Source of the DNA: Hydrolagus colliei
Lineage: Eukaryota
DNA: 64,000 nucleotides
NCBI GenBank assembly: GCA_035084275.1
Contig: CM068750.1
Location: 13,578,001-13,642,000, forward strand
Direction: 5' to 3'
The translations under genes and the position numbers were made by a program. Under the pieces are notes generated by a model. The model searched no databases. It worked only from the letters and a program-made list of their open reading frames with translations, and was not told where the DNA came from. Shown here piece after piece: positions 1 through 64,000 of the stretch (its first letter is position 1; every line of letters starts with the position of its first letter).

Positions 1-220
1 TCTTCACACACAGAAGATTGTGAAGCTGTGCAGCGCTCTGTCCCAAAATGCTACAGAGATGGAATCAATAGGGATGTTCAAAAGAGAAAGAGGTGGATAA
101 TACAATTTTTAACAGTTGTGGTGATGGGTTAGACCTCTGCTAAGATCTAGTAATTCCGAGAATGTTTGAAGAGGCTTGATGGGCTGAATGGCCTCCTCTT
201 TTTCCTGTTTCCTATGTTTG
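1..220 (+). mobile_element. CR1-type LINE 3' end fragment
   Basis: Starts TCTTCACACACAGAAGATTGTG (FFTQRVV-like ORF2 end) and ends GATGGGCTGAATGGCCTCCT...CCTATGTT, typical of CR1 3' termini. Confidence 0.7.
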
Positions 221-759
221 GCTCCGTTTCCTTATCAACTCATTGTCATCCCAGCAACTTGGGACATCCTTCCGATGTGAAAGGCGCTATACAAATGTAA
301 TTTTGTTGCTGTGGTATTGAAATTGTGCTTCGCTTCAGCTTTGAGTCTGCCACACCAAGGCACAGAAATTGGTAGTGTTATTCTGCCCTAATTGTATGAG
401 CATATTCTTGCAGTTCACATACTTTTATTTTTACCCCCAGCAATAAACTCCTGCATGCGTTGACGGTGCATGTTTGGTGTACTCGAGATTACGATCTTTT
501 ACAATGGCTCCCTCTGTAGGACATCTTCCTGCTTATCATGCTTCATAGCTGATAGAATCACAGTATTTGGCTACAGCTACTGGAGTAAATACATACCGGT
601 ATCTGTTTGTACTATTCGTATATATAGGTGTATATATTAAAATTAGGTTTATCCTGAAGTCTGAGGTGCCAACTGATCATTTTAAGTTAATCATTCAAAG
701 AAAGGGTCAAGTATCTTGAGTATTTGGTAACAAGCAGGAATTCTTATGTAACACATATA

Positions 760-990
760 CTTCAATGGAGTACTGAGTGAGTGCTATGTTATCAGAGCTT
801 CAGCCCTTTGCATGAGATGTTAAACTGAAGTCCTTTCTGCCTGAGCAGATGGACATTTAAAGATCGTATGCATTTTTTGAAAAGAGAAGTGAGATTTTCC
901 TGGTACCCTGGCCAACAATCTCGAACCTTAAGTGGTCATTCACATCATGGCTGTTTGTGGGGCATTGATATGTGCAAATTAGCTGCTGCC
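760..990 (+). mobile_element. Deu-domain SINE fragment (AmnSINE1/SacSINE1-like)
   Basis: ATGAGATGTTAAACTGAAGTCC...GGACATTTAAAGATC...CCTGGCCAACAAT...GCTGTTTGTGGG...GTGCAAATTAGCTGC matches the Deu-domain consensus as recalled. Confidence 0.75.
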
Positions 991-1195
991 AATGTGAAAG
1001 GCGATCTTGCATTGGAACATTACCTAGGCAATTAGCTGGGAAGCACCTTCACACTTCTTACCCTAATGCAATATGTATACAGTATATATAATAAGTGTAT
1101 ATAAATATGGCATTGTGACTTTGCTGTTGGCCAGTTTATGTAGTACAATGAAAGATATTAACCAGCTATTGCACTTCAGCAAAACAATAAAACAA

Positions 1196-1231
1196 CTGAG
1201 ATGTCAGTGAGTGCTGAGATGTCAGTGAGTG
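1196..1231. repeat. Perfect 18-bp tandem duplication
   Basis: CTGAGATGTCAGTGAGTG x2. Confidence 0.9.
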
Positions 1232-1559
1232 AGCTCCTCTCCTCATTGGCGGTCGATCATCTGTATATTGTGCTGCATGTCCAGTTCTTCTCCCTGGGTT
1301 TCTTTTTGGGTTTATCTGATCTGTGACGTCGATGCTTCCCACTCTGGTGCCTTACTTATTTTGTGCTGTTGTCTGCCTACCCTCACTCTGCTCAGCAGGC
1401 AGTGCAATACAGTGTCAGAGCTTGAAGGATGGAATAAGATAAAATCACACTGTCCTCCAAAATTCATTCCAAAAAGAAGTGGAAAACAAAAAAGACTCAG
1501 TGCTGACCTTTATATCGGACTAAGAGTTTAGGCTTTTGTCTAATTGTCACTTGCATTAT

Positions 1560-1805
1560 CCTGTCATTTGGATGAGATATTAAACCATTTGCCTGTTCAG
1601 GTGGTTGTTAACGATCCTGTGGCTGTGCTCAAAGAGAAGGTGATTCACATCATGGCTGCTTGTGGGACATTGATGTGTGCAAATTGGCTGCTGTATTTGC
1701 ATACAAAATATACAGTCATTACACTTTTAGTAAAATCCTATGAGACACCTTGAGATGTCATTACGAAGTGGTAAGACTCTAAATCAAAGAGAAGATTATT
1801 ATCTT
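1560..1805 (+). mobile_element. Deu-domain SINE, internally deleted, with 3' tail
   Basis: TTTGGATGAGATATTAAACC...CAGGTGG...GATCC...TGTGGGACATTGATGTGTGCAAATTGGCTGC...GATTATTAT. Confidence 0.7.
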
Positions 1806-2474
1806 TATTACATTTGATGTCCAGCCCATTTTAAATCATCTAGCTACTGTATTGTTAGAGTACACAATGCAATTTACAATTATACAGCGTCCTTCATGTG
1901 AGATGACATCTCAAAGTGCTTCACACTGCTGATCATCTTAGCTGGAGGTAGGAGCCTGTTATTTCTATGTGTTTTAGTCTTATGAAAGCATCTGCCACCT
2001 GAAGTAGGTTATAATCCTCTGACTATGGCTCCTGCGTAGACTTATTTGCTTTCTGAAGGAAGGAATTCCAGTAGATTTGCAAGGCATGACCTCTCGTGCC
2101 TCAAACCATGTATGACATCCCCTTGTGGCCTCACTGGTATATAAATAAGTGCTGATAGTATTCAGGCCGATTCTGGGTGAAACGGCTGCAGTCCAATTTA
2201 TCTTGGGTTTGATGTTACAGTGAAACTGCTTTCTACATACTGTACGAAGACCATCCACATCAATCTGTGCCCGTAGGTTGCAGGAGGTCATGATCTCTGA
2301 GATGACTTGCACAGTTAGGCTGCTAAGATATAGCTGTGTTTTGTAGTGCACACTGTGAGCTTCGCTTGTTTCCAGAGTACCTTACCAGCTTGGCAATAAT
2401 TAGAATCCTTGCATTTTTTATGGTACCTTTCAGCCTAGGATATCTCGAAGCATGTCACAGATTTTACTGTAAAA

Positions 2475-2830
2475 CAACAAACAGCTTGCATTTATATCGT
2501 GCTGGTTAATGAGTATCGGAGTGCTTAACAGTTTGAACCCGAGCAGGGAGGAAGGAGGAGGTGAAGGAAGGAAAGTAATCAGTTTTGATTTAAAAGAGAG
2601 GAAGGTGAGGACAAGATGGAGAGGTTGAGGGAGAGATTTCCAAAGTTTCAGGGTGTAGTGTCGGAAATTGCGATTGCTGATGGTAGAGCGGAGGGACAGA
2701 GTGGAATCCGTTCTGTGATAGGGAGGCAGTGGATCCTGGCGAGGAGTGGTGTGATGGGAATGTATGGGAGAAGGTGTAGTGACTGTATTTTGGAGACAAA
2801 CAGGGCTGCCAATTTGTACATGGGAAGGTC
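2475..2830 (-). mobile_element. Old L2 LINE 3' fragment
   Basis: ACAACAAACAGCTTGCATTTATAT tail, then a purine-rich region whose minus-strand translation (ITPLLARIHCLPI) resembles the L2 ORF2 C-terminus. Confidence 0.6.
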
Positions 2831-2849
2831 TCTCAAACAGTCATGAAGT

Positions 2850-3115
2850 GAATTATTAATTTTATTTGGTCAGGACTCTGAAAGAAACTCCCTTCTCTTT
2901 TCAAATAATTCCATAGGATGTTTAACTTCCACCTCAGCATGCGGATGGGACCTTGGTTTAATATCTTATCCAGTCCAGTAATATGACATACACCTCTCCA
3001 GCATTCCACCGAGAGTATCAGTCTGGATTATATAAGTTTCAGGTCCTGACATGGGGCTCTTATCCACATCTTGCAATTATGAGTGGAGAAAGCTACCAAC
3101 TGAGGCAGGCTGATA
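2850..3115 (-). mobile_element. Deu-domain tRNA-SINE
   Basis: Reverse-complement Deu motifs (GGATGTTTAACTTCCACCT, TTGGTTTAATATCTTATCC) and head (CTACCAACTGAG). Confidence 0.7.
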
Positions 3116-6100
3116 CACAAACTGTTGTAGCTGTCAGTCTTAAGGAAAAGCATATTGATGTCAAGTTTGTAGAAATATCATAACTGCTCAGGGACAGACC
3201 TTGAAGGTTACATTTAGCATCTGGGCAGTGTTGAAAGCATGACTCCCATGAAGTAATTAATTGGGCTAATATGAAACAGACGTGATATTAGCATCATCCG
3301 TCATGTCTCAAGTTAATCTATGATCTTGATAACTTTGCTGAATTAATAGTGTTGATGGGGTGTTGAAGGCTCTGATGTACAATGTACAAGAAGAAGCTTG
3401 TTTCCTTGGGTTAGACTCTGATGTAACTGAAAAGTGAAGGGATGTGAGTTTAGTGCTTAGAGATGGTGAGGAAGTTGCAATGATAGCAAACTAGCTTTCT
3501 CCCTTCCACAATATGATTCGTGGGGGGTGGAGTTGTTTGGAGGAGAGGGCGAAGCACCAGAACATGTTTGTTCACAATAAAAATCACAGCTTATTTGTCA
3601 CTGATTTGCTAGCACTCTCTCCTCTGAATCGGAAGTTTTTGATTAAAGTTCCAAATAAGGACTTTAAGTTTATACAGTCTAGGCTAGCTCTCCAGTGCTT
3701 GGGATGTGACCATTTTTGGGGCTGCCACTTTTTGGATGAGCATTAAGCTAAGGTCCCATCTTCCCTCCCATCAAAGCATCAAGCTTTTATTTTAAATAAA
3801 TGAGTTCAGTGTTTTGGCCTTAATCATTCATTCTGCCAATTTATTCCAGTTGTTATTACCATTGCATTTTTTTTAAAGAGGAGACAATGAATAGTAGGTT
3901 ACAGTGAGTAGTACATGGAGGGAAAATCGAATAGAAAGATTAAAATTGTTGTTGGGAACTACAGACAACAGTATTTATTATTATTATTTTGTTTCCTTTT
4001 GTTCCATCCAAAACTTGCCCGTGAATAGAGACCATCAATTTCAGCCAGGTCTCTCCATTGTTTTGAAAGATTATAGAGATTTGTGGATACACCATGGGAC
4101 ATAAAACAAAGGTCCACTTCTATGTGTTTAAAAATAAATATATTTTCCAAGGCTCAAGATGTCTGCAGGCAAGCCTTTTCACTCTGATGCATTTATTGGT
4201 GTCCTCGGTGGGTAGGAGCTGACCACAGTGATGGGGTTTCAGGAGTTAAGCCATTAGTTAACAAGAAATAATAATCCTTGTACTTGTGTCATGACCATAA
4301 ACTCCTCTAAATAAAATTAGTCATTCATTTTGCAACTGTTTGTGGGACATTGTTGTGCACAAATTGCCTGCCGTGCTCGCCTACAAATACAGTTGCTACA
4401 CATTATAGTACAGTAGTATACTGTGAAGTGTTTTGTAATGTCTTAATGACATGATATGGTGGTATATTAAATACAGGGATTATTATTATTTGGCAAAATT
4501 GAATACCTTGAGTACTTCACAAAGTTTCTGTAAAGTGTAGTGGTTGTACAATTGACATAGCACCTTATCATGCCAAACAACCATCTCAAAACACTTCAGA
4601 GGATACAATGTAAAGTGGATTGACTGTCCACCCACAAAATATATTTGCCTGATCTCCACAGTATTTGCTTCCCTGCAGACCAGGAAGATTTGGAAATCCA
4701 ATCATGATGCATGGATTACAGATGACTTTAGTGTACTACACTGGGTTCTCTTATTATGTGGAGAAGCACAGGGGAAATCAAAGCTTCATTCCATTTCGCC
4801 AGATCTTCATTTATACTCCACTCAATCTGTGTGAAATACACAGCAATGTTTTGATATTGGTGCAATGCAAATGTCAGACTTGCCAACTGCTACTCACTTT
4901 CAGCTAGCTCATTTGGGTAACTTTTTTTTGCTATTGAATCTTGGTATCAACTCTACTTAGGGACAGCAATGGTATTTCAGAGCCTGTTTCAAAACAATCG
5001 CTTCATTTTGACAGTGCATTTATCCATCGCTACTCTTCAACCCTGACTCCCTCCCTTCCAAAGACCATGTTTCTCCTGCACCTTTACATTTTCACTCTTT
5101 CTCTTCCCTTACACCACCAAAGAAGCTTGATGCCATGATGAGAGGATGGTAGGGTGGCTGGAAGGATGAGGTCAAGTGTGCCAAATGACATTCATCAGAA
5201 CCGATCTTGTGAAATGCAAGATTTATTTACTTAAATGGTACGAACCCCGAATTCAAATGGGTATCAAGTGGTTTCCTTAGTGAGAAAGTAATTTGATTTG
5301 CTTCAAATGCCAGTGCAGAAAATTGAGTGTTTATCAAAAAGCTTGAGTTCCGGAAACTGCAATGTATGAAATTATTGACAGCTTACTTCACCGGTGTACA
5401 ATCACTCTCAACAGGTACAAGCCCAATGCCAAGAAAATAATTAAGTGTAACTTTGATATTCTTCATCAATCAGCAATGCTGGAGAAAGGGATCCCAGACC
5501 ATCCCCTTGCATTGTTAAACTGCTTCTGAGGTAGACCTGAGGATGAATGCCAATTTAAAGAATCAATTCTCACTGTGGGACCAGGGAAAGCTCTTGACTC
5601 AGATGTCTATCCAATGGACCTTTACAAACAGTTCCGGCTGCAATTCGCTCCTTATTGAAGGCTATGTCTAAATATATGGCTGTGCTAGAATTGACCAGTG
5701 TGGATCCTTGAGCTCCACTCTTATTTCTGTGTTTACTGAAGAAGGTTGCTGTGCAGAAAATCCTTTCCAGCAAAGAAAAACCTCCACACTGACTGGAGGT
5801 TTGTTCTAAATCAAATATTCTTTCTTGGGAGGAACACATTCAAATGTTATGCAGATTGTCTGCCAATGGTTTCTGGAGAGGTCTCTATCTCCCAGATTGA
5901 AATATTTGGAGTATGTGAAATTTAGCATAAATAGGTATCTGAAATACTACAAATTCTCCGAGCCCAGCTTCTATTCTTACCAGTCAACATGGATTCTACC
6001 ACTTTAATATGTAGTGGGAGCAAGGCAAGGATGCCAAAACAACCTATTCCGCCCATAGCAAGAGTGTGTGTATTTTGTGGGCTAATTCAGCAGCCAGTTT

Positions 6101-6236
6101 GCACACATCAATGTCCCACAAACAGCCATGAAGTGACTGATCATTCCCAGCCTGAAACACAAAACTTGTTCAATAATTAAGAACAATATAAAGCTCTGAA
6201 TTTGGACATTGTTTTCCTTCTGCCTATTCAACAAAA

Positions 6237-6470
6237 AACAACAACAATTTACATTTATAGAGCGCCTTTCACGTCGGGAGGACGTCCCAAGGCGCTGAAC
6301 AAGAGGCGTGTGACCCGAGCTGGGAGGGGAGTGTTTGGGAAGGGGTGAAACACGAAGGGGAGGTAAAAGAGTTCGGGGTGGAACAAAAGGCACGATCGAA
6401 GAGGAAAGTCTTCAAATCGGCCTTGAAAGAGGAAAGGGAAGAGGCGAAACGGAGGGATTGCTTTCTCTCC
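6237..6470 (-). mobile_element. L2 LINE 3' end (relatively young, CpG retained)
   Basis: (CAA)n tail, 3' stem-loop AGCGCCTT-TC-ACGTC-GGGAG-GACGT-CCC-AAGGCGCT, and ORF2 end SLRFASSLSSFKADLKTFLFDRAF. Confidence 0.85.
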
Positions 6471-7259
6471 TCCCCTTCCCCCACCCACCCCTCCACTTCC
6501 CCCACTACATTAGAATTCTAAGACACATACACAGAATTCTTGACTGGGGAAATTAATTGCACACAGCATAAATAAAATACCTTAGTATTTGCTTCTGTAC
6601 ACAGACATTGTTAAGGGAGCACTTTTCTCTCTTGTTTCAAATTTGCTCCACTGGGATTTAACTAAAATATTTTGGAGATGAAGGACTGTTATCTATAGCC
6701 TAATAAATAAACATTTACTGCGTAGTTTCAGATGGACTCTGCATAATTTCAATTTAATTAGGTATGTGATCCCACATGAAAGAAATGCTGTCATATCACA
6801 TCATTAATTCTATTGCTTTGAAACCTATAAAAGGAAACCAGATATTCCCTGCGATGAATCTTCTACACAGGTTTAAAACACTATCTAGGCTGAGATGAGA
6901 AAAGGCTCTTTGACCAAATAAATCCTTGGATTCAGACCTTTCTTGCCAGGAAGAATAATTGATGTTCTGGCGGAAGATGGTAAGATGGATATTCTAGAGT
7001 GATAATATTAGATGGGCCCAAGGAACTTTTTTATCTAAACCAACCTTGGAACAAAAAGTATGCATGGAATCCACTCATTTATTTTCTTCTGGAAGATCAA
7101 TAGCAGATCAGACTTACAAACAAATGAACCTTATCATCTCTCTGTGGAAATATGACAACATTCCTACTGACACAGCTAAACCATTGTATTCTCTAGGAGT
7201 CTCTTTTGTTGATGGGAAATCACAAATAGTACAAAAATACACTAAAATAATCCTTGCAC

Positions 7260-7620
7260 TCAAACTGTCTTGAAGTGCTTCATAGACAATGCATTTTACA
7301 GGCCAACACAACAGCCAATTTGTACGTGGCATGCCCCACAAACAGCCAAGAAGTGAATTATTTTTTTAAACTTGGTTGTATTGGTCAGGATGTCAGGAGA
7401 AACTTTTCTTCAAATAGGGGACTAGATCTTTATTAATCAGCTGAACAGGCATTCATCACCTTGGTTTTACATCTCATCCAAAGAACAGAATCTCTGATAA
7501 TGCAGCAGTTCTCTCAGCTCTGCATTGGAGTATCAGACTAGATTATAAATTCAAAGTCTCGACATGGGGCTTAAATACACAACCTTCTGTCACTGGGGAA
7601 AGAGTACAACTAAACCAGTC
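7260..7620 (-). mobile_element. Deu-domain tRNA-SINE
   Basis: Reverse-complement tail, Deu and head motifs (CCCACAAACAGCC, CTTGGTTTTACATCTCATCCAAAG, ACAACCTTCTG). Confidence 0.7.
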
Positions 7621-8454
7621 CGATCAACCGACAATGTACCACCACATTACCATTTGCTGAATTTGTGTGCTGTCTGATATAAATATGCATGGATAATAAG
7701 AAAGTATGGTGGCTTTGCATACACTGTCTTTCTCAAAACCACCATCTGATTTGCTTACAGAGCTCCTGTGTATTAAACATCAATACAAATGGTAATAGAA
7801 AGAAGAAAACCACTCTAAACCATTTGGACTTGTCGATTAGGTTTTTATTTACTTTGCTGGGTAGATTTGGCCAAATAATTGTCAACAAGAAGACTCGTTC
7901 TGCAACAGTAATCTCTGCTGAGTTTTAAAAGATATGTAACTACAATCATGACACAATAAATTATAGTTCGGGTTTATGAATACTATGTGCGGATTGGATA
8001 TTTACACTTCGCACAACTAGAAGTGAACCGAATAAAGCTCCATGGAAACAAGAATTGTTTTTTTGTTTGGATGGAGGGTTCTTAGAATATAGATCAGTTC
8101 GCCACAAATGACTGTTCAAGGTAAATACATAACTGCATCCGAAAGGGAACTGGATAATTACTTTATGAAGATTCATGTAGGCGGCAGCATCAGCATAGAT
8201 GCTATGAGCACAGTGTCATAATTATGTCATTAATATTACTACCATTGAAGCTGCATTTATTGTGCAAGGGAGAAATATGAATGTTTCTTTTATATATAAT
8301 ACAGGTCTATATATATAAAAACAGTAGATTGCCTAAAAAACACAGGCTGTAATTCATAAATTGTGCCCATAAACTAATGGTACGTCACTTTATGGTAAAT
8401 ATTTCCCAGAATCTCTTGTTTAAATTGGGTCCAGAAACTTCCTTTGACTTGATT

Positions 8455-8830
8455 TAAGGAGAAAAGAGAAATTAGCAGTGGTCTTTAAAATTACGATGGG
8501 TTTTGATGGGGAGAAATAATTTCCCCTGGTTAATAAGTAAGTGACTGGAGAGCATCAATTAAAGAAAGTTATCAAGGGCGAAAAGTAGGAATAGTTTTTT
8601 TACACAGTGAGTTGTTAGGATCTAAAATTTTCTGTCAGGTGTAAAGGCCAAAGCAGAATCCACATTTGCTTTCAAGAGGGAACTAGATGGATATCTTCAA
8701 AATAACTAATTTACAGGAATACAGGGGAAAGGCAGGTAAATGAGACTGAATGGATTGCTCTTTCAAAGAGCCAGCACAGATATGATGAACTGAATGGGCC
8801 TTGTGTCCTGCAAATGTCTGCGCTTCTACA
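8455..8830 (+). mobile_element. CR1 LINE 3' fragment
   Basis: GTCTTTAAAATTACGATGGG (VFKIM-like), TTTTTACACAGTGAGTTGTTAGG, TGGATTGCTCTTTCAAAGAGCCAGCACAG, GATGAACTGAATGG. Confidence 0.75.
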
Positions 8831-9419
8831 GTACTGTACATCACCAGGATAAGCATCCTAATTGAAATGAAAGTAGGATTGTTCTCTCTGCTGATAATCT
8901 CCTGGACACTGTTGTTGTGCTAACTGCTGTTGAGACAACTAGATAGAGAGTGCAGGCAGTTGCCGGCCATTTTTTCAATACAAAATCAATCCACTTGTAC
9001 CTCATTAGAATACTTGCTCATTATAAAGCACCATTTGGCTGGCTCCCAAAAATGTTTTTTTTAATGAGAATGTCATGGCTATTTTCAGATCATTTACTGT
9101 ACATCTTCTCATCATTATCAGAATTTATATTCAGAACTATAAAGCAAGACAGGCATAATGAACACACATTTTTTTCACTGATTCAGAGAGAGTGGCCATG
9201 CAGTAATTGGTTCAAATTTATTTGTCCACTTCTACCTGGTTAATGGTAAATAAATAACATAACCCCAGGAGAAAACCATTGACATACCACCTGTATGGGG
9301 ATATGTTTCAGGTTTTAATGGTTAGACTTAGTTTGCTACAGTGCCTTTTGAATTTGACATCAGGAAAGGTTTTTGTTTGGTTTCAATGAGAATAGAACCA
9401 AACATTTTTGTGGGTGCTG

Positions 9420-9695
9420 TACCTGGCTTTTTAATCAGAAGCTTGTGGGTTCAAGGCCCAAGTTGCACTCCAAATGAAGTGCTGGGGTTGTACTCCATTC
9501 TTAGAGGTGACCTCCTCCACATAAGATATTAAGCCAAGGTCCCGTCCACCTTTTCTAGTGAATGTTGAAGATTCCACAGCACTATTTGGAAAAAGAATAA
9601 CCCTTCTCCCAGTTTCTTGGACAACAGTCTCCCAGATAAAGCTTATCATTCATTTCATGGCTGTTTCATTGTATCAAATATAAGGATTATTATAA
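9420..9695 (+). mobile_element. Deu-domain tRNA-SINE (degenerate)
   Basis: TCAGAAGCTTGTGGGTTCAAG head, AGATATTAAGCCAAGGTCCCGTC Deu motif, AAGGATTATTAT tail. Confidence 0.65.
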
Positions 9696-10737
9696 TACAA
9701 GGGCTGTCAATCAAGCAAGTCTGCACTAGGCTCTGGTAAAATTTCAGGACAAAAGTCATGAATTAATGCTAGATGTTCAGTATTTTCAATGGATCAAGGC
9801 CAAGATTTCAAGGGTTAGTTTTGAAGAATGCTTAGCATTGTGCAGCAAAATTGCAGAATGCTATGCGCAATTGGCTTTTTGCGTTTCGCCCACAAATTAT
9901 ACAGTCAATTCACTTTACAGTGTACTCTGTGAAATTATGTGAGATGCCTTCAAGATGTAATAAGGCTCTATGTCAAATGCAAGGATTATTATTATACTAA
10001 ATGAATGGATAAATATTCCACCTGTGTCTAGATTTACTCTATTAACATAGCATTTCAAAGAACGCAGAATTTAGTAAACAGTCAAATTCAGTTTTAACTT
10101 TGAAGCACATTTTCTGTATTCCTTAGAAAAATCTTTCCATAAAAACTGGCTTCAAAATGAATTTAATTTGACAATATATGTATTATCTGAAATACCATTA
10201 ATTGAGTAAAACCAGACGCACAGGGAATTTCTCCCCCACAAGTTTGTGGGTAGGTTGCTGGCATGATAACACACTTTCAAAGTCATGTAATTGGCCTAAT
10301 AGTGACTGCCATGATGCACCATTATTTGTGTACATATAATTGAAACTCAGTGGTGCATTTAACAGCATGATCTTTCTTTTTATTCTCCTACAAAGAAGTG
10401 CTGGCAGTCAAAGCTATTCGGAGTGATTTAATGTTACTTTACTGCAGTGCTGATCACCAAACAGTATTGTCCCTAGCTATAACACCCAGCTGTTAGAAAA
10501 GCCACTGAACTTTCAAAATGTCTACAGGCACTTGGCTTACAGGTAAGGTAAATAAATAGTTTGTACATCCAAGTAGATATGTTGGCTGCAGATGAGTTTT
10601 GTGGTCTGGTCTGGCATATGCAGGTAGATGTGAGTGAAATTTACGTTCACTCTTTCAAGAATCTGAAGTGCTTGTGTTCCAATGAATTTACATCTATTTG
10701 TATTTCTGTATCCCTGCCACTGGACATTTGCCAAGTA

Positions 10738-10863
10738 CAGTAAAAACCTGTTTATCCGTGACCCGATCAACCGGATTGCTTGACCCCTTCCTGGAGCAAT
10801 TTCCCATTCCAGCAATCGCTAGTATGCTCATTTTGCGCATGTGTGCAAAATAGGCTTTTACTG
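10738..10863. mobile_element. Tc1/mariner-pogo (Tigger-like) MITE, 126 bp
   Basis: TIRs CAGTAAAAACCTGTTT and AAATAGGCTTTTACTG (14/16 complementary), flanked by TA on both sides. Confidence 0.7.
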
Positions 10864-11474
10864 TAACAATTATTTGGCTTGAGAGGTGCACATGGCATTA
10901 GTTTCTTGTCTTGGCAGCCTCGCTCAGTTGGTTGAACTCTGTCCTCTGCATCGGAAGATTTTCAAGAACCATGTAAGGATTTTGAACTCAAGAGTCTAGG
11001 CTGATAAACTTTCATGATAATAGATTGCAGTAGATATCCTGCTACAGTATCGGAATAAGAGATCTATAACTACCAGGAATGTTCTTGTGACATTTTCTGT
11101 AAATTACAATAACTGGCTTAAGAATTTGCCAAAAATCTGGCCATTCTTAAAAGCTACATAAATACAGTAGGGATAAACTCAGCTGGCATTTTTTCCCTCA
11201 TATCTCCCAACTATTCCGGTCAGCAGCCTTGGATTCAGTCTGTCTGATTCTAATACACTCTAATGAATATTTTAAGTTCTCTAGCTATTTGATGTTCATT
11301 TCATTAGCATTCTTCTGGTTCTATCATGAACTCTTCAGTTTTATATAAATGATATTATTCAAAAGGATATACTGTATTGCATTATTCTATCATACAAATA
11401 AATAACAAATGTCCTGCCATATTGGCTTCCTCCTCAACAGTCTTATTTTTCTATTTTGTGTGTCCGCTAGCAGT

Positions 11475-11885
11475 GTCAGACTGGCTGAGTTGGTAGCACT
11501 CTCAGTTATGAAACAGAAGGCTGTGGGTTTAAATCCCATGTCAGGACTTCGAACTAACACTGTCCAGGCTGATCCTCTAGTGCAGTTTTGGGGGGGTGCT
11601 GCATTTTTGGAGGTGCTGTCTTTCAAATAAAATGTTAAACTGAGGTCCCATCTGTACGTATTCAGCAGGATTTTAACATTCTGTGATACTATTCAAAAAT
11701 AAAGTGAGTTTTTCCTGGTGTCCTGGTCAACAATCCCCCAGATAAAATTGGCCATTAATTCATGGCATTTATAGTTGCTGTTTTTGCTCACAAAAATACG
11801 CAATCACTCCATTTTATCTTGTGAAACTCTTTGAGATATCCCCCAATGTGAAAGGCACTATATCAAATGTAAGGATTATTATTAT
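11475..11885 (+). mobile_element. Near full-length Deu-domain tRNA-SINE
   Basis: A-box-like TGGCTGAGTTGG, B-box-like GGGTTTAAATCCC, Deu core GAGGTGCTGTCTTTC...GTTAAACTGAGGTCCCATCTG, L2-type tail GTGAAAGGCACTATATCAAATGTAAGGATTATT. Confidence 0.85.
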
Positions 11886-12232
11886 TTATTACTATTGGTA
11901 TAACTAGTCAGATATAGTCGTTGTTATATCTGTATATACACAGTTGCCTGATGGGTTATGCTACACTTACAGTCATAGACTTTGAAATAAATGCTTTGGT
12001 GTGAACTGGCAGATGTAAGTTACAATGCCAATACCATGTAATTCTCACTCTGGGCTCAATGCAAAGGAAGCCTTATAAATCACATGGCAGCATTATTCCG
12101 CAGTAATACAGGAGTCGTTTTTTTATGATTTTGTGTCAATGCTATTTCAATTCTACTTTGAACTGCCATTATCAATGGTTTTGTTGTTTTGAGACTATGG
12201 TATGTATTGTAAAATATAATGCATGCTAATGA

Positions 12233-12885
12233 ACAACAACAAAATTGCACTTATATAGCGCCTTTCACGTCGGGAGGACATCCCAAAGAGCTGAACAGTC
12301 TGGTTGGGACCCGAGTGTGGGGTGGGGGGTGAGGGTCGAAATAGGGGAAAGGGGAAGGAGAGTGGGAGAGGGGGAAGAGTTAGTGGGACAGCAGAAGACG
12401 TGGTCGAAGAGGAAGGTCTTGAGACCGACCTTGAAGGAGGAAAGGGAGGAAGCAAGGCGGAGGGGCTGCGGGATGGAGTTCCGCTGAAAGCCCGGCCGCC
12501 GATGGTTGGGTGTTTAGGGCAGTGGATGCGGAGCAGGCCTGAGTCTGCTGAATGGAGGGTTCCAGGCAGGCTGATAGGGAGACAGTAGGTCAGAGAGATG
12601 GGCGGGGGCAAGGCTGTGAATAGCCTTGAAAGTGAGGACAAGGATTTTGAATTCGATCCTCTGGGTGACGGGGAGCCAGTGGAGACGGGTGAGGGTGGGA
12701 GTGATTTGGTTGCAAAGCCTGGTATGGGAGAGTACACGAGCTGCAGAGTTCTGAATGATCTGCAGCCTGTGAATGGAGGAGCTGGGAGGCCGATGAGGAG
12801 AGAGTTCCCGTAGTCGAGCCTGGAAGTGATAAAGGTATGGATGAGGGTTTCGGCGGTGTGGGGGGTGAGGTAGTGGCGAACGAGT
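12233..12885 (-). mobile_element. 5'-truncated L2 LINE (ORF2 C-terminus, frameshifted)
   Basis: ORFs give HYLTPHTAETLIHTFITSRLDYGNSLL and HRLQIIQNSAARVL...ITPTLTRLHWLPVTQRIEFKILVLTFKAIH; (CAA)n tail at 12233. Confidence 0.92.
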
Positions 12886-13759
12886 AACAAGCATGTCATT
12901 TAATCTAGTCATTCAGATGACATCTATAAATCACTCAAGATTTATTCTCTAAATTGATATCATTGAGCCTTTCAATTAAATTATAGCCTTAAAACTCACT
13001 GCACCTTATCTAAATTTAAATTACTTTCCACAGTGACTTTCTTTCCCAACCTTGCAAAGTATAGGCTGTAATTGTGTTTGATTCTTTGTGAATTTTACAC
13101 CCATATTTCAGGTTAATTGTATTGTTTGAAATAAATGAAGACAAAAAATAACGCAACTTGCTTTCTGAATTGCGTAACATACATTATTGGGGTGTTTGCC
13201 AAGTTACAGGCAACACCTGTAACTGGCCAAAGCTACGATAACAGACTCGTTCTGCTCTGGCCAGAATGAAAGCCCACACTAAGGATATTACCACGTGACT
13301 AGTAAACATCCAAAGATAGCTATAACACATTACACGTTTGTTGTACAGAACTGAAAATTCTGTCTTTGGATAGTCACTCCCCCATGTTAAGCTCCAGTCT
13401 TCCTCACCCGCAGATGCTTCAGATCCTGTTGCACCAACTACTGGGAGATGTGATTTGTACATTCTATAGAGGATCTTTACATGTCTCAGAGAGACACAAA
13501 TGCACTGTGTAATTGGATAGGCATGTTAAACTATGTGAAGAGATTAAAGTACATCCTCTCTCACACGCACACATACATACATATGGTAGTTTTTTTTTAT
13601 TCCACCAAGACACTGGGAGAAACTCCATTCTCTTTGCAAATAGTGCCATAGCACATCTCTCTACTTCAATTCATTGTGCTGCCCAGATTACTCAGTAAAA
13701 TAAACTTGTTTATGTGTGGCACCTCGCCACCACACCCCATCCACCCCCAAAAAAACCAC

Positions 13760-13797
13760 AAAACGCAAAATACTGCAGATGCTGGAAGTCTGAAGCA
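13760..13797 (-). repeat. Fragment of the Penelope-like short repeat (distal part only)
   Basis: CAAAATACTGCAGATGCTGGAAGTCTGAA is the reverse complement of the TTCAGATTTCCAGCATCTGTAGTATTTT segment at about 61631-61660. Confidence 0.6.
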
Positions 13798-14004
13798 AGT
13801 GATTTCATATGTTCATATAAAAGGCATTCACTGTTCATTTATTCATTGAGTCTATCCTTTACATCACATACTTAAAACTTCATCATGAATATTTGATATT
13901 TAGAACATTGTTGATTACAACAAAACTATGAGTCTCACAGTCAATAATTTGAGTCCACATAGTAATCACTTTATTTATTCCTTCGTTTTTGACTCCTGTA
14001 CTTT

Positions 14005-14645
14005 AAGCCATCTCAGTTGGTTGCACTCTTGCGTATGAATTAAAAGGTTTTGATTTCAAGCCCTATGTCAAAATTTAGAACTCTGCCTGGACTGACACTC
14101 CAGTGCAGTGCTGGGGAAGCACTTTATCAGAGATGTCATTCTTTGGATGAGATGTTAAACCACTGGTTCCCAATCTCAGGTCCTGACCCAAATGAGGAGT
14201 CCTCAGTAGGGTCGCGAAGGGTAACCAGAATTTCTTTTTGTGCTTTTTTTTAATGCTGAAAATGCTTTTTTAATACTAAAAAGTGCCGCGACCAATTTGT
14301 ATGAAAGACCGTATTAGCGAGTTGCGCTGAGTCCACAAAAGAGAAGGAGATATTGTCTTGGTTGAGCTCCGCTTCAGTAGCGTAGTAGCACCCTAAGGGT
14401 CGGGAAGACCTGTTGGTGGCCAATTTAGGGTCGCAGCAAACAAAGGTTGGACACCACTGTGTTAAACCAAGGTCCTGTACAGGTGGGTGTTAAAAATCCA
14501 ATGGCACAATTTTAAAAGACTTGGGAGCTTCTCAATTCCTCAAATAAAATTGACCTCTCACTTCACAGCTGTCATGCGATATTGTTGTGCACAAATTAGT
14601 TGCTGACAAAATACACAGTAACTATATTTTACATTGTCCTGTAAA
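14005..14645 (+). mobile_element. Deu-domain tRNA-SINE interrupted by a hAT MITE
   Basis: Head at 14005 (TCTCAGTTGGTTGCACTCTTGC); Deu core split at TGTTAAAC and resuming CAAGGTCC...CAGGTGGGTGTTAAAAATCC. Confidence 0.8.
14161..14459. mobile_element. hAT (Charlie-like) non-autonomous element
   Basis: TIRs CACTGGTTCCCAATCT and AGGTTGGACACCACTG; perfect 8-bp TSD TGTTAAAC (14153-14160 and 14460-14467). Confidence 0.85.
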
Positions 14646-15089
14646 AATATGAGTCCTGAGGTCTGGTTTATAAAACAATTCTATTTACTCCTGTCTCTTG
14701 TAACAAAAAGGAATGCCTGTCTCATCCTTTTTGACACTTAGTTTGTTGAAGGTTAGTTGGCAGTGTTCCTGGGGGAGGATTGTGTTGCCTGTTTAATAGT
14801 TTGAATTCAGGCTTTCTGGTTAATTTTGAGCAAGGTAAGGTTGCGGTGACTGATATTTCACAAGGTTCTGTATTCTCCTGAGACTTTCCTGCCCAAAGGC
14901 TGTAAAATTAATTTCAATAGGGGAGGAGGTGAAAAGCACTTCTGCGGGCTGCAGATAACTGTGAGGAAGGAAGGCAGGAACATTAATTGGTGGTGCAAAG
15001 TGGAAGAATGGAGAAAAAAAATGCGGGTATTGTAGCATAGAGATCTATACAAATGCTTGATATGCACGCATAGACTAGCCAAGCTCATG

Positions 15090-15255
15090 TAGACTGGATC
15101 ATGAACAGGTAGCCAGGACGACTGGTTGAGGCCAGGACACTGGAATCATTTAAAAATCAGCTTGCTATTGTGACAGGGTATGGTAAGATAGATGTTCTGG
15201 GAGGTTGAGGTCTCATGGGCCAAATGATCTTTTTCATCCAAACCAATCTTGAGAT
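15090..15255 (+). mobile_element. CR1-like LINE 3' end
   Basis: TGGTTGAGGCCAGGACACTGGAATCATTTAAAAATCAGCTTG...ATGGGCCAAATGATCTTTTTCATCCAAACC; the same family appears at about 5150-5215, 6950-7050, 28190-28385 and 53690-53865. Confidence 0.6.
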
Positions 15256-15257
15256 GT

Positions 15258-15368
15258 GCAACAAAAACAAAAATCGCTGGGAACAACCAGTAGGTCAGAC
15301 AGCATCTATGGAGAAAGGAAAAATGAGTCAACATTTCGAGTCCTCCATGACCTTCATCAGAACTGGGA
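15258..15368 (-). mobile_element. Penelope-like element terminal (pLTR-like) short repeat
   Basis: Minus strand AGTTCTGATGAAGGTCATGGAGGACTCGAAATGTTGACTC...TCTCCATAGATGCTGTCTGACCTACTG; homologous copy at 61527-61665. Confidence 0.7.
15326..15364 (-). ncRNA. Minimal type-I hammerhead ribozyme motif
   Basis: AGUU-CUGAUGA-A-GGUC(AUGGAG)GACUC-GAAA-UGUU-GACU: both conserved core boxes, stem II, and stem I (AGUU/GACU) are present. Confidence 0.65.
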
Positions 15369-15524
15369 TGTGTGACAGCCACTATCTTTAACTCCAACAG
15401 AAACAGCTGCATTTAGAAACCTGTTTAGCAGCATTAATTAATTGTCCCCATTCAAAAGTCCTGAGGTGATTTTAGGTTTGTTTTAAATGTGTAATAGGGC
15501 ACAATTGAATTGGCTTTATTATTG

Positions 15525-15910
15525 GTGTCAGCTTGGCTCAGTTGGTACAAACCTGGTATGGAACCTTTGATCTCACAGTCTAGGCTGATACTCCATTGCA
15601 ATACTGAGGATATGCTGTATTATTCTTTGGGTGAGATTTTAAACCGAAGCCCCATCTGCCTGCTTAGGTGGACATTAAAGATCCGAAAAAAAGAGAAGCA
15701 AATTTCTCCCAGTGCCCTGGCTGACAATTGTCCAAACAAAATTGAGTCATTCACTGCATGTAAGCTTGTTTTGAGACATGTATGTAAATTGTCTGCCACA
15801 TTCACCTACAAAATACACAGTCATAATACTTTACAGTGAGTCCTGTGAAGCACTTTGAGATGTCCTCCCGACGTGGAAGGTGCTATGCCAAATGCAATGA
15901 TTATTATTCT
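15525..15910 (+). mobile_element. Deu-domain tRNA-SINE
   Basis: TGTCAGCTTGGCTCAGTTGGTA head; GAGATTTTAAACCGAAGCCCCATCTGCCTGCTTAGGTGGACATTAAAGATCC; L2 tail GAGATGTCCTCCCGACGTGGAAGGTGCTAT. Confidence 0.85.
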
Positions 15911-15923
15911 GAAAAACATAGTA

Positions 15924-16231
15924 CAGTAGCCCCCGCTTTAGTGGGACAGCTCGGGAGACGATTAAATGTCCCATTTAAGCGAGGCTCCCGTTTAGGCGAT
16001 GCCAAGCAGCATGCGCATTATTCACCCAACACAAAGCTCAGTACGTGGGCACATGCATTCTACACACACCAGAATCATAACACAACACGAACAAACACGG
16101 GTAAAGTACATGCGGAAATCACGAAAGAATCAATAATGTTATTTTTTATTTTAAAAAAACCTTCTACTGTTATTCCTTCTTTAAAGCAATACAGCAATGT
16201 CCCTCCCTGTGGCTGTTTCTTCCCGCGCGCG

Positions 16232-16262
<31 letters not shown>

Positions 16263-16674
16263 ATGACACGAGGTTAACTTTCTGTTGTAGTGTGTGTATG
16301 CATGCTGACGTACAGTGTGTGTACCGCTAGCTAGCGCTGCTGGCAGAACGTACGTACAATCTTTGCACTACATGGATAGCCACTTTGCACACTGCAAAGT
16401 GTACATTGTACATTGTATGGCTGGCTGGCTATGCTGTTACATACTCCCTGCACATGTACGTATGGCCGGTAAGGTGTTACATGAAAGAAATATGTTATGG
16501 CAAGCGAGAATATCGGTGACTGAAAATCTGTGTTGACAAACAATGTCCCGTCAAAGCGATGTGCAGTCTCGCTTATCCGATGCAAATAACACGCATAAAA
16601 ACAGTCACACGCTGTATCGTCCCAATTAAGCGATGATCCCGCTTAAGCGGTTCCTGATTACGTGGTGGCACCTG
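15924..16674. mobile_element. Tigger/pogo-like non-autonomous DNA transposon
   Basis: TA|CAGTAGCCCCCGCTTTAGTGGGAC ... GTCCCAATTAAGCG...CCCGCTTAAGCGG...CACCTG|TA; repeated subterminal CCCGCTTAAGCG-type motifs; CpG-rich compared with flanks. Confidence 0.7.
16231..16262. repeat. (CT)n microsatellite
   Basis: Direct reading. Confidence 0.9.
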
Positions 16675-17194
16675 TATTTGTGTCGGATAGAGATGTTAAT
16701 GGGCAGTAATTTGGAGGAATCAGATTTGATGATGATTAAGGTTCATGAATAAAGTTAGAGGAGGTGATCTGAGGACTGTGTGATGTTTCTAAATTTATTA
16801 TGCCCTTAGTTATGCTCAAGCCTGCATTCCCCATTCTCTTTTCTCTGATTGTAAATGTGACACTAAAAGCTGCACAAAGCTGTTGTGGCAGATTGTGCAG
16901 TGGGAATAAATCATTTCCTAGGTGACCGGCTCCAAGTACGTTAGTGTCAAATTGGCTCTAGTTCAAGTGGAACTCATACCCCACAACGTGGAACCAAATG
17001 CATGGTAACGTGTGTGGACATCAGGACTTTGGGATTTGATATGCGGCTACTGAGAAACAGAATCAAACAGCACAGCGAGACCATAAACCTGGTTAGAAGA
17101 TTAACCATCCTCCTCCGATACTATATACTGAAATGGTGTTTATATTGGGATAAAAAAGGTCCCATTTTTCATTTTACTGCATTTCAATAATTTA

Positions 17195-17400
17195 TACAAA
17201 AATAAATTATATTTCTATAGCGCCTTTCACGACAGGAACACGTTTCCAAAGTGCTGGACAGTCAGGATGTGCACTCAAACTGAGGAATGGGATCAGCAGA
17301 GGTGGAAGGCAGGGAAGATGGAAATAGGAGGGTGACCAAAGGTGGGATTGAAGAAGAAGGTCTTGAGACAGGCCTTGAAGGAGGCAAGATAGGAACTAGG
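17195..17400 (-). mobile_element. Old L2 3' end
   Basis: TATAGCGCCTTTCACGAC...CCAAAGTGCT stem-loop and GAAGAAGGTCTTGAGACAGGCCTTGAAGGAGG. Confidence 0.7.
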
Positions 17401-17644
17401 AAGATATTGAAAATTGAACTACATGATTAGTTCCTTCTGAGAGACAACAAAGCAATTATTGGCCTCTAATTGGCCTCCCCAGTGATGTAATTTTTCTGTG
17501 ATTCTGTTGCCTGTTTGTGACTCTCAAGCACCTGTAGTGGATCACGCTTCAAATTACAGTATTGCTTTTTAATCCTCAACCCTTCACTGCATGTGTACTT
17601 CCATGTGTATTGAATCGCACAGTAAAAGTTACATTGTATTTGAA

Positions 17645-17890
17645 ATACAGAAACTATAGCAGAGCAGGAGGGAACACAGTCCATTGAGTCTACATACTCC
17701 TGTTGCTTCGCGAGTTCCTATCGACTCAAATCCCATTTTGCTTTCTCCCTCTCCTGAACTCTTATATTGTTTCACATCAGGTACATATCCAATTCCCTTT
17801 TAGATCTTCTGATGATCTTAGATCCACCTTGTGGGAAAGTATTCTAATATTCCTTTGTGTAATAAAAACCCCCTACAATTCTAAGCTTCT
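17645..17890 (-). mobile_element. CR1 LINE 3' fragment (degenerate)
   Basis: ACAGAAACTATAGCAGAGCAGGAGG...CCATTGAGTC...TATCCAATTCCCTTTT...TGTGTAATAAAAACC. Confidence 0.55.
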
Positions 17891-18099
17891 GCCCCCTGGC
17901 TCTTGAAACCTTTTGAGACCTATTAAACATGAACTTTCTGAAAACTCCAACACAGAAAATATGATAATAGTTATTGATTTAGGCCTAGGGAAGCAGTCAG
18001 ATTATTAATACTTCTGCAGTAAATCTTTTTGCCTTTATCAGTTGCATTGTGTGGGAGTTCTTGCATTACAGAACAAACTAGTTTCCATCACCAGGTTAT

Positions 18100-18325
18100 A
18101 AATTTACATTTATACATTACAATTGATATTGCATCTTTCACATCAGGAGGATGCCTCATTTCAAAATTTTACTATAAAAAGTGGCGACCGTGTACTTTGT
18201 GGCTGAACATAGCAGCCGATTTGACCACAGTAATATACCACAAACAGCCATGAAGCTAATGATCAATTTTATTTGGGGGATTGCTGGCCAGGACACCATG
18301 AGACATTCCCTTCCCTATTGAATAT
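18100..18325 (-). mobile_element. Deu-SINE 3' half
   Basis: CTTTCACATCAGGAGGATG, CACAAACAGCCATGAA, TTGCTGGCCAGGACACC. Confidence 0.65.
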
Positions 18326-19029
18326 AAAATTGTTTGGTGAAAATTGCTTAGTACATTATCCTCCACAATACACAGTTACTATCTACACTTAGTGATGTGC
18401 TACATCAAATGGAAGTATAATTATTTTACCTTTCAGTGCAGAGGGATAAACTATAAAAAGTGGTGTGCCAAAATTATCACTCAAGTGTAATAAATTGGCC
18501 AAAGACAAATTCATGAGGCCAATTAGTGGGCATATGTGTCATATTGAAGGACAAATAAAAATCACACAAAGTTTCTGCTTGATCTGATGGGTTCTACTGA
18601 AAAAAAAGTCGTCAACATTTTAAAGTGCTTCACATTGTGAATTCCTTGCATACAATTCAGCTATATGTTCAAGTCTGAAAGCAAACTAAAATGCTGGTGA
18701 AAAGATTCCCTTGTGGGCTCAATGATAGAACATTTGAAGCAGAAGAAAACAACACTATCTGACACTGTGAATATATTGGAGGAGATCCTCGCCATTCCTG
18801 CGCTAACTGATGCTGTGAATGAAAACTTGAAGCACAGCTGCCTGGTCAAAATGATGTGCCAGCACAGGCTTGTAGACAGATTCCCAAATCAATGCTGCTT
18901 CATTTCATCTATAGACTTCTTCCTCATTGTGCTATCTGGAATTGAAAAAAAGTCTTCTCAAATTGACTGGCAAGCCAGTAACTAGAGAGCATCAATTTAT
19001 TATTATTAATAACAATGCCTATATTTGAT

Positions 19030-19265
19030 GCAACAATAATCCTTGCATTCGGAATGGCATCTTTCACATCAGGAGGAAACCTCAAAGAGCTTGATAGGAT
19101 TTATTGTAAAGCATAGTGACTGTATATATTGTAGGCACAGTAGTGTGTGTTCAAACAGACATTAAGTGAATGACCAATTTTTTCTGGAGAATTGTTGGCC
19201 AGGACACCAGGAGAGTACTCCCTTCTCTTTAAGAGAAACAGCACTGTGGGATCTTTAACTTCTGT
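19030..19265 (-). mobile_element. Deu-SINE 3' half
   Basis: AATAATCCTTGCATT...TTGTTGGCCAGGACACCAGGAGA...GTGGGATCTTTAAC. Confidence 0.7.
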
Positions 19266-19367
19266 GTAAGTCATGGCACTGTTCACTTCAGTCTAGTGAA
19301 GTAGTTGGGCAAATTTAACACCATCACCAAAGAAAATCACTGAGGGAATTTGGAGAAAATTGCATAA

Positions 19368-20575
19368 AACAACAACAGCAAAATTATATACTTGTATAGC
19401 TCCTTTCATGTCAGGAGGACATCTCAAGGCGTTGGTCAGTCACTGTTTCAGACCCAAGCTGGGGACAGGTGGGGGAGGAAAGGAGAGGATTAGGAGTTGC
19501 CGATGGGACCATCGAAGAATCTCCTCCGGGACGTAAAGGAGGCCAGGGAGGGGTTGAAATGAAGAGACTGCGGGATGGAGTTCCAGAGGTTGGGGCCAGA
19601 GTGGCTCACCAATGGTGGGGCAGATGGGTCGGGGGACGTTAAGCAGGTCGGAGCCTAGTGAGTGAAGGGAGTGGACAGTTGGTAGGGATTTAGGAAGTCG
19701 CAGAAGTAGGGTGGGGCAAGGCCATGGAGGGCATTAAAGGTGAGGACCAGCATCTTTAATTGAATCCTCTGAAAGATGGGGAGCCAATGAAGTCAGGTGA
19801 GAATGGGGGAGATGGGGGTCACGGAGCTTGATGCTTGGGAAAGAACATGGGCTGCAGAGTTCAGGATGATCTGCAGCCTATGGAAGGAGGAGTTGGGAAG
19901 GCCGACAAGCAGGGTGTTGGCATAATCAAGCTGGAAGTGATGAAGGCATGAATGAGAGTTTCTGCGGCCTGAGGGGTATGATAGTGACGAAGTCAGGCAA
20001 TATTGAGGAGGCGAGGGAAGGCAGAGCAGGTCATGGCATGGATGTGTGGAGGGGGGGCAGTAAAGACAGATGAGGATCGAACAAGACCCCTTGGTTCTTG
20101 ACTGGCTTGGTGAGGTGGAATGTGTAACCGTGAAGGTTGATGTTGTCAGTACCTGAGGTGTGAAGGTGCTGCTGCGAGCCAATCAGGGGGGCCTTGGTCT
20201 TGTTGACATTTAACTGGAGAAAGTTAGCTGTCATCCAGGACTTGATATCTGACAGGCAGTCTGTCAGGACAGCAGTGGTCCTGGAATCGAGGGTAGAGGC
20301 ATAAAGATAGAGTTGGTGTCAACATATGGAAGTTGACCCCATGTCTGCAAATGATTTCACCAAGGGGGACCATGTTGATATTGAAAAGTAGAGGTCAAAG
20401 AACAGAGCCCTGGGGGATGCCATACGTGATAGTGTGGGAGCTGGAGGAGAGGCCGTTGACGGCGACGAAGTGGAAATGATGGGAGAGGTAAAAGTTGAAC
20501 CAGGCAAAGGCAGGTTCGTGCAGATTAAGCTGGAAGGAGAGGCTAAGTTTAGGAGGATGGAGTAGTTGACAGTGA
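19368..20575 (-). mobile_element. 5'-truncated, decayed L2 LINE including part of the RT domain
   Basis: Translations [33 protein letters not shown] and LDYANTLLVGLPNSSFHRLQIILNSAAHVL; (CAA)n tail at 19368. Confidence 0.9.
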
Positions 20576-20740
20576 AAGACCAAGGTCCATCTAGTTCGAC
20601 TCCCTCCTTCCTGGCGGTCACATACACATGTCCCGAACTACCTATGTAGTATATCCCATCATGTAACATCCCTCTTGAAAGCTACAATGGACTGACTCCA
20701 CTACCCTACTCGTCCGGACGTTCACTGCTTCAAAAGAAAT
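20575..20740 (-). mobile_element. CR1-like 3' end fragment
   Basis: AAAGACCAAGGTCCATCTAGTTCG...ATCCCTCTTGAAAGC...CCACTACCCT. Confidence 0.5.
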
Positions 20741-21709
20741 GGACCCAGCATCTCCTTACTGTCCCATAGAATTCTGTAATGTCAAAAATGTGACGTTTGC
20801 TGTGATTGTTTTTAAAAAAATGATTATATAGGAGTCTATGAAGCGCAATTTGAAAGGTTCTCTTTTCCCCTGCAATTCAGTTGACAGAGTATACAAGTTC
20901 AGTGCTGCATAAGGCATTGTTTCAAGTCCTGTAGATTAGAATGTCTCCTGAGGATAACTAACTTGGTATGTGATGAGGAACATTGTGGCAGGTTTTCAGT
21001 AATGAGAAGCGGATCTACACTCTGAGCGACTGAATCCGTTGCTAACTTGAAATATCACCCATGTGCAAAGAGCATGAAATAACTGAGCAAATTCTCAAAT
21101 AAATAGCAGACATTGTTTTATGTGGGAGGAGGGGAGGGGAGAGAAAAGATTGGAAATAAGGAAGGCAATGGTTTTGAACAATGTTAAACAGGAATCCATT
21201 ACTTCTTAATCCACAACAAAACATTAATAAGGGATCTTTCTGCAAATATGTTAGGAGAAATGCCCCACGTCATTCACTTTCTCCATCAACATGTCCCATT
21301 GATTCCATTTCTTTTCTATTCCTTCTCTAGATGATCCAATTGTTAACTGTACCTCACACTGCGCCCAGATGAGGAGTCATTGACTTTGCCCCTCATAAAC
21401 TTGGTGGATTATACCCTTCCAGTGTAACAATTGACCTTGTATATAGTTAACCTGGAATCTAACATTAATAAATTCATACTATTACCTTCATTAATATAAA
21501 GTGCCCCAATGTTATTAGTCTTTCGTTTTATGGAGCCTTTTAATTTCATATTTCCCTGTGGTATTTAAACATCGTTGTGTTTAGTTAATTGCTTCTCTCT
21601 TTACTTTCTTCTGAATTCATTATCATCATTTTTATTCATAGAAAAACCTTTTGACTCTTTCTACCTCTGCTACAGTCATCACTGTTACAGATGATCAATT
21701 TCCTTCCAT

Positions 21710-21950
21710 CTGATACATCGCCTTTTCTGTCGGGAAGTCACCTCAAAGCACATCATGTAATTTACTGTAAAGCGTAGTGACTGTATATTTTGTAGATGAA
21801 CACGGGAGCCAATTTGTGTACAGGAATGAGCCCTAAAAGACTAGGGGATTTTTGGCCAGGATAATGGAAGAAACCGCCCTTCTCTTTACCTGAAAAGACA
21901 GAGCTCAGTTTAATGTCTCATCTGAAATACAGCACCCCCAGCAAAGCTTG
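21710..21950 (-). mobile_element. Deu-SINE (degenerate)
   Basis: CCTCAAAGCAC, GCCAATTTGTG, TTGGCCAGGA, CTCAGTTTAATGTCTCATCTGAAATACAGCACC. Confidence 0.65.
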
Positions 21951-22779
21951 ATTGTAGCTGTCCCATAATCATAGTAGCATTATGAAGAATGCACAAGTAA
22001 TATATTCCTTATTCAGTTAAAAAAAATTCAGAATTCTTTAAACTCATTCCATTCCTCGTAGCAGATCTGTAAAGAGCTGTGGGTGTAACCCAAATATCTC
22101 GTAATAATTATTGAATGGGAGGGAAGCAATTTTTCATTACAATGGCTTTACACTCAGTACTTCACTGGGAATCTGCTTGACAGAGATTCTTTCAACAATT
22201 CAGAGTTGCTAAGATACTGGGCCTCAGTCTGTTCCCTTCTAATTAAGGCAATACTCTTCATTCCGCATTTACTCCTATTTTTGTCAAGATTTACAAATCA
22301 TCCTTTATAGGAGTTTCCACCCTGACCATTGATTTCAATTATTCAACAAGTTGAACTTCCAAGCGTTTCATTTCCCTGGAGGGGCCAATGTTTATTTTAT
22401 GTACAGAATTGCACATCTTATCAAATCGTGCAATCCATGCTGATGTGGCTTAAAATGATTCTTTATCAGGATGCAGTGCCAGGCTAATTCAGTTATGTTT
22501 TAACATCAAAGTCTCCGCTCTGTCTCCAATGCCAGTAAATCTTGTGGCTTTGTCTTGTTAATCAATACTATTGGGAGTCCAAAAAAATCCTTTGCTCTCC
22601 GCTGCCCGTATTCAAGAATAGAGTATTGGCAACAGTTAGAGGTGAAAAATGATGGAAGAGAATAGAAAGTCCAATCTGAATGTTAAGTACTGGAGATGGA
22701 GAGCAATCTGCTGTCTCTTTAGATTGTTCTAAGTAACATGAAAGCCACAATAGTCCTGTATTTAATATAGCACTTTATC

Positions 22780-23000
22780 GTGTGTCAGCCTGACTCAGTG
22801 GCAGCACTGTCACCTCAAGAGTCAGATGGATGTGAATGAAGTCAGAAGGAACCCTCTGCGTGCTTATATAGATATTGAAGATCAGCATGGAACTATTGAA
22901 AATGTTAAGGGAGTTCCTCCTGGTGTCTTTGGCCAATAATCCCCCAAATTCATTTCATGTCTGTTTGTGGAATATTGCTATGTGTAAAATCTGAGCTGTA
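22780..23000 (+). mobile_element. Deu-domain tRNA-SINE (internally deleted)
   Basis: GTGTCAGCCTGACTCAGTGGCAGCACT head; CCTGGTGTCTTTGGCCAATAATCCCC. Confidence 0.6.
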
Positions 23001-25384
23001 ATGAAACAAGACAGCCAGCAGTCTCTGGCCTACATTATCTTAAATGTCAGGGCAATCTCTGTGATAGTGCGAATTGGCCTTTCTCAAGATCATTTCGTTA
23101 CACACTATTTATTAAAATTTTGGTCTTTGTAAGTAGATATATTATACAGCCTCAAAAAATCTAAATTGTTCAGCAAGTGTAAAAAATAATGTATCATTTT
23201 AACAGAACATTGGCTTATTAATTACTGCTGCAATCCAGAAGCTATTACAATCCATACTTGGCATCACTCAACTGATGCTTGATTCATCTCATTCTCTCCT
23301 ACTCTTCTCAGCCTTGGCTGTTCTGTGGCACTTATACAGCTGGTTTCTCCATTCACAATGAGTTTAAGGTAGCTTTACGTAGAACGTATAAACAACTTTG
23401 AGTGACTATGTATCACACAGATGTCTATGCCATACCCTGAAAATAATGGGAGCTGAACAGGTGGGATGGAATCTTGGCTTAAAATCGCATTCAAAGGACT
23501 CGGCCTCCAACAATGCAACCCAATCCCTGGCACTGTATTGGTATGTCAGCATAGTTCAGATTCCCAATGTGGGGTAACCACAAATTTAAATGTAAAGTCA
23601 GCAACATTCAGTAGAAGCAAAGCTCTAGTTGGCTATCTCTGGCTGTTCCTACACTGAGGAAACCCATGTGGAGACAGACCTAAAGAGCATTGTTTCAAGA
23701 GAACAGGATCACCTGTGTTGGATGAACAAGAACAACAATAAATTACATTTATTTATTTTACCTTTCATGTCGGGAGGATGCCGCAAGTTACTGGCACGCG
23801 AATCTAGAAACAGGGGTTAGGTAATGGCATGTATGGGTTTCAACAAGCTGCCAGTTTATGCTTTTAAATGCTATGAAGATGCAGGTAGGCGATAGAATAG
23901 TTTGCATAACATTGCATCCAGAATTTGGATGCACCAGAGGAAATGTTCCTTGAACAGTGAAGACAATATGATGTTAATAAAAAAAGATAAGATTGTGACA
24001 GAGGAAGGAATTGTTGGTTTAAGTTAAGAGAATACCAAATGCTATGAATGCGTAACATGCTGTATGATGGAGGGGCCTTGATGTTGGAACTGATTTTCAC
24101 CTGTTGTAAAAACACAAACAAGTGAACAGATTTTTTTAATAATGTTATGAAATCTTCACCCATTTGATAAATGGCAGATGAAAAGTCATGGGGTGTAATT
24201 TCTATCCAGCGAGATGGCTGATCTGGCACATTCTACAAGTCCCTGATGTATTTTTCATTAATACCCAACTGTGATCTAATAACTCAGCTAGACCCACATC
24301 CGATCCTGGGGATGTGCATTTGAATTGGTGGAACTGTCATTTTGTATTGGGAATTTTACAGTTATTTTCTTAACCATAAAACTGCTTCTGATTGATATTG
24401 GTACTGTGTTTTCATAGGCTATTTTACACTCATAAACTGAATACTTGTACTTTTGTTCTTTATTGCAGCAATGTTTTCTATACCTTTCTGTACTCTACTT
24501 GAAAAGAGTTTCATTCAACACCCTGGTCATTCCCCAAAATAAAATTAGCCTTTAACACCATGGCTATTTTGGGGACATTGTTGTATGCAAACTGGCTGAT
24601 GAGATCGTGCACAGGATATACACGTTCACATCACTTTACAGTAAAACCTTTCAGACTCATTGATGAAGTGATCAGTTGCTTTAACAAAGGATTAATCCTT
24701 TATCAAATGATTATTTTTATTAAACATATTGGGGAAGGGGAGAATCTTGGAAGAAGAAAATATGGATACAACAACAAAAGAACAATAATAACTTCAGTTA
24801 TGTAGCACCTGCCACACAGGGTAGCGTCATTATTCCTTGCATTTGATACAGTGCCTTTTCACCGTGTCTTTGAGAAATCTCAAAACACTTCACAGAATAT
24901 AGTGTAGAGGGAATTCACTGTATATTTTGTGATCTGTGGTGTTGAGTGATTCTGATTGTGAATAAACATCCGATTTGATGCTGTGGAGATGGAAAGCAAG
25001 GGATATGTGATTCCAACTTGAAATGAATTCTCAAGCAAATACACTCCAATCTTTGGAGATCATGGTCTAGACTAAGATTCCAATACAGTGCTCGGGGTTG
25101 TGCTGCATTGTTGGAGGCTTCATCTTTTGGATGAGACATTGAACTTTACTCCAGTCTGTTATAATTACTTTATTGGAAAGTTTGAATGGTGGACCTCATT
25201 AAAGGAGTGTTAAAGCAGCTAAAGAGTGCTAAAATTAAATTGCGCACATTCTCAAAATCAAAATCGGACATCCTACGACACTTATTTGGTTGCCAGCATT
25301 TTAGAATAACAAGATAACTCCACATTATTCATAGGATTTAGAGGATGAAAATCCATGTTCATCAAAGCTAATCATAGCACTAGT

Positions 25385-26570
25385 CAACAACAAATAACAA
25401 CAACTTGCATTTATATAGCGTCCTCCACAGCCTTTGGGTGAGGTATTGATGGAGACAAGCAATTTGGCAGAGACGGAAGAAAGTGGTGCTGGTAAGGGAC
25501 TGGATATGGGGAAGGAAGGATACTTGGGAATTGAACTTGACACCTAAATTGCGCACGGGTTCGGAGAGTTTTATGGACAGGTCCTGTAGGTTTAGGAGGT
25601 CAGAATTATGAGACAGAAGATGTCAACAGGAGCCAAAGTGTATGGCTTTCAACTTGTTGACATTTAACTACAGGTAATTTGCACACATCTAGTTTTTGAT
25701 GACTGACAGACAAGCTGACAGAAAATCAGGGGACTAGGGGTTGCAACTGTAAGTGGAAAAGTAGAGTTAGGTGGCATCCGCATACATGTGAAAGTTAACC
25801 CAAATGCAAGTTGTTGTTGTTACAATAAATAATCTTTGCATGGATATCATGTAGATAAGGAAGAAAAGTAGGCCAAGGATGGATCAGGCAGAAGCGAAAA
25901 GAAAAGCCATTTGCAGAGATGTAGTGCTGGCAGTTTGTGAGATTGGAATCGAACCAAGTGAGTGCAGTCCCACTGAAGTGGATGGTGGGGGTGAACGGTG
26001 GAGGAGGATGAGCTGCTCAACCATATCGAACATGGCGGAGCGTTTCAGGAGGACGAGGAGGTAGAGAGAGTCCTAGTCGCTGATAGAGAGGACATTGTTT
26101 GTGACTTTCACAAGCATGGCAGAAGCCGGACTGGAGGGGTTTGAGTAGAGTGTGGAGGGAGAGGTGTACAAGATGTTCATTGGCAACAATGTATTCCAGA
26201 GGTTTTGTAAAGAAAGGTAGGTTTGAGATAGGGTGCTAGTATTCAAGATTGGAGAAATCTAGGGTAGGTTTTTTAAGTAGTGGGGTGATGATGGCGGTTT
26301 TGAGGGGGTGTGGGACTGATTATGAGGAGAGAGTCTGGAGAGGATTGCTGTCTGTCAGCAGTTGGCAGAGGAAGGGCAGCTGGGGGATCAGCAATCGGGT
26401 AGGGAGGAGGTCGAGGTAGCAGGTGGTGGGTTTCATTACGCTGATAGTGGATGAGTGGGAGGAATGAGAGATTGGAGAGAATGATTGTAGGATGCTGCCC
26501 TGGTGGGAGCTGATAGTGGGTTGGTGAGGGAGACGGAATGGGGGTGGTGGTGGGCGACATGGGGCAGAAG
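25385..26570 (-). mobile_element. Decayed, internally deleted L2 LINE (tail joined to RT-region pieces)
   Basis: (CAA)n tail with CTTGCATTTATATAGCG; reverse complement of GTAGAGTTAGGTGGCATCCGCATACATGTG gives HMYADATxLY; AAGGTAGGTTTGAGATAGGG gives PISNLP. Confidence 0.8.
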
Positions 26571-28669
26571 GAGGAGGCTGTCAGGTGGCTATTCCAAAAG
26601 AGAGGGAGTTTTGTACCAGCATCCTGGCTAAGAATACCCCAAAATAAATTTGGTCATTCTCTTAGTTCATAGCTGATCATGGTTTGTCTAAGCACTTCGG
26701 GACATCTTCCTGTCTGACATGCAATATAACTGTAAATTTGTATTACATTGCACAAAACACACAGTGGATTCTGTAAACTCTGTGAAATGCTTTGAGATGT
26801 CCCCATGATGTTGTGATAAACACAAGGATCATTATATGCCAGTGTCCTTTTTGTAGGAGCATTAATTAGCTAATTTAAAGTCACCATTTAAAAATAATTA
26901 TTCTGGGAAAAATATGCCCATCAATGGACGGGTTGAAAATAATTGCTTCCAAACATTACCTGAGGTTAGGTCTAGAATGTGTTCTTCAAGTTTTGATGTT
27001 TTTGTGACATCGATATTTATGTTAGATGTAACAATTTCGCTAAGGTTAAGCAGATCACAGAAGCAATTTTTAAAAAACTTTAATTGATTCCTTGTGCTTT
27101 AGCATTTCAAAAACATATTTCCAAACAATCTCTGAAGAGAACATCAATGCTGAGAGACCTCCCACCAGCTTTATGTGCTGTTTCAGTTCAAGTAAAATAA
27201 ATGTGTGCCAATGTCCCATTATATTCTCCACATCCCATCGATCAGGAGGATGAAACATTGCTTTGAAACGTGGGTTATTACAGAAAGTAAACCTGCTCTT
27301 CTACGATTCACATACTATAGAATATACAGTAAAGTGAATTGACTGTATGATTTGAAAGTGGAACACGGCAGCTAATTACACACAATGGTGTCCCACAAAC
27401 AGTTGTGGATTAATTGACCAAATTTACATACATTTAAATAGAACCTGTCATATTGGGAGGATGTCCCAAGGAGATTAACAATTCTGGTGGATTGAAGGGA
27501 GAACTGGATGGTGTTTGTTCCAGAGAATGGAAGCAAAATATTCTGGCTTCATTCATCCACCATGTCCTAGGGTTTGTTGAAAAGGCTGTGCTCAACTGTG
27601 TTACTCAGGTACAAGCAAAATTGTTTGAATAGATGGGTTTGCAAAATTCTGTGCAGCTTTTAAGAGTAGGGTATAGAGACTAAAGAGTGATTCTAATACA
27701 TGAGCAAGACAGTGAGGTGGCAATCTCTAGTAATATTCTTTCCTACAAGAAATATCTCCCTATTAAACAATAATGTTATCTTTCTTTCTGTCTATCGATC
27801 GATCTATCTTTTGCTTATTCCTCCCTCTAGCCTTTTTCTGCCTCAGATGCAACCTACTTCTTAATTGCTCCCAACACAGCTTGATGTAACTATTGTCTGA
27901 GAAAGGTAGAATGAAAAATCTATAGCTGAAATAAAGGAACCTCATCTCATTTTTTTATTAGCAAAGAAAATCTGGTCCGATCATCTCAGCTACAGTACCC
28001 TCGCAGAAAATATCGGAATTAACCTCAGCATGATTGTATACGTGCAGTGATATTGAAGCATATGGATATAGGAACAATTTCAAGTTGTGCTACATTTTCT
28101 ATCAAGTCTCTATGCAGTATAGAACAGAAAGGTTCTATGTTGAATCCTCCTGCGCTGTATTTTAATGGTGAAGCTGAGGAGGAGAGTCTTCGCTCCTAGG
28201 TAATCAACAATGGGAACAGGTTGCTAGGAAGCATGGTTAAGGCCAGGAAGGTTGATTGATACAAGGTCACAGGACTCATTATAAAAGAGCTCAATGCTGT
28301 GAAGGGATGATGCTATGATCGGTATTCTGGAGAGATGAGATCAGATGGGCCAAGGGCCTTCTTGATCCAAACAGACTTTTTGATTAACTGACTGAAAGTG
28401 CGTTTGCCGAGATCCATTCCCCTGACTACTACCCAGCAACAATTACTGAAGCTTACTGATCTGAGCAGATCCTGGGGTATGTAAAGTTTGGTCTTGAAGG
28501 TTCCTTTTTTTCAAGCATCTAATCAAGCTCTTTGTCCATGCTCACACACAAAAAATGGCAGCTTGGGGAGAATACAAGACATCCACTTGAACTATTACTT
28601 AGCTCAAGCCATTGCTTTTAGGAATGGAGAGCAAAGACAGAAAAGTATACACAAAATAAATCCTATTAA

Positions 28670-28830
28670 GACACATACACAATGATAGACACATACAATC
28701 TAACAGATATCCTCAATGACACATATGGAATGCAGATTCACACTGACAGATACATACACAATGGTGTTCACAGACATGTACAGTTATATTCAATGACACA
28801 TATGTGACACAAACTCGCACAATGGCAGAC
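28670..28830. repeat. Degenerate CA-rich minisatellite
   Basis: Recurrent GACACATACACAATG / CAGATACATACACAATG / CAATGACACATATG units. Confidence 0.55.
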
Positions 28831-30429
28831 AGGCTAAGATCACTTATTAATGAGAAATGCAGACACTGAAGCAAAAAAAGTTAGAATATAGTCCAGAACA
28901 CAATTCCATTCCTGCTTGTCTATTTATACTGTATTTGTACTGCTGAGAGCTAAGTGACAGTTTAGCGACATGAAGCTGCAAACTCCGATTGTAACGCTCT
29001 CTCCACGTCACTTTCAATCAGGCCAGATGAAAACAACCACTGAATGCTGGATGCTGGTCTGCGTTTGTAGGTCGTCTCTTCAATAACATTAAATGAGAAT
29101 GTTTCGAGAGCTGAGAGGGTACCTCAGGGGAGGAAGCCTAACGCAAATCACACCTGCCACATTTGTATTTTGTGTGGGTGTGAATCACATCCTCCTGATG
29201 CTACCAGCTGATGGTAGGCAGACATACGGCTCCAGTGGGATTCAACCTGCTCTAGTCAATGTTTATATATGTTTGTCTGCATAAGTAAATACCAAGCTCC
29301 ATCTAAAGGCTTACATATGCAGTAACTGTACTTTAAAGCAAAAATCCTGTAACACACTTTCACTGGCAACAACGGGATAAGGCACTATATCAAAGGCAAG
29401 GATTATTATTAATTCAAAGCATTTGAATTGTTTTTAAAGAATTAACATTGTGAGCCCAAATACAGGCCACTATTGTCGGATGATGAGAACGCCAATGTCT
29501 CTTCATTGGATTCGCAGTGTGATGCACGAACAAAGTCTTTTTTGTTTCTGCTGGTGAATACATCCACATTTCCCAGCGGTGATCAAGGTCACAGAATGGA
29601 TATGCTAACAAAAGCAGACAGCTCTGCTATTTACTGGCAATTGATTCAGACTATTGGGAGAGGTGAATGGTGTGAGCAGAGGCTAGGGCTGGCTTTTATA
29701 ATTCCCTGAACATGCAAACTAAAATATCACTAGTGTTAGGTTTCTTGACATAACTGACAAATCAGTATCACATGTGAAAACCTAATGTCAATTTTTATTT
29801 TCATTCCATGCCTACCTTGTGATGGTGAACGGTGAATAAGCCACAATTTAACTTCCAGGCTCCTAAATATTGTTCTTTAAATTTGACGTACACACAAGGT
29901 TGTTCTCTAACAATCCAGTAACAAATTTACACAAACATCAAAAATACCTTTCTGACTACAGTTGTTGCAATATTAGCAGTGCGCTCAGCAAATACTGCCC
30001 CGCTTCATGTCCCCCCCCTGCTTTCTGCCATACCACTAGTGGACGAACTTAATTTCAGCTGTTCTACCCCTGCTCTGGCACTCCATCCAATTGTCTATAG
30101 ACTCTGTACCTATAGATGTGATTCTTCCATCGTGCATTGTATTTTATATTTCAAGAAGTTCCTAATTCATGGTAACCTCAGCAAGCACTTTGCCAGCATT
30201 GACGATGATGCCACATCTAGACATGACATCTATAACAGCAGCTGAAAACAAACAGTGCTTCTTCACCGTTCAACCTGTCATCTTATCACAACCAGTCACC
30301 CCCACAAACATTCATGTTCTCAGAACAGCAGGCAAATAAATACAAGTGCTCAGGTGCAGATATTTTTCAACATAAGGACACAGGGAGAAACTAAATATCA
30401 CATGTCCAAACTGTTCAGTCAACAAACTC

Positions 30430-30660
30430 AGTATTAATCCTTCAATATGACATTACCGCCTTTCACACAGAGTGGACGCCTGAAAGTGTTTCACCGGATA
30501 TAGTGTAAAGTGCGGTGACTGTGCAGGTTTTGTTGGCACCTTCAGCAGCCAACTGAAGCACAGCAATGTCCCACAAACAGTCCTGACATGAATGATCAAT
30601 TTATCTGGGAGAGAATTGTTGCTCAGGACACCTGGAGAAATTTGTTGAATAGATTTTTAA
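30430..30660 (-). mobile_element. Deu-SINE 3' half
   Basis: CGCCTTTCAC, AATGTCCCACAAACAG, TTGCTCAGGACACCTGGAGAAA. Confidence 0.65.
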
Positions 30661-30812
30661 CATTCAATAAAGTACATTAGCTGATGAACAGTATACTAAG
30701 AACATATCTGGTGAATCATACAGCTGTGGGGTAAGGCTGCTGTTTTGGAATTCAGCATTTTGTGAACCTCGCAATCTTAAACCAACTTCTGTAGGAATTA
30801 CTTCATAATGTG

Positions 30813-31040
30813 AAGTCCTGTGGCTTAGTGGTTAGAGCACTCACCTTGCAAGTGAGAGGAGCTGGGTTTGATTCAAGGCAGGGCAAAACATTGGGCAAGT
30901 TTCCTTGCTCCACACACCTATGTTTACCCAACAGTAAGTTAATCGATTATAGGACACTGTGATTACAGTATATTCTGTGAAGCGCTTTGAGGGGTCTCAA
31001 AGACATGATTAGGTGCTATATTTAATTCAAGAATTATATA
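30813..31040 (+). mobile_element. tRNA-CORE-like SINE (family B)
   Basis: GTCCTGTGGCTTAGTGGTTAGAGCACTCACCTTGCAAG...GGTTTGATTC...TTGGGCAAGTTTCCTT...GTGAAGCGCTTTGAG. Confidence 0.8.
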
Positions 31041-31604
31041 TGATATTCTTGATCCAACTGATCCTGTGGGATTAGTTTGAAGGAACATTTAGTGCTTGAA
31101 TTTGGAATCCGGATTAAGATTTTAACAACTATGGTGGCTATTCTGCTAAATTTGCTTGGAGCAGTGAATTATTGATGATGGCTAAGCGCAACTCTGCTCC
31201 ATTTAGTTCATTTGTTGATGTTCCTTTATAAAAAGCAGCAACCCATCTTTACATGTGTAATTGCATTATATATGTATAATGTGGTTATTTTTAATTTTAA
31301 ACACATTAGTTATTGATAAGTGTGCAATGCCACATTCGCTGAACTTTTGGAATGGAGAAGAATGGCAAAACCATACATAATGTTTAGGAGAAAGTGAGAT
31401 TAAAATATAAGTCATTTATAGCTTTAAGCATCAATACATGAAATCCTTTCAAAGAAAATATGCCTTGGAGGTGAAAAAAGAGTTAAGTCTTAATGCTTCT
31501 CCCAATATCCCTTCCTCCTTCACTCCCTTCCTTCAAAACCTTATCCAAACCTTTTGAGCGTGCCTTTTAGGCAATGGCCTTAACTTCTCCTTCACTCCTC
31601 GGTG

Positions 31605-31905
31605 CTGTCCCACAGCTCAGTGGTTAGAGCAAGCGAGAGACCTGGGTTCAATTCCAGGCAAGGTGAAACCTTGGACAAGTTTCCTTACTCCACATGCCTA
31701 ATAATAATCCTTCAACAAAAACATTAATAATTTGGTCATTTCAATCCAAGACTGTTTGTGAGACACTTTGGTGCGCAATTTGGCTGTTATGTTTTGCCCA
31801 CATATATACAGTCAATTCACTTTACAGTATATTCTGCGAAGCACTTTGAGATGTCTAGAAGATGTGAAAAGCGCTATATCAAATGCATGGATTATTATTA
31901 TTGTT
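31605..31905 (+). mobile_element. tRNA-CORE-like SINE (family B)
   Basis: GCTCAGTGGTTAGAGC, GGTTCAATTCC, CCTTGGACAAGTTTCC, Deu-3' segment and (ATT)n tail. Confidence 0.8.
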
Positions 31906-32469
31906 ATGTGCTTTGAGATGTCTTGGTGATACAATTATTATAATAAATAGGCAAATTAAACAGAAAACAAAACTCTGAATAGCTATGTATTTATCCAATT
32001 AGGATCACATTCCCCAGACAGAAGAGAAATCCAAACTATAGGGTTTGCCGTTTTATACACCCATGAATAAAATAGAATCAAAGTAAGTGTAAACAGATGC
32101 ATCATTGACTGCACTGTGGTACTGCTGGCAAAACTAATTAATCACCGGATCGGGAAACGGACTGTAAATATAATGGAGAAAGTAATGTCAATATAATGCG
32201 ATGACAATAAAAATCCAATTTTTACACGGCAGCTTCTGCATAATATTTTGGGTTTTTTCCAGGATTGTGTAATCCAACAAGGACTAAATAATGAATTGCT
32301 ATAATAATAATAGGCCACAGACTTCTAAAACAATGAAAAACCCACATGCTTCCTTGTTTTGACATTTTTTTAAATACATAGAATTTGTGTAACAACACTA
32401 CTAGGAGGTACATTTATCCTTGATAATCATGGGCATATATTTTTCAAATCACCCTTTATGCCATTCTGT

Positions 32470-32832
32470 AGGAATCCTGTGGTTAGAGCAATCGCCTCAC
32501 AAGTGAGAGACCTAGGTTTGATTCCTGACAGGGCAAAATGTTGGATAAGTTTCCCTACTCCACAGGCCTCTGTTTACCTAGCAGTAAACAGGAATCCGGT
32601 TGTTAGTCGATTGGCGGATCGCTTTTCTGAGTATAATAATCTATTAAAAAAAACAATAATAATTTGGTCACTCCATCCACAACTATTTGTGGGACGCTGC
32701 TGTGCCCAATTGGCTGCCATGTTTCACCCACAAATATACAGTCAATACACCTTACAGAATATTCTGTGAAGTGCTTTGAGGCATCTGGAAGACATTAATA
32801 GCACTGTATTAAATGCAAGGATTTTTATTATT
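32470..32832 (+). mobile_element. tRNA-CORE-like SINE (family B), near full length
   Basis: GTGGTTAGAGCAATCGCC...GCCTCTGTTTACCTAGCAGTAAACAGGAATCCGGTTGTTAGTCGATTGGCGGAT...AAATGCAAGGATT. Confidence 0.85.
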
Positions 32833-32860
32833 CTGAATTGGAATGGATTCAATGGTAAGA

Positions 32861-33110
32861 TGTATGGGTTTAGCTGGTTAAACTCCCAACAGTTAACAGC
32901 TAATCTACACTCCAAGCCTTGGATCTTGCCAGCCTGTGCCTATTACTATCCGAAATCAGGTGAACAGCAAGCATCCTTTAGGGGAGAGAATGTTCATTCC
33001 ATTCCAGACACAGAAATTTCCATGTGTGGATGACGCACGTGGAAGTCTCTGTCCGCTTTGGAAACTCTTAGGCACCGTGCTGGGTTTTTGTATGTGGCTG
33101 ACCCAAAAGA
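32861..33110 (+). repeat. Unclassified dispersed repeat, copy 1
   Basis: Shares GGTTTAGCTG.TTAAACT, CCAAGCCTTGG and GGGAGAGA.TG..CATTCCATTCCA with copies at 43729 and 63811. Confidence 0.65.
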
Positions 33111-33914
33111 AATCTTGTACAGTATTAATATTGCAGAGGATGGAAAGTGGTAATTCTGGCTAAAACATCCTTGTTAGCAAAACAGAGAGGTGGGCAACAT
33201 ACAATATGTGATGAGATAGTTAGTGTCCAAGGTACCAGACACAATGATGTAGGACAGAACTTTTTATCTATGAAGTGTGATTTTGGACATGTTTTAGATT
33301 GCCAAAAATGATGCTGTTTTAAAACACAAAATAAAGCATTGTTGCTGTAAATCAACGGTCCATTTGGAAGCCAGCTCCAGAACAATTCATCTCCCTCAGA
33401 TCCCATTTCGATTGCCCATTGAGCAGCAATTTGATGTCAATGTAAACACATTGCTTAAAGGCAATCAGAGAAGCTGGAGTTCTGCTTCAAGCACAAACTT
33501 TCTTAGCAAAGTTGTTTTATGTTGGTTTGAATCATCGCCAGGTTTCATAGATATATCCATATGTAGTTAACACATTCTGATCGTATAGCTTCTCTTAAAA
33601 TCTTTTATTTGCTTTCATTGGTACACTCATACTTTAAAGCTAACATTATATTAAAACTCTCCACTTATTGGAACAGGGGAGCCCTCAGTAAAATTTAACC
33701 ATTAACAGCAAGTTTAATGCCCATACATTTGCAAAGGGTTTTGATAGCAATTTTGAAGGGCACCCTCAACTGTGCTAAATTGATCTTCATGTATTTGCAC
33801 AGAAACACTGCCGCGAATGAATAAATTCAGGGAAGTGATTCACAGAATCAGAAAGGTTATTTGAGATTTTCTGCAGTCTTTTCCAGATCTTCCCTTCGGA
33901 GGTGGTTTTGTAAT

Positions 33915-34290
33915 ATTAATCATCCTTGGATTTAGTACAGCACCTTTAACATTAATAGGCTGCGTCAGAGTGCTTCACGAGATATATTGTAATGTTCAGT
34001 GACTGTGTATTTATTGGGGGGATTGGGGGTTGGGGGGCATGTTGGCTAGGACATTTGGAGAAACTCCCTTCTCTTTTCAAATAGTGCTATGGGATGTTTA
34101 ACGTCCACCTGAACGGATGTCAGTTTAACCTCTCAACTGAAGGATTGCACCTCTGACATTCCAGCACTCTGGTACTATAGTGCATTGGAGTGTCCTCTTG
34201 ATCTATGTGAGTTCTAGGTCCCGACGTACAGCTTAAACCCACAACTTTCTGTCTCAAAGGCGAGAATGCTACCAACTGAGCCAAGTTGAC
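33915..34290 (-). mobile_element. Near full-length Deu-domain tRNA-SINE
   Basis: Reverse complement: head CTACCAACTGAGCCAAGTTGAC, Deu GGGATGTTTAACGTCCACCTGA, tail CACCTTTAAC. Confidence 0.8.
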
Positions 34291-34729
34291 TCCGTGCCTC
34301 CGTGCAGAAGCCCAGGGATCCCAGGTGTTATCCCTACAGATAATATCTTGGCTATTTGGAGGGATAAAGCCAAGAAAGAGGAAAAGAGGACTGCTTTCAA
34401 TCCTAATTTCATATTAAAATCATTATACAGTACAGTACTTTTAATCGAAATTATTTTTCTCTCTCTGATGAAGCTGATCCACGTTTTGTGGTGTTTGTCT
34501 GTATACAGTATATACACAGTGGAATCAATTTCAACTTGAAGCCACAAGCTATCCATATTGTTTACTGCATTGTCTCAATTCCAGTCTGTTTTCTGCTCAT
34601 TGATTCTGGTATGGTATTCGCTTTTCTAATGAGATCATGCAGTCAGTCTAACACATCAGGTGTCAGCAGAGTCTAACAATCTTGTCTCTCAGCTCTTTTC
34701 TACCGTATATCGGTCTACAAAAACAAATT

Positions 34730-34992
34730 TTTGGTCACTCAATCCATGTTAGCGATTGGTGGATTGTTTTCCGGGGGTAATAATCCCTTCAATAAATAAA
34801 TACCTGTACATAAATAATAATTTGGTCACTCATTTATGTTTATGGGATACTGCTGCGAGTAATGTTTCCCCCCACAATAAACACAGTCAATCCACATAAC
34901 AGTACATTCTGCAAAGCGCTTTGAGATGCCTCAATGATGTGGTAAGGCGCTTTATCAAATGCAATCATTGTTATTCTTCTTATTATTATTAT
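34730..34992 (+). mobile_element. Family B SINE 3' part
   Basis: GCGATTGGTGGATTG...TTTGGTCACT...GCAAAGCGCTTTGAGATG...GGCGCTTTATCAAATGCAA. Confidence 0.7.
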
Positions 34993-36164
34993 TTTCTGAG
35001 TTCTGCTACTGGGACCAACACAGCATCACACCAATTTCCAAAGCTATCAACAAGAATGTTCAAAATCAATACTGTAATTCACAACAAATACTATAATTTA
35101 CAATGGGAACACTTTTTGCCAATCAATCTAATGTGGTTTCTGACAACCCATTTTGATTGGTTACTCTTTTTACCATAATTCCTTCATCTGTATCGTATTG
35201 CAAAAGTTAAAAGCGTTCCCCAAGTCCTAGAATATGCTTTGAACTTATGTGGTCTGAAACCCATGATCTTCTGACTCAACAATAAACAATTTGTATTTAT
35301 ATAGCACCTTTCACCTTTCTTCCTTGCGTAAATGTGGCATCCTCTTAAATGCATCTCCATCATCAACAACAACAAAATTACATTTGTAAAGCGCCTTTCA
35401 TGTTGGCAGCATGTCCCAAGGAGTCTATATCAAATGTGAGGATTGTTATACTGCAGATTCTTGAGCAGGCCATTAAAATCTGACTAATTAAATCAGTTTA
35501 AATCTTTGGCCATTCATTATGTAAAACCAGTCCTAAATCTTCTAAACTCTTTCTTATTAAACCTGCCAGCCTACATCTGTTGATCTGCACCCAAAACGAT
35601 TGTAAATATTTAATGGATCTCTAGTCCATTATGTGCAATGAGCTGTGAGTCTCTGGAGATGAGATAAATGAGAAGATAGCTCATTAGTCAGTCGTTGAGT
35701 GAAGGGAAAGATAGCTGGTGAGAGGTGGCGTGAAATATGTTTGTAAGTAACGTGTGGATCAGTGGTAGGTACGTGCAAAGTCAATTGGTCACTGTGACAA
35801 AAGATAGTGCTTTCATTTTCCCTTTGTACTAGACACACTTTCTTTGGATGTTCTTATCCTTGTTGTGGGCAATTTGTCTGGAACACAAATAAGTTCTGTT
35901 TGAGCTGTCTGAATTATTCAAGGAAATGGACATGTTCCTGAAAGCTATTACCACTTGATTACTTGAGCCTAGAAGTTTTGATGGAGGTGTGAAAGAATTT
36001 CCCCACTCATTAGCACATATTAATGCAAAACTCTCCTTGCGAGCTTGCCAAGCCTTCATCGTGTGTCAATAAGATGAGTAAGAATCACGGAATGCTTTGC
36101 AATAATTGCTTTATTTTCTGTGTGTATTTATTTTTGTCTACTTACAGTTTCCCTTTCTCTTATT

Positions 36165-36512
36165 GTGTCAGCTTGGCGCAGTGATATCATATCTCGCCTC
36201 TGAGTCAGAAAGTTGTGGTTTCGAGCCCCATGTCGATGCTTGGAATCACATAGTTGAGGCTGGCACTCCAATGCAGCACTGGGGAGCTGTCATCCTTCAG
36301 TTGAGACATTAAACCGAGTCTATCTACCTGTTCAAGTGGATAATAAACATCCCACAGCACTATTTGTTTCTCCTGCTGTCTTGGGCAAACTGGATGCTTC
36401 ATTCGCCCACAAAATACACAGTTAATTTACTTTACAATATATCCTGTGAGCTCTTTCAGACACCTCGACAATGTGATAGATTGCTATACCAAATGCAAAG
36501 ATTATTATTATT
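36165..36512 (+). mobile_element. Deu-domain tRNA-SINE
   Basis: TGTCAGCTTGGCGCAGTG...CTCGCCTCTGAGTCAGAAAGTTGTGGTTTCGAGCCCCA; GAGACATTAAACCGAG; ATT tail. Confidence 0.8.
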
Positions 36513-37287
36513 AATGTGCTTCTCCTCCTACTCCTACTTCCCTGCCTCTTTCCCTTGCATGGCGAGCAACAAGCTCTCCAGCGGAAAGCACACATGACCA
36601 TATTAAATCCAAAGCTACTTGTTTTCTGAAAGTCCTGGCTAGCCTGTAAACCCAACAAAAAATAGTCATTTACTTTGTTGCTGAGTGTAAATTAGCAACC
36701 AGGTTTGCCTATAAATTACACATTTTATAGTAAACCCCGCGAAGCGCTTTGGGGCATCTTCCCAATGTGAAAAGTTGTGCACTAAATGCAGGGGTTATTA
36801 TTCTCTGCTCCTACTCCTGCCGTTTGCTTCCTCTTGAACTGTGACTTGGCATTGATTTTAAAAGACACACACGCTTCACCTTCTTTCCCATGTAATGTAC
36901 AACACAAACAAAGGAAGACTGTTTCCACAAAGCAGGTCTGTGCCTTACATAAAGCAGGAGCCAAGCCATCCATTATTTAGTACTGTGTTAAACTTGATCA
37001 CAAGGCGGAGGTTGAGGATGCGGAATGCAATCAATATTTCAGTCACGGAAAGTACAGGTGACCATCTTAGCCTGCTTGAGAAATTAACATGCAAATCTAT
37101 GCATCCAAATATATGCAGAAATGCATTCACCCCTGTTTCAATCATTTGAAAATATTCTAAATAATTCCATCAAGCATTTAAAAAATAGATTTGTTTTGTG
37201 ATCATCTAGGTTTGGACTCTGAAGGCCAATGGGGACATAGGGCTATCAAATGTATCTTTGCTTGACACTTGACAGCTGAGAATCAAA

Positions 37288-37445
37288 TGGAATCTTTGTA
37301 GCATATTGGTTAGAGCACTCGCCTTGAAAGCGAGACGACCTGGGTTCAATTCCTGGCCAGGGCGAAATGCTAGACAACTTTCCTGACTGCGCACGCCTCT
37401 GTTTACAAGGCACTATATTAAATGCAAAGTTTATTTATTATTATT
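37288..37445 (+). mobile_element. Family B SINE, head joined to tail (internal deletion)
   Basis: GGTTAGAGCACTCGCCTTGAAAGCGAGACGACCTGGGTTCAATTCCTGG...GCCTCTGTTTAC|AAGGCACTATATTAAATGCAAAG. Confidence 0.75.
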
Positions 37446-38539
37446 TAAATAACCACCAATTAGTATGCTGTTGTTACTCGCTGCTCTCTTCGTCATTAAA
37501 TTGCTTCAAAGGACTTCAGTGTCATTATTTTATATAATTCCCATCAGCAGGTGAGGAGTCATTGGCTTTGCTGCGCTTTGGGTTACCTCTAGACAATTTA
37601 AATAATTGGAGCTTTTCCTCGGGTAGCTTTGTTATGGTGATTTATGTAGATTCCCCATCTACCAAAGGTTAATACCTGCTGCTAATGAACCGCTTGCCTC
37701 TGTTTCACTTGAAGAATGGCCCACTGTATGGCAAGCAGCCTGCGGTCATCTGTCACAGCTCAGCATCATCATCCAATGCAAAACACAACAAGGGAAAGAT
37801 TGAAGTTGAAATGACATGCTTCCACCGTTTAGTTACGGTAATGAGTTGAGTAATGCCTGGGGTCTACATGTCACTATCTTTTTCCCTATTGGAACTGATC
37901 CCAGGTGCTTAGTTGTTTGGATGTGAGGCTGTTGGGAATTGGATTGTAGTTCTTGTGATTCCGCCCCGACTGTCAACTCCTCAGAAATTGATCAAATGAG
38001 GAACTAAAAATAACTTTTAGGCAAAGAGAAGAAATGATTAAAGGGCGGAACGTAGGGAGGCCTGCGGTAAGCAGTTGTTTTGCGGTAATCCAAGGAAGGA
38101 TAAGAGGTATAGATGTGTTTGCAAAAAGCAAAAACCTGAAAGATTGGTCAATCTGGGCACATTATGGATCCTCTCACATTATGTTCAATGCGAAGTTTAA
38201 AGTAAAATACTATGGGAGATTAATTATCATTGCATTTCAAATCAAGAATGCTAAAATTATACCTAGTTTTAGCTGTCATCTATATGAAGAAGTACTTTAA
38301 AATTCCCGCAAAGGACTATCAAGAAAGTAACTTGTAAACAAATTCAAAGGTATAATTCCCTTTGATTTTTGTATCTAAAAAGTACATTTTCCACTTTTTC
38401 CCTGAATATCGTTGAAAATTAAGTAGAAATTGGACATGGTTTTTTGGGCATAACTCAAGAACCGAGTGTCGGTTTTCAAAAAAAAAGCCTGTTCTGTGTT
38501 TCTTTCATCAAGCTGCTTCATTTCAACCACATTTTAATG

Positions 38540-39305
38540 TTACATGGTGAAGTTTGAAAAATGGTGTGACCTACCACTTGCTATCTTGTAAACCACTGTA
38601 TCATTGTAAATTATTCCCTTAAACCCTTGGCAGAACAACTGTTTTTTACAAGATGCAAGTTGGTTATGTTTTTGTGCTTGTACATTATAGACTAGCACTT
38701 TGATATAACTGTAGCACCTGTGGGGGTACCATCCTTCAAAAGAGACTTTAAATCCAGGTCCCACCTGCCTGTTTAGATGGACTGTTACAATCCAACAGCA
38801 TATTTCAAAAGAAAGGGAATTTCTACTGTTATCTGGACCAGTGGTTCTCAACCAGGGTTTTGTAACCCCAGGGTACAAAATTACTTCCAGTGGGTGCGGG
38901 TACATTGATTTATTTAGCTCTCTTATTTAGCTTTTTATAGCCTTCCAAATTGTATATTTAATTGTTATTCCCCTTGTTTTGTATGTGCTAGTTATTTTGT
39001 TATGTAAGAAAAGCTTAGTCATAAAATGCAAGTGGAATGAGGGGTGTGTGTGTGTGTATGTGGTTGGGTGGGGGTACACGATAATGTTGAAAATTAACAA
39101 GGAGCACATTACTGAAAAGGCTTGAGAACCACTGGTCTAGACAACAAATGAAGCTGGTCATTCACTTTACATTGATGTGCACAAATTACCTACCTCTTTC
39201 TTCAGCAAAATACAAGTCATTACGCTTGACAATAATTCCTGTGAAGTGTATTAAGACGTTTCGATGGCATGATGAGAGATTATATCAAATATAAGGATCA
39301 TTATT
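38540..39305. mobile_element. Deu-SINE pieces interrupted by a hAT MITE
   Basis: Deu core from about 38730 (GAGACTTTAAATCCAGGTCCCACCTGCCTG), resuming after 39134 (CTGGTCATTCAC...GTGCACAAATT...AAGGATCATTA). Confidence 0.6.
38839..39134. mobile_element. hAT (Charlie-like) non-autonomous element
   Basis: Perfect 13-bp TIRs CAGTGGTTCTCAA and TTGAGAACCACTG; 8-bp TSD ATCTGGAC / GTCTAGAC (6/8). Confidence 0.85.
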
Positions 39306-39984
39306 TGGATTAATGTTTAAGTACAGGTGGAATAATCAGAGAACCAGCTTCAAAACTTATACAAGACAGATCATGGACCTTTGATTACATTTTATCTACT
39401 GATTTAGCCTAAGAGCTCCCAAACATTTGCTCTTACTCACCACATGAATATGAAACGGCACAAAAAATTCACAGGAAAGAATATGAATAATGCAATTCAA
39501 GAACTGGTATCAACACTTCCATTTAATCCCTAATACTGTATTCCTTAGTAATAGCTTGGAGTTGAATGGTACATCCTAAATCCATTTTTAGATTCCGAGT
39601 TTATGTAATTTTACGCCAATTACATATGGAGAAAGCCTAAACGCTCGTTCCCTCTCATCAGCTTTACAAATATCCTTGGGTCTGGTTTCTAAGTTTTACA
39701 TGGAGACAAGGATGATCTTAATAATTTTCCTGATGAATGTAATGACCTGAGCCATGTTGCAATATGCCTGCAGTCTGAAAAGCAAATCAGCATTGGCTTG
39801 CATCCTGCTGGTAAAACTTGATTTCAGAGCTTTAGCTGCTAAATTATTTCTGTTTCAGACACTGAAAGACATCAGTGTTCCAGACATGTTTTCTTTAATA
39901 CATTCTGAAATATCTGTCATCATCTCCCTTTGCCAGGGAATAAATTCAATTAATTCTTCCAACTGAGGCGTAATTCTTCCTCAT

Positions 39985-40295
39985 CATAATAATAAAAATC
40001 CTCGTGTTCGATATAGCACTTTACATGTCTTCTAGATGTCTCAAAGCACTTTAGAGAATATACTGTAAAGTGAATTGACCGGTTATTTGTGGGCGAAATG
40101 CAGTATTACGCACAGCAGTGTCCCACATCAGGCGTGGATTGAAATGACTAGTGTATTATTATTTTCTTTCTTGACAGATTATTATCAAGCATGTGGAGTA
40201 AAGAAACTTGCCCAAGATTTCACCCTGTTGAGAATCGAATCCAGATCTCCCACTTGCAAGGCGAGTACTCTAACCACTGAGCTGGAGGACTCTAC
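39985..40295 (-). mobile_element. Family B SINE
   Basis: Reverse complement head TCTAACCACTGAGCT, CORE-like GTGGAGTAAAGAAACTTGCCCAAG, tail ATAATAATAAAAATCCT. Confidence 0.8.
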
Positions 40296-40299
40296 TATG

Positions 40300-40900
40300 A
40301 AGAAGAGTGATTGTGTATTTGTGGGCAAAGGCCGCAACCAACAATGTCCCACAAATAACCATGAAACTAATCACCAAATTTTATTTTGGGGAGGATTGAT
40401 TGTTGGCCAGGATCCTGGGATAAACTCTGTTCTCCTTTTGAGTCATGCCAGATGATTTTTAACATGCACCTGACCAAGCAGACGGAAATCTCGGCTTGAC
40501 ATCTCATCCAAAGGATGACACAAAGGACAATGTAACATAGCAGCAATGCTCTGGGTGTTAGCTTACACAAGTGGCTTCTAAACTTTCAATAGCGGCACAG
40601 CCCCTAACTCAGCAACGTTTTCCTTGCGCACCCCACCCCCCCCCCCCACATTCGGCTCTGCACACTCGGGTCCTCAGCTCTTCAGCTCTGCCTCAACTCC
40701 ACATGCACTCGGGCTCAAGAATCTAAAGCTCTGCGCCCCCCCAGCCAACGGTATGTGCCCTCCAAGGGAGGCACACCCCACAGTTTGAAAACCACTGTCT
40801 TAGACTATGTGCGTTCAAAGTCCCAACATGGGGGCTTGAACTCGCAACCTTTTGATTCGGAGACAGGAGTACTGCACTACCAAGTGAGCCTGGTTGACAC
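40300..40900 (-). mobile_element. Deu-domain tRNA-SINE interrupted by a hAT MITE
   Basis: CCCACAAATAACCATG, TTGGCCAGGA, CTCGGCTTGACATCTCATCCAAAG; head CTACCAAGTGAGCC at about 40877. Confidence 0.75.
40569..40797. mobile_element. hAT (Charlie-like) non-autonomous element
   Basis: TIRs AAGTGGCTTCTAAACT and AGTTTGAAAACCACTG; 8-bp TSD GCTTACAC / TCTTAGAC (6/8). Confidence 0.7.
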
Positions 40901-43728
40901 ACAAAGTATTCTAGGGATGAAACCCTAATGTAGAAAAACTATTCTCTACCCATTGTACTTGTGTACATGATACAGATTCTCAGCCTGCCTGCTTGCCTTT
41001 ATTGCCTGATTTAATAAGAAAGATGTGGAATTTCACAGCTGTTGCCAGTGACATGAAAAGTGATGACCTACGTATCCTTTTGGCTAATTGTGTTTAAGTC
41101 TTGCATTTTATAGAAATATGTACAAATGTGTGTGTACGGGGGAAAGAGGAAGAAATCTGCTGTGTGGTTATAATTACCACTGAAACAAAATGGTTTATAT
41201 CCTGTTTGGGATTGAACCTTTTCCTCTCTTCTCCCCCTTCCTATAGCCCTTTCACTTTCAGGAGAACCATAATTTAAGATGATCCTTGCATTTGTTACAC
41301 CTGCTTGTCATGTTGTTGAGACATCTCAGGATCTGTGAAGTGCAGTGACTGTGCACATTTAGGCGAACATTACCTTCAATTTGCCCACAGCAATGTTCCA
41401 CAAACAGCTTTGAAGTGAATGACACTTTGGTACAGTATTAGAGATATCCTGCATTATCGGAGAAGCCGTCTTTCGAATGTGACATTAAATCTAGATTCCC
41501 ATCTACCTGTTCGATAAGGTAAGCTAATTCCTCCCAGGGATGAAACTGGTCCTTTTTTAAAGTTGAAATTCTACACCATCTTAGCACACAAGACCCTTTT
41601 GTCATCAAACAAATTGTGAGAAATTCTTAAATAAAGTCTTAATTTGCTGTAAATAGAATTTTACAAAGCATTCCCCTGCAAATTGGAAAAGCGAGCATTT
41701 AATGTTGTGAAAAGGTAACCGGCAGACTGCTCTTAAGGCAGTGTTTAAACAAGACACCTTGCAAGGTAGATTGTTCAAATATATATGTTTGTATTATTAG
41801 ATTCAACTTAACATCGGATAGACAGATTCAGAATTTCAATATTGCTTTTTTATTAATGTTTCTCTGTGACTTTGCAAACCTATGTATAGCACAGCTGTTC
41901 ACAAAGATGGAAATGTACGTGGGAAATGGTTAGTTAATTTAGGTCTCTTCTTAACCTCACAAACTCAGCTGCACAGCAACATGTCCCATTTTCCAGAGCA
42001 TCTACCAATACTACTCCAGAGCGTCTACCAAAACCTCTCGGACAGCTAATTGAGCAAGTCTCTTCTGGAGCTGCTATGAGTGAGTCGGTTATAGCTTTCA
42101 TCCTTTGGCGAGCTGTTTGACCTATGGTTGGAGATTATCCTTCAGTTTATGTGGCTCTTCAGCTGCACAGTCTGCAGGAATCACTCCTTCATCTCAGCTG
42201 CTTTAGATTTTTCCCTTTTATTCCCAAACAACCTTTGCTTGGAGGGCTCAGAATTTTGCATGGCAAGTCCAACAATTTGAGAGAGTGAATGGCCTGCATT
42301 CCACCCATTTACTCAAATGTTTGCCAGTATTACTGAACAGGGGACTTTTAAGCCCTCAATTGCTTCTGGAGAAATGGGCACAGTAACTCAATAGTAACCA
42401 TGACAGATGTGCCCTTAAATAGTTTGCATGACTCAATTCCAAAAAACATTAATGGGGTAAATGTATTAAAGCCTTTAATGCCGCTCCATTAATTTGATTC
42501 GATTTCTCATTGTCTGATTTTCTTCCATTCCCAAATGACTGAAAGTCTGCTCCGATGACCATTTTGATAACTTCAAATTAAGTTTCTCCTTAGTGAAAGC
42601 AACGCTGACTGTTAACTCGATCAAATGGTCCTACTATGAATGTTGGTATCAGACCACAAGAGCAGCAGACTTACTTTAACCCTGGTAATAAACATTCCTA
42701 TATGTTACACTTGTTACGCAGAACTAGTCTGAAAGACATCAGCTATTTCACCGACAGCTGTCCTCAAACTATAAATTAGCTGGTGCCATTCAACTACCAA
42801 TTACACAGTCAATATGCTTTACAATATATCATGCAAGTGCTTTGAGGTGTCCACCCAATCTAAAAGCCGCTATATCAAATATAAGTTGGTTTTACCTAGA
42901 ATTACGAGGTATTACAATAGAATGAATTGAGTTCTGAAGAGTGACACGACATAGACATAAGCCATTTGATCCAGCTAGTCCGTACCAATGTTTATACTCC
43001 ACACAAAGCCTCAATTCTCCCATGCCCCTCAATATTACCATACAATTTCCTTCACACTTATGCATGTGTCAGGTCTGGAGCTTAGTCAAACCTTCAGGGT
43101 CTTTCACAGTGGGATACTAAAACCAATTTCTATTCTCTATTTTTAGACAAGTTGTTTGGATTGGAAGTTTTTGTAGTTATTCTTGACAAGTGAAGCTGTG
43201 TCTGTTGACCATCAGGGTACACTGCCATTGATTCAATTTTATATGTACTGTACTTTATAAGCAAATAAGGGCTTCAAGCCCTCTGTAAACTGAAGCAGGC
43301 ATATGTGCCTAATTACTTAGTCCCCAATGAAACATTAAAACAGCCATCATCTACTGATATAAATGAGCCTTTTAACTATAGTAATGATATATCCGGCAAT
43401 TAAAAATAACAATGCTTGGTTTAAATTTTTAAGGATGTCCTACTGTTTAACACTTGTTCTTTGCTACTCCCACTGTCTTTCATTCTCTCTCTCTCTCTTC
43501 ATTTTTCCCATGACTTATCAATTCAACCTAGTCTTTCCTAGCTTGTAGGACCATTTTGTCTCCAAATTTAAGATTGTGTAGAACCACAAAGATGAATCAA
43601 TTCAGTCTTCATTTGGAAATCAGTTATTTTTAAGAACTGTAGAAATCCAGTTTGCCAATTATGCCAATGGACATTAAACTGATAAGCAGTAGGAAGCTTG
43701 CCAAATAGGATTCTCAATGGCATTCTAC

Positions 43729-43930
43729 ATGGTTTTAGCTGATTAAACTCTCCAAGCCTTGGTTCTCCCCAACCTTCACCTAATACTCATAGAAATTAAG
43801 TAAGCAGGATGCACATCCTTCCAGGGAGAGAGCGCACATTCCATATAAAGGGAAGTTACCATGCCTATGCAGAACTCTGCCTGATTTGGTGATGGATTTC
43901 TGTATGCATCACACACCCAACTGACCAAAA
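43729..43930 (+). repeat. Unclassified dispersed repeat, copy 2
   Basis: CCAAGCCTTGG...CCAACCTTCACCTAATACTC...GTAAGCAGGATGCACATCCTTCCAGGGAGAGAGCGCACATTCCAT. Confidence 0.65.
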
Positions 43931-44124
43931 CCCTCTCTCTCATGGAAGTTCCTTTGATTTGGTAATCTTATCACCTAGCTCAAATGATGAACAAGCATGG
44001 CTCATTAAGAAGGATCAACAATTAAAAGCTGATACCTCTTGAGGGTAAATTGAATAAGTAGTTGGGCAGCTGAGCCTATTTATGTAACTGCCTGTGCTGT
44101 AGAGAGAATTACCTCCCCACTCAA

Positions 44125-45400
44125 TTCTATCTGTACCCAGTGCTAAGAAGGTTAGGATTAGCTGAGCTGCCACGGAACACCCCTCTGGGTTGGAATGCCC
44201 CGAGGTACCTGAAAGAGATCGAGACATTCCTATCCGAGAACCGGGTGGATCCCTCTGAAATTCCCAGGTGGACAACGCGGACAGTGTTAGACATCATCCG
44301 AGAGAGAGAGGTGAACGAAACCATGGTAGGGTATCCTCCGGCGACCGTTAGTCACATCTGGGAGAACGTTTCATCCCCAGCTCTGACTAACAAACACCAG
44401 GATGTGGCCTGGATGACGGTCAAGAGAGTGCTGGGACTCAAGAACTTTCTGATTAGAAGAGGCTTAGTGCAGTCCGAAAGTTGCCCTCGGGAGGGCTGTG
44501 GAGGGAAGGAGAATGAGGAACATCTGTTCCTGCATTGTGCCTTTGCCAAACAGGTGTGGAACAAGACAGAGTGGCTACTCTCGCAGTTCATCCCGGGAGT
44601 CCCTCTGTCAGCCCACTCGGTGTTGTATGGCCTCTTCTCAGGGGGACACGGAGTGACTGACCTACAATGTGCCTGGAGGGTCATCAACTCGGTCAAGCAT
44701 AGCCTATGGGTCTGCTGCAACCGAGAGACCTCCGGACATGGAAATAGGTCAGTGTCGGCCTGTTACAGGAGGGCGATGGTAAGTGTCCGGGAATATGTTA
44801 TCAGGGATGCCCTGGAGATAGGCTCAGACGAGGCCAAGGATAGGTGGGGCGTGATCTAGAATGCCACTGCTTAGAACTGCTTAGTACGTCGGGGACTCTA
44901 TACTCAGTGCATGTGGGGGGACGCTCGACCTGTAACCAGAGAGTGACCCCAAGTGAAGGGTTTTATTTGTAAAAGCCTCTCCCCATAAAGGGGGGAGCAT
45001 CGGAGTAGTTTCCCATTGTCTGTTTTTGTGTTTTTTTTTGTTTTTTGGCCTACCATCCGGTAAGGGAAGGATGGTGGAGCTGGGATTAGCCCCTTTGTAA
45101 CTGCTCCCTGTAAATAAAGGCAGCAGTGCAGAGAAACGAGGAGACCCTGACATATAAGGGGAATGTGGGTAATAGGCGTCTTATGTTTTGTGTCGAGAAT
45201 TACAGGGGGGTTTTTCCACAAAGACGGTGGATGGTTTTCTTTGGATGTCTTGGTTTATATTTCGCGTGGGTAGTGAGTCAGGGTCGCTGTGAGAATGTCA
45301 CGTGAGAAAATGGGTTTGCTGGTCTGTAACGGGAAAAGTTTAAAAAAACAAAATATATATGTTTTAAAAATATATATATATTTGTTTATTAAAAAAAAAA
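44125..45400 (+). mobile_element. Young 5'-truncated Tx1/L1-clade non-LTR retrotransposon
   Basis: Open ORF2 C-terminus, 3' UTR of about 540 bp, poly-A at 45391-45400, perfect 20-bp TSD AGAATTACCTCCCCACTCAA (44105-44124 and 45400-45419). Confidence 0.92.
44140..44859 (+). pseudogene. Tx1/L1 ORF2 C-terminal fragment with zf-RVT CCHC knuckle (239 codons, uninterrupted)
   Basis: IWENVSSPALTNKHQDVAW...CPREGCGGKENEEHLFLHCAFAKQVW...SVLYGLF...CAWRVINSVKHSLW; starts at the truncation point, so EN and RT are missing. Confidence 0.85.
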
Positions 45401-46151
45401 GAATTACCTCCCCACTCAAAGTTGACCCAGCTCCTAGAGATCTGCTTGTAAAGACTTGGGTTAGTGTTTTCCTTTTCCTCTTTGTTTGGTAAAAGTCAGA
45501 AAATAAATGCTGATTCCTTGTGCTCTGGAATATTATGGTGTTTGGAGACTGCTTCAAACCTATTTCCTTGACCATGCCTGTGGTCCTCCCCCTCCCCTAC
45601 TTGACACCTGTCTTCACTATTGTAAAGTGCTTTGAGATGTTGGTACATGTAGAGTGTGCTACATAAACTACCGTGGTTGTTTAACATATCCAGCTCAATC
45701 TCATGCAAATGAAGACAATCTAAGAAACTTATTTTGTGCTACTGTAAAATGTGAAGATCATCATTGTCTTACAGAGCCCTATGTTCTTTCTTTCTCTCAA
45801 AAGGATCAACATTTCTTGTGGTCTAATCCTTTAAGACTTTGAGAAATCTTGTACCTCATCTGCATTATTCTAATAATTAGTTTTGATGAAATCTTCAGTG
45901 CAAATTGAGAATGTTCTGAGATTGACAGAGGTGAACCTTTAACAAAGTGATGTATCTCCTTGATGCTGTTCGGTCTATCTTGCATTGTAATTTAACGTAA
46001 AAGTCATAATTACATTTAATTGATGATACCTTTTGCTGGAAGTTATTTCTGATGTCTGCCTTCACAGTACAGTACCTTAATTCCCACTTGTAACAGGAAT
46101 GAATAATACTACTTTAAGAAGAATTGGGTCCCACTATCGTCCTAAAGAAAG

Positions 46152-46505
46152 TGGAGTCCTCCAGTGTAATAGCTAAAGGACCTGGGTTTGATTTCTGGTC
46201 AGAGCGAAACCTTGGGTAAGTTTCCACACGCCTCTGTTTGCCTAGCAGTAAGTAGGAACCTGTTTGTTAGTCGATTGGCAGATTGTTTTCCAGGAGTAAT
46301 AATCCTTTCAATAAATAAATACAAAAATAATAATTAGGTCACTCAATCCATGAATATTTGTGGGATTAACTGTGTGCAATTAACTGCCTCATTTCACCCA
46401 CAAAATATACAGTCAATTGAATGTACAGTATATTCTGTGAAGCGCTTTGAGATATCGCAATGACATAATAAGGCACTATATCAAATGCAAAAATTATTAT
46501 TATTT
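46152..46505 (+). mobile_element. Family B SINE
   Basis: GGAGTCC...CCTGGGTTTGATTTCTGG...CGAAACCTTGGGTAAGTTTCC...GCCTCTGTTTGCCTAGCAGTAAGTAGGAACC; ATT tail. Confidence 0.8.
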
Positions 46506-49304
46506 TTAAAGCAATCTCCCAAATCATGCTGGGAAATGAAAGGCTACAGAATCAAGGTAAAATGATACAAAGTTCCATAACGCCAACTAGGGAGAGCTCT
46601 GATCACTTAAGCAGATCTCTCTTGAAAGAGCTGCTTAAAAAAGATCAAATGTGCAGTTTAAAAAAAATCTCCCTAGTGAGATGGCTCTTTCTAGTATTTA
46701 ATTGGGTTGGTCGTCCTTTTATTATATATTCTTGATGAAACGCTCTGTCTAATCCATGTTAATTAAGGTGAGCTTCGCTTTATAAGTAAATCCTAGCCTG
46801 CGATGAACACACATCGAATGAAAAGTAAAGTTGGAGGGCTTCGGTTTAATTTGTGTTTCTGAGACTATTGTGCCATTTTAGTTTTGGGGGGCTTGTTTTA
46901 TATTTGTCTTTTCAACATCCTTAAAATTTCAGTAGTTTCAGATTTTTACGTTTTATTGTAATCAATATAAATTCGGATTCAGAATTATTGTTGAGGATGT
47001 TTCATTGATAGAGGGGTGTCCTTCCCATGGGCTAATGCATAGTTTATAATTATTATTAATAATTTAATACAATAAAAAATAATATAACAACTATATGGTT
47101 ATTATAGTATTAATACCTTAGCATTTTAAAAATATTATAATTTTGAATCCTTGCAATTGGAAATAGTGCTTTCCACATTGGGAGCACTTTAGAGTTGCAA
47201 ATATATGATATACACATTTTGCCCTCAAAATACCCAGTCACTGTACTTTACAGTATGTACTGTGAAGCACTTTGAGACATCTCAATGACATGTTAAGGCT
47301 CTGTATTAAATACCAACACTGATATTTATTTACTCTTTACAACTGAAACATGTTAGCAGAAAGGCTGGTTCTGACCAGGTTACCGAACTGGTTTAAAAAG
47401 TAGATTGAAATGGGGAAGTGGGGGGGAAATGTAGGGTGGGTGTCAGAGGGACCCACCCCACTTATGTGGTGCAATCTAAAGAAGTGTATTGCGTTGGATT
47501 TATTTTTTCAATGCCATTTAAAATTTTGCACAAAATTCACTGCCTTGAGATTCCTCTCTTGGTCATCTATTAGAAATGGCAATCTTGTCTGCACTGATGT
47601 TTTCTTTGCCACGAGCGGTCTTATTACATCCCATTCGCTTCAGGTTCCTTTTCAAGTACAGTATAAATCTAATTCCAACAGAGGCTTATTGCAAACATTG
47701 TAACAATTCCAAAGACATTTTATGACATTCCTCAAAACCCAAAGGGAAAAAAAATGCTTTCAATAGAAGTAGGAAATGTTTTTCTTTTGTTTAAAAACTG
47801 TGTGAGGCCGTTCCTTACAATGTCTCCGCACACTGCTGTTGGCCCCAAAGTTCAAAAGTGGTATTCTATTTATTTCCATCAGAAAACCAATTTCTACCAA
47901 ATTATTGCACTTTTAGATTCTGTTCAAGTCTTTCTCAGTTCCTCACAGAAATATTTTTTGAGCACACAGTGAAAATATTGTCATTGCAATACCGTATATA
48001 GTCCACAATGGAGAGTCGCATGTGGAAGTATTAGCACTGATGCATCTAATTCAAGCTTCCCTAGTGGAATGGTATTAGTATTTTGTGCACTACACTCGAA
48101 ATGTTGTATATATTGGTCTCTTCTTTTCCTTTGCCAGACAATAACAACAACTTATAGCGTGCCGGAGAGCTTCATAGTGACGGAACACAGTGACAGAGAA
48201 ATTAAAGAATAAATGTGAATGATTTGGAGTTGTGGTTTTTTTCCCCCCCATTCTCCCAAGTTTTCTCCGTACCTGATAATTGAAATATGGTATTCATGTC
48301 ATGCTCCACATCAGTGGCATGCAAGTCTTCCCAATTCAATTATACCGCATAATTGGACCCCAAACTATTGTGTTTTACAGAGAACCGCAACGAATGGTCA
48401 TGAATATTTAAAAGGTGTTCGTTTGTTACAGTTAAACGTGTTTTCATTCGTAAATGCTATTCGGTATCTAAATTCAGTTGCTAATTATTCTGTGGAAAAA
48501 CAATCACACCAGAGAACTCTTGTACAGGTTTATAATTAGATAAGCTTCCTGCTTTTCACAGCTTAGTTAATATGAGTTTTTTTTTGCTTCCAAGTCTTAG
48601 TTAAGATAGTGAGTTTCTATAAAAGGGCATCGTTTTTTTATTACGTTAAAGGGATAGAGGTTTTCATTTATTTTACAATCAAGGCAGCCTGGCTCTGTCA
48701 GTTGCACTGAATCAGCAGGTTGTGGGTTAAAGCCCCACACAGTGGCAACCAATTTGCAATGTCTTACAAACAGCCATGGAATCAATCATCAATTTTATTT
48801 GAGGGATTATTGACTGGGATACCGTGAGAGATTATACAGCGTCTCCTACAAAGAATAGTACCTCCAACAACGCAGCCCTCCCTTTAGCACTTGACTCCTT
48901 TAAGTCATGAAATTGAGACAGGGAATTCCTTTTGATCCAGAAGAGAAAGCACTACCAACTTAACAAAACTGACATGTCTCATGACTGTTATGGTTACCAA
49001 AGTCCACATCCTCAAAGTGTAGCAAGATTACTGTAGACTCCAGAGAAGCACAGAATAAGAAGGGATACATTCAAAGCACAGCAAAGGAATTTATTGCATT
49101 TGATAAATTTCTGTTTGTTTCTTCTCTGACCGAGCTGGAACAATTTTAGTACGCTAGTTGAATCTGAATCCTTGTTTGAAATAGCTGTTGGACATGATCA
49201 TATTTTTACCAGTGATTTCTTGCAAAGGCTTATTTACGGGTCGATGTGTAACCTTTCTTGTATAATTTACTTCCATCTCCGACTAATGTAGAGTTGGCAT
49301 CTCA

Positions 49305-49550
49305 CAGTCGGCAGACATGCATTCCACCCTTTTTATACTCTGGAATATATGTATTCTGTATACCACTGGAATATATCTCAAGGGCGATGTTTATGAAAGC
49401 TGTGAAACAAATTGCTAATCTCGTATGGTAATGTAAACTATTTATAACTAGCTGTACCCCTGCATAACATACTTTTTTTGCTTTTGAACACATTTATTCA
49501 TATTTTGAAACTTTTTAAAAAATAATGTATTTGTTGTTTACAAAAAAAAG
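49305..49550 (+). mobile_element. Solo 3' UTR and poly-A of a Tx1-like LINE
   Basis: CAGACATGCATTCCACCCTTTTTATACTCTGGAATA is near-identical to 50207-50242 in the UTR of the adjacent Tx1 relic; ends in an A-run at about 49542. Confidence 0.6.
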
Positions 49551-49653
49551 TGAGCCTTTAATCACCAGCTTGTTAAGCTGTATTGTTTTTTGTTTTCCTT
49601 TTAAAAGTTCATTGTTACAATTGCGGAAACATACCTAAGGCTTTTTTATCTCT

Positions 49654-49710
49654 CTATATATATATATACATATAGACATAAATATACATACATTATATAT
49701 ATATATATAT
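49654..49710. repeat. (TA)n-rich microsatellite
   Basis: Direct reading. Confidence 0.85.
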
Positions 49711-49754
49711 GGACGGTTCTATATAGCACAGCCTTTTATACACCAACAGTGTTG

Positions 49755-50358
49755 CCTAAAGCAAACTTTGCAGAATTTTTAATCAATGCATGGTTACTGT
49801 AAGTGCCCTCGGGACAGCTGTGTGGGGCCAGTGCAACTCCTCCTCTTGGAATACAAGTAACCAAAGGCTGCATTGAAACCCATGGATTGGCTGCTTTCAC
49901 GGTTGGTCAGTGGCGACCCACTGTCATGGCACTCAGTGCTGTACGGCCTCTTCATGGGGACACACTGCGAGACCAATATCAAGTGCGCGTGGAGGATCAT
50001 CGGTCCTTGCAGCCGCCCAAAACCAGTTGGTGTACCAGAACAGCAGCTTGTCAGAGAAGTCCGGCTGCAGGCTCGCCCACTCCGTCATCAGGAACTATGT
50101 GTTGTGGGATGCTCTGCCGTGGCAAAGGGCAGATAGAGCCTGACCCAACCAGAGCCACTGATACACCGGCCATGCTGCCAGCAGCGCTAAACCCAACACG
50201 AGGGTTCAGACATGCATTCCACCCATTTTATACTCTGCAATACATATATATATATATAATATATATATATATGTGCAAGTTGTTGGTGTAATGCGTGGTA
50301 TTTTTAATTGTATGTTGTACCAAATACTATATTTAAAAATATATATTTTCCAAAAAAA
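49755..50358 (+). mobile_element. Older frameshifted Tx1/L1 3' fragment
   Basis: CPRDSC, DWLLSRLVSGDPLSWHSVLYGLF...KCAWRII and CRLAHSVIRNYVLWDAL align by eye to the 44140 ORF; 3' UTR with TA repeat and an A-run at about 50352. Confidence 0.8.
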
Positions 50359-51557
50359 TGGGAGTGACAAATAGAATAATCTACCCAGAAAGTTCATAGA
50401 GGTAAAAACATTGCAGATACTTGATATAATTAGATACTATGTGAATTATTTTATATGGTGGAAGATGAATTTCAGTGGATAGATTGTCTTATTTTTAATC
50501 CCCAAATTCATTGTGCTTAAAATTGTGCACGTCTTCATTATGCAGTGTTTGGTAAGTCAAGTGTCATAAGTATGCATACGAATACAGACTTAATTGAGCA
50601 AGTTGTATATAAACAGGTGAAACTTAATCAATGAGATCAATGTGCTTTTAACTGTTAATCTCACTGAATAAGATATGAGCCATCCATTCACAACTGCTGC
50701 CCATCCATTCCCAAAAGAGTATCATATCCATATTTACAGTTTTGTTAGGGAGCATGTTTGGAAGATTTGTATGGGGGAAGAATTTGAAATATTCTGGACA
50801 CTTCAAAACAGTACATAAATACATAAGCCTAGACCAAGGTGGAATTTCTCCCTCTATACTACAATTTATACATTTTGGGGATTTAGCTCAGCCAAAGTTG
50901 AAATGTAACAGTTTTCTAAAGAGACGATTTTAAAATGCTCACATTTGCTATTTTGTTTACTAATAACAATATACTAGATAAACCAGATATCTTGTATTAG
51001 GAATATGAGATGTATACAGGCTACACTAGATTTACGAGCATATATTTGTACTGTACTAATGGATGATTTGAGAAGGCGGGCGTGATACCAAAAATACAAG
51101 GATGATTATATACTAGATTTAAATATTGTTGCTTTGAGTAACATTAGACATATATGGGTAAATGTACAGCTTATGATAACTGGTTCAAGGTGATAATTGC
51201 TTTGAGTCTGACACAAAATGGTTCAATGTAACTGCAAACATTAGAAAATGTAGCAAAGAAATAAGAAAGTGAAGAAGCCAGTCCTGTCGCATTTCATTTT
51301 GTGTATTGAATCAGTAAAATAAATCAATGTTTATTAATGCAAGAACCTGATCTTGGGAGCATAATTCAGAAAGAGCATTCCGGGGCCAGACTCAAAAAGG
51401 AGGAGATTTTGGCCAGGATAGCTAATGGTTAAGGCCGGAGGGGTGGGGGCTTGCGAGAGCACACAGTTGTAAGAGGGAGGCTAGAAACAGCTGCGAGGCC
51501 AGGTGCCTATAGCTGCCCTCCCCACTCTCCCCCATCTGCCCCGCAGTTGTTATCATG

Positions 51558-52118
51558 GAGTCCTGTAGTTCAGTGGTTAGAGCAATCGCCTTACAAGCAT
51601 GAGACCTGTGTTTGAATCCAGGCAGGTCACGGCGAAACCTTGGGCAAGTTTCCTTATTCCACACACCTAATAATAATCCCTTTTAAAAAAAAACACAATA
51701 ATAAAATTGGTCATTTCAATCCAAGACTTTGTAGGACACTGCTGTGCGCAATTGGCTGCCATGTTTCGACCACAATATACAGTCAATTCACTTTACCGTA
51801 TATTCTGTGAAGCACTTTGAGGTGTCTAGAAGATGTAAAAAGTGCTATATCAAATGAAAGGATTATTATTTTATTATCAAAAATAATTTGTTCATTCAAT
51901 TCACAACTGTTTATAGTAGACTGCTGTGCACAATTGGCTGCCATGTTTCACCCACAAAATAGTCAATTCACTTGTAGTATATTCTGTGAAGTGCTTTGAG
52001 ACATCTCAAAGACATGATATGGTGCCATAACAGTCCACAAAAAATAGTCAATTAATTTTTCATATTCCATGAAGCCATTTGAGACATCCAGAAGACATGC
52101 AAGGATTATTATTATTAT
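51558..52118 (+). mobile_element. Family B SINE followed by two extra tandem copies of its 3' half
   Basis: Full element 51558-51875; the segment CAATTGGCTGCCATGTTTC...GTCAATTCACTT...GTGAAG..CTTTGAG repeats at about 51880-52030 and in part at about 52030-52118. Confidence 0.8.
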
Positions 52119-54649
52119 CTCCCTGGTTGGTGGTGAGAGGGGGAAGGTTCCTCACTACTATACTGTTCTATCACTCATGGCATGATGATTCTTCTTTTAT
52201 TTCAAAGCTGTTTGCTACATCAGCACTCGTGTGAATTTGCATTGAGCTCGGTTGTTTGAACTGCCTTATCTAAGCCAGAGCTGAAATGTAACATCAAGTA
52301 TATGTTAAAATCACCACAAAGAGAGCTTGTATTCGACCACTGGCTCTTGGATTAGTTTGAAGTTTAAAAAGCTTCAGCTTGAAGGCTCACGATCATAAAA
52401 AAAAATTTAAAATTCAAATGATACGAGAAGTATTGAGTGATAGTTGAAGAAATTCAGATGACGATGCAGGAATCCTAAAGCTATTTTAGTGGGAAGCTAC
52501 AATTATCACCACCCTGCTGTCTTTTGGTGATAACGCAGCAGAAATGCCTGTGCAACCCATTTAAGTATGTATTTGTCATTCGCCATTAATTCAGTTCTTT
52601 ATGAAGCCAATGATTTATTCATTCCCTGAATTCTATTAAAGCCTGTTTCCAGGCAAGTGGAAGAATTGACCATTGCATCAGGCTCTGTGAAGCTCAGTTG
52701 AAATGTTCATTTACACTGTTAAACAATTATAACATTACGTCAATGCTGCAAGTAGGAGGTCAAGTTTTTGAAAAAATGTTTTACCGATTACTCTCTCCCT
52801 TGTGAATCTTTTAGGTTACAGCATGATAAACTGCTATATTAAATATAAGGATTAATATTATTTACTTCTAACAAGAATTTCAGGTTCCATCTTGTGGCAG
52901 CCAAACGATTGGAATCCCTTGGGATATAGTAACATCCACTTTGAACACTGCTCTTTGAACAGCCACCCAGTATTCTTCAAGCTAAGCACATTGGAATCTT
53001 AATAACAATAATAATCCTTGCATTTGATATCCCGCTTTTTTACATCTTCCAAAGAGCTTCACCGAATACTGTATACTGTAGAGTGAATTGACTACCGGTA
53101 TATATTTGTGGGCGAAACCATATTTCAGATCCTTTAGCAGCCACGTTTTGTTGGAATGATACTGTATGGCATTTCATCCCAAATCCTCTAAAAGCCATTA
53201 GAATTTTTTAGAGATACAGTATATCTGTTTGATTTAAAAGCATACAGATACGTCCATTAAGTATTAAGGACTAAGTGTTTACCTTATAATGCTAACACTA
53301 TCCTATTTATTTCAGAGTCAGTTTAATATGATCTAATATTGTGGCAGAATATAAATGAATAATAACCAGAGCTAACTGTTCCTGAACACGTTCCAGTGAT
53401 CTTTGTGTTCTTCTTTCTGTCAGAAATCCCTAAAATGAAATAATGGAAAGATGAATAATTTATTGTAAAATAAAAGGAGGTTTAGTGAATTACAGCATAT
53501 TGAAAGTCTGATGGTTTTATTAAATGCAGCCATACTTGACTGTAATAATTCAGCAGGCTATGATTAGGGAGTATTGTCGTTAATCAGCAAACATGACAGA
53601 GGGAGCGAAAACTGAAAAGAAAAGCTCCACAATTACTTTGCCTACTGGAAAGAAGACAAAGTGTTTCTTTGTTCCAAGGATAAATACTGAACGGAACAGG
53701 TTGTCAAGAGGGTGGTTGAGGCAAGATTGAGAGACCCTGGAATTGTGTTTTTTTCAAAAAAAACTAACAACCTGATACTGTGATAGGAGAATAGTTGGGG
53801 GGAATTCTGGAAGGATGGGATCAGATGGGTGGAAGGGACTTCTTCATCTGAACCGATCTTATGAGATACTAGTCGTTCTTATTTGAACTGCCTTAGAAAT
53901 GAAACACACGAATCCTATTAATCCAGTCAAAGGGAAATCCATAATGTGAATAGAAAAATGTGAAATAGACATTTCGCATTGTTTAACTGTAGCTTCTGCT
54001 TGCCCTTCTGTTAACCTTTCAGACATTGGTACGTAATGTGTGTGCCCAAGGATTGAGGTGGTTTTCAAGGAAGTGATAAGATACAGGCATAGTGAGATGA
54101 AGTTGAGCTGTTAATGGCCTAGTGTCTGCTTTGTCTTGAAATCCTACACAAGTAATGAAATGCTGTTGAGCCTAGTTGATCGAAAACAGGAAGCATAGAA
54201 ATTCACCCAGTGTACCTTCTTTAGTATGCTCTTCAACTGTAACAATCTCTTCCTGGAAATAATTGGTACAACACGTGCGATTATTATCCCCCCACAAAAC
54301 CTATGCCTCCTGATTGTGCCCAGCAGTGTCAAATTCTTGACGACCTACATTCAAACCCATGATCCCCATTATAATGTAGGTCACTATTATCTGCTGCTGA
54401 TAGAAAGCCAGTTTCTGTTAAAATAATAATCTTTGCATTTGATGTAGCACTGTGTGTCGATGAGACATCTCAAAACGCTTCACAGGATTTACTGCAAAGT
54501 GGTGTGCCTGTGTGTGTGTGTTTGAGCAAAAAATTGGGATTGTCTGTTTAACATTATTTATTGATTTTTTTTAAAGTTGAAAGACCGCAGAGGCTCTTTC
54601 AAAAGTGTTAGAAATGAATGTGTGCTTGGGTCTTGGTTGATTCATAAAA

Positions 54650-54935
54650 CCCTGTACCTTAGTGGTCAGAGCAAGCGAGAGGAGCTGGGTTTGATTCCCA
54701 GGGAGGGCAAAACCTTGTGCACATTCCTTATTCCACATGCCTCTGTGTACCAAGCAGTAAGTAGGGAATAGTTTTTAATTGATAGGGGGTTAATAGTTGT
54801 TTATGTTTTAAAAATTGGCTCCTGTGTTTCATCCACAAAATATACATTTAATTGATCTTACATTATATTCTATGAAGTGTTTAGAGGTGTCTCGAAGATG
54901 CAATAAGGTGCTATAATAAATGCAAGGAATATTAT
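54650..54935 (+). mobile_element. Family B SINE
   Basis: TTAGTGGTCAGAGC, GGGTTTGATTCCC, CATGCCTCTGTGTACCAAGCAGTAAGTAGG, tail AAATGCAAGGAAT. Confidence 0.75.
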
Positions 54936-55779
54936 ATAGCTTGTGATAAATGTTCATTGTGGAGGGGCTAAATTAGGAAAAATGGACTTTGAAGTAATAT
55001 GGGTGGTTTGGGCCTTTAAGTTTGGGCCTTAAATGCCTTAACTGGCCTTTTAAGTTTGGCTAAAAAAAAATCTTAAATATTTTGGGAATTGTTCAATGTA
55101 TCATACTCCAGGTAGAATTGGTAGATACAAAAGTTTAATTACCTTTCGCTCTATTCTTCTTAAAGATATAAATAACGTATTTCGGTGTGGAGAATGTAAT
55201 TCCATTTCGTTCTGTGTGGGCCTTGGAGTAGCAAAAGTCATCGTTTGCAGGCTTCAAGGGATGCTATAAGGGACATGTAAAATGTCAGAAGTGTTGATTC
55301 GCTGGCAGATTCTTTTTGTTAAAGGTCTGACAAGCATTTTTAATTTCATACTGACTTTCTTGACTTCAACAATATGGTTGTGATGCGCTGTGTGGCCTGT
55401 CAGTTTGTTGGAGCTTGTTTCCTGTAATCCCAACAAATACTGTTTGATAGTTATAGAATATGTTTCAAGATGCATAAAGATCATTAAACATAATGAAAAT
55501 TGTTAGATAGATGTCTGCATAGGGTATTATTTGGTCATTATTCCCGTCCCTCACCATCTCTCCGGTGCCCATCCTGGATTGGCAAGCACTTTGAGATGGC
55601 CTCACAACATCAAAGGCAATATATAATCCTTACATTTGGTACCACATTCATCAAGAGGGTACTTGTATATCACAGGATATACTGTAAAGTCAAGTGGTTT
55701 TTGTAACAAACATAAATGTATTCTCTGCTTATACCTTACCTGTAATGGCGCTGATCTGCTTCATGTTGCCATGGCAGGA

Positions 55780-56070
55780 CAAAATATTAGCCAAGTTTCC
55801 TTACTCCACATACCTCTGTTTCCCCAGCAGTAAGCAGGAACCCGGTTGTTAGTCAATTGGTGGATCCCTTTTCCCTTAACAAATATAATTTTTAAAATAA
55901 TAATTTAGTCACTCATTCCACGACTGTTTTGGGGACAATACTGCGTACAATTGGCTGCTGCGTTTAGTCCACAAAATATTGTTCAATTCACTTTCCAGTA
56001 TGTTCACAGTATATTCTGTGAAGTGCTTTGAGACATCGCAAAGACATGATCAAATGCAAGGATTATTAGA
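55780..56070 (+). mobile_element. Family B SINE lacking most of the tRNA head
   Basis: CAAGTTTCCTTACTCCACATACCTCTGTTTCCCCAGCAGTAAGCAGGAACCCGGTTGTTAGTC; tail. Confidence 0.75.
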
Positions 56071-57436
56071 CAGGTGTATTGTAGAATTATCCAAATTTAA
56101 ATACTGGATAAATACCAGTCATATGGTGAGCCTGGTGTTTGTCGTCATTTGCGAGACTGCAGCTGTGTCAGTGCACATGTGGTGAAACTTCCTGGGTTTC
56201 CTACTTTGTTACAAAATATTTGCTCCATCGGTGAGACGTTTGACAAGTATATCAAGTGGTGGGTATTAAGCACAAAAAAAACATAGTTGAATGTTAGTGA
56301 TGAAGTAATTTAACGTTCTAAAGCATTGCCCTGAAGTGATCGTCAATTCCTCCTACTCTTCCTCAAAATTATTATTTTTTAAAGTTTGAGATATGTCTTC
56401 ATTTCAAACAACAACAAAATTAGATTTGTAGAGCGCCTTTCACGTCAGGAGAAAAGTTGAGTTGTGCAAATAGGAGCTCCTTCCCAGAACCAAGAGGACA
56501 TCAAGCCTGCTTCAATGCATTCCACTATGTCTGGAGCAGAGTTCTCTTGTGTTGACTAAACATCTAACAAGATTCTTTGTTGCAGTTCCAAACTTCCGAT
56601 GAGATGAGAGATTACTTGCCTATGCAGATAATCTATAAAGGTCCCATGCGTTTACTCAAAAACACAATGGAGTTTCTCCAGGTGTTCTGGTCAACAATTT
56701 TCCCCCAGATAAAACTGTAAATTCACTACAACAACAATACTATATTTCTGAGTGCCTTTCATGTCAGAGGAACATCCCAAGTTGTTTATGAGGCTTTGCT
56801 GTGCGTAAATGAGTTACTGTGTTCACCTACAAATGTACTGTCTTTGCAGAAACTTTGTGGAGCTCTTTCAGATGTTCTCAACACAATGAGCACCATTTCA
56901 AAGGCAAGGATTATTATTTTTATTATTGCTGCTCGAGTATATTTTCTGCACCGCTCTTCAATGTAGCCTTATGGAGACTCTCTGGTGTAAAATGCATATT
57001 AAAAAGTTAATCTGTGTGAATTGTTAAATGAAAATCCTGAGCATTGCCTGGTGTCTGTTTATTCCACACTATTTTATAGAACATTTTAATCAACCCCTCT
57101 AGATCCTCCCAAGACAAAAGCAGCTCATAACTTTATTCGAGAATGCAATTCCCACACATGGGTTAGATGCATCACTCATAGATATCCAACCAGTATAGAA
57201 GCAATAATATTAAAGTGGAAAATTACAAGGATAATATAGAGTGCAAAGACAATGGTCTCCATGTGTGGCAAGGAGTTTTATTGCTTTGTGTCTAAAAAGG
57301 TACTACAATCAGTTTTACAGGAGGTTTAATGAGGACTGCAGAGGTAGTGCTGGAGTGTTGTAAGAAGCGTGGTATATTTGACTGGACAGCATTTGATGGA
57401 GTAGAATCCTACTACTATCTTTTAATTCACCAGTTA

Positions 57437-57670
57437 TAATAATAATCCCTGCATTTGAGAGATAGTGCCAAATCATGCCATTGAGACATCTCAACATGCT
57501 CCACAGAATTTACTGTAAAGTTAATTGACTAGATTCTGTGGACAAAACGCGACGGCCAATTGCGCACAGTGGCTTCCCACAAACAGTTGTGGATCGAATG
57601 ACAAAATTATTATTCTTTTAAGGGATTTTTACCTCCAGAAAGCGATCTGCCAATCGACTACCAACCTACC
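57437..57670 (-). mobile_element. Family B SINE 3' part
   Basis: ATAATAATCCCTGCATTTG...GGCCAATTGCGCACAG...ATCTGCCAATCGACTA. Confidence 0.75.
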
Positions 57671-58739
57671 CTGTAAACAAATGGTGATCCCAAATCATAA
57701 AAGTGCTGTTATTATTTCCCATCAACACATGGTCTTGATGTTGCAAAGAGTTACAGTAACTTTACAGTACAGAGGAGGCTACTCGGCCCATCTAGTTTGC
57801 ACAGTGTTCATTCAACCACATTGTCCTGTTCCATTCCTACATCCTTTCACTGTTCTCTCTTTCATATATTTATTTTTATATATCATATATATTTTTTATA
57901 ATTTGCCTCAAATAACTACATAAAGCAAATTTTCACTTATTTATAAGGCCATTCTACCAGTATTAATTCCAGTCTCTTCTGATGCACCTCCAAGTATTCT
58001 GGGACGCTACTCCACATGAGAGGCACCATATATAAATGCAAGTTGTTGTTGAGATAAGCCCCTCAAAGGGCTTTTATAAATGTAACTGTTGTTCTGTTGT
58101 TGTTCTTCTTGCCAACATCAGCTTCAGGGCAATACTCAGCATTGCCTGATCTACTTTGCACACTCTATAGATGCAGTCATTGAAACTTACATCCAATATT
58201 AAGCATTGAGCTTGACTGAAATGTCAGCTCTTACATATCCAAGGTCCTACTTTCCTGAGTATCAGCCATTAACTTAAATTATTAGTTGCAGCTCCTCCAT
58301 GCCCTATAGGAAGTAAATACAATTTGCCGGTAAACAGTGCATGGTGGAGCCTGATATAAACCCAAGAGAGATGAAAGTGAAAAGGTAGGCGACCCTTTCC
58401 TATCGAGCTGTATCCCTTTTAACATTCTCTATTCCAGACGCAACATATTGTGCTTCCTCTTCTGTCTGGGACTGTCTAGCCTGTACATTTCTCTATTGTC
58501 TTTAGCTTTGTTGCCAAGAGGTCTAAAATTGACACGCAAGAGACTGCTTTCTTTCCCTCGTTGGCTTTTCTTAACTTCATATTTTTTTGTAAATCATTTT
58601 ATTTTTATTTCACTTTTTATTTACTTGTGAATTTGGCATGTGTATATATATATGTATATATATTTCAGATATTTTTCCCTCTGTTGTAATTTTCTCTCTT
58701 GCACATTTTGCTCCTTTCCTTTGTGCTCACTCACCTGTT

Positions 58740-58764
58740 TCTCTCTCTCTCTCTCTCTCTCTCT
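58740..58764. repeat. (CT)n microsatellite
   Basis: Direct reading. Confidence 0.9.
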
Positions 58765-59194
58765 ACATTGGATCTATTTATTAACATTCATGCTCAATAT
58801 TTTTGATAAATATCAAACTCTTTCAAGCAGCACACTTTGCCGCTATCCTGCACATATGAATGTGGGACTTGATTTGCTTGTTAATGATAGGAAATGTTTA
58901 GATAAGAAATAGGATACATTGAGCGTAGATTTTTAAAAAGCTTTCAAAATAAAGTACTTCCTTCACATTGTAGAATCTGGGAAGAGAGGCTGATGTGGAG
59001 AATCTCAGTTAAACTTGGTCTCAGGTATTTGTTGCACAGGGTCAAACAGACCAAATCTTGCAACTTGTAATCCCATTGACTGTAAAAAGACTGAATTCAG
59101 CGATGTGTACATGACTTTTGAATGGTACTGGAATAAGTGCTGTACTGAAGTCGATTGAGAGCAGTGAAGTGAGCGAATGTGTAACTACTAGTTT

Positions 59195-60750
59195 AACAAC
59201 AACAACAAAATTGCACTTATAAAGGCCTTTCACGTTAGGAGGATGTCCCAAAGCGCTGAACAGCCAGGTTGGGACCCAAGTGGGGGGGGGGGGGGTGTGG
59301 GGAGGGGGGGGGGAGAGGGTCGGGTTAGGGGGAAGGGGAAGGAGAGTGGGAACAGTTAATGGGCAGCCGAAGGTGCGGTCGAAGAGGAAGATCTTGAAGG
59401 AGGAAAGGGAGGAAGCAAGGTGGAGGGGCTGCGGGATGGAGTTCCACAGTGTGGGAGCAGAGAGGCTGAAAGCCCGGCCGCTGATGATTGGGCGGTTAGG
59501 GCGGTGGACGAGAAGCAGGCCTGAGTCTACTGAACGGAGAGTGTGGGCAGGCTGGTAGGGAGACAGTAGGTCAGAGAGATAGGTGGGGGCTAGGCCATGA
59601 ATGGCCTTGAAAGTGAGGACAAGGATCTTGAATTCGATCCTCTGGGTGACGGGGAGCCAGAGGAGACGGGCGAGGGTGGGAGTGATGTGGTCACAATGCC
59701 TGGTACGAGAGAGTACACAAGCTGCAGAATTCTGAATGATCTGCAGCCTGTGAATGGAAGAGATGGGGAGGCCGACGAGGAGAGAGTTCCCATAGTCGAG
59801 CCTGGAAGTGATAAAAGCATGGATGAGAGTTTTGGCAGTGTGTGGGGTGAGGTAGTGGCAGAGTCTGGCAATATTGCGGAGGTGATGGAAGGCTGTGCCG
59901 GTCATGGAGCGGATGTGGAGGAAGAAGGATAGTTCGGGGTCGAACAAGACACTCAGATTACTGATTGGCTTTAAAAGGTGGAGAGAGCAGCCTTGAATGC
60001 TGATGTTGTCAGCGCCTGAGGTGCGGAGGCGCCGACATGAGCCAATCAGGAGGGATTACGTCTTGTTGACATTGAGTTGTAGGAAATTTGCCCTCGCCCA
60101 GGACTCAATGTCGGACAGACATGCAGTCAGAACGCCAGTGGTCCTGGAAACGAGGGTTGACGCGGATAGGTAGAGTTGGGTGTCATCCGCATACATGTGG
60201 ACATTTACCCCATGTCTGCGGATGATGTCGCCCAGGGGGAGAGTGTAGAAGGTGAAGAGCAGGGGGCCAAGGACAGAGCCCTGGGGAACGCCACACGTGA
60301 TTGTGCGGGGGCTGGAGGAGAAGCCGTTGGAGGAGATGAAGCGAAGGCAGTGGGAGAGATAGGACTGGAATCATTCGAGGACAGAGCCTTGCAAGTTGAG
60401 GAGGGAGGAGAGGCTATGGAGGAGGATAGTGTGGTCCACAGTATCGAAGGCAGCGGATAGATCGAGGAGGATGAGGAGGCAGAGGGAGCCCTGGTCACAG
60501 ATGGTCAGGATTTTGTTTGTGACCTTGACCAGGGCAGTTTCCATGCTGTGGGAGGCACAGAAACCAATTGAAGGGGTTCGAGGAGTGAGTGCTTTGTGAG
60601 AAAAGAGCAGAGCTGGGAGGCAATCACTCTTTCAAGGACCTTGGAAAGGAAGGGAAGGTTGGAGATGGGCCGGTAACTTGATAGCTGCGACGCATCGAGG
60701 GAAAGGTTTTTTAAAGATGGGGATGATGGTGGCAGTTTTGAAGGGACACA
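59195..60750 (-). mobile_element. 5'-truncated L2 LINE (RT domain to 3' tail)
   Basis: YRPISNLPFLSKVLE (about 60630-60678), GVPQGS (about 60280-60298), [11 protein letters not shown] (about 60167-60199), C-terminal ORF FDPELSF...SRLDYGNSLL...WLPVTQRIEFK...GRAFSLSAPTLWNSIP; (CAA)n tail. Confidence 0.95.
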
Positions 60751-60801
60751 AGCAGGGTAAAGATTAAACCGCTTCTCATCTCCATTTCAGTGTATTGGTT
60801 G

Positions 60802-61120
60802 TGGAGTCCTGTAGCGTATTAGTTAGAGCATTTGCCTCGCAAGGTAAGAGAACTTGGGTTTGGTTCCTGGGTGGAGTAATATCTTAGGCAAGTTTCCTTA
60901 CTGCACACACCTTTGACTATCCAGCGCCTTGGGATATCCTCCTGACTTGAACGGTACTGTGTAAATGTTGTTGTTTACCTAGCAGCAAGTAGGAACACAG
61001 TTGTTAGTTGATTGGAGAATTGCTTTCTGAGACTAAAGATCCATTTTTAAAAAAAAGTGACCACTCAATCCATGACTTTATGGGTCACTGCTGTGTGCAA
61101 TTGGCTGTTGCATCTGTGGG
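60802..61120 (+). mobile_element. Family B SINE with a nested L2 tail micro-insertion
   Basis: GGAGTCCTGTAGC...GTTAGAGCA...GGCAAGTTTCCTTAC [insert 60923-60974] TACCTAGCAGCAAGTAGGAAC. Confidence 0.75.
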
Positions 61121-61526
61121 CAAAACAATATGGGGAAAGTTCAGGTAAATGGGACTGAAAGCATTTATCTTAAAGCAGTCAGCACAGGCACAATGTGCCT
61201 CCTTCTGTGCTGTGTATTTCTGTAGTTTGAATGTTGTACAAAAATCGCTCAGTAATGCAAGCTGAAATCTAGGCCACTGAATAATGCATGTGAACACATG
61301 TTCAACTAGTATCTGAAATTTCCCTTGACACCTTTTATAACGGCTGCAGAACGACATTCCGTTCAGGTGTTTTATTCTTGCTCATGAGCGTTTGTGATAT
61401 TTTACATTTAAATCTTCCTGTATCTGTTGCTTGAGAAAAGGCTGGGGAAAGCATAATTGTCGCCTCTTAAAATTTGAATAAAAAGGATTCTCTCACATTT
61501 TTAAATAAATTGAGGTTAGTAGTTAA

Positions 61527-61665
61527 ATTCTGTTCTGACGAAGTGTTGTGGACCCGTAATGTTGACTCACTTTCCTTTCTCCATGGATGCTGCCTGACCT
61601 GCTGAATTTTCCCAGCAACTTCTGTTTTTGTTTCAGATTTCCAGCATCTGTAGTATTTTTTGTTT
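61527..61665 (+). mobile_element. Penelope-like terminal short repeat with decayed hammerhead motif
   Basis: TGTT-CTGACGA-AGTGTTGTGGACCC-GTAA-TGTT-GACT...CTCCATGGATGCTGCCTGACCTGCTGA...TTTCAGATTTCCAGCATCTG. Confidence 0.7.
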
Positions 61666-61930
61666 TATTTGGGGGTTTGTTGGCCAAGACACCGGGAGAA
61701 ACTTCCTTCTCGTTTAAAATAGTGGCAAAGGATTTTGAATGTCCACCTGAATAGGTAGATAGGACTTCAGTTTAAAGTCTCATCTGAAGGATGCCACCTG
61801 CAGGCGATTCAATGCACCCCCCACCAGCCCTACACTGGAGTGGCAGCATAAATTGAGTCCCGATGTGTAGCTTGAATTTACAACCTTATGACTCAGAGGT
61901 GAACATGCTCTGAGCCAGGCTACTGAATAC
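61666..61930 (-). mobile_element. Deu-domain tRNA-SINE
   Basis: TTGGCCAAGACACCGGGAGAAAC, ATGTCCACCTGAA, CTCATCTGAAGGATGCCACCT, ACAACCTTATGACTCAGAGG. Confidence 0.75.
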
Positions 61931-63810
61931 TGAATAACACCAGTATTCGGTGTATAGAATTCAAACAAACAGTGTTTATTCCCCATCCCACCATGTTTTA
62001 TAGGTGAAGCTGCATAAAAGAACCAAATGCAATTCCCTAAATGTGAGTCTGGCAGCGACATGTGCAGTTTCTCCAAACATATATCTGTAATTCAGATTAT
62101 TTGGTGGCTGATAGTTTTATGTTGTGTATTTTCTATTGGTTACTGTTGATCTTTTTTTGTTGTGTTCCATTCAAGCATTGTAACCGTCCATTTGCCATTT
62201 TACGTAAGAGAAAGATGATTTTTTTTCTCTCCTGCCTGATGTTTCGTTAGTTTATTTGCTGCCTTGTTGCAGATTGCACACATATCATTGAAGTGACATC
62301 AAGACATATTCACCAATTTAGTGCTATAAATGATAGTCCTATTCTCTGCATAAAGATTCCCGTGCGATACAACAGACATTGCAAGCTGTTATTTGCCTAG
62401 CAGGTTGGAGAGCGAGATGACAGCCAAGCAATTTACATATTGACTCACAATATGCTCATTAATTGCATGGAAGTGAAGTACTGTAGTTACACAGTAGCGG
62501 TGACACTCTGGGTAACTGGTTGCAACATTGCATTGAAATGTGAGATCCCTTATTCCCTTGTTTATCCTAGATTGTAAAATCATTGCCAAGAAGCACATGG
62601 TTGAATTTTAGGACAATATTATTTTCCTCCCTGTTACTCTGCTCTGTTTCAAGATGCCAACCATATGACATTCATCTCACCCAGTGAACAGCTGGACAGT
62701 GTAGATAATGCAAGACTAACTAACTTGCATATTTTTTGCAGCACCTGTAACCTAGAAATGACTCCAAGCTCATCAGTTATTATTGTCAGGTGTACAATAA
62801 AATGTGTACAATAACATTTATATGGCACCTTTTCCCTCAAACATTCTGAAGCATATTCACAGTGTGAATGGGCACATGAGCTAGGAAGGGGAAAGATGAT
62901 TGACGGCGCAGTCAGAGATATGTTTTGAGACGTGGCTTGAGAGAGGGAGGGATCAAATCCGTGGGAATGCAGGATGGAGGTCATCCTGTGGCAATGCTTA
63001 ACTCTGAAATAAACGTGACAGCGAAACACATAAAAGTGCAGTTATAAAGAAAGCTCAAATTTTGTGGCATTTCTAGCTTTCTTGACCTACTATTAATAAT
63101 CCACAAAATATACAGACAATTCTTTTAACTATTATATGTAAAGCACTTTGAGATGTCTCGATTCCATGATAAGGTGCTGTATTAAATGCAAGGATTATTG
63201 AAATAAAAATTTATGTTTGATTTGATATAATCTTTCCCATTGGGAAGCATTTCACAGTGACTATTTAATAGGGGAATATGGCAAATAGAGTGTAAGTGCA
63301 GTTTGAGCGCAAAACTCTTTGCCCGTTTCCATCGGTTTCACACAACAATTTGTTTAACCGCCTCAGTGAATATAGGCTTTGGTCTGTGTTCATTTAGCAT
63401 TATTCATTTAGCCAATTAATAAACCTTTGTTCCATTATAAAAAATAATGAGAATATGTTTTCGGACATGAATGCAGATGTAGAGGTGGGTGGGTGAGGGG
63501 GACAACATATTTGGATCGGTTGATTAATGAGGGAGTTTGAATTTGACCTCCACATTGATTAGATTTATAAATAGTTGAGTCTATAAATGGTGTATTCGCT
63601 TGGAAAATATTGCACAAAGCATGTTCAGTTATTTTGTTTCAAAATGCTGTTGGACAATTTCTGTAAGAAATTGCATCAATTTTCAGGAGTATTATCGTGT
63701 GAGAGAGGTGGGGCAATTGGGAGGAGGGTCTTAAGGGTTTTCTGAGCACACAATGTGAAGCCACTATGAGAGTGAGCATAAAACAAGGAGTAAACAAAAC
63801 ATGCATGTCC

Positions 63811-64000
63811 AAGTTAGCTCGTCAGATTCTAGCAGTTACCCAAACGCACATTCTGGGGTCCACAAGCCTTGGCACTTGCCAACCTGCATCTAATACTCCG
63901 CAGGGTTAGGTAAGCAGGATGCATTCCTCCAGGGAGAGAGTGCACATTCCATTCCAACAATCCATCTCTGGGATTTTCATGTGTAGGTAGGATGCATTGA
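63811..64000 (+). repeat. Unclassified dispersed repeat, copy 3
   Basis: ACAAGCCTTGGCACTTGCCAACCTGCATCTAATACTC...GGTAAGCAGGATGCATTCCTCCAGGGAGAGAGTGCACATTCCATTCCA. Confidence 0.65.

Follow-up and report, generated by a model that had tools for sequence, protein, structure and literature searches.

A solo end-repeat stub of a Penelope-like element with a damaged minimal hammerhead motif, probably inactive, in Hydrolagus colliei

Our results suggest that the hammerhead motif on the minus strand of the window (the whole stretch of 64,000 nucleotides of Hydrolagus colliei DNA analysed here) lies in a solo end-repeat (pLTR) stub of a Penelope-like element (PLE), that the hammerhead of this family would cut only as a dimer, and that the window copy is likely inactive as a ribozyme. 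We give this joint reading a probability of roughly 85%. The stub spans 105 bp (15260..15364, minus strand) and is without the optional tail of 30-37 nt. Minimal hammerheads (min-HHR) have been described in the pLTRs of metazoan PLEs, the fish Xena, Poseidon and Neptune elements included (Cervera and De la Pena 2014, PMC4209133). The hammerhead class is already described, as the initial annotation had said in calling it known, and the window copy is an ordinary one, a single decaying stub out of about 20,000.

The hammerhead motif at 15364-15326

On the minus strand, positions 15364-15326 read AGTT-CTGATGA-A-GGTCATGGAGGACTC-GAAA-TG-T-T-GACT, and all the hammerhead boxes are present (CUGANGA, GAAA, U16.1 and H17). 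The 5' strand of helix I, AGUU (15361..15364), provides the first bases of the insertion, where the 5' ends of the family pile up, and pairs with the 3' strand GACU (15326..15329). This 4-bp helix I closes a type-I topology, and it is the same in the family. The intact core box CUGAUGA (C3-A9, 15354..15360) is followed by an extra A at 15353 and by a region of 15 nt that holds helix II and its loop (15338..15352). The second core box, GAAA, runs into the UG and U16.1 of a loop-less helix III (15331..15337), in which AUGU replaces the family palindrome ACGU. Next comes U17, and from hammerhead numbering the predicted cleavage site follows GUU, between 15330 and 15329 (15329..15330), a triplet that agrees with the family motif. 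Thus, the letters, the two boxes, stem I and the cleavage triplet that the initial annotation had read on this strand all stand. Its stem II fared less well: a helix II region is there, but the bulged pairing GGUC/GAC-U-C is the damaged form of what intact copies carry as GGGUC/GACCC with a 3-nt loop.

The motif is real. A descriptor composed of a 4-bp helix I, CUGANGA, a helix II of at least 4 bp and GAAA-NN-U-H matched one site in the 64-kb window and none in 300 dinucleotide shuffles of it (19.2 Mb). Note that this descriptor was composed with the motif already known, and the family counts given below are stronger evidence than the shuffle test. The 39-mer folded alone as a single strand showed nothing special and did not adopt the hammerhead fold (z 0.30), and the Rfam covariance models, the check proposed at the outset, returned no hammerhead match for the window copy at E values up to 10. 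These two blanks are what a chance match would have in its favour. Nevertheless, Rfam also returned no hammerhead match, at E up to 5, on six loci of the family, five of which are exact intact matches; since it misses intact copies too, its silence is uninformative about the window copy. Against chance stand the empty shuffles and the thousands of intact relatives at a known place in a PLE, and this reading, to which we would in any case grant next to no probability, is ruled out by 277 intact 35-mers, 3,504 core matches and the layout of a longer family locus, L151.

The repeat family and its parent element

Read from 15364 to 15260, the stub consists of the 39-nt motif followed by about 65 nt of downstream sequence. 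With C3 numbered 0, so that the cut site follows +28, it aligns to family positions -4 to +97; its local alignment is slightly longer (15248-15367). A genome search with the window repeat produced 2,737 first-look candidates, and among the 40 that were scored, the 39 besides the window itself were 85-93% identical. Moreover, the intact 35-nt version of the motif had 277 exact matches in the genome versus 0 in the control, the hammerhead core 3,504 versus 16, and the downstream 26-mer 5,874 versus 0. Eighty evenly spaced 10-kb stretches (800 kb) contained 22 matches in 16 insertions, and extrapolation from this sample gives about 20,000 insertions in the genome, with a range of 11,000-33,000.

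Intact copies read AGUU-CUGAYGA-A-GGGUC-(3 nt)-GACCC-GAAA-CG-U-U-GACU, and a second subfamily carries GGGUU-GUA-GACCC, with AGUC in some copies. By its letters, the motif of the family conforms fully to the minimal type-I hammerhead, with a 5-bp helix II and an ACGU helix III. It also has the extra base after A9 and a helix II closed by G10.1-C11.1, and the palindromic ACGU (15.2-16.2) is present in 35 of 75 copies that were unselected for the motif. The published min-HHR PLEs (PMC4209133) are described with this same set of characters: type-I topology, the extra base after A9, G10.1-C11.1, a palindromic loop-less helix III, a 4-bp helix I, the pLTR position and mostly single dispersed copies. 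Two differences emerge from the comparison: helix II has 5 bp and a 3-nt loop in this family as against 7-8 bp in the Schistosoma mansoni min-HHR, and the window copy is damaged, unlike the published ones (PMC4209133). Shark and chimaera terms were absent from the one supplement of that study that was searched. Looking for a second family with a different helix III gave 78 matches versus 31 in the control, about 70 of which were by eye decayed copies of the same family, and no relatives in other species turned up in a scan of metagenomes.

The window holds two further traces of the family. A second solo copy (61532..61664, plus strand) covers -3 to +129, tail included, and has a broken core in which GAAA reads GTAA; its sequence is 95% identical to the family majority, so that it is less diverged than the copy at 15260-15364. 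In addition, 13762-13798 (minus strand) matches only the family tail (+93 to +129) and lies 1.46 kb downstream of the 15260-15364 copy on the same strand.

Longer copies of the family extend upstream into a GIY-YIG coding stretch, and in 22 of 30 loci picked by this stretch alone the motif lies downstream on the same strand (the count includes the query locus itself and two near-identical duplicates). Translations of the decayed copies contain reverse transcriptase (RT) motifs further upstream of the GIY-YIG stretch. The nearest proteins in a homology search, 57-62% identical, come from sharks and rays, and longer protein relatives carry the RT and GIY-YIG domains (PF00078, PF01541); it was this search that settled the identity of the gene, a Pfam scan of three gene fragments having given no match. 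In locus L151 an inverted tail is followed by a motif-bearing end repeat and then by a broken RT-endonuclease gene of about 2.8 kb, whereas in L153-L155 the gene comes before the end repeat. None of the loci fetched had a visibly intact gene. By this homology, one gene combines an RT with a C-terminal GIY-YIG domain, and the parent is an endonuclease-bearing PLE. A CX4CxxC linker precedes the endonuclease in L151 and L113, and the CX2-5CxxC linker is the mark of Neptune and Nematis PLEs (Craig et al. 2021, PMC8557442); by its linker the parent is of the Neptune/Nematis type, and likely Neptune. The elements described in that study share with this one the RT, the linker and a GIY-YIG domain with two inner cysteines, as well as partial tandems, an inverted 5'-truncated copy and an optional tail. 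The corresponding hallmarks of PLEs were all found here, namely a partial tandem pLTR, an inverted truncated copy and an optional tail of 30-40 bp. The Penelope link put forward in the initial annotation is shown by these loci, and the RT/GIY-YIG gene that it had suggested looking for is found next to the repeat, upstream of it in L153-L155 and after it in L151.

Two observations were made in passing on these loci. At about 2590-2615 of L151, a pyrimidine run ending in TAG stands just before the ATG where coding similarity starts, and resembles a splice acceptor such as intron-bearing PLEs have. Three loci spaced by about 180 kb, L122, L123 and L124 (G000:C30), share 99.4-99.6% identity along 3.5 kb, which points to either a recent segmental repeat or an assembly duplication.

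The repeat had also been called retrozyme-like, and a non-autonomous retrozyme spreading as tandem arrays by way of circular RNA would indeed be short, non-coding and bearing a type-I hammerhead. Non-LTR retrozymes, which share these characters and an origin from PLE end repeats, are reported in the one cartilaginous fish sampled (Li et al. 2026, 10.64898/2026.07.22.740005). Those retrozymes are tandem units, whereas among the loci examined here the window has a solo stub and the family has inverted pairs. The check for tandem arrays proposed at the outset found none at the window locus, and head-to-tail units each with a hammerhead were absent from it. Across 328 loci there were just four scattered same-strand pairs (405-1313 nt apart) versus 29 opposite-strand pairs, and among the first 100 matches of the downstream pattern 13 pairs stood head to head within 1 kb, while none lay on the same strand. 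Head-to-head pairs such as these 29 are a PLE hallmark. Furthermore, copies run straight into the PLE gene, and a circular template would leave no fixed 5' edge at helix I. On the loci examined, a retrozyme is very improbable. The fact that the copies lead into an RT and GIY-YIG gene argues for a PLE end repeat and not a retrozyme array; of the label "pLTR/retrozyme-like remnant", the first half stands, on the 22 of 30 loci and L151, and the second is not supported, with no head-to-tail arrays in 328 loci.

The head-to-head inverted pairs often join inside helix II (L301:9116-9315, L324:3297-3508, L261/L262). In 8 of 51 copies the 5' end lies at +11 to +19, which, like these joins, may reflect fold-back at the helix II palindrome. 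Two inverted pairs, L036:1414-1524 and L044:1454-1563, form long hairpins whose microRNA-model scores lie below the gathering scores; such hairpins may give rise to double-stranded RNA or be mistaken for microRNAs.

Lesions and decay

Compared with its subfamily majority, the window copy has lost one G of helix II, has gained 3 nt in the loop (where the alignment is ambiguous) and has changed C to U in both helix II and helix III. As a result of folding predictions, helix II of the window copy reaches -2.3 kcal/mol at best, and -0.1 in the pairing first drawn for it, versus -5.8 and -4.2 kcal/mol in two intact copies. Similarly, the predicted helix III dimer duplex is at +0.2 kcal/mol with the AUGU of the window and at -4.1 with ACGU. 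The window contains just one more copy that bears the motif, at a distance of 46 kb, on the opposite strand and with a broken core. In S. mansoni, single minimal hammerheads do not cut and dimers cut weakly (PMC4209133). With a damaged helix II, an ACGU decayed to AUGU and no partner nearby, we consider that the window copy is probably an inactive ribozyme.

The opposite reading would be that this copy still works, perhaps as a ribozyme used by the host, cutting a host transcript after GUU. The window copy does retain all 11 core bases and its 4-bp helix I, and a helix II of 4 bp is still feasible. Nonetheless, a surviving core is common by chance, since 30 of the 75 copies unselected for the motif keep all 11 bases, and when the CG of helix III and the G10.1-C11.1 pair are also asked for only 11 of the 75 remain. 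In the window copy, helix II has lost at least 3.5 kcal/mol and no stable G-C pair sits beside the core, the helix III dimer is predicted to be unstable, and the nearest second motif is the broken one 46 kb off on the other strand. Nor was a host exon recognised in the 96 open frames scanned with Pfam, out of the 125 of at least 75 aa in the window. We regard a working, perhaps host-used ribozyme as most unlikely; a partner or a protein helper might still allow weak activity.

In those 96 frames only two LINE RT fragments passed the Pfam cut-off, with two weak matches below it; the two fragments correspond to LINE-type RT remnants at 44074-44859 (plus strand) and 60056-60370 (minus strand), matching zf-RVT and RVT_1. 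Just beyond the stub, 15632-15908 contains two further dispersed repeats, likely SINE fragments, which recur several times in the window.

The initial annotation had taken AUGU for a CpG-decayed ACGU, and the family agrees with it: the helix III dinucleotide is CG in 35 of the 75 unselected copies, CA in 21, TG in 11 and something else in 8. These counts show CpG decay of helix III in the family, as judged across its copies. An apparent excess of conservation in the core was tried and rejected. The core mutated less than the downstream control before base-composition matching (3.2% versus 6.3%, p 0.002), and this difference vanished after matching, the core then mutating no less than the downstream bases (p 0.14 and 0.85). 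The covariation check proposed at the outset gave, between the subfamilies of this genome, no more than one-sided helix changes (C-G to U-G at two pairs). Five of the 75 copies have A-U at pair 10.1-11.1, where both changes are transitions, one of them at a CpG. Once inserted, the stubs would decay unprotected.

Copy ends and a possible start of the element RNA

To locate the edges of the repeat we used 51 copies, taken from the evenly spaced DNA or picked by downstream sequence, all unselected for the hammerhead and with both halves of inverted pairs counted. The sample is small, local alignment places the ends only to within a few bases, and 3' ends that are longer than the reference are clipped at its end, +129. 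The 5' ends fell at -7 to +1 in 16 copies, at -16 to -8 in 1, at +2 to +10 in 9 and at +11 to +19 in 8, and none of the 51 started at the cut site (+27 to +31). On the 3' side, 25 copies ended between +77 and +105, and the other 26 formed a second group ending at +124 or further. In contigs of run X1, loose ends lie at -4, -3, +1 and +94, those at -4, -3 and +1 having unrelated flanks, and in RNA runs of another organism they lie at +94 and at +131 to +133. Finally, of 40 solo stubs whose 5' ends lie at -6 to -1, some of them from loci selected by the motif, 13 had flanking direct repeats of at least 8 nt versus 14 of 1,560 mismatched pairs, which indicates that many stubs were inserted as short units.

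The window copy may have such a flank. An 8-nt direct repeat with one mismatch consists of CACATCCC upstream (15365..15372, minus strand) and CACATCTC downstream (15251..15258, minus strand), with 7 of 8 bases matching and a chance of 1.2%. The 15372-15365/15258-15251 repeat is possibly a target-site duplication, or else decayed element sequence; in the former case, the insertion would begin with the first base of helix I (15364).

A 5' edge at helix I, with none at the cut site, suggests copying from uncut RNA. The RNA of the element would likely start at the first base of helix I, as judged solely from DNA ends, and an RT stop would give the same picture; RT would likely initiate within this RNA, some 100 or 130 nt further downstream, and run off its 5' end, and this run-off would leave stubs of 100-135 bp that hold the whole uncut motif. 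A similar route is described for a PLE of Anolis, the Poseidon element PAc, which inserts from uncut RNA with an internal RT start (Frangieh et al. 2024, PMC11167929). The two 3' ends of the stubs match the tail and the two internal RT start sites published for it. PAc likewise has two 3' ends about 30-37 nt apart and copies that run through the cut site, as expected with an uncut RNA template. PAc differs in belonging to another clade and in that its gene starts inside the hammerhead, while in the present family coding similarity is first seen over 130 nt past C3 (PMC11167929). Stubs that retain the motif uncut and end with its first base agree with the 2024 in vitro result (PMC11167929), as opposed to the 2014 model, in which cut and circularised RNA is the template (PMC4209133).

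From these ends we propose, as a tentative idea with the odds still against it, that the first base of the hammerhead is exactly the first base of the RNA, which would place the ribozyme under the cap, and that the thousands of stubs are run-off products of uncut RNA through the internal RT start. The hammerhead would then act as a switch, removing a capped leader of 33 nt only when paired with a second motif about 3 kb downstream, and thereby withdrawing the RNA from the translation/insertion pool. An additional G just upstream, perhaps derived from the cap, was present in 4 of 8 solo stubs starting at -4, too few to use. In the RNA reads of another organism placed on L151, the stub region was covered in both directions with no pile-up of molecule ends; these are poly-A single-cell libraries, which cannot show ribozyme ends. 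A search of RNA runs listed none for the window stretch.

The family assignment could also be kept with the 5' pile-up at helix I explained by an RT stop or by a splice acceptor (a pyrimidine tract followed by CAG) instead of a transcription start. The edge does follow a pyrimidine-rich stretch ending in CCCCAG, and in the PLE of D. virilis an intron ends at the 5' end of helix I (PMC4209133), with transcription starting 46 nt before that intron. Against this reading, the upstream flanks of the 40 solo stubs share no visible exon and the loose ends agree at only 0.34-0.39. In addition, among the joints listed for the RNA runs (four more lie beyond those listed) none lands at the helix I site. 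This site also fits the initiator pattern YYANWYY, with its A at -4. An RT stop or splice acceptor is, on this evidence, conceivable and somewhat unlikely.

A literature search, to which Repbase and Dfam were external, found no description of this family or of a 5' edge at helix I, and the family may be annotated in Repbase, in Dfam or in the supplements of 10.64898/2026.07.22.740005. The single window copy matters little, being one of about 20,000 decaying stubs. The family is likely a cartilaginous-fish example to be added to a described class, and it indicates that Rfam misses such motifs even when they are intact. Finally, the ends of the stubs bear on the purpose of the hammerheads that PLEs carry.
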